Shown: one piece after another, positions 1-32,000 of the stretch | Layout: every line of letters begins with the position of its first letter | Position numbering within the stretch: position 1 is the first letter of the stretch | From: Pseudoalteromonas translucida KMM 520 | GTDB lineage: Bacteria; Pseudomonadota; Gammaproteobacteria; Enterobacterales; Alteromonadaceae | Assembly (NCBI RefSeq): GCF_001465295.1 | Contig: NZ_CP011034.1 | Location: 2,400,001 to 2,432,000 of the forward strand | Direction of reading: 5' to 3' | DNA: 32,000 nt | Position numbers and translations under genes: made by a program | The notes under the pieces: generated by a model | Seen by the model: the letters and a program-made list of their open reading frames with translations, nothing else | Databases searched by the model: none | Told to the model about the DNA's origin: nothing

Positions 1-1
1 T

Positions 2-1804
2 TTAAATACATGCCAGCACTTTACTGACCACCTTGCACGCCAACAAGTTCAAAAACAACTAAACTATGGTGTAAAACGACTACACTTTATTGCCTTTGAA
101 AAACACCCATTAAGTGTAAGCGACTTAAGCAAAATATTAACAGCATGGCCTGAACTTAATTTATTAAGTGAGCAGCTTATCAGCCAGTATCCCATTAATT
201 TAGAAGGCTGCCATCGGCTTGAGTTTAATAATGGGACAATCGTGCTCGACCTATATTTTGGTGATGCACTGGAATCAATTAAAACAATGAGCTATCCGCG
301 CTCAGGCATAGTAGATGCTTGGTTTTTAGATGGTTTTGCACCGAGTAAAAACCCTGACATGTGGCAACAAAGCCTGTTTAATGCCATGGTTAACATTTCA
401 AAAGTAGGAGCCACCCTTGCTACCTTTACCGCTGCTGGCTTTGTTCGCCGTGGGTTAAGCGATGCAGGCTTTACCATGCAAAAAGTTAAAGGGTTCGCGC
501 ACAAACGCAGCATGCTAATTGGCACATTAAAACACACTAACGATACGCAATCGGCGCCAAGCTACTTTAATCACGATGTTAGCCCGCTTAGTAATGTGGC
601 GGTAATTGGTGGTGGTATTGCCAGCAGCTGTATTTTATACAGCCTAGCTAAGCGAGGTATTAGCAGCCAATTATTTTGCCAAGATGCAGCACCCGCTATG
701 GGTGCATCGCACAACGTGCAAGGGGCGGTATACCCACATTTACAAGCAAAAAACTCTCCACACAGCGAGTTATTTGCGCATAGCTTTTTATATGCCAAAC
801 GGCTTTATAAACAGTTACTCAATGATGGTTTTAGTTTTGATCATAGCTGGTGTGGTGTATTGCAGCATGCAGTAAAACAGCCACTCGCTGATCGCCATGA
901 AAATTTAGCCCAACAGCAATTATGGCCACAAACATTAATGCGTAACGTAACCGCAGAGCAAGGAGATACTATAGCCGGAGTTACTACTGGTTATTCTGGC
1001 GTATATTTTGAACAAGGTGGCTGGGTAAACCCACCACAACTAGTTAATGCTATGTTGAGCGCCGCCCATTGTTTGTCGCCTTATAAAAGTACTTTTAACT
1101 GCCCTATAGAACAATTAGAAAAAACCAGCAACGGCTGGCTACTATTTAGTAACGGCAAACAGTTTGGCCCCTTTAGCGATGTTATTATATGCGCAGGTGA
1201 GCACAGCGATGCATTTGCACAAACCAAAGCATTGCCCATCGTTGGCGTGCGCGGACAAGTATCGCATGTGCAGGCAAGTGAGCAGTCAAAAAAACTAAAA
1301 ACGGTGTTGTGCCATAAAGGCTATTTTACACCCGCTTATTTAGATCATCATTGCATGGGCGCAACGTTTGAAAAAAACACTAAAAGCCGACAAATCACTG
1401 AGCAAGACAACCTTACAAATCGCGAGCAATTACTCAACTTTTACGGCCACTGTCACTTTGCAACTAGCTTAGGCAATATAACCGCGGCAAAAGCCGCAGT
1501 GCGCTGTAGCTTTATTGATCACTTACCTATGGCGGGAGAGTGGGCAGAGCAAAGCGATTACCTAACTGCCTTTGCTAATTTACGTTTAGGTAAACGCTAT
1601 CAGTACCAAGCCCTGAGTAAAAAACAACAAGGGCTACATATTTTCACCGGCTTTGGTGCACGTGCTTTATGCAGTGCGCCACTTTGCAGTGAACACTTAA
1701 TTAGCAGTTTAAGCAACGAGCCGCGCCCGCTCAGCGAGCGTGTAAGCCAAGCTATTCACCCAGCTCGTTTTATAGTGCGTGATTTAATTCGTAATAAAAT
1801 TTAA
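2..1804 (+). CDS. mnmC: Bifunctional tRNA mnm5s2U34 methyltransferase / FAD-dependent cmnm5s2U34 oxidoreductase MnmC, 5'-truncated by the window edge
   Basis: The frame of the 242..1804 ORF stays open back to nt 2 (..HFIAFEKHPLSVSDL..). The motif DAWFLDGFAPSKNPDMW is near-identical to the E. coli MnmC signature. It is followed by the Rossmann motif VAVIGGGIASS of the DAO-type oxidase domain. Confidence 0.85.
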   Translation, partial: LNTCQHFTDHLARQQVQKQLNYGVKRLHFIAFEKHPLSVSDLSKILTAWPELNLLSEQLISQYPINLEGCHRLEFNNGTIVLDLYFGDALESIKTMSYPRSGIVDAWFLDGFAPSKNPDMWQQSLFNAMVNISKVGATLATFTAAGFVRRGLSDAGFTMQKVKGFAHKRSMLIGTLKHTNDTQSAPSYFNHDVSPLSNVAVIGGGIASSCILYSLAKRGISSQLFCQDAAPAMGASHNVQGAVYPHLQAKNSPHSELFAHSFLYAKRLYKQLLNDGFSFDHSWCGVLQHAVKQPLADRHENLAQQQLWPQTLMRNVTAEQGDTIAGVTTGYSGVYFEQGGWVNPPQLVNAMLSAAHCLSPYKSTFNCPIEQLEKTSNGWLLFSNGKQFGPFSDVIICAGEHSDAFAQTKALPIVGVRGQVSHVQASEQSKKLKTVLCHKGYFTPAYLDHHCMGATFEKNTKSRQITEQDNLTNREQLLNFYGHCHFATSLGNITAAKAAVRCSFIDHLPMAGEWAEQSDYLTAFANLRLGKRYQYQALSKKQQGLHIFTGFGARALCSAPLCSEHLISSLSNEPRPLSERVSQAIHPARFIVRDLIRNKI

Positions 1805-1883
1805 TCAGTTAGCTATACTTGAAAGGTATACCAACGGGTCACGATCTACTGTAAGCTGAAATAGCAAACAAATTTAGGAGTTA

Positions 1884-2522
1884 ATGATGAGTAAAACCTT
1901 AATTATTGGCGCTAGCGGGCAAATTGGTAAAATGACTACCGAGTTATTACTCCAGCATGAGCATAATGTAATCGCTTTAGTGCGCAATAAAAATAAACTA
2001 AGTGATTTAAATAGCGTACATTTAACTATTATCGAACAAGATTTAGAAAGCGATTTTAGTGACGTAGTAAAAGACTGTGAGCAAGTTATATTTGTTGCTG
2101 GCTCAGGTGGTGGTACAGGTGCTGATAAAACCTTATTAATTGATCTGTGGGCTGCCACTAAGGCCATTAACTTTTCAAAAGAGCACGGTGTTAAACACTT
2201 TATTATGGTGAGCTCGTTAGGTGCTGACGATCCTGATGCAATTCAAAGTGATCTGAAACCTTACCTAGTAGCTAAACATATGGCAGACAGATACCTAATA
2301 AATAGCGGCCTTAGTTATACTATTTTACGACCGGGTGCATTAACCAACGAGACTGCATCAATGCTTATTAGCACAACACGACCAAGTGATCGTTCAAATG
2401 CAAAAATAAGCAGAGAAAACGTTGCTCATGTTTTATTTAACATTGCGCAAAACCAATGTAATAGCAGTTGCATTTTTGAGCTTTTTGATGGCGATAGCCC
2501 TATTAAAGCTGCGGTAAAATAA
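1884..2522 (+). CDS. NAD(P)-binding atypical short-chain dehydrogenase (NmrA/YhfK-like)
   Basis: N-terminal dinucleotide-binding motif IIGASGQIGK, about 210 aa, overall layout of NAD(P)H-binding (SDR_a5-like) proteins. An AGGAG sequence lies upstream of the ATG. Confidence 0.65.
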   Translation: MMSKTLIIGASGQIGKMTTELLLQHEHNVIALVRNKNKLSDLNSVHLTIIEQDLESDFSDVVKDCEQVIFVAGSGGGTGADKTLLIDLWAATKAINFSKEHGVKHFIMVSSLGADDPDAIQSDLKPYLVAKHMADRYLINSGLSYTILRPGALTNETASMLISTTRPSDRSNAKISRENVAHVLFNIAQNQCNSSCIFELFDGDSPIKAAVK

Positions 2523-2527
2523 TCCGC

Positions 2528-3286
2528 CTATAACAATATTTCACTTATGCCTTGCCAAGCTAATTGGCAAGCCATAAGTGTTAATATAACCTTAAAAATA
2601 GCTTTAAAACGTGCTGTAGGCATGCGTTTAAGTAAATAAATACCTAACCAAGTGCCTAGCGCACCACTGGCAATCATACCTATCACCAATGGCAACCATT
2701 GCCAAAAGCTAAACCCAATAACAGTATAAACAAACGCCTTTAACACATGCTGTAGGGTCATAATGCTAGAAAACGTTGCAGTGAACTTTAATTTGTCGTA
2801 ATTATTAATATGCAAATAACTCGCTACTAGCGGCCCACTTGCGCCAACAAACATAGAAATAAATGCCGTTATTAAACCCGCAACTAAACGCCCCAACCTT
2901 GAGTCGTTTTTAAATTTAGGCGTTTTACCCCACAATAAATAAACCACAAATACCGCAACCGCCAACTTCATACCATCTAACTGAATATCATTAACTACAG
3001 TGCTAGAGATGCCAGCGCCAAGCAACCCGCCAAGCGTAAAGTAAATAAACATACTTTTATCTATGTGCTTAATACTCAACACTAGTCTGTTTGCATTCGA
3101 TCCTAATTGTACCAAGCCATGCACTGGCACCACGACCGCCATTGGCATAATTGATGCCATAACAACTAATAACATCAGCCCGCCACCGGCACCAAACGCG
3201 GCAGATACAAACGATGTAAAGCCTGCAAGTACAATAAGTAACAGTGCTATACAGGGAGTAACAAACTCTGTAGCCAATAAATCCAT
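2528..3286 (-). CDS. TauE/SafE (DUF81) family anion/sulfite exporter-type membrane protein
   Basis: 252 aa and entirely hydrophobic, with about 7-8 TM helices. It has a two-fold internal repeat of G-rich helices (GAGGGLMLLV.. / GASGPLVASY..) typical of TauE/SafE permeases. Confidence 0.65.
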   Translation of the reverse strand: MDLLATEFVTPCIALLLIVLAGFTSFVSAAFGAGGGLMLLVVMASIMPMAVVVPVHGLVQLGSNANRLVLSIKHIDKSMFIYFTLGGLLGAGISSTVVNDIQLDGMKLAVAVFVVYLLWGKTPKFKNDSRLGRLVAGLITAFISMFVGASGPLVASYLHINNYDKLKFTATFSSIMTLQHVLKAFVYTVIGFSFWQWLPLVIGMIASGALGTWLGIYLLKRMPTARFKAIFKVILTLMACQLAWQGISEILL

Positions 3287-3883
3287 ATTTATGCTCTAGG
3301 GTGAATAACACCTTATATTGAGGCTTATTTTAGTGATTTTGTATAACCATTAGGTATAACACGCATAGTTTAAATTGCGCTCACAAAATATAAGTATTGT
3401 GTAAAAGCCGCGTGCACATTAAGGCTCAGCATTAAGTTAAAAATATGCTTACAACAATTTATTGTAGATTCAACTTTAAAGTTAATAGCCCGCTATAAAT
3501 TAGCCAAAACGCGTAACTAATAAAAATGAACTGTCCCTTTATCTATTCAACTTTTAACAATTACACCCAACTTTGCTTGTTGTAAAAAAATACAATCACA
3601 CAAAATCTAATGAATAAGAACTACTTTATGACTGTGTTTGCTGCAAAATAGTATACAAACTTAAAATATGCATCTTGATTGGTAACCGGTATATGCTAAG
3701 CTCCTGCCCTCAAAATTAAACTTTGCCTGTTTTTTATAAATGATTTGCTAAGTTGCAAGGTACTGCTTTTGCTTATGGCGCTCTAAAGTTTTGAACTGCT
3801 AATCTGTTGATTACCTCTTCACAGTCAAACTTTGGTTCATGTGCAAACAAAAATATACCGTATTAAAAAGGTTAAATGCGCTT

Positions 3884-5098
3884 ATGAATATTGAAATTTC
3901 TATTATAGAAACCTTGTTAGTTTCTTTGTTAATACTTTTTGCAGGCTATTATCTCAATAGCAAAATTGCTTTTCTTAAAGACAACAACATTCCTGAACCC
4001 GTTGTGGGTGGTATTGCCTTTTCTATTATTGCGGCCATTCTGCACGTTTACTTTGATATTAACTTTCAATTCGATATGACCTTTAAAACCCCATTAATGA
4101 CCATGTTTTTTACCACTGTTGGTTTGGGTGCGAGTTTTAGTTTATTAATTAAAGGCGGTCCTAAAGTCGCGCTGTTTTTGGGCATCGCAACAATTTATTT
4201 ATTGGTACAAAATGCCTTAGGTATATCTATTGCGGTAGCAACCGGTATGGAGCCTTTAATGGGCTTAATTGGCGGCTCTGTAACACTCTCTGGTGGCCAT
4301 GGTAGTGGTGCTACGTACGCTGATTTATTTATTAATGAATATGGCATGCAAAGTAGCGTATTTGAACTGGCAATGGCAGCCGCTACGCTCGGGCTTATTC
4401 TTGGTGGCTTAGTTGGCGGCCCAGTAAGCAGACGCCTCATTAATAAATATAACTTAAAAGCAGATACCTCATATCACGAAGAGCGCGATGACACTGTAAC
4501 CTTCGACCCTGATGATCACGACCTAGTAACACCGCGTAAAATGATGGAAACCTTGTTTGTTATTTTATTATGTATGTACTTAGGCCGTATGGGCTACGAC
4601 GCTTTAAAAGCGATTGACGTTATTTTACCAGCATTTTTAATCCCATTATTATTTGGTGTTTTTATTACTAACCTTACTGAATTTTCTAAAATTTATAAGG
4701 TAAGCCGCGCCTGTATAGACTTATGGGGCACTATGGCACTGTCGATGTTTTTAGCCATGGCTTTAATGTCGTTAAAAATATGGGAGCTGCTAAGTTTAGC
4801 CGGCCCAATGATATTTATGATATTGGTACAAGCCGTTATGCTCATGCTGTTTGCCTACTTTATTACTTTTAGAGTAATGGGTAAAAACTACAACGCCGCA
4901 ATAATAGCGGGCGGTCATTGTGGTTTTGGTTTAGGCGCAACCCCTACCGCAGTAGCAAATATGGAATCTTTAGTATCTCGTTACGGCCCCTCACCACAGG
5001 CATTTTTAGTAGTACCTTTAGTGGGCGCATTCTTCATTGATATTACCAACGCACTCATTATACAGCTGTATTTAAGCTTTCCTTTTATTAGCGGTTAA
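3884..5098 (+). CDS. gltS: Sodium/glutamate symporter GltS
   Basis: A polytopic membrane protein of about 404 aa starting MNIEISIIETLL. It has GltS-like segments (GGSVTLSGGHGSGA, AGGHCGFGLGATPTAVANM). I prefer the ATG at 3884 to the track start at 3839, because the 15 extra residues are basic and non-membrane. Confidence 0.8.
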   Translation: MNIEISIIETLLVSLLILFAGYYLNSKIAFLKDNNIPEPVVGGIAFSIIAAILHVYFDINFQFDMTFKTPLMTMFFTTVGLGASFSLLIKGGPKVALFLGIATIYLLVQNALGISIAVATGMEPLMGLIGGSVTLSGGHGSGATYADLFINEYGMQSSVFELAMAAATLGLILGGLVGGPVSRRLINKYNLKADTSYHEERDDTVTFDPDDHDLVTPRKMMETLFVILLCMYLGRMGYDALKAIDVILPAFLIPLLFGVFITNLTEFSKIYKVSRACIDLWGTMALSMFLAMALMSLKIWELLSLAGPMIFMILVQAVMLMLFAYFITFRVMGKNYNAAIIAGGHCGFGLGATPTAVANMESLVSRYGPSPQAFLVVPLVGAFFIDITNALIIQLYLSFPFISG

Positions 5099-5120
5099 TA
5101 GCCACTTAAGCTATTTTATT

Positions 5121-5135
5121 AAACATTAAGCCAGC
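5121..5135. repeat. 5' arm of a perfect 15-bp hairpin (putative bidirectional terminator between gltS and the convergent GGDEF-EAL gene), now separated from its partner by the IS
   Basis: AAACATTAAGCCAGC is the exact reverse complement of 6552..6566. Removing the IS and one target-duplication copy restores a 15-bp stem with the 6-nt loop CCTAGC. Confidence 0.7.
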
Positions 5136-5144
5136 CCTAGCGCT
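5133..5144. repeat. Target-site duplication, left copy (AGCCCTAGCGCT)
   Basis: The identical 12-mer occurs in direct orientation at 6543..6554, immediately outside both IS ends. A 9-13 bp duplication is typical of the IS4 family. Confidence 0.7.
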
Positions 5145-5161
5145 TAATGCCGATCAGTTAA
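5145..5161. repeat. IS left terminal inverted repeat
   Basis: 15 of 17 matches to the reverse complement of 6526..6542. Confidence 0.65.
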
Positions 5162-5194
5162 GGTTAATTGATCGGTTGACCGATCTAAATGATC
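5152..5194. promoter_or_regulatory. Cluster of four GATC (Dam) sites in the IS left end, overlapping the putative transposase promoter
   Basis: GATC occurs at 5152, 5170, 5182 and 5191, which is 4 sites in 43 bp. Two of them flank or sit inside the -35/-10 spacer of the candidate promoter. Confidence 0.45.
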
Positions 5195-5203
5195 GTGAAT
5201 AAT
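5176..5203 (+). promoter_or_regulatory. Candidate sigma70 promoter of the transposase (TTGACC - 16 nt - AATAAT)
   Basis: TTGACC lies at 5176..5181 and AATAAT at 5198..5203, preceded by TG. The promoter points toward the ATG at 5236. Confidence 0.4.
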
Positions 5204-5235
5204 CCGTAATTAGTTTCGCTAATTACGGATTTTTT
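5201..5235 (+). terminator. Perfect 13-bp stem-loop plus T-run immediately before the transposase ATG (terminator/insulator-like)
   Basis: The sequence is AATCCGTAATTAG-TTTCG-CTAATTACGGATT followed by TTTT, then the ATG at 5236. Confidence 0.55.
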
Positions 5236-6533
5236 ATGGATATTCAAACAGCTCTTTCGACCACTTTCTCATCTGCCGAGGAATTTACAGCGCTTGATAA
5301 CTTATCTGGCATATTAGATCCCGAATTACTTAACCAAGCTTTTGAAAAATCGGGGGTCGCCACCGTTCGTAAACGTCGTTTACCACTCGACGCTGTCGTT
5401 TGGTCTGTGATTGGTATGAGTTTATTTCGTCATGAATCTGTTTGGGATATAGCCTCTAAAATGGACATCGCCTTACCAGGTAAAGGGAAACTAGTTGCCC
5501 CTAGTGCCATGGTTCAAGCGAGACAACGCTTAGGTGAAGGTGCTGTCGAGCAGGTCTTCAAGATGATGGCGTCACGGCATTATAATCATGCCCACTTTGA
5601 TACATTTTGTGGCTTAAATCTATTAGCTGTTGATGGGGTTGTCTTTCGTACACATGATACGCCAGAGAATAAAGACGTATTTGGATGTGGCTCAACCCAG
5701 TATGGTGAAAATACCTATCCGCAAATTCGGATGGTATGCCACATGGAGCTAACGAGTCATCAACTCATTAATTGTGCTTTTAACGGGCAGCATCAAGGGG
5801 AGATGACACTCGCTGAAGAACTCATTGAAGGCACACCGGATAACTCATTAACCTTATTTGATCGCGGTTATTATTCATTAGGGCTTTTGCATCGTTGGCA
5901 TCAAGCAGGGACTGAAAGACACTGGATGATACCATAAAGAAAATGAGTAAAAATGACCAGTTAGTGCGTCTTAAAACATCGCCACAAGCGCGAAAAAAGT
6001 TTACTGACTTGCCAGAGTTTATAGAAGCTCGGCTGCTTACCTACACGCATAATAATAAGCAGTATCAGATTCTTACATCAATGCTTGATGTAATGCGTTA
6101 CCCATCAAAAGAAATAGCTGATTTGTACATGCATCGCTGGGAAATAGAAATAGGATATCGAGAAATAAAACAAACGATGCTGCACTCAAACTATATCCTA
6201 CGCTCAAAAAGGCCGGATATGATAAGGCAAGAATTGTGGGGGTTACTAATTGCCTACAATATTATAAGAATAGCCATGCGTGAGGCGGCAGAGTTACTGG
6301 AAGTATGGCCAAATCAACTGAGTTTTTCTCATTGTTCAAGGCATATCAACGTATTTCTGTTAACTATCCCACTGACAAGTCCGGGAAATTTACCAAAACA
6401 CTATGAGCATTTATTAGAAACGCTGACGCTATTTCAGTTACCGACAAGGCGTCATGAGCGCAGCTTTCCACGATGTGTGAAAAAGAAACCATCTAAATAT
6501 CCGTATAAAAAAAAGCCAGTCAGTGTTAACTGA
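5236..6533 (+). pseudogene. IS4-family DDE transposase, interrupted by a frameshift near 5934-5937
   Basis: ORF 5236..5937 (frame 1) contains ..LAVDGVVF.. and ..[11 protein letters not shown]... The continuation is in another frame, open from 5916 (track ORF 5943..6533), and contains YMHRWEIEIGYREIKQ. Together they give about 430 aa, the normal IS4-family size. A 1-nt deletion after CCA (5932..5934) would explain the break. Confidence 0.75.
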
Positions 6534-6542
6534 CTGGCATTA
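6526..6542. repeat. IS right terminal inverted repeat (contains the transposase stop codon)
   Basis: The sequence is TTAACTGACTGGCATTA. It is also part of a 10-bp hairpin, GCCAGTCAGT-GTTA-ACTGACTGGC, at 6515..6538. Confidence 0.65.
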
Positions 6543-6554
6543 AGCCCTAGCGCT
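6543..6554. repeat. Target-site duplication, right copy (AGCCCTAGCGCT)
   Basis: Identical to 5133..5144. Confidence 0.7.
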
Positions 6555-6566
6555 GGCTTAATGTTT
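6552..6566. repeat. 3' arm of the split 15-bp hairpin
   Basis: GCTGGCTTAATGTTT is the exact reverse complement of 5121..5135. Confidence 0.7.
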
Positions 6567-6621
6567 ACTACAAAAAAAGTGCTCATCATTAAAATAGCAG
6601 ACAAAATAAACTTTCTAACTA

Positions 6622-9600
6622 TCAGCTATTTTCAGCAGAGCCACTGGGCTCTGATGGAAAATCAGTAACGGCCGCATTTTGAATTAATAACCGCTTTGCA
6701 TCTGCAAACGGAACAGGCCTAGAATACAAAAAACCTTGTACTAAATCGTCTTTATACTGCAGTAATAAACTGGCTTGCTCTTCAGTTTCTACCCCCTCAG
6801 TAACAACCTTCATACCCATAGAGTGAGCTAATGAGTATATGTTACGCAATACTAACAGTGATGCCTTTTGTTCCGATGCTAAATTAATAATGCTCCGATC
6901 TATTTTTAAAGTGGATATAGGATATTTAGTTAAATAACTTAACGAAGAATACCCAGAGCCAAAATCGTCTAAAGCAATACTCACCCCTATATTTTTTAAA
7001 TTAGTTAATAGCGTGTAAGTTTTATCGCTCTCGTCCATTAAAGAAGACTCAGTGATCTCCAGTTCCAATTTTTCCGCAGGTAACGAACTGCTTTTAAGCG
7101 CATTGCGCACAATATTTACTATATCGCTAGTATGTAACTGCTTGGGAGAAACATTAACTGACACATTTCCCTTTAACAGTCCTCTGGCATGTAAATCTGC
7201 GGCTTGTTCGCATGCAGTTTCAATTACCCATTTACCAATCTGGGCTATGGAACCATTATTTTCAGCCTCATCTATAAACTTATCAGGAGGTATTAAACCC
7301 TCGACCGGATGGATCCAACGAATTAATGCTTCAAAACCCTCTATACAACGGTTGATTGGGTTTAATTTAGGTTGATAATATAATTCGAACTCTTGATTAC
7401 GTAATGCATCTTTTAGATTAGTTTTAATTTTAATTGTTTCAGCTAACTTATTTTTGAGCAGCGAATTAAAAAAATAAGCCTGATTTCTCCCGGCTTTTTT
7501 AGCGGCATACATAGCACTATCTGCGTGAATAAATAATTCGTGTTCATTGTTGCCGTCTTTTGGATAAATGGCTACTCCTAAGCTTGCTGACCCGCTCACA
7601 GTTACATCATCAAATTGATACGGCTTACACAGATTACTCGTTATAAGGCCAATCACTTTAAAATAATCTTTGTCATGCTGATTGAGGTTAAGTAACAGCA
7701 CAAATTCATCTCCTCCTAATCGCGCTAGATACCCCTGCTCTCCCACACTTTCTTGCATTCTTTTAGATGCCTGCTTTATATATTCATCACCCACCTTATG
7801 ACCATAAATATCATTTGCATCTTTTAAATTATCTAAGTCAAGAACGACCAAAGCAAAATCACATTTTGGTAAAGAAACTAAATCACTAACTTTTTGCTGA
7901 AAATCAAATCTATTAGGTAGGCCTGTTAACGTATCGTGGCGCAGTTGATACTCTAAGACTCTTAGTTGTTTGCGCCTGCTAAGAATAAACAACAAAATAA
8001 TAAATCCAATAAGAAATAATAGGCTAGCGAGCATGTAATACCAATATGGAATAGCAATATAAACATCTAACCGAGCAACATTATTACTCCATAAATTATC
8101 GCTATTAGTGCCTTTAACTTCAAAGGTATAATACCCTGGTAAAAGGTTACTATAAAAAGCTTGGGGAGTAGTGCTTACATTGCTCCAGCGGTCATCAAAT
8201 CCTAACAATCTATAACTAAAACTATTATTTTCTGAGTTAACGTAATCAAGCGCGGCAAAATGAAACTCAATATTTCCGTCTGCTAATTTTTGAATGTAAT
8301 TATCAGCCATACTTTTTTTATTTATACTTTGGTACACACTTTCTTTATTCGATAATACTTTAGTAATTTCGACTTGCGGAGAATATTGGCTTAACGCTAT
8401 TTCATTGGTGTCTACTTCAACTAAACCTTTCGATGAACTAATCAACAACTTATTGCCTGATAAATATGCGCTGGCAAACATAAACTTTAAGTTATTAATA
8501 TTAAATAAGTTTTTAAATATCTGAACGTCTTGCGATGCGATAGTAAACTTTATTAAGTCGCGGTTACTGGTAAGCCAAATTGTCTGCTCGCTCACAGCAA
8601 GCGCCGTAATTTCATTACTTGGCATTCCTTGCTCGGTAGTGAAATAAGTGATGTCTACCTCTACTGAATCAGCTTTGGTCTGTATTTTAACTAAACCTAA
8701 CCCTTGTGTTGCAATCCAAAACACCCCCTCTTTACCTTCTCGAATAGAAGAAACCCTAATATATTCACGCTTAGCTACGGTACCACCTAATTTATAATGC
8801 TGGTAAGCGCCACTTTCACGATTCACCCTAAACACCCCGTCCGTAGTGGCCATCCATATTTCACCGCGTAAAGACAAAATAGTTTCGTTTGTAAAGTTCC
8901 CCTCTTTGGTATAATTACTCTCATTGGTATGCATAAAACGTTTGATAACGCCTTGATCTGGATGAAATAAACTTAACCCCACATTATTGTAACCAGTAAA
9001 CCAAACCCCTCCCTTTGGCTCAGCTAAAACAGTGTAAATTGACTGGTTTGGTAGCTCAAACTTATTATCTTTAGCATTACTAAAAAAGTGGAGAGCTTGT
9101 TGTTTTATATCAAATAGCGCCAAACCAGAACTTGCAGCCATCCATATTTCACTTTTGCTACTAGCAAAAGACCAAATATCTTCAACTTTTACAGAATCAG
9201 AATTCAAAACGTTTAAAAAATTAGGCGTGATCTCTCGGCTGATATTGTTTATTAAATCAATACCGCCATCACTAGAAACTAAAGTGTTGTTTTCTTTATG
9301 CGGCGTGGCAGTAAATACAAAGCTTCCAGAGAGCCCTTTTCCATGTGGCAGTGCTCTGTAAATATGAACGCCACGTTGCTGAGGAGATAATTTTGAGACA
9401 CCGGAGTCAGTCCCAATCCAGACAATACCACTCTTATCCTGATAAATATTTCTGATAGTGTTACTAACAATAGAATAAGCATCGAATTGTCTATTTTGCA
9501 CCGATGAAATATTACCCGATGCTAAATTTAATACCGACATACCTTTAGTGTAATGCCCAACCCATAATTGATCTTTGCTTACTTGCTCGATAGAACTAAC

Positions 9601-10380
9601 TGCATCTTCCATTAACCCTGAAGCCTGAGTGTAATGATGAAACTCATCTGATTGAAAGTTGACAAGAAATAAACCATTATACTCAGTAGCTATAGCGACC
9701 CAATCATTGCTCAGTAACTTTAGATTAACTATGTAATAATTTCCTAATAGTTCTAATTCTGGGTGAGTGGTTACTATTGCTTTAATACCTTCTTCATCAG
9801 AAGAAACTTTTTTCAGTCCACTCTCCGTTGCAAATAAAATATCTCCATTAGCCATTTCTGTAATTGCAGTAACCTTCTTGTCTGTTGCTGCAGTGATTTT
9901 TTGAAAAGCCTGGTTGTCTGGTTTATATAATACAAGCCCTTCTCCTGTTGAAATCCAAAGTCGGTTTTTTGAATCAATAAAAAGAGTCAATATCCAACTT
10001 GACGGTAAACCATCATCTCTTTTAAAAATATCAATGCTGCCATCAATGTTAATTCGGTTTAACCCATCTTCAGTAGCGAGCCAGAGATTACCGGTTTTAT
10101 CTTCGGCTATTTTATTTACAAAATTATTAGAAATATGATCAGTCGAACTTGGTGAAAAATAAAAGTGCCTAAAAGAATAGCCATCGTACCTGATCGCCCC
10201 TCTAGAGGTTGAAAACCAAATAAAGCCATTTGATTGCTGAAATGTTTGCAGTATTTCTAGCGAGGGTAAGCCATCTTCAAGAGTAAGGTGTTTGAAAATG
10301 TAATCTGACGTATTTGCAGATGCAGATAGGCAATATATTGCTAAAGAAATAAATTGAAGAAATTTTAAAATAAGGTGCAT
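6622..10380 (-). CDS. Large sensory c-di-GMP turnover protein: signal peptide, periplasmic two-component-regulator-propeller repeats, Y_Y_Y domain, TM helix, GGDEF and EAL
   Basis: The N-terminal signal is MHLILKFLQFISLAIYCLSASA. There are many Reg_prop-type repeats (GNLWLATEDGLNRI, NRLWISTGEGLVLY, GIVWIGTDSGVSKL, GEIWMATTDGVFRV and others). A Y_Y_Y-like segment follows (YSYRLLGFDDRWSNV..YTFEVKG), then the TM helix YYMLASLLFLIGFIILLFIL. The GGDEF motif is intact (RLGGDEFVLLL), as are the EAL motifs (FEALIRW, DDFGSGYSSL). Confidence 0.85.
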   Translation of the reverse strand: MHLILKFLQFISLAIYCLSASANTSDYIFKHLTLEDGLPSLEILQTFQQSNGFIWFSTSRGAIRYDGYSFRHFYFSPSSTDHISNNFVNKIAEDKTGNLWLATEDGLNRINIDGSIDIFKRDDGLPSSWILTLFIDSKNRLWISTGEGLVLYKPDNQAFQKITAATDKKVTAITEMANGDILFATESGLKKVSSDEEGIKAIVTTHPELELLGNYYIVNLKLLSNDWVAIATEYNGLFLVNFQSDEFHHYTQASGLMEDAVSSIEQVSKDQLWVGHYTKGMSVLNLASGNISSVQNRQFDAYSIVSNTIRNIYQDKSGIVWIGTDSGVSKLSPQQRGVHIYRALPHGKGLSGSFVFTATPHKENNTLVSSDGGIDLINNISREITPNFLNVLNSDSVKVEDIWSFASSKSEIWMAASSGLALFDIKQQALHFFSNAKDNKFELPNQSIYTVLAEPKGGVWFTGYNNVGLSLFHPDQGVIKRFMHTNESNYTKEGNFTNETILSLRGEIWMATTDGVFRVNRESGAYQHYKLGGTVAKREYIRVSSIREGKEGVFWIATQGLGLVKIQTKADSVEVDITYFTTEQGMPSNEITALAVSEQTIWLTSNRDLIKFTIASQDVQIFKNLFNINNLKFMFASAYLSGNKLLISSSKGLVEVDTNEIALSQYSPQVEITKVLSNKESVYQSINKKSMADNYIQKLADGNIEFHFAALDYVNSENNSFSYRLLGFDDRWSNVSTTPQAFYSNLLPGYYTFEVKGTNSDNLWSNNVARLDVYIAIPYWYYMLASLLFLIGFIILLFILSRRKQLRVLEYQLRHDTLTGLPNRFDFQQKVSDLVSLPKCDFALVVLDLDNLKDANDIYGHKVGDEYIKQASKRMQESVGEQGYLARLGGDEFVLLLNLNQHDKDYFKVIGLITSNLCKPYQFDDVTVSGSASLGVAIYPKDGNNEHELFIHADSAMYAAKKAGRNQAYFFNSLLKNKLAETIKIKTNLKDALRNQEFELYYQPKLNPINRCIEGFEALIRWIHPVEGLIPPDKFIDEAENNGSIAQIGKWVIETACEQAADLHARGLLKGNVSVNVSPKQLHTSDIVNIVRNALKSSSLPAEKLELEITESSLMDESDKTYTLLTNLKNIGVSIALDDFGSGYSSLSYLTKYPISTLKIDRSIINLASEQKASLLVLRNIYSLAHSMGMKVVTEGVETEEQASLLLQYKDDLVQGFLYSRPVPFADAKRLLIQNAAVTDFPSEPSGSAENS

Positions 10381-10853
10381 CCTGTACCTCTACATTGAAT
10401 TAATCTAAGTTACCCAGTATTATTTTTATCTTTAATTTGCAGTAGATTAAGCACTCTTTGCTAACAAAACATATACAATTACTTAATGTACTACTTAAAA
10501 TACACAATGTCACTGTTCGTTATAACAACGACTTTCAAGATAAAAGTGTATGAAATTTGAGATACTGAGAACTATAGAAAAAAATTTAACCTATGGTTTG
10601 TAGTAAAAAAGCCGAATACCCAGATAACACTAATTGTTCTTAATAGTTAACAATAAAATTTAAAAACCAACATAGGGAAACAGGAGGAGTTGACACATTA
10701 ATTCCATTTAAATCAAAATGTGAATGAATTTTTTTGTATCATTAGTGTAATTTACAGGGTTACTAAAATAAAAAGCAATTATCTTAATACCATTTAAAAA
10801 TAATTTTATACAGTCTAGCTACTATTTTACGAACTTACTTAGAAATGCTCCAT

Positions 10854-10894
10854 AAAAAAACCCGCAACTTGATTACTCAAGTTGCGGGTTTTTT
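10854..10894. terminator. Bidirectional rho-independent terminator downstream of ssrA
   Basis: An A7 run, an 11-bp stem CCCGCAACTTG / CAAGTTGCGGG with a 6-nt loop, then a T6 run. It lies 36 nt past the tmRNA 3' end on the minus strand. Confidence 0.8.
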
Positions 10895-10929
10895 AGGGTT
10901 TTTAGACAAACGAATCTAAAAACCGATAT

Positions 10930-11286
10930 TGGTGGAGCTGGGGGGATTTGAACCCCCGTCCGAAAAGCCTCGACCGTCGGTACTACATGCTTAGTATTGT
11001 CATTTAATTAACCTTTAAGTCCCGGACAAACACGGTAAATAAAGGCGAGGCCGCTTAGTTTTAACGCTTCAACCCCGGCCAGGGTTTCCGTCGCGATCAG
11101 GTGTTAGGGTGACACTCCAAAATCTAGTCCACAAGAATACATAGAAGGAGCGCTAGCTGGCCTAAGCCGCTAGAGAGTAGTTATCGTCGTTTGCGATTAC
11201 TTTAGGTTGCGGCTGTTTAACGAGGCAAACCGCACCTCGACATGCACCTTGGGCTTCTTGAATTCCGTCGAATCCTAATCAGCCCC
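10930..11286 (-). ncRNA. ssrA: tmRNA (SsrA); tag reading frame 11194..11162 encodes ANDDNYSLAA-stop
   Basis: The minus strand begins GGGGCTGATTAGGATTCGACGG and ends ..GGACGGGGGTTCAAATCCCCCCAGCTCCACCA, the tRNA-like acceptor and T-arm. The internal sequence GCA AAC GAC GAT AAC TAC TCT CTA GCG GCT TAG gives a canonical proteolysis tag ending in LAA. Confidence 0.95.
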
Positions 11287-11554
11287 TGAATTAGTAACTC
11301 ATTCAGAGCGTACGGCTAGTATAACCGAGTAACATGCTGATACTCAAGGGCCTTCGACGCTTTATTTTATTTACTAGGTACTGCTGTGCATTAAACAGGC
11401 AAAACCATGCAATCAACTCAAACTGAGCGTAACATTTACTTAACACCTTCTCTACTTTGTGCTCAAATAGGGGATTAAATTTATCTAATAACAAATTTTA
11501 ATCTTTATATTAAAAATAAAATAATAACAGGCATATTACGTAGGGAATTTATAA

Positions 11555-13180
11555 ATGTCGGTTTTTTCATTTAATCAACAAACAGGGTACTTGTCTTTAT
11601 TAAAGCATCCGATAGACAGTGGTTTTATAGCAACAACAACACAGTTAATAACATTGATAGAGCAATCTCAGTATTGCGACTTTGAGATTATAGCTGTCAA
11701 TATTAGTAAGTTATTTGCGCAAAGTAAAAATTATCAAAGCGAATCGTTAATTGTTGCACACGCAATTAATGCCGCTATTACTATTAATATTGATGACAAA
11801 AATATGGTAGCCGAGGCAACGATTAAAACGGCGAAAGGTGGTGTATTGCTATCAATGCAAGACGCACAAAAAGCACTTTTTGATGCAGGTATAAGTAAGG
11901 GCATAAGCCCACAAGCCTTAGATAACTTTTTAGGGCAACAATTTGAGCACCCTGCAGGAAGCGAATATTCTGCAATTATAGCGCATGGCCGTAACCCTAA
12001 AAAAGGCCTTGACGCCAAATTTGTACGTTTGTGTTCAACCGCACAAGATCGTGTACTTAGCCCGCAAGCTAAGGAAGGCGGTAAAGTTGATATGAAAAAT
12101 TTGGGGGCAATTATTACGGTAAAACCAGGCACGCCACTTATGCAGCGAGTTGCGGCTACTTTAGGTGAAGATGGTTATACTGTATTTGGCGATATTATTT
12201 TGGCAAAGCCCGGCAAAGAGCATCAATTGCAGCCTTTTGAGGGAACCAAAATTGATCCTAATAACCCAAATATATTAATAGCTGATTGCAAAGGCGTACC
12301 AGTTGCCCTACCCCGCGGAATGCGCGTGGATGACGTGTTATGTTTTGATAACGTAGATGTAAGTACCGGCCATATTGATTTTACCGGTAGCGTAATTATT
12401 AGTGGTGATATTAAAGACGGTATGCATGTTAAAGCGAATGGCGACATTACTGTTTTAGGCTTTGTAGAATCAGGAACAATACACAGTAAAGGTGCAGTAA
12501 CCATTATGCTAGGTGCCATTGGCCGAAAGCGCGAAGTTGATGAAGCATTTAGTTGCCACATAATTGCTCAGCGCACTATTTGTATAGGATACGCCCAGTA
12601 TTGCCATATAGAAACAGCACAAGACCTCTTTATTGAACGCCAGGCTTTACATTGTGATTTACGCGCTAAGCGATTAATTAGAGTGGGAAAAGCGAACAAT
12701 CCGCGCGGCAAAGTAATTGGCGGTAATATATTAGATGCACTGCGCCTTGAAACTGGTGAGCTGGGTGCCCCTGCGGGAACTAAAACCAAGGTGTTTTTAG
12801 CACAACATTGGTTTGAGCTGAGAGAAAAGCAAACTGAAATTTTTGACTTTGAAAAGCTGCTTGCTGATAAATCTGCTGTGCTAAAGAATGCGCGAATTAA
12901 AGCCAACAAAATCCCAACACCGGCGCAACGTCAATTATTTTTAGATAAAATTCAGCTTAATGAGCAGCATATACAAACACGTACTGCTCAGTTACAGCGC
13001 CAAAAACAGCTTATTAAGCATAAAATAATGCAACTACTGGCCACCAGCTACTTAAAAGTTAACGATTTAATGCATCCGGGTGTGGAGCTTAAAATAGCGA
13101 AAGACACTAAGCAGTTTTCGCGTATTTATCCGCCCCATTTAGTCAAACTAAGCGAAGGTAAAATTACTCAGGCGTTTTAG
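11555..13180 (+). CDS. DUF342 / FapA (flagellar assembly protein A)-family protein
   Basis: 541 aa. The central beta-solenoid-like region carries the repetitive G-x-[IV] pattern characteristic of DUF342 ([44 protein letters not shown]). The C-terminus is a coiled-coil-like segment rich in Q, K and L. Confidence 0.65.
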
Positions 13181-13862
13181 CATCATCGCTGTTAATATCA
13201 TCTACTTGTAACTCAGTGTCGGTGTTTTCTAATGGCGCTAGTGGCCAACCGCCTAGTTGTTGCCAGCGATTCACTATTAAACAATAAAGCTCAGCGGTAC
13301 GCTCTGTATCGTAAAGTGCTGAGTGTGCTTGGCTATTATCAAATTCAATACCCGCGGCTCTACATGCTTTGGCAAGTACAGTTTGCCCTAAAGCAAGCCC
13401 AGCTAACGATGTAGTATCAAAACTTACAAATGGATGGAACGGCGTGCGCTTTATATTATTGCGCTCTATTGCTACATTTAAAAAACCATGATCGAATGCT
13501 GCATTATGCGCAACCACAACTGAACGTTGGCAGCCTGCTGCTTTTTGCGCTTTGCGCACAACTTTGCAAATTTCTTTAATTGCATGCTCTTCAGGCACAG
13601 CACCGCGCAGTGCTGAAAATGGATCAATACCATTAAACTCAATGGCCGCTTGTTCAATGTTAGCGTCTGCAAACGGTTCTACATGAAAGTGCACCGTGTG
13701 ATCTATGCTAAGCAATCCTTCGTCATCCATTTTTAAAACAGATACTGCAATTTCTAATAAAGCGTCGGTCTCTTTATTAAACCCGCCAGTTTCAACATCA
13801 ATTACCACTGGAAAAAAGCCACGAAAGCGTTTTGCGAAAAGTGTTTGCTCAGTATTTGCCAT
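13164..13862 (-). CDS. rnt: Ribonuclease T (DEDDh 3'-5' exoribonuclease)
   Basis: The N-terminus [29 protein letters not shown] is near-identical to E. coli RNase T ([25 protein letters not shown]). HNAAFD and HSALYD motifs are present. The protein has an acidic C-terminal extension. Confidence 0.9.
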
Positions 13863-14069
13863 AGTCTTCTTGGTTTGTAGGTGTAAGCCATCTATTATGT
13901 CAAAATTGAGGGCCTTTCGGCTAGGGGATTTATTGATTAATTATAGCTAAAACTATAGGCATGCAATTTGCTTTACAGTTAGAGCTTACTCAGTATTGTT
14001 TACTATTAAGTGCTATTACACGGTATTTTGCCAAATTATTGGCAATACTGATTTACTGGAGAACCCCCA

Positions 14070-14948
14070 ATGAAGTTTAAGTTGTTATTTATTAGCCTGG
14101 GTATTACCAGCGCACTTTGCAGTTATAGCAGCTATGGTGCTATGCGCCAATACATTGCCGATCAAGACAACTCTAACTGGCAAGTAGTTAAAACCACTCG
14201 TTTACAATGCCAGTTAAATCATGAAGTTCCATATTATGGCGAAGCCATATTTAATGTTGTTGCAAGTAAAAACAAAGACCTTACTTTTAATTTAGATATG
14301 GTTGTTCGCCCTGATAATTACGCTATTGCGGGCTTAAAAGCAGTGCCACCAGCATGGCGAGCCGGTACGCCAGTTCGCGATATAGCTGACATGAAGTTGC
14401 TTAAAAAGTTTGACGGCGAGCTGGGTAATAAAACCGCGTGGGAAATGCTCACCGAACTTGAAAAAGGTAATCAGCCTACTTTTTATTATCAAGACTGGCA
14501 AAATAGTGCCGATAAAATTGCCGTAGGCATGTCGGGGGTTAATTTTAAACAAGCCTATTGGGCCTTTTTACAATGCCGCGATGAATTACTGCCATATAGC
14601 TTTGAAGATATTTCGTTTACGGTAATGAACTATCAGTCTAACAGCAGTAAATTAACTAAATCTTCGCAGCAACGTTTAGATAAAATTGCTGAATACTTAA
14701 AAAATGATCCAAGTATTGAGTCAATTAATATAGCGTCTTATACCGATAGCTATGGCGGCCGATGGAATAACCTAGACCTTTCTAAAACACGCGCTAAAGC
14801 TATTAAAGATTATATGATTAGTTTAGGTGTTGATGAAACTAAAGTGCATACCGATGGGTTAGGCGAAAAACGCTTTGTAGACACTAACGATACTATTTTA
14901 GGACGCAACAAAAACCGTAGATTAGTAATTCAAATAGCGAAAATATGA
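14070..14948 (+). CDS. motY: Sodium-type polar flagellar motor T-ring protein MotY (OmpA-like C-terminal domain)
   Basis: 292 aa with a signal peptide. It is collinear with my recollection of Vibrio MotY (..PPAWRAG.., ..FDGELGNKTAWEMLTELEKGNQPTFYYQDWQ.., YSFEDISFTVMNYQ.., ..KNRRLVIQI). The C-terminus is an OmpA-type peptidoglycan-binding module. Confidence 0.85.
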   Translation: MKFKLLFISLGITSALCSYSSYGAMRQYIADQDNSNWQVVKTTRLQCQLNHEVPYYGEAIFNVVASKNKDLTFNLDMVVRPDNYAIAGLKAVPPAWRAGTPVRDIADMKLLKKFDGELGNKTAWEMLTELEKGNQPTFYYQDWQNSADKIAVGMSGVNFKQAYWAFLQCRDELLPYSFEDISFTVMNYQSNSSKLTKSSQQRLDKIAEYLKNDPSIESINIASYTDSYGGRWNNLDLSKTRAKAIKDYMISLGVDETKVHTDGLGEKRFVDTNDTILGRNKNRRLVIQIAKI

Positions 14949-14969
14949 TGCTTTAGCATCATATTTTTT
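14943..14969 (+). terminator. Rho-independent terminator of motY (hairpin spans both convergent stop codons)
   Basis: ATATGATGC-TT-region-GCATCATAT palindrome followed by a T6 run at 14965..14970. Confidence 0.6.
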
Positions 14970-15849
14970 GCTTACTTCGATTAACTATTTGCTCGCCAAA
15001 CTGAAACACACCTAAGCTTAGTAAAATAATAACCGCACCACTAATAAGCTCCTTACTAAGTGGTTCATTATTAAGCCATGCGCCAAGCCCTAATGCAAAA
15101 CTTGGGGTAATAAGCGTGGTAAGTGCAACAGTACTGGCATTTAAGTTTTGTAATACATGAAAATACGCCAGCGCTCCTAACAATGAGCCAAATACTCCTA
15201 AATAACCAATAGCCCATATTGATTTAGCACTCCAATTTTGTATATTTAATTCACCGTCTAGCAGCAACCAAGCAATAAAAAATAAAGGTGTTACAAACAC
15301 CAGAGCACCAAATGTAGTTGCCATAGGATGAATTGCAATTTTAACCCGCTTGATCATCACTCCACTTAAACTAAAAAAACACACCGCTATAAACACATAT
15401 AACAAACCAAGCCCCTGAGTTTGCGAGTGCTTAATTTGGTTATAGCTGACAAAATATAATCCGATTAGGGCACATGCAAGTGCGATTAGCTTAATTGCAC
15501 TAAACTTAGGCTCGTTAAGGAGTTGCTGGGCAAGTAAGCCCGATAAAATAGGCGCTAAGCCAAACATTAATGAAATAATGCCTGAGGGCACTGTTTTAGC
15601 CGCCATATAACTAAGTAACATGCCACCAAAAATACCTATGCTAGAGTAAAAATAAAGTAAGCAGGCATTTTTATTCCACGGCACCCTAATACGCGTAATA
15701 GCTATAATTACAGCACCTAAAGTAAGCCCTACCAACATACGTAATAAAACCGCTAATGTTGGCGATACTGTATCGCTGCTCCACACTATACCTAATGGTG
15801 TGGTTGACCATATAAGAACCATTATAAAGTACGATACTTTAATTGGCAC
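14959..15849 (-). CDS. DMT-superfamily (EamA-like) transporter
   Basis: 296 aa with about 10 TM helices arranged as two repeated 5-TM halves, the typical EamA/RhaT layout. Confidence 0.7.
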   Translation of the reverse strand: MPIKVSYFIMVLIWSTTPLGIVWSSDTVSPTLAVLLRMLVGLTLGAVIIAITRIRVPWNKNACLLYFYSSIGIFGGMLLSYMAAKTVPSGIISLMFGLAPILSGLLAQQLLNEPKFSAIKLIALACALIGLYFVSYNQIKHSQTQGLGLLYVFIAVCFFSLSGVMIKRVKIAIHPMATTFGALVFVTPLFFIAWLLLDGELNIQNWSAKSIWAIGYLGVFGSLLGALAYFHVLQNLNASTVALTTLITPSFALGLGAWLNNEPLSKELISGAVIILLSLGVFQFGEQIVNRSKQKI

Positions 15850-15960
15850 ATGCCGCTCCTTAGCTATTAATAATAAAACTCAAAAAACTTCAAATAAACT
15901 ATACGCTTAAAGCACTTTTTTAATAGTTAATATTAATAAAAGATGCATTTAAATTACAGT

Positions 15961-15978
15961 TGTAAATAGATGATTACA
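15961..15978. promoter_or_regulatory. TyrR-box-like palindrome upstream of the aromatic amino acid permease gene
   Basis: TGTAAA-TAGATG-ATTACA against the consensus TGTAAA-N6-TTTACA, matching 11 of 12 specified positions. It lies about 92-109 nt upstream of the GTG start at 16070. Confidence 0.4.
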
Positions 15979-16069
15979 CTTTATTTTATTTCTTTTATAA
16001 CAAAACTATTTAAGTTTTGGTTAACTAGTTATATCTTGCGTACCTCTCAAGATTGATCAGGATCATTAA

Positions 16070-17272
16070 GTGCTTAAAAATAAAACAATAGGTAGCATGT
16101 TAATTGTTGCAGGTACTACCATAGGTGCAGGTATGTTGGCCTTACCAATAGCGTCAGCCGGACTAGGGTTTAGCACTGCGCTGACATTAATTGTCGGTTG
16201 TTGGTTATTAATGACCTACACTGCACTGCTAATGCTTGAGCTCCATCAGTATGCTCCTCGCGATGCGACGCTAAATACCTTAGCTAAACTTTGGCTTGGC
16301 AAACGTGGGCAATATGTAGCTAACTTTTCGGTGATATTTTTATTTTACGCTTTGTGTGCAGCTTATATTGCTGGTGGTGGCGCACAACTTCAAGATCGTA
16401 TAAACACGGGGTTTAACGTGAGTATTGCACCGCAACTGGCCTCTGTTTTACTGGCAGTTTTAATTGCTGGTGTGGTAACTCTGGGTACCAGTAAGGTCGA
16501 TAAATTTAATAGAGTGCTGTTTTCAATAAAAATAGTGGTACTTGCCAGCCTGTTTTATATGTTAACGCCTTATGTACATGGCCAACATTTACTTGAAATG
16601 CCAGTAGAGCAAGGCTTAATACTCTCGGCTATTCCGGTGGTATTTACCTCATTTGGTTTTCATGGCTCTATTCCTTCAATTGTTAAATACGTAGGATTAG
16701 AAGTAAAAACACTGCGTAAAGTAATGATAGCGGGTGCAACGCTACCGTTAGGTATTTATATTTTTTGGCAAATATTAAGCCAGGGTATTATGAGTCAAAA
16801 TGATTTGCTCAATAGCCAAGGTTTAAGTGGCTTTGTACAAAGCATGGCGAGCATAGCGCACAACCCAAACGTTGCTACTGCCGTTAAGTTATTTGCTGAT
16901 CTTGCATTGGCCACTTCATTTTTAGGTGTAAGTTTAGGCTTGTTTGACTTTTTTGCCGACACTTTCAAAAAAGCAGATACAAAAGCGGATCGAATTAAAA
17001 CGGCATTAATTACCTTTATACCTCCTCTTGGTTTTGCCATATTTTATCCGCAAGGGTTTATTATGGCGCTTGGCTACGCAGCGATTGCCTTGGTTATTTT
17101 GGCCGTTTTTTTACCTGTAGCTATGGTTTATAAGCAACGTAAAAGTACACAAAACACAGGTTACAAAGTACGCAGCGGTAATATTGGCTTAGCCATTGCG
17201 GCATTATGCGGTTTAACTATTATTAGTGCCCAAGGCCTACAAATGGCCGGATTAATACCCCCAATTGGATAA
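16070..17272 (+). CDS. tyrP: Aromatic amino acid:H+ symporter of the HAAAP family (TyrP/Mtr/TnaB-like)
   Basis: 400 aa with 11 predicted TM segments. The N-terminus KTIGSMLIVAGTTIGAGMLALPIASAG is typical of TyrP/Mtr. The start is GTG with AGGA 7 nt upstream. A TyrR-like box lies upstream. Confidence 0.7.
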   Translation: MLKNKTIGSMLIVAGTTIGAGMLALPIASAGLGFSTALTLIVGCWLLMTYTALLMLELHQYAPRDATLNTLAKLWLGKRGQYVANFSVIFLFYALCAAYIAGGGAQLQDRINTGFNVSIAPQLASVLLAVLIAGVVTLGTSKVDKFNRVLFSIKIVVLASLFYMLTPYVHGQHLLEMPVEQGLILSAIPVVFTSFGFHGSIPSIVKYVGLEVKTLRKVMIAGATLPLGIYIFWQILSQGIMSQNDLLNSQGLSGFVQSMASIAHNPNVATAVKLFADLALATSFLGVSLGLFDFFADTFKKADTKADRIKTALITFIPPLGFAIFYPQGFIMALGYAAIALVILAVFLPVAMVYKQRKSTQNTGYKVRSGNIGLAIAALCGLTIISAQGLQMAGLIPPIG

Positions 17273-17284
17273 AGCTTAAATTGT

Positions 17285-17323
17285 AATAGCCCCGATAAAA
17301 ACAGACTCGGGGCTATTCGTTTT
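17285..17323. terminator. 11-bp hairpin between convergent tyrP-like and ggt genes
   Basis: AATAGCCCCGA - 11-nt loop - TCGGGGCTATT, followed by CGTTTT. Confidence 0.5.
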
Positions 17324-17328
17324 ACAGT

Positions 17329-19002
17329 TTAAAATACACTTGATACCCCACGGCCTGTTTTTTCAGATGCCGCATCTAACTTACCCGCATTATTAATAAT
17401 TACATGCATATCGCCAAAGTGGCGCTCATCTAGGGTATAGCCCATTTTTATGAGTTGTGCTTTTACACTACTCTCAAGCCCAGAGTGCGCCCTAATTACA
17501 TTTTTAGGCCATAACTGATGATGAAAGCGGGGGCTATTAACGACCTCATCTGCGCTCATATTAAATTCTACTGCATTTAAAATAGACTCATACACTGAGC
17601 TAATAATAGTAGTGCCTCCTGGCGATCCTGTAACCATTTTAACGGTATTGTTTTTCAGTAATATAGTTGGTGTCATTGAACTGAGCATCCGCTTGTGCGG
17701 TTGTATTTCGTTGGCTTTACCGCCAATTGCACCAAATACGTTCATTACTCCGGGTTTAGCACTAAAGTCATCCATTTCATTATTTAGAATAAAACCGGCC
17801 CCTTCAACTACAACACCGCTACCAAAAGGTAAATTAATTGTAGTAGTATTGGCAACCGCATTACCCATTTTATCTACAATTGAAAAGTGCGTGGTTTGCT
17901 CGCTTTCATGCAGACCGGGGTTAATACTTTCGGTGCTTGTAATGGTTGTTAACGATATGTCATTGCTACGTTTTTTTAAATAATCTATATTGGTGAGTGC
18001 ATTAACGGGTACAGTATAAAAATCTGGATCCCCTAAGTATTCTGCTCTATCTGCAAATACACGCTTACCTATTTCAGCTAATAAATGAATGTACTGCGTG
18101 GAGTTATGCACCAACCCTGTACTAGGTTTTTGTAACTCGTACATTTTTAACCACTGTAATATGGCAATACCGCCCGAACTTGGTGGTGGCGACGTTAAAA
18201 CCTGATAGCCGTTCCAATTTGCTGTTATTGGTGTGCGAGACTTTGCCGTATAATTTTTTAAATCGTCTTGATTTATAATACCACCATGCTGGTGAATAAA
18301 TTTGGCAATAATATTTGCAGTTTCACCTTTATAAAAACCATCTTGGCCTTCGTCGCGTATGCGTTTGAGGGTTGTGGCTAATTGTGGTTGTTTAAATACT
18401 TTGTTAGCGGTTGCGGTTGCAAAATAATCGCCAAAATTAACATCAATATCATTATTTTTTAGCTCAGTAATATACTGTGTAATTTGCTGTGCTAGCTTAG
18501 GGGGGACAACAAACCCCTGCTCTGCTAAAGTTACCGCAGGTTGTAATAAGGTTTTCCACGCTAAGGTGCCATGTTTTTTATGCGCTAACCACATACCTGC
18601 AACACTACCTGGTACACCACTGGCATGAATACCGTAAATAGACTTATTAGCAATCACCTCGTCCTGCTCGTCTAAATACATGTCTCGGTGGGCAGCATTT
18701 GGCGCTGTTTCTCGGTAGTCAATAAAGTCTCCTTGGCCGTCTTTGTGGATCAACATAAAACCGCCACCACCAATATTTCCTGCCTCGGGTAGTGTTACTG
18801 CCAGTACGAACTGCGCAGTAATAGCTGCATCAACGGCATTTCCACCTTGCTCTAATATACTTTTAGCTGCTTGTGCACTAAACGCATCAGGCATTGCCAC
18901 GGCGCTCTGAGTAATTTGCTCTGCAGTTACACTAAATACGCTAAGCTGTAAAATTAAAATGCTTTTGGCGATTAATTTACTACGCGAAATAAACAAATTC
19001 AT
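17329..19002 (-). CDS. ggt: Gamma-glutamyltransferase (periplasmic, autoprocessing Ntn hydrolase)
   Basis: 557 aa with a signal peptide. The autocatalytic/nucleophile Thr motif is EQTTHFSIVD (E. coli has TTHYSVVD). The GGG(F/A)ML and SPGG motifs are present. Confidence 0.9.
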   Translation of the reverse strand: MNLFISRSKLIAKSILILQLSVFSVTAEQITQSAVAMPDAFSAQAAKSILEQGGNAVDAAITAQFVLAVTLPEAGNIGGGGFMLIHKDGQGDFIDYRETAPNAAHRDMYLDEQDEVIANKSIYGIHASGVPGSVAGMWLAHKKHGTLAWKTLLQPAVTLAEQGFVVPPKLAQQITQYITELKNNDIDVNFGDYFATATANKVFKQPQLATTLKRIRDEGQDGFYKGETANIIAKFIHQHGGIINQDDLKNYTAKSRTPITANWNGYQVLTSPPPSSGGIAILQWLKMYELQKPSTGLVHNSTQYIHLLAEIGKRVFADRAEYLGDPDFYTVPVNALTNIDYLKKRSNDISLTTITSTESINPGLHESEQTTHFSIVDKMGNAVANTTTINLPFGSGVVVEGAGFILNNEMDDFSAKPGVMNVFGAIGGKANEIQPHKRMLSSMTPTILLKNNTVKMVTGSPGGTTIISSVYESILNAVEFNMSADEVVNSPRFHHQLWPKNVIRAHSGLESSVKAQLIKMGYTLDERHFGDMHVIINNAGKLDAASEKTGRGVSSVF

Positions 19003-19119
19003 ACCATATCCTTTAAGTTATTATTATTAAAATATCTGTGTACATTAATGCACGGCAGTAAAGTGTTGGTCAATCAGTAAGCAGCATATTTTGCCTTACT
19101 TTTTATACATCGTTTTAAT

Positions 19120-19663
19120 TTATAGCGTGAGATTTTTTGAATAAAGTACAGCCGGTAAATCGCCATATTCATCACACTCGAGATAGCTTTTAATAAATTG
19201 CATTCCTAATTTTTCCATTATTTTAATAGAACCAAGGTTATCTTTAACTGCTGTGGCGCTAATTGCGTTAACCTCACTTTGTTTAGCTATTTCAAGGCAA
19301 ATCGCTGTAGCAGCCTCGGTGGCATAGCCATGTCCCCAACTTGCTTGTTTAAAACGCCAACCTATTTCTATATCACTATAATCAGGAGCAGTGCTAAAAA
19401 AATGCATCGGCCTGACTAGAATCCATCCTATAAAAGCATTGCTTTGTTTTTTTTGTAATTTGCCAAAGCCCCCAGCCTTTTTCTGCGTTTCGATAAGTCA
19501 GCATCTGCGGCACACTGCGGCTTTTTATTTGATCTAAGGAACTGGGCACACCTCGGGTTAAATATTGCATGACTGCGGGATCTTGGTCGAGTTCATATAA
19601 TTGCGGCCAATCATTTTTATCCATTAATTTAAAATTTAATCGCTTTGTTACGGGTATGTTCAT
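19120..19663 (-). pseudogene. GNAT-family (RimJ/RimL-like) N-acetyltransferase, frameshifted in an A8 homopolymer
   Basis: Track ORFs 19394..19663 and 19120..19407 are the N- and C-terminal halves of one GNAT. Shifting one frame after the A8 run (T8 on the plus strand, 19447..19454) reads ..ITKK-QSNAFIGWILVRPMHFFSTAPDYSDIEIGWRF.., a continuous GNAT core. Confidence 0.7.
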
Positions 19664-19718
19664 TTTCGTTACTTATAATGGTGTTAAATATTATTTTATA
19701 TCGATGGGAAAATTACAC

Positions 19719-20084
19719 ATGAATAAATTAGCAGGTTTAGCATTATTAGGCACTTTAATTACATTAACCGCGTGTGAAGATGCCAAAGAGATCAAAGAAG
19801 ACGCTAAAGACACCGGTGCTCAAGTGCAGCAAGAGCTAGATAAAGCGTGGACTAAAGTAAAAGAAACCACTCACGAAATTAAACATGACGAGTCGCTAAA
19901 TCAGTTATTACAGCAAAGTAAAGCAATGGGTTTAGATATGTACGATGACGGCAAAGAAGTTGCTGTGGACGCGTGGATAAAAAGTAAAGAAACGGCAGGC
20001 GAGCTAACCGAAAAAACCAAACAAAAAGCACGTGAAATTGCCGAAGAAATTGAGCAAGCACGTAAAGATCTTAACAAAGATTAA
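19719..20084 (+). CDS. Small Lys/Glu-rich lipoprotein of unknown function
   Basis: The sequence begins MNKLAGLALLGTLITLTAC, with the lipobox L-T-A-C. The mature part is highly charged and predicted helical, with an internal repeat (DKAWTKVKETTHE / VDAWIKSKETAGE). The track start at 19569 is rejected because it overlaps the divergent GNAT gene. Confidence 0.6.
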   Translation: MNKLAGLALLGTLITLTACEDAKEIKEDAKDTGAQVQQELDKAWTKVKETTHEIKHDESLNQLLQQSKAMGLDMYDDGKEVAVDAWIKSKETAGELTEKTKQKAREIAEEIEQARKDLNKD

Positions 20085-20102
20085 TTTTTCCCTACTAATA
20101 TT

Positions 20103-20132
20103 AAAAAAGGTAAGCCGCGGCTTACCTTTTTT
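20103..20132. terminator. Bidirectional rho-independent terminator between the lipoprotein gene and the TonB-dependent receptor gene
   Basis: AAAAAAGGTAAGCCGCGGCTTACCTTTTTT: a GC-rich palindrome flanked by an A6 and a T6 run. Confidence 0.8.
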
Positions 20133-20158
20133 GTTTAAAATGCGTTAGTTTAATTAGT

Positions 20159-22345
20159 TTACAGCTCAAAGTCTTTTTTGAACTTTAAACCAAATTCACT
20201 GCGGTCATTACTGCGCATAACGCCAACAAAACCAGTTTGTTGTAAGCGTCCTACATCGTACACTTCGTTTAATACGTTTTCACCATATAGCGTTACTTCC
20301 ATATCGCCGTACGGGTTAGTGTAAGAAATATTAAAGCCAACTAACTCACGAGAATCAATTGTTTCGCTGTAGTTAAATACTGACTGACCTTGCATTTCAC
20401 TACGATACGAGTAGTTTGCATTAAAAGCCAGAGTGCCACCGTTATTTAAATCCATAAAATATGAAGGCGCAATCATCACAGTCCAGCGTGGTGTTAATGC
20501 AGGCGAATCGCCTTTACCAATTCCTTGAACGCCTGCTGCTACTTCACTAATTTCTGAATCTAAGTAACCCACTGCACTGCGAATAGTAAAGTCATCAGTA
20601 ATAGCTACTGTTGTTTCAAGCTCAATACCTTGTGCTTTTGATTGACCAGCATTTTCAACGATAGTTACAAAACCACCGCCCGAAGTAGGATCTGAAAATG
20701 GCAGCGCTAAATCTGTGTAGTCAGTTACAAATACGGCCAACATCATAGATACATTTTCGTGTACTTGGCCTTTTAAGCCAATTTCGTAGTTAATTGCTTT
20801 TGTTTCATCAAATGATGAAAACTGATCAGGGCCGCCAAATGGACGCGGTGGGAAGCCGCCTGTTTGGTAACCTTTTTGAACTTGACCATACACATTCATA
20901 TTATTACTAAGCTGGTACGAAGCATTTATATCCCACGTCACAGCATCAAAGTCTGCAGATACATATTTACGTTCGGCAAAAGATGGAAAAATTGCATTCG
21001 CTTCTTTTTTATCTTTTGAGTAGCGCAGGCCACCACCAACGCTTAAGTCGTCGGTTAAATCGTAGCTGGCATTAAAGTAAGCAGCATAAGAGTTAGTTTC
21101 TTGATTTATTTCGAAGAAGCCAAAACTGTCTGGCGTATTATATGGGCTAAATACAAAGTCTTCTGAGCGGGTAAAACCATCTTCATTAAAGAAGTACAAG
21201 CCAGATACGAAGTCCATGTTGTCATACGTTGCGTTTAACTGAACTTCAAATGAGTATTGATCAGCACCACCTTGCTCTGGAAACTCAGATAAATTAAGCG
21301 CTGATGCATCATCATCTAAACCGCCTTCATATTCAGAGGTACGGTAGCTTGAGATAAATTTACTTGAATAAGTGTCGTTAATTGCCCAATCAGCAGCAAA
21401 TGAAGTACCCCAACCTGAGTAAGAAGTTGATTCAATACCAGCAACGGTTGTGCCTAAATCATCTGGATTTACCGGAATTAAGTCTGGTGTTAATAATGGG
21501 AAGTCGCCATTGTTCTCATCATTTGGGTCAAGTGGTGCGGTAAGCTCAATAGTATAAGGCGATTGACCCGATTCGTTATCAACGCCATCTAAAGAAAAAG
21601 TAAATGCAAGGTCGCTCGTTGCTTGGTATTTAAATGCAACACGGCCACTAAACTCTTGCTCTTCACCAATTTCTTTTTCTGGGTTAGCTAAATTAACCGC
21701 AGTACCTACCCCATCACGCTGCTTGTACGACGCACTTGCTGACATACTTAAGTCATCAGTTAATGCGTTATTAAAGTAAATATCGCCTGCTATACGACCG
21801 CGGCTACCCACTTTTGCAGTCGTTGTTAAAATGCCTTCATCACCTGGCTGTTTGGTTATTACATTAACCGCGCCACCTAAAGTATTACGGCCATATAAAG
21901 TACCTTGAGGGCCACGCAGTACTTCTACACGCTCAACATTCGGTAGCGATAAATTTGACCCCATTTGACGGCCTAAGTACACACCATCTAAGTAAACCCC
22001 AACACCAGGATCGGTAGTAATAACATGATCTTGAAGGCCTATACCGCGAATAAACACAGATGCATGCGCAGAGTTACCCACGCCATAGCGAGTAATATTT
22101 AAATTGGGTACATATTTACCAATATCTTCTAAATTACTCATATTGGCTTTATCAATAAGGTTTGCACCAATTGATGTAATTGCGGTTGGAGACTCAAATA
22201 AACTTTCTGTACGTTTACGAGCGGTTACTTCTATTTTTTCAAACGCGTCTTGCTTTGCTGTTGTTTTGGTTTCTTCTGCATTTACTGAAGTAGTGAGTGC
22301 AGCAAAAATTGCTAAGCTTAACGGTGAGAGGTTGCGTAATTTCAA
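20159..22345 (-). CDS. TonB-dependent outer-membrane receptor
   Basis: 728 aa. The signal peptide is MKLRNLSPLSLAIFAALTTSVNA. The plug region is IEVTARKRTESLFESPTAITSI..VEVLRGPQGTLYGRNTLGGAVNVI, followed by a long beta-barrel with alternating pattern. The start is TTG with GGAG 8 nt upstream. Confidence 0.85.
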   Translation of the reverse strand: MKLRNLSPLSLAIFAALTTSVNAEETKTTAKQDAFEKIEVTARKRTESLFESPTAITSIGANLIDKANMSNLEDIGKYVPNLNITRYGVGNSAHASVFIRGIGLQDHVITTDPGVGVYLDGVYLGRQMGSNLSLPNVERVEVLRGPQGTLYGRNTLGGAVNVITKQPGDEGILTTTAKVGSRGRIAGDIYFNNALTDDLSMSASASYKQRDGVGTAVNLANPEKEIGEEQEFSGRVAFKYQATSDLAFTFSLDGVDNESGQSPYTIELTAPLDPNDENNGDFPLLTPDLIPVNPDDLGTTVAGIESTSYSGWGTSFAADWAINDTYSSKFISSYRTSEYEGGLDDDASALNLSEFPEQGGADQYSFEVQLNATYDNMDFVSGLYFFNEDGFTRSEDFVFSPYNTPDSFGFFEINQETNSYAAYFNASYDLTDDLSVGGGLRYSKDKKEANAIFPSFAERKYVSADFDAVTWDINASYQLSNNMNVYGQVQKGYQTGGFPPRPFGGPDQFSSFDETKAINYEIGLKGQVHENVSMMLAVFVTDYTDLALPFSDPTSGGGFVTIVENAGQSKAQGIELETTVAITDDFTIRSAVGYLDSEISEVAAGVQGIGKGDSPALTPRWTVMIAPSYFMDLNNGGTLAFNANYSYRSEMQGQSVFNYSETIDSRELVGFNISYTNPYGDMEVTLYGENVLNEVYDVGRLQQTGFVGVMRSNDRSEFGLKFKKDFEL

Positions 22346-22451
22346 AAATAATCTCCAAAGGGTATAGGTTTTGTTATGCGTTATATTTTTATAAAATATA
22401 AATTGTAGGCATAAAAAAAGATGCGTTGTAGCATCTTTCCTCTGGATGTAA

Positions 22452-22488
22452 ATTATATGATATAAACACGATGATATGTATCATTTTC
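22452..22488 (-). promoter_or_regulatory. Candidate Fur-box overlapping a promoter with a perfect TATAAT -10, upstream of the TonB-dependent receptor
   Basis: On the minus strand, GAAAATGATACATATCATC (22488..22470) matches GATAATGATAATCATTATC at 14 of 19 positions. TATAAT lies at 22457..22452. Confidence 0.35.
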
Positions 22489-22729
22489 TAATATTTTATT
22501 AATAAAAATCCTGCTGCGCCGCAACTTCTCGCTAAAATTATTCAGTAAAACGCCATTCACCTTAAATTTTTAAATGAAGAGGTAAATAAATCCACAGACT
22601 CTATTGCATATACTACAATTAAAGGAATCTATTTAAGTTAAATAACAAACGACTTGTACATTATTCCACCATTTATATTAACTGAACTTAGGAATATAGT
22701 ATTAATACATAAGTATATGGAATAAATTA

Positions 22730-23320
22730 ATGGCAATTGAAAATATAACGAATAAACAGACAAAGTGTTTAAATACTTCCGGGTATACTTCTTTATTTTG
22801 TGTAGCAACACAATACAATATATTGCTGGTAAATTATCAAGCACTTAACGTTATCACTAACTATGAACTAATTAATCAGTTTATGTTAAAAAATGAGCAC
22901 CAAGGGCTTGTTATATTTGATGTACCTAAAGACAGTGATGTTATTCCATTAAAAGAATGGCCTAATTTAAAAGGCTTATTTTATGCTAATACAGACGAAG
23001 CTCTTTTTCACCAAGGGTTAGAAGCGATTAATAAGGGAGAACTTTGGTTTCCTCGCGCGGTTACCGATTGTTGGATGAGGCAAATGCTGGCTAGCGAGCA
23101 ACAAACAACTCTGCAGTCGAATAATCTTACCTGTAAAGAAATTAAAGTTTTAAACTTACTGTTTTCAGGAATGCACTCCAGTGCTATTGCCGATAGCCTG
23201 TTTATCAGCGAAGCAACTGTGCGAGTTCATTTACATAAGGTGTATCAAAAAATCGCCGTTAAAAATAAACAGCAAGCACTTGCATGGTGTCAAAAAAACT
23301 TAAACAAAGTTAATAGTTAA
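22730..23320 (+). CDS. CsgD/VpsT-family LuxR-type transcriptional regulator (degenerate receiver-like N-domain plus HTH)
   Basis: The C-terminal HTH LFISEATVRVHLHKVYQKIAVKNKQQALAW closely resembles CsgD (LFISENTVKTHLYNLFKKIAVKNRTQAVSW). WPNLKGLFY resembles CsgD WPHINGVFY. The start codon is uncertain. Confidence 0.8.
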   Translation: MAIENITNKQTKCLNTSGYTSLFCVATQYNILLVNYQALNVITNYELINQFMLKNEHQGLVIFDVPKDSDVIPLKEWPNLKGLFYANTDEALFHQGLEAINKGELWFPRAVTDCWMRQMLASEQQTTLQSNNLTCKEIKVLNLLFSGMHSSAIADSLFISEATVRVHLHKVYQKIAVKNKQQALAWCQKNLNKVNS

Positions 23321-24161
23321 GCGGGCTAATTTGAAACCTTATAGTATCTGAATACTCACCTGCAGCTTGCTCTTGAAAATCAGCTAACTGTATTTTAAGT
23401 GGCAATAAAAACACAGTTTGCCCAGCGTATGAAAACGTTTTATTTGTATCTTGACCCAATCCTAACCAATTACCCGCTAAATCTAAATTATAATCTATCG
23501 CATATTGTTGCTGGTACATACTGTGCACTAACTTACCTTTATTATCAGAGCTAACACGCAGCTGAATATCTGAATTAGTCACTACTTGCAGGCTAGGCAA
23601 CATAGCGTATTCTTGCAGAGGTATTAATTCTCCTAAGTTAATGGTATTTGCAAAAGTATTATAACCAAGCACCGACAGGCTGGTTCTTGGGGCAATATCT
23701 GTTTCAATATCAAGTTGACGTTCATCGAGCAGCTGATTATTTTGATCATAAAGTTTTATTTGCAGCCTATCTGTGTATAACCCTGCTTTTACCGGTGTAC
23801 CCGATGGGATCAAAAGCTCAACTTCAGCCGCCGACTCTACAAGTTGTAAACGACTAATTGATGAGCTGACTAACTGCTGAGTATCACTGCGAAATTGATA
23901 AGCAATACTTTGAAAAGCGCCTCTTAACTGCGCTTGGTTTTCACTGGTTAATATTATATGCAGCTGGCACTGCTCGTCATTTATTACATTAATGCGCAGC
24001 TGCTTTTTTGCATCTACTTTTTGTAATGCATGGTACTGATCAAAGTCATCAAATAAGTGGTCAATATTATCTAACCTTGCATTACACTGTGCATAGCTAA
24101 TATGAGGTAAAAGCAATAAAGCAAAGCCGCTAATAAAGGTAACCATTTTTTTAGTGTACAT
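23310..24161 (-). CDS. Two-domain SCPU-type pilus tip/adhesin-like subunit (CsuE/CupE6 position)
   Basis: The signal peptide is MYTKKMVTFISGFALLLLPHISYA. I chose the start at 24161, which has AAGGA 7 nt upstream. There are two SCPU-like C-terminal motifs, AGLYTDRLQIKL in the middle of the protein and AGEYSDTIRFQI at the C-terminus. It is the last gene of the operon, after the usher. Confidence 0.65.
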   Translation of the reverse strand: MYTKKMVTFISGFALLLLPHISYAQCNARLDNIDHLFDDFDQYHALQKVDAKKQLRINVINDEQCQLHIILTSENQAQLRGAFQSIAYQFRSDTQQLVSSSISRLQLVESAAEVELLIPSGTPVKAGLYTDRLQIKLYDQNNQLLDERQLDIETDIAPRTSLSVLGYNTFANTINLGELIPLQEYAMLPSLQVVTNSDIQLRVSSDNKGKLVHSMYQQQYAIDYNLDLAGNWLGLGQDTNKTFSYAGQTVFLLPLKIQLADFQEQAAGEYSDTIRFQISPLNY

Positions 24162-26556
24162 AAATATTTCCTTTTCTTTGTAGTTGCTCACCTTCTTTTA
24201 CATCTAAAATAAATTGCGATTTTTCGCTATTATTTAATTTAACTTCGTAACTACAAGGTATAAGCCCAGTTAGTGCAAAACGACCCGATTTATTAGTAAA
24301 AAACTTATGCTCTTTATTACTTTTATCGCTAGAACAAATAGCAACGCCAACTTGTAAAGCTAATGGCTGCTGTTGTTGGTCAAGTAAAGTAGCGATTACT
24401 GAAATATTAGCATCCGTGCCAATCATTACATTATGGCCACTTTTATAGGATGGAAAAAGCACGATGAGCCCCGACCCAAGGTCATATCCTGGAGCCAAAT
24501 TATCTATTTCTACTGATACTGATGAGCTAGTATAAGAATTAACATCACTTAGTAAAATAGTGTCAAAATCGGCGTTATTTGCCCTATATTGCTTTTTGTT
24601 TTTATCTAATGTAACTATGTTATTCTTTAGACTTGAGTGTGCGCTCACTACTGCAAAACTATCACTGATAGGCTTACCGATTGCCCACTCAGTTTCAGCA
24701 AAAGCTAAACTGGAGGCAAAACTAACCCTACTTTGGTGCGAAGCCGAATTACTATCTAACTGTTCAAATGCACTAACGTGATCCATACTGACTAAAAAGC
24801 GATTCGCGCTGTATTGGGTGTTTAAATCAAGTAAAGCGTCATTCTCATCATTATTTTCAATTCCGGCTCTAAAACTAAATGCGCCTACATAACGTTGATT
24901 AGCATCTTGCGTGTACTCTAAGCGAGTTTTACTTCGCCTTGACTCGTGAGAGAGCTGACCTCTGCGAGAATTAGTAAATTTATAAAATAAAGACAACCGT
25001 ACTCCCCAGTCATTTTTCTCAGCTATCTCATCCCATTGAACTCCAACGTTATAACGCCAGTCACTATCATTTAAATTACCTGTAAAATTAACACCTGCAG
25101 ATTTGTTAAAATAACTTTGTTCATACTCTCTGGATAAACTAGCAAAAAAGCTGGCTTGGACTGAAGGGCTATACACAAAGCTATAATTTGCCTGCATTTG
25201 ATGCTGCAGCTGAACGTTATTTTGCGAATCGGGCCGATACCCGAGCGTACGAAAATTTACCGAGCTGTACTCATAACCTACGCTAAAATCTTGTTGTAAG
25301 ACACTACTGTCATTAAAGCTACTATAAACTAACCGGTAAGCATGGCCCGTATGCTCACCAAAACTGATTGCATTTTCAAATGCAATTTGCCCTATGTTAG
25401 CGGCATAAATACTTTTAAAGCCTATTTGCTGTATTAGTTTATCTGCTTGGGCTGTAAAGCCAGTGGTCCAACTTGGCGACATACCATAATTAATATAACT
25501 GCTCATAAGTGGGTAGTCATTATTATATTCTAGTTGCTCTCTTAATTGCGCGGGTATACCTAAGTGAACTTCGTATTCTAATTGGCCTTGTGCAAATAAA
25601 TCTAAACCGGTTGTCACATCAAAATTAACATAACGCACCACTCCTGCAATATCAGTTATTTTTAGGGTAATGTTGTTGCTCCCTTCGCTTAAAGGTATGT
25701 CAGCTAATGAATAGATACCTGCCGTTAAATTTAGCCTCCGTATTATTCTATTCTCTACTAGTACTTCCACTGAGGATGGGCTTTCTAAGGTAAAACTTTT
25801 TGAGGCACTCGGTCGAATAGGCCTGTCAGAAACCAACGAAAAGTCATGAGCAAGTGAAACCCCTAAAAAGCGTGATGTAGATTGAAAATAACTTCCTGTA
25901 CTATAGTTATCACCTACTGAAACGCGCATACCTTGAAGGGGTAAATCATGTACTAACCGCGTACCTAAACGTTTAACGTTTGATGAAGAAGGTGATATAT
26001 CTGATAAATACTCCAACTCGTTTTCTATTACCCACCCGCGCCAGTTCATTACCATTTCAGTACGCGTCGCTAATTGCTTTTTTACCGTATCTTTACTGTT
26101 ATTTTGTTGATATAAATAGCTAGAGTATAAATTTATAAAGCCACTTAAATTAGCCACGTCTGATGCCTGAAGTCGCCTAAAATTAGACTGTAATGTTAAT
26201 GTTTGCGGGCGAGTTAAGTTAAGAGGGGCAATTATTTTCAAGCTGAAATCACTTAAATCAAAATTAAAAACAAAACCAAACGTCTCTAGCGCCTCTTGGC
26301 TTAGCGACCCCTTAGTCACTTTTTCTGCAAGTGTTGTAAAACCTTCTGGATACAACAAGCCCTTAAATACAGCTTCAACGTCTTCCCATTTAAGTAATAA
26401 GTTATCATTCGGCTCAACAACTAATGTTACTTTACCTATCGCAGTTTTATTTAACTCGGCTTCAATACTCAGCTCAATAGCTTGATTGGTTGGGTTTATT
26501 TTTGCATCGCAAGTATATGAAAAGACAATAAGGAAAAAGCCGAAAAATAAGCGCAT
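24151..26556 (-). CDS. Fimbrial outer-membrane usher (archaic/sigma type)
   Basis: 801 aa with the signal peptide MRLFFGFFLIVFSYTCDA. It has beta-barrel-like alternating sequence throughout. It lies directly downstream of the chaperones (2-nt spacing) and upstream of the tip subunit. Its size and position match CsuD/CupE5. Confidence 0.75.
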   Translation of the reverse strand: MRLFFGFFLIVFSYTCDAKINPTNQAIELSIEAELNKTAIGKVTLVVEPNDNLLLKWEDVEAVFKGLLYPEGFTTLAEKVTKGSLSQEALETFGFVFNFDLSDFSLKIIAPLNLTRPQTLTLQSNFRRLQASDVANLSGFINLYSSYLYQQNNSKDTVKKQLATRTEMVMNWRGWVIENELEYLSDISPSSSNVKRLGTRLVHDLPLQGMRVSVGDNYSTGSYFQSTSRFLGVSLAHDFSLVSDRPIRPSASKSFTLESPSSVEVLVENRIIRRLNLTAGIYSLADIPLSEGSNNITLKITDIAGVVRYVNFDVTTGLDLFAQGQLEYEVHLGIPAQLREQLEYNNDYPLMSSYINYGMSPSWTTGFTAQADKLIQQIGFKSIYAANIGQIAFENAISFGEHTGHAYRLVYSSFNDSSVLQQDFSVGYEYSSVNFRTLGYRPDSQNNVQLQHQMQANYSFVYSPSVQASFFASLSREYEQSYFNKSAGVNFTGNLNDSDWRYNVGVQWDEIAEKNDWGVRLSLFYKFTNSRRGQLSHESRRSKTRLEYTQDANQRYVGAFSFRAGIENNDENDALLDLNTQYSANRFLVSMDHVSAFEQLDSNSASHQSRVSFASSLAFAETEWAIGKPISDSFAVVSAHSSLKNNIVTLDKNKKQYRANNADFDTILLSDVNSYTSSSVSVEIDNLAPGYDLGSGLIVLFPSYKSGHNVMIGTDANISVIATLLDQQQQPLALQVGVAICSSDKSNKEHKFFTNKSGRFALTGLIPCSYEVKLNNSEKSQFILDVKEGEQLQRKGNIYVH

Positions 26557-26558
26557 AT

Positions 26559-27302
26559 CTACTCAACCAACTCTAAGTGCAGCTGCTTCAAACTGCCCTT
26601 ACTTATTGTATTTGGTAGCGGTAATTTTATATGGCTGAGACTGTTTGGTGCGAAAAAAACATCGTATCCTTGTGCTTTTAATTGCTGTTTAAGAATACGC
26701 TGTAGCAACACTCCACTATTAACATTAGTTAACTTTAGTTCGTAGTCGCTTAATCGGCTAGCTCCCGCTCCTATATTATGAATATTAGCTGTAATATTAG
26801 CCCCCTCAATTGAAAGAGGCCCCACCATTAAACTTGGCCGGAGTTTAGGTTGGTCAACATGTACAACTAAGTTAAAATTTAATAGTAATCTTAGTTTTGA
26901 GCTGTTACTAGTAAGGTGAGTAGCTATCGGTTGTTCAACTAAGCTAACCTGATAGCTTTTATCTGTGCCTGGCAGTGCTTTTGCAAGCCATTTAAATTGT
27001 AATCGTTGTGCCTGCCCAGGCTTTAAATACAAGGACGGAGGAAAAACCCATAATGGCGATTCAGTTAGCGCTACTAACTGCGGCTCTTGGGTAATGTTTT
27101 GCTCGCTAAATTGAATTTCAAAAATTTGGATATCAAATGCAATATCACGAGGTAAATCATTATGTACTAAACTACTGGTACTGTTCCCCCCTTTATTAAG
27201 TGAAAAAGTGACCACCATAGGTGTTATTTCAATTGCGTACGCAAATCCCGCTAACATAAACCAAGTGCATACTGAAAAGCTTAAAAAAAATAGCTTACTC
27301 AT
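26559..27302 (-). CDS. Periplasmic pilus chaperone, PapD-like (archaic CsuC type), copy 2
   Basis: 247 aa with a signal peptide. Several segments are collinear with my recollection of CsuC: IEITPMVV, DIQIFEIQF, VFPPSLYLKPGQAQRLQFKW, KSYQVSLVEQPI and LRLLLNFNLVVHV. Confidence 0.7.
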   Translation of the reverse strand: MSKLFFLSFSVCTWFMLAGFAYAIEITPMVVTFSLNKGGNSTSSLVHNDLPRDIAFDIQIFEIQFSEQNITQEPQLVALTESPLWVFPPSLYLKPGQAQRLQFKWLAKALPGTDKSYQVSLVEQPIATHLTSNSSKLRLLLNFNLVVHVDQPKLRPSLMVGPLSIEGANITANIHNIGAGASRLSDYELKLTNVNSGVLLQRILKQQLKAQGYDVFFAPNSLSHIKLPLPNTISKGSLKQLHLELVE

Positions 27303-28000
27303 TCCTGCACCACTGTTAATTGACTTAGTTGCGGGTTAAATTGTGCAGGCATTTTTAGCATCACTTCACGGCTAGAATGAGGTAATAAAAACTTACTTGA
27401 TAATGCATCTTTCAACTCAGTCTCTTTTAAAACTAACTTGTCATTTGGTCCTTCAATTATCCACTGGGTTTTTGTTAGGCGAATATACTTGTTGCCGGTA
27501 TTTTCTAACTTTACCTTCCATACACCATCTGCAGCTTGCTGTTTACTTTTAATAACTAACTGTGCTTGGGCTTTGCTTGGAACTACATTATAAAGAGTTT
27601 GAAAAACATAACCTACTCCTATCGATGGCTGGCTCCTTCCAGTGAAATCAACAGCAAGCTGCTTTACCTCAATCCGATACGATTTAGATGCCATTAACAT
27701 AGGTTCACCAATATACTTTACAATAACGGCCTGACTGTCCCCTGGTGCTAAAGTTGCTGTCAGTGGTATAATTAAAAAATCCTTGTCATTAACAAGTAAC
27801 TCTTCTTTGCCCTGTGAGTTTATTAATAAATCAAAGCTGGCAATTGCAACCGACAATGGTTGCTCTGTGGTATTGGTCACGCGCAATATTAGTTGAGAGC
27901 TCCTACCTAATGGTTGCAAATCGGCCACCATAGGTTCAATTCTGAATGCAAAAGTTAAGTGAGAAATAAATAGTGCTATAATAAGGATAGACGCTCTCAT
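27299..28000 (-). CDS. Periplasmic pilus chaperone, PapD-like (archaic type), copy 1
   Basis: 233 aa with a signal peptide. It has the motifs FRIEPMVADL, IIPLTATLAPGDSQAVIVKY and KSYRIEVKQLAV (CsuC has SYRLIVDELP), plus a second Ig-like lobe. Its stop overlaps the start of copy 2 in ATGA. Confidence 0.65.
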   Translation of the reverse strand: MRASILIIALFISHLTFAFRIEPMVADLQPLGRSSQLILRVTNTTEQPLSVAIASFDLLINSQGKEELLVNDKDFLIIPLTATLAPGDSQAVIVKYIGEPMLMASKSYRIEVKQLAVDFTGRSQPSIGVGYVFQTLYNVVPSKAQAQLVIKSKQQAADGVWKVKLENTGNKYIRLTKTQWIIEGPNDKLVLKETELKDALSSKFLLPHSSREVMLKMPAQFNPQLSQLTVVQE

Positions 28001-28025
28001 TGGTGGTCCCTCTTTTCTAACCTTT

Positions 28026-28052
28026 AAAATAAAAGGCAGCTTAAGCTGCCTT
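28026..28052 (-). terminator. Intra-operon rho-independent terminator/attenuator after the putative major pilin gene
   Basis: On the minus strand, AAGGCAGC-TTAA-GCTGCCTT is followed by TTTTATTTT. It lies in the 68-nt gap between the 170-aa subunit gene and chaperone 1. Confidence 0.65.
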
Positions 28053-28068
28053 GTTGTTTATTACATAA

Positions 28069-28581
28069 CTACATAGCAGTAATAGTTAGTAATAAATTAT
28101 CTTCATAGTTCCCAGCCATCGTATTACCGTAGCCGCCAGTAAGAGAAACTGTAAGAGTTGCAGCAGAGCCATCAGCTATCTCTGCAGAGCTTGTCAAGGC
28201 TTGTGTGTTTATAGTAGGTTTAGCTGTGTTATTTGCATTCATTACTAGTTCCCAACCACTAATTGCGTCTGCAATTTCCAGTTTCGCTGTATATTTAACG
28301 CCATATGCAGCATTTGCTTGATTTTCTAACCAGCCATTAGACGATTTTAATTTAATCTCGGCATCATTAGCGCTATTACATTCCACGGTGAAACCAAGAG
28401 CGATAGGAGTAGAGCTTGTTGGATTTTTTATTGCTGCCTCAGTAAATTCAAAGTCGCCTGAAATTCCAGATGCTTCACAAACAACTGCCACCTCTCCACC
28501 AGGTGAAAAATCATGACTAGTTGCTAATGCTGAACCTGATGATAATACTGCTATTGCTGATAATACGATTAACTTTTTCAT
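28069..28581 (-). CDS. SCPU-domain pilin, putative major subunit (CsuA/B-like)
   Basis: The signal peptide is MKKLIVLSAIAVLSSGSALA. There is a Cys pair (VVCEASG..FTVECNS). The C-terminal motif AGNYEDNLLLTITAM resembles CsuA/B GDYKDTLLVTVNF. A good AAGGAA RBS lies upstream and a terminator follows. Confidence 0.7.
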   Translation of the reverse strand: MKKLIVLSAIAVLSSGSALATSHDFSPGGEVAVVCEASGISGDFEFTEAAIKNPTSSTPIALGFTVECNSANDAEIKLKSSNGWLENQANAAYGVKYTAKLEIADAISGWELVMNANNTAKPTINTQALTSSAEIADGSAATLTVSLTGGYGNTMAGNYEDNLLLTITAM

Positions 28582-28623
28582 TGTTATATTCCTTTTCCAT
28601 GTGATATATGTTTAATAAATGTT

Positions 28624-29094
28624 TTACCGCACACCACCAGAGACAACAGATGGCGTCATTTCTATGCGAATAACATCCCGGTATTCTCCTGCATAAATTA
28701 AAGGATCAACTAGCTCAAGTTGTAATTTGGCTATGCTATTAAATAGAATTTTATTAATGTTAAATGCCTGTGACACTTTTAATGTCTGTGCTGACACAGA
28801 TAAACTTTGATTAGCATCCGCAATTGACAAGTTAACATTATAAGCATTTAAGTGAGTACTTTGCTGGTGGCGTAAACCGCCGTTTTCTGACAGCATTGAT
28901 ACTCGCATAGGTGAATTGCAATTTATCACCAGCTCTGTATTAGCGAAGCCTTCTGAAGAAAAAGTTAAATTATTATTGTCTGTCGTAAACTCACATTTAG
29001 GCGAAATATACCCAACTAAAGTTAGAGCCACTTCATCGTTGCTATACGCATTAAATGCAAGGCAACACAATAAATAACTTATATACTCTTTCAT
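28624..29094 (-). CDS. SCPU-domain minor pilin subunit (first gene of the operon)
   Basis: It has a signal peptide, a Cys pair (SPKCEFTT..LVINCNSP) and the C-terminal motif AGEYRDVIRIEMTP. Confidence 0.6.
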   Translation of the reverse strand: MKEYISYLLCCLAFNAYSNDEVALTLVGYISPKCEFTTDNNNLTFSSEGFANTELVINCNSPMRVSMLSENGGLRHQQSTHLNAYNVNLSIADANQSLSVSAQTLKVSQAFNINKILFNSIAKLQLELVDPLIYAGEYRDVIRIEMTPSVVSGGVR

Positions 29095-29813
29095 CCGTAC
29101 TGAATCCTTTTAAGCAACCTCACTAACACGCTTCTAATCCTAAGGTATAATTTCAGTTTAGCGTGTTGCTATTTGCTTAAGGAAACCGTAATACAATGCA
29201 AAAATATCCTTTCACTGCTTAATTAAAATAAACATATTATCTAAACAATTACTAAGTTAGTACAAAACTAAAAATACCGCCAACACCTGCTTAACTTGGG
29301 ATTAAAGCCATTTAGTGTTTATAAAATGTAAAATAAAACGATAAATAACGTATAAACAAAAGTTGAGTTACAAGCCGATCTTTGATCCCATTAGTAAACT
29401 GAACATAATTAAACAAATAAGTCTGTTCTATCTCTTTTTTAAGTCTTTGACGTGTATGTTGCCGTATACGCAGCTTTAACCAGTAAAATATAACACTAAA
29501 ACTATGCTTCAAAAGCTAAAAACCCTCGGCTAAATATACGGCTGATTAATTAACTCTAGTATCATAGCCACCAAGGTTTGTTTAGACTCTCTGCACAGGC
29601 ATTTCAGTACAATTGACTTCCCTACCTCAAATGGTCGATGTTCACTTAAGCGCAATAGGCGTTAATGCAGCTAAGGCATGCTCTATTTTATTAATCATAA
29701 TGCGTCAGGCTAACATCAAAAATAAATACGTTTTTAAACGCTGCTGCATTAGCGCTATGCCGTAAATTAACCCTATAAGTGCTTTTGCACTTCAAAATAA
29801 AAAAGGAATAATC

Positions 29814-31019
29814 ATGCGCGAAGCAGTTATAGTTTCTACCGCCAGAACGCCTATGGGCAAAGCCTTTCGTGGTGCCTTTAACGATACCGAAGCGCCTGCA
29901 TTATCAGGTCATGCGGTTGAGCAAGCCGTTAAACGCGCGGGTATTGATGGTGCAGAAGTTGATGATGTGATCATTGGTTGTGCAGCGCAGCAAGGTACTC
30001 AAGGCTATAACTTGGGCCGTTTAACGGCGACCGCTGCAGGTCTGCCTAATAGCGTGCCGGGTATGACCCTTGACCGTCAGTGTTCGTCTGGATTAATGAG
30101 TATAGGTTTTGCGGCGCAAAATATTATGCTTGGTTCAATGGATATTGTGGTTGCCGGTGGCGTTGAATCTATTTCTATGGTGCAAAACAAACACAAAAAT
30201 ACTTATCGTAATATTTCTAAAAAAGTACTGTCGCATTCAGAGCATGCCTATATGCAGATGATCGAAACCGCAGAAGTTGTTGCAAAACGCTACAACATTT
30301 CACGTTTAGCACAAGATGAGTACAGCTTACAGTCTCAGCTGCGTATTGCAGCGGCGCAAAAAAATAATCTGTTTGATAATGAAATTGTGCCAATGGCATC
30401 CACCAAATCAGTATTTAACCGCGAAACCAAAGAGGTAACCTTTGAGGACGTATTGCTAGCTAAAGATGAAGGTAACCGCCCTTCTACAACTCTCGAGAGC
30501 CTACAAAGCTTAGAGCCGGTTTGGAAAGATGGTCGCGTTATTTCACAAGGTGAATTTATTACAGCAGGTAATGCAAGTCAGTTATCTGATGGCGCGTCTG
30601 CTTGTGTGGTAATGGACTCACAATTAGCGGCGCAAAAAGGCTTAGCGCCAATGGGGGTGTTTCGTGGTATGGCGGTTGCAGGTTGCGAGCCCGATGAAAT
30701 GGGTATTGGCCCTGTGTATGCTATTCCTAAGCTATTAAAACAACATGGTTTATCAATTGATGATATTGGTTTATGGGAAATTAACGAAGCATTTGCGTGT
30801 CAGCTTATTTATTCGCGCGACTACCTCGGTATTGATAACAATAAACTTAACGTTAATGGCGGCGCTATCGCCATTGGTCATCCCTTTGGTATGAGTGGCG
30901 CACGTATGGTGGGCCATGCCCTTATTGAAGGCAAGCGTCGCGGTGTTAAATATGTTGTGGTGAGCATGTGTATTGGTGGTGGCATGGGTGCGGCAGGCTT
31001 ATTTGAGGTGTGCCTGTAA
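29814..31019 (+). CDS. Acetyl-CoA C-acyltransferase / thiolase
   Basis: 401 aa. The thiolase signatures are present: LDRQCSSGL (nucleophilic Cys), [22 protein letters not shown] and [13 protein letters not shown]. Confidence 0.9.
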
Positions 31020-31074
31020 GGCAATCTTGATTTGCACAGCAACATGTTAGTCTAATTTAAGTAAGGAGATATTA

Positions 31075-31869
31075 ATGTCTATACTCGATAGATTTCGCCT
31101 CGATGGCCAAGTCGCTATTGTTACCGGCTCAGGGCGTGGCATAGGTGCAGCCATTGCACTGGCATTAGCCGATGCCGGTGCCGATATTGTAGTCACGGCC
31201 AGAACCATCGAAGATATTGAACAAACAGCAGCGCAAATACGCCAACGTGGCAGCCGCGCTTTAGTAGTCGCGTGCGATGTACTTGATGAGCAACAACGAC
31301 AGTCATTAGTTGATAAAACAATTGAGCATTTTGGCCGACTTGATATTTTAGTCAATAACGTCGGTGGCTCAGGCGCAATTAAGCCTACACTTAGCAGCAG
31401 CGCAGCAGAGTTAGAAAATTGCTTTAAGCTCAATACCGCTACCGCGTTTGATTTGTCACGTATTAGTGCCCCGCACATGGTAAATACCAGTGGCCAAGGC
31501 AGTATCATTAATATTTCATCGGTAGCTGGGCAATTAGCTCAGCCCGGCTTTATTAGTTACGGCATCGCCAAAGCGGCATTAAATTTTATGACGCTTAATT
31601 TAGCACAAGATTTTGCACCTAAAGTGCGCGTTAATGCAATTAGTGTAGGCTCAACCCTTACCGAAGCACTTAAAGGCGTAATGAATGATGAAATGGAGCA
31701 GGCTATTGTTAAACGTACACCTATGAATCGCTTAGGTCAGCCTGAAGATGTAGCGGCTTGTGCGCTATTTTTAGCCTCGCCTGCGGCAGGTTATATTACT
31801 GGTGAAATTTTTGGTGTTAATGGAGGGCTAACCGACGCGCCAATGCCTATGCCTCGCAGTAACTTTTAA
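31075..31869 (+). CDS. Classical SDR-family oxidoreductase (FabG / 3-oxoacyl reductase-like)
   Basis: It has TGSGRGIGAAIA (TGxxxGxG), NNVG and the catalytic YGIAK (YxxxK). It lies 55 nt downstream of the thiolase gene, so it is probably co-transcribed. Confidence 0.85.
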   Translation: MSILDRFRLDGQVAIVTGSGRGIGAAIALALADAGADIVVTARTIEDIEQTAAQIRQRGSRALVVACDVLDEQQRQSLVDKTIEHFGRLDILVNNVGGSGAIKPTLSSSAAELENCFKLNTATAFDLSRISAPHMVNTSGQGSIINISSVAGQLAQPGFISYGIAKAALNFMTLNLAQDFAPKVRVNAISVGSTLTEALKGVMNDEMEQAIVKRTPMNRLGQPEDVAACALFLASPAAGYITGEIFGVNGGLTDAPMPMPRSNF

Positions 31870-31893
31870 CGTCCTCACTGTGTTCAAACGAAG

Positions 31894-31920
31894 CCCGCTT
31901 ATTAAGCGGGTTTAGTTTTA
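31894..31920 (+). terminator. Rho-independent terminator after the thiolase-SDR pair
   Basis: CCCGCTT-ATT-AAGCGGG followed by TTTAGTTTT. Confidence 0.6.
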
Positions 31921-32000
31921 CAGCCCTTCTTACTCTTTAGTTAATTTTTAAACTCACAGCCTTCACTGCAAGTTTATTCTGTAAGCTTTTAGTAAAGTTA

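Follow-up and report, generated by a model that had tools for sequence, protein, structure and literature searches.

Among chaperone-usher adhesins, no class is more widespread than the archaic pili, and they are known almost wholly through Csu and CupE, which have one chaperone and follow a strict rule, the C-terminal carboxylate of the subunit being anchored on Arg89. To our knowledge, such a carboxylate anchor is treated as universal, the residue being Arg or Lys in classical systems and, in the archaic and alternate ones, Arg89. The 32,000-nucleotide stretch of DNA from Pseudoalteromonas translucida KMM 520 that was analysed (the window) contains at positions 23310-29094, on the minus strand, an archaic-type operon that codes for two small pilins, a tandem pair of chaperones, an usher and a tip protein of two domains. 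The question raised by this locus is what the second chaperone does and whether it follows the same rule.

The operon begins with the pilin genes sub1 (28624-29094, 156 amino acids) and sub2 (28069-28581, 170 amino acids), followed by chapA for a periplasmic chaperone (27299-28000, 233 amino acids), chapB for the second chaperone (26559-27302, 247 amino acids), the gene of the usher, an outer-membrane assembly pore (24151-26556, 801 amino acids), and tip (23310-24161). All six are minus-strand open reading frames, located as in the first-pass annotation. The tip protein has 283 residues when read from an ATG with a AAAGGAAA ribosome-binding site, the longest open reading frame starting at a GTG at 24191 and having 293 codons for amino acids. 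The gaps are 42 nt between sub1 and sub2 and 68 nt between sub2 and chapA, while the usher and tip genes overlap by 11 nt. Both the ATGA overlap of chapA with chapB at 27299-27302 and the 2 nt separating the TAG of chapB from the ATG of the usher gene, pointed out earlier, were confirmed on the sequence, and on this reading chapA and chapB are translationally coupled through the overlap. The signal peptides attributed to all six proteins are visible by inspection as a putative charged-hydrophobic-AxA-like N-terminal pattern in each. The arrangement is not due to chance, since the same six genes in identical order are found again in 34 other genomes. Scans of the window proteins against Pfam and NCBIfam gave significant matches for the usher and the regulator only. 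In a promoter scan, promoter-like matches were no commoner than in shuffled sequence and none was convincing, so no promoter was assigned.

Between the pilin genes and the assembly genes lies a terminator-like hairpin (28024..28052, minus strand) with the sequence AAGGCAGC-TTAA-GCTGCCTT followed by TTATTTT, resembling an intrinsic terminator. It is the top-ranked terminator-like site in 22300-29900, and its stem is present in the minimum-free-energy fold, the 75-nt fold being unexceptional compared with shuffles (z = -1.18; 20 of 200 at least as stable). A hairpin with a T-run occupies the same position in at least 18 of the 34 two-chaperone loci, with stem sequences that differ between genera. 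The hairpin of the window probably functions as an attenuator setting the ratio of pilins to assembly machinery.

The other end of the operon adjoins a convergent gene (22730..23320, plus strand) for a CsgD/VpsT-like regulator of the LuxR family, 196 amino acids long, which overlaps the 3' end of tip by 11 nt. This protein contains a GerE helix-turn-helix (E 5.6e-16) and a VpsT-like receiver (E 1e-5) and matches the CsgD model with E 2.8e-32. Twenty related loci have the regulator in this place with 160-364 bits (L001-L019, counting the truncated L012), and the Shewanella, Vibrio and Photobacterium loci have weaker LuxR neighbours. It is probably the dedicated regulator of the operon.

The usher, 100% identical to PTRA_a2573 of P. 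translucida KMM 520, matches PF00577 of Pfam over residues 167-696 with 66.5 bits (cut-off 27.1). Its branch has a bootstrap support of 100% and also includes cyanobacterial, alphaproteobacterial and Bacteriovorax loci, and only archaic systems have been reported from these three groups (PMC4654587). The Csu-like ushers, including those of the 94-98% CsuC-linked loci L058-L062, are monophyletic in 100 of 100 bootstraps with the window branch outside, so the system is archaic only in the broad sense. The locus had initially been described as archaic rather than classical and close to Csu and CupE; the broad archaic reading probably stands, while the narrow placement has to be given up. The profile of window-family ushers gives at least 252 bits for every locus of the window branch, 66-71 bits for CsuD, 34.5 for FimD and -0.8 for EcpC, and a profile of CsuD-like ushers scores FimD (125.7 bits) above the window usher (80.9 bits). 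In a joint neighbour-joining tree with FimD and EcpC as the only outgroups, three deep arrangements of the ushers appear in 43, 48 and 9 of 100 bootstraps. The window chaperones and usher do not fit the classical type, where PapD/FimC and PapC/FimD would be closest, nor the alternate type, with EcpC/CfaC and EcpB/CfaA closest and a chaperone-first or Ecp order, the usher comparison being made with EcpC. The core of the first reading, a chaperone-usher pilus operon of the archaic (sigma, in the broad sense) family, is supported.

ChapA is a non-classical (CsuC/CfaA-like) periplasmic chaperone. Its AlphaFold2 model (pLDDT 89.6) has two Ig-like lobes, and a Foldseek search of the PDB places CfaA (2.4e-12) and CsuC (2.3e-11) on top of a list in which 49 of the top 50 entries are chaperone-usher chaperones. 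When PDB sequences are searched with the ChapA family profile, CsuC is the sole significant match (E 2.3e-4). The ChapB model (pLDDT 80.5) also contains two Ig-like lobes and has the same top matches, CfaA (2.3e-7) and CsuC (3.3e-7). For each of the two chaperones all Foldseek matches in the PDB bar one low-ranked entry are chaperone-usher chaperones, with a probability of 1.00.

ChapB has neither a Pfam match nor a PDB sequence match, and its family profile found no chaperone in the PDB, so its homology was shown through ChapA, through its wider relatives and by structure. The ChapA and ChapB family alignments match by hhalign over 223 columns (98.4% probability, E 8e-15), which identifies the two as full-length paralogues, and a profile of the wider relatives of ChapB finds CsuC (5.8e-12), CfaA (3e-8) and EcpB (1e-6), with classical chaperones at E>0.1. 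FimC scores 0.6 and 1.6 bits with the ChapA and ChapB family profiles, respectively. Single-sequence phmmer searches of the PDB with both chaperones and the usher gave nothing useful. ChapA and ChapB are 21% identical over about 218 residues, and the first-pass annotation was fair in stating that they share little beyond the family motifs. It also set a match to PapD-like profiles and a two-lobe Ig fold as a check for both; the fold is seen with AlphaFold and Foldseek, and the literal match fails in Pfam, where neither window chaperone reaches PapD_N or PapD_C at E<=1. This miss is a failure of profile sensitivity, because 39 of 45 wider relatives of ChapB match PapD_N and the fold is unambiguous; PF00345 is recorded for the relatives P0014, P0031 and P0032. 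In most public records ChapB is labelled 'hypothetical protein'.

Two chaperones are present in all 34 complete related loci in addition to the window. These loci span eight marine gammaproteobacterial groups, and the clade includes Pseudoalteromonas, Marinomonas, Vibrio, Enterovibrio, Shewanella, Photobacterium and others. The second chaperone is found in 0 of 17 more distant relatives and in 0 of 71 Csu-like loci; the latter have exactly one each, in agreement with the contrast first drawn between this locus and the Csu archetype. The dN/dS values of unsaturated pairs are 0.05-0.19 for both chaperones (0.08-0.19 for ChapB), and both genes are under purifying selection. The neighbour-joining trees are built on highly divergent sequences and their support is moderate (59-84%). 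In them the subtree of ChapA mirrors that of ChapB, the two are sisters in 0 of 100 bootstraps, and ChapB groups with the alphaproteobacterial single chaperones in 65 of 100. The pair may have originated in some way other than a local tandem duplication. Of the duplication proposed earlier to be old and maintained, the age and upkeep agree with the 34 of 34 loci and the purifying selection. The idea that the operon arose by joining one module, of sub2 and ChapA, to another, of sub1, ChapB and the usher, was rejected in that form, because pilins of both the sub1-like and the sub2-like kind are already present in alphaproteobacterial loci with one chaperone. A literature search for two-chaperone archaic systems or Pseudoalteromonas chaperone-usher pili returned nothing on point.

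The residue roles in CsuC-type chaperones are taken from PMC4654587, where Arg89 of CsuC is described as essential for subunit capture. In ChapA the corresponding residues are the invariant Pro P79, the anchor Arg R109 (R89 in CsuC), positioned in an S-Y-R motif that aligns with S-Y-R89, and R174, and the G1 donor strand shows the alternating hydrophobic residues I127, V129, Y131 and F133. In ChapB the invariant Pro (P88) is retained and the G1 donors are likewise hydrophobic (L-L-L-F), while the position of the anchor Arg is taken by Gln118. The carboxylate-anchor Arg is present in 32 of 35 ChapA orthologues, Ser replacing it in L020, L022 and L028, and in 0 of 35 ChapB orthologues, where this column contains Q (16), F (14), M (2), I (2) and Y (1). 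All 35 ChapB sequences have the invariant Pro and hydrophobic G1 residues, and the ChapB proteins of the Vibrio/Enterovibrio group have F or Y in place of the R174 equivalent. The invariant Pro of strand D1 (Pro59 in CsuC) is found in all 87 chaperones aligned. The single-chaperone loci L035, L038, L040 and L051 also have a chaperone without the anchor Arg, and since these four and three ChapA proteins lack it, the Arg is not indispensable in the window branch. Equating the loss of Arg with the loss of chaperone function was rejected, an Arg-less protein being the sole chaperone in several intact loci.

The subunits of the window carry the C-terminal SCPU-type motif, as the first-pass annotation had claimed, in the form of AGEYRDVIRIEM, AGNYEDNLLLTI and AGEYSDTIRFQI, with G-x-Y-x-D invariant within each subunit family. 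Its claim of a Cys pair in two of the three subunits was correct as to the pairs and wrong as to their count, the family alignments showing an invariant pair in all three (C34/C59 in sub1, C35/C68 in sub2 and C26/C65 in tip, the last within the N-terminal domain). SCPU is the sole Pfam family that recurs across the subunit families. Residues 199-275 of tip match PF05229 with 20.0 bits, below the cut-off of 22.4, and the Pfam scan gave no match to it for sub1 or sub2 of the window. At the level of families, SCPU is matched weakly by 9 of 17 tip members (best E 7e-5) and by 6 of 18 sub2 members, and 0 of 17 sub1 members have any Pfam match; the cyanobacterial relatives are likewise sub-threshold. 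The sub2 family profile resembles CsuA/B over nearly the full length (E 0.07), and the sub1 and tip profiles gave insignificant matches only against the PDB. Weak matches link sub1 to CblA (E 0.007) and the tip profile to CfaB (E 0.01).

Sub1 consists of a signal peptide, an N-terminal donor-strand-like segment EVALTLVGYI and a region with the C-terminal G-x-Y-x-D, and ends at Y+18, the Pro at Y+10 being followed by a tail of 8 residues (TPSVVSGGVR). The alignment of 17 family members has invariant G28, C34, C59, N60, G136, Y138, D140 and P148, and strong sub1 matches (at least 155 bits) are confined to two-chaperone loci. Sub2, probably the main fibre subunit, has a strong signal-peptide pattern and a near-canonical short C-terminus at Y+11, without the Pro. 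The tip is made of two domains and its mature form begins at Cys26, so that it is without an N-terminal donor strand; its C-terminal pilin domain contains G-x-Y-x-D and a Pro at Y+10, after which 3 more residues (SPLNY) bring the chain to its end at Y+13. These differences are conserved: in all 35 loci sub1 has Pro10 and ends between Y+14 and Y+18, sub2 ends at Y+11 in 33 of 35 and at Y+11 or Y+12 in all 35, with Pro10 in none, and Pro10 is present in 30 of 31 tip orthologues.

Outside the two-chaperone clade, the Arg is present in every chaperone of 34 distinct Csu-like loci, where 93 of 99 subunit tails are exactly Y+10 and Pro10 is found in 0 of 99. Among single-chaperone relatives, Pro10 occurs in 9 of 10 subunits of the alphaproteobacterial Arg-less loci and in 3 of 23 of the Arg-type loci, with L046, which combines an Arg chaperone with Pro10 subunits, as an exception. 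In sub1 and tip the chain continues past strand F with the Pro and 3-8 residues, so no free carboxylate would be available at the anchor site.

The presence of Arg in ChapA and not in ChapB, taken together with the classes of subunit tails, leads to a model in which ChapA, with its Arg109 anchor, would serve sub2 with the near-canonical C-terminus, while the Arg-less ChapB would serve sub1 and tip with their extended tails. That this is an operon for an archaic-type pilus, in the broad sense, with two ancient chaperone lineages sharing the work appears reasonably probable, the chaperone-subunit pairing being inferred from co-variation among related, non-independent loci. By homology with Csu, the pilins would cross the inner membrane via Sec, and a periplasmic chaperone would capture each of them by donor-strand complementation and hand it over to the usher. 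The tip, without an N-terminal donor strand, would enter first, and sub1 and sub2, both with donor strands, would polymerise beneath it by donor-strand exchange. The hairpin after sub2 would probably keep the pilin transcripts above those of the machinery. The alphaproteobacterial loci show that one chaperone without the Arg is able to handle sub1-like as well as sub2-like pilins, and since they manage with one, a strict need for two chaperones is not demonstrated. It is tentatively suggested, with the balance of opinion leaning against it, that ChapB and its alphaproteobacterial relatives represent an unrecognised class of chaperones, which would capture clients without a carboxylate anchor. 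Such clients would have the Pro at Y+10 and a tail running through or past the inter-domain cleft, and both modes would operate in one operon, sorting subunits to one usher.

ChapB might instead be dedicated to the tip adhesin only, for example in a chaperone-adhesin complex that activates the usher, leaving both rod pilins to ChapA. The location of chapB directly upstream of the usher gene, 2 nt apart, the Pro10 tail of tip in 30 of 31 loci and the proposal that the second chaperone of CupB acts with the adhesin and activates the usher (PMC3031594) are in line with such a role. It is nevertheless unlikely: sub1 has the same Pro10-plus-tail signature in a stricter form (35 of 35), its strong matches are confined to two-chaperone loci, and in Csu one chaperone handles the tip protein CsuE (PDB code 6fjy). 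The view that ChapA and ChapB are redundant paralogues, kept for dosage or robustness and with a neutral loss of Arg, draws on the functional-looking single-chaperone loci without Arg (L035, L038, L040 and L051) and on the three loci where ChapA itself lacks it. Redundant gene copies are normally lost, whereas these two are retained without exception across eight marine groups with dN/dS of about 0.1-0.2; their identity is just 21%, and in none of 35 lineages did ChapB regain the Arg, against 32 of 35 in which ChapA has kept it. Redundancy is hence regarded as improbable.

A change of function in ChapB, from an assembly chaperone to a regulatory or capping factor of the periplasm that controls the number or length of pili by sequestering subunits or blocking the usher, could be read from the missing anchor Arg, from the additional replacement of the R174 equivalent by F or Y in Vibrio/Enterovibrio and from the lack of a Pfam PapD match. 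Its G1 donor hydrophobics and invariant Pro are kept in 35 of 35 sequences, though, and its gene is translationally coupled and placed between chapA and the usher gene. Its closest relatives must be assembly-competent, because they are the sole chaperones of alphaproteobacterial loci, and this possibility is given the least credence of all. Hardly more credible is an affiliation of the whole system with the alternate (alpha; CFA/I or Ecp-like) family. Here CfaA is the top Foldseek match of both chaperones, alternate-family proteins are matched weakly by sub1 (CblA, E 0.007), the usher (E-set domain of TcfC, E 0.003) and the tip profile (CfaB, E 0.01), a LuxR-type regulator and a pair of chaperones are features of Ecp as well, and the joint tree joins the window branch with EcpC in 48 of 100 bootstraps. 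These points are opposed by the usher profile (-0.8 bits for EcpC against 66-71 for CsuD), by chaperone sequence profiles that favour CsuC over CfaA and EcpB, by a gene order that is Csu-like and not chaperone-first, by the SCPU-type motif of the subunits and by relatives in cyanobacteria and alphaproteobacteria, from which alternate systems have not been reported.

The window operon has several features in common with Csu (CsuA/B-A-B-C-D-E in A. baumannii; CupE in P. aeruginosa is another such system). The order of pilins, chaperone, usher and two-domain tip is the same, the window tip gene following the usher gene as that of CsuE does, and the pilins have the Cys pair and the C-terminal G-x-Y-x-D motif of strand F. 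ChapA has the invariant Pro, the Arg89-type anchor, the R174 equivalent and the shifted hydrophobic G1 donor strand, and CsuC is the best PDB sequence match for window-type chaperones. Unlike the window, Csu has one chaperone (71 of 71 Csu-like loci) and Csu-like tails nearly all end at exactly Y+10 (93 of 99), mostly in an aromatic residue, as opposed to Y+11 in sub2 and the extended ends of sub1 and tip; the window usher forms a separate deep branch, and the window SCPU scores are sub-threshold.

Two chaperones per operon are already known from Ecp and CupB, and with these precedents the surprise of finding two is limited. The Ecp system of E. coli (EcpR-A-B-C-D-E, alternate) is also non-classical; it has one usher, one major pilin, one tip adhesin and, adjoining the operon, a LuxR-type regulator, and its two chaperones, EcpB and EcpE, are about 30% identical. 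In contrast to the window, both Ecp chaperones keep the anchor Arg and they are not adjacent, EcpB preceding the usher and EcpE following the tip; the Ecp pilins are not SCPU-like, and EcpC is unrelated at the profile level (-0.8 bits). The CupB system of P. aeruginosa has two chaperones, CupB2 and CupB4 (32% identical), with proposed different, non-redundant clients, and its second chaperone shows no standard binding of subunit C-terminal peptides (PMC3031594). CupB differs in being classical, the Arg/Lys anchor being located in domain 1, and in making use of a P-usher and a TpsA-like passenger, and has no detectable sequence relationship to the window beyond the shared fold. The cyanobacterial clusters of the CccS/CccP/Slr0019 type, with two pilins, a chaperone and an usher, belong to the same usher branch and differ in their single chaperone. 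Nuccio and Baumler reportedly assigned the VV1_2740-2744 operon of Vibrio vulnificus to the sigma clade. This operon encodes a LuxR protein, a protein of unknown type, a chaperone, an usher and a subunit (PMC13348674), and by gene content only it corresponds to the single-chaperone Vibrio loci L048, L049 and L054 of the window branch.

The two-chaperone loci form a coherent marine clade in which a chaperone that keeps the rule and one that breaks it are found side by side, with subunit C-termini in matching classes. This offers a natural experiment on client selection, on whether the carboxylate anchor is obligatory and on how one usher takes cargo from two chaperones. The annotation of the second chaperone, given mostly as 'hypothetical protein' in public records, is thereby corrected. 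If ChapB does represent a class of its own, as tentatively suggested, the additional residues at the ends of sub1 and tip might also contribute structurally to the finished fibre. Window-type pili are candidate factors of surface attachment and biofilm formation in marine bacteria that are abundant and have among them relatives of pathogens of fish and shellfish.

The six minus-strand open reading frames assigned to the pilus operon (23310–29094) were all found in place and encode two small pilins (sub1 and sub2), the chaperones ChapA (233 residues, 27299–28000) and ChapB (247 residues, 26559–27302), an usher and a two-domain tip subunit. The junctions are also as first described, with chapA and chapB overlapping by ATGA at 27299–27302 and chapB separated from the usher gene by 2 nt. 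The usher and tip genes overlap by 11 nt on the minus strand, and the tip start codon (ATG 24161) is preceded by the ribosome-binding site AAAGGAAA. PTRA_a2573 and the usher share 100% identity, as do ChapB and a protein of P. translucida. The best terminator-like hairpin of the region (28033–28052, followed by a T-run) is located between sub2 and chapA. An equivalent hairpin with differing stem sequences recurs in 18 or more of 34 related loci, which suggests a conserved attenuator that would increase the pilin-to-machinery ratio. The promoter scan yielded no assignable promoter for the operon.

The C-terminal A-G-x-Y-x-D motifs reported for the three subunits are present, and alignments show G-x-Y-x-D to be invariant inside each subunit family. 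The Cys pair attributed to two of the subunits was confirmed there, but is not restricted to them, as an invariant pair occurs in all three families. In the family alignments both sub1 and sub2 have an N-terminal alternating hydrophobic segment ahead of the first Cys, which fits a role as donor strand in polymerisation. The mature tip protein begins at Cys26, as expected for a subunit at the distal tip.

The usher matches Pfam Usher with 66.5 bits (cut-off 27.1), the tip falls just under the SCPU threshold (20.0 against 22.4 bits), and sub1 and sub2 have no Pfam match. The expectation that both chaperones would match PapD_N and PapD_C was not borne out, with zero matches for either even at E ≤ 1, and single-sequence searches of the PDB returned no match. 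Since the proteins other than the usher are too divergent for direct annotation, family alignments were built from homologues. The sole significant PDB match of the ChapA family profile is CsuC (E 2.3e-4), which is the archaic chaperone of A. baumannii, and the ChapB profile has none. Profile-profile comparison aligns the two families over 223 columns with 98.4% probability (E 8e-15), while the pairwise BLASTP identity of 21% agrees with their description as highly divergent. An exhaustive ChapB profile search gave no more than five cluster representatives at E ≤ 1e-30, followed by a long tail in which 39 of 45 members contain PapD_N. The joint profile of these tail members matches CsuC (5.8e-12), CfaA (3e-8) and EcpB (1e-6), with classical chaperones at E > 0.1. 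Confidence is high for the AlphaFold2 models (ChapA pLDDT 89.6, ChapB 80.5), which bear out the proposed fold. Bar a single low-ranked WxLIP entry in each case, both match only chaperone-usher chaperones in the PDB, with CfaA and CsuC, of the non-classical type, at the top. Profile matches, PapD_N in the tail members and model matches establish that ChapA and ChapB are both real chaperone-usher chaperones of non-classical type. ChapB orthologues are mostly annotated "hypothetical protein".

A scan based on the usher, with each species represented by one genome, identified 54 loci, and per-family HMMs were run on all of their open reading frames. Every complete locus with an usher score of roughly 467 bits or more contains the six genes in identical order with tandem chaperones. 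This set of 34 loci plus the window covers Pseudoalteromonas, Marinomonas, an Oceanospirillaceae MAG, Vibrio, Enterovibrio, Shewanella, Photobacterium and Granulosicoccaceae. The Granulosicoccaceae MAG locus (L033) has a rearranged order, with a sub1-like gene downstream of the usher/tip region (11883–12413 of that locus) and a sub2–chapA gap of 623 nt. Among the more remote loci whose chaperone is complete (cyanobacteria, alphaproteobacteria, Bacteriovorax, an Aerophobetes MAG and three Vibrio species), 17 of 17 have a single one. A second, CsuC-seeded scan of metagenomes gave 80 Csu-like loci, among them true csu operons at 94–98% identity, and each of the 71 in which an usher is included has a single chaperone. 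The copy-number survey thus confines chaperone pairs to the clade of the window (34 loci plus the window versus 0/17 and 0/71), which indicates that two chaperones are clade-specific, stably inherited and uncommon among archaic loci.

Archaic and alternate chaperones anchor the carboxylate at the subunit's C terminus on a "super-conserved" arginine, Arg89 in CsuC, aided by Tyr196 and Arg174 of domain 2, and the R89A substitution impairs subunit capture (PMC4654587, Pakharukova et al.). The CsuC residues were placed on the window proteins via the ChapA profile–CsuC and ChapA–ChapB profile alignments. Pro59 corresponds to P79 of ChapA and P88 of ChapB, Arg174 to R174 and R183, and Arg89 to R109 of ChapA and Q118, with no arginine, in ChapB; the G1 donor residues are I127, V129, Y131 and F133 in ChapA and L-L-L-F in ChapB. 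The invariant Pro is found in 87 of 87 chaperones. Arginine occupies the Arg89 position in the first chaperone of 32 of 35 loci, with Ser in the other three (L020, L022 and L028), and in the second chaperone of 0 of 35 (Q in 16, F in 14, M in 2, I in 2, Y in 1). Of the single chaperones, 12 of 17 have it, and those from alphaproteobacteria have F or I. In Ecp, unlike in ChapB, the arginine is retained by both EcpB and EcpE. A whole sub-branch of archaic systems, the alphaproteobacterial loci L035, L038, L040 and L051 with their Arg-less sole chaperones, seems to work without the published anchor.

Subunit tails were measured as the residues following the Tyr of G-x-Y-x-D (Y+n), with Pro10 denoting Pro at Y+10. 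In Csu-like loci (34 distinct ones, every chaperone with Arg), 93 of 99 candidate subunit tails, those of tips among them, end exactly at Y+10, mostly with an aromatic residue, and Pro10 is found in 0 of 99. Among the Csu-like loci L058–L137, those examined almost always have F, W or Y as the last residue. In the two-chaperone clade, sub2 ends at Y+11 (33) or Y+12 (2) with Pro10 in 0 of 35, sub1 at Y+14 to Y+18 with Pro10 in 35 of 35, and the tip at Y+13 to Y+17 with Pro10 in 30 of 31. Single-chaperone loci mostly have tails of Y+11 to Y+12, with Pro10 in 9 of 10 subunits of the Arg-less alphaproteobacterial loci and 3 of 23 of the Arg-type relatives. The Csu-like Y+10 rule is much stricter than anticipated and could serve as an annotation signature of that subgroup.

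Pro10-type C-termini co-vary with the Arg-less chaperone lineage, and from this we infer a division of labour in which ChapA would take sub2 as its client and ChapB would take sub1 and the tip. The co-variation has exceptions, namely L046, which combines an Arg chaperone with Pro10 subunits, the three loci with a Ser-type ChapA, and the alphaproteobacteria, in which a single Arg-less chaperone is enough for the two pilin types. In the Ser-type loci (the Oceanospirillaceae MAG L020 and two Shewanella, L022 and L028) both chaperones are without the arginine, and the sub2 tail is still short and canonical. The alphaproteobacterial L035, L038, L040 and L051 have Pro10 in nearly all subunits.

The pair had been regarded as maintained, and purifying selection on chapA and chapB is indeed comparable to that on the usher (dN/dS ~0.05–0.19, unsaturated pairs). 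In a neighbour-joining tree of 87 chaperones, ChapB is monophyletic in 84 of 100 bootstraps and ChapA in 59, their subtrees share a common internal order of genera, and the two are never sisters (0/100). ChapB clusters with single chaperones from alphaproteobacteria (five loci, 65/100), and ChapA with another set of single-chaperone loci. The ushers of two-chaperone loci form a clade (47/60). Its weak sister group (29/60) consists of the ushers of those alphaproteobacterial loci, a position that the ushers of the other group never take. From these results the split between the ChapA and ChapB lineages probably predates the two-chaperone operon, provisionally so, as the trees are of very divergent sequences. 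The pair could have come about by an older duplication with differential loss, or one chaperone could have been gained from another archaic locus.

The window system is assigned to the archaic family, broadly defined, on the sequence affinity of its chaperones to CsuC, the SCPU-type subunit motif (SCPU being the only recurrent, though weak, Pfam family), a gene order like that of Csu, and the cyanobacterial, alphaproteobacterial and Bacteriovorax members of its usher branch. Archaic systems are the only kind reported in these organisms (PMC4654587), and cyanobacterial SCPU/PapD_N/usher clusters are known (PMC4390875). A V. vulnificus operon placed in the sigma clade of Nuccio and Baumler (PMC13348674) points the same way, as it resembles, by gene content alone, the single-chaperone Vibrio loci of the branch. 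The narrower placement of the first-pass annotation, beside Csu and CupE, did not hold. With the profile of the window usher, CsuD scores 66–71 bits, FimD 34.5 and EcpC −0.8, while loci of that usher's own branch all reach at least 252, and a CsuD-like profile ranks FimD above the window usher (125.7 against 80.9 bits). In the joint usher tree the window and Csu-like branches each have 100% support, with no firm order relative to FimD and EcpC. These separate branches and the profile scores put the system outside the Csu/CupE subgroup.

A CsgD/VpsT-like LuxR regulator gene (22730–23320, plus strand) is convergent with the tip gene. Its position is conserved across the Pseudoalteromonas and Marinomonas loci, and elsewhere in the clade the LuxR neighbours are weaker. 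The 3' ends of the two genes overlap by 11 nt (23310–23320), so that transcripts there would be mutually antisense, and the tight convergence recurs in Pseudoalteromonas and Marinomonas loci. Against the VpsT and CsgD receiver profiles, the receiver-like domain matches over the C-terminal two thirds only. The c-di-GMP-binding motif of VpsT is W[F/L/M][T/S]R; the regulator has W106-F107-P108-R109 (23045–23056), with Pro in place of Thr/Ser. The lowest G+C of the window (31%, 22001–23000) covers the 5' part of this gene and the intergenic region upstream. The regulator is flanked by a 728-residue protein (20159–22345, minus strand) that resembles a TonB-dependent receptor in sequence, and a protein with the same C-terminus (…RSEFGLKFKKDFEL) is found at the equivalent position in six Pseudoalteromonas loci (L001, L004, L007, L014, L017 and L018), which argues for a stable chromosomal neighbourhood, unlike a mobile island.

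Two chaperones per chaperone-usher operon are already known from Ecp (alternate pathway) and CupB (classical pathway). Further examples are CupA, CupD, E. coli Ycb/Elf and Salmonella Stb. We found no description in the literature of a two-chaperone archaic system or of an Arg-less non-classical chaperone lineage, nor, in line with the first-pass annotation, of any Pseudoalteromonas chaperone-usher pilus. The two-chaperone locus is real and well conserved, the pairs themselves having precedents in Ecp and CupB, and it yields a specific, testable hypothesis on how chaperones select their client subunits.
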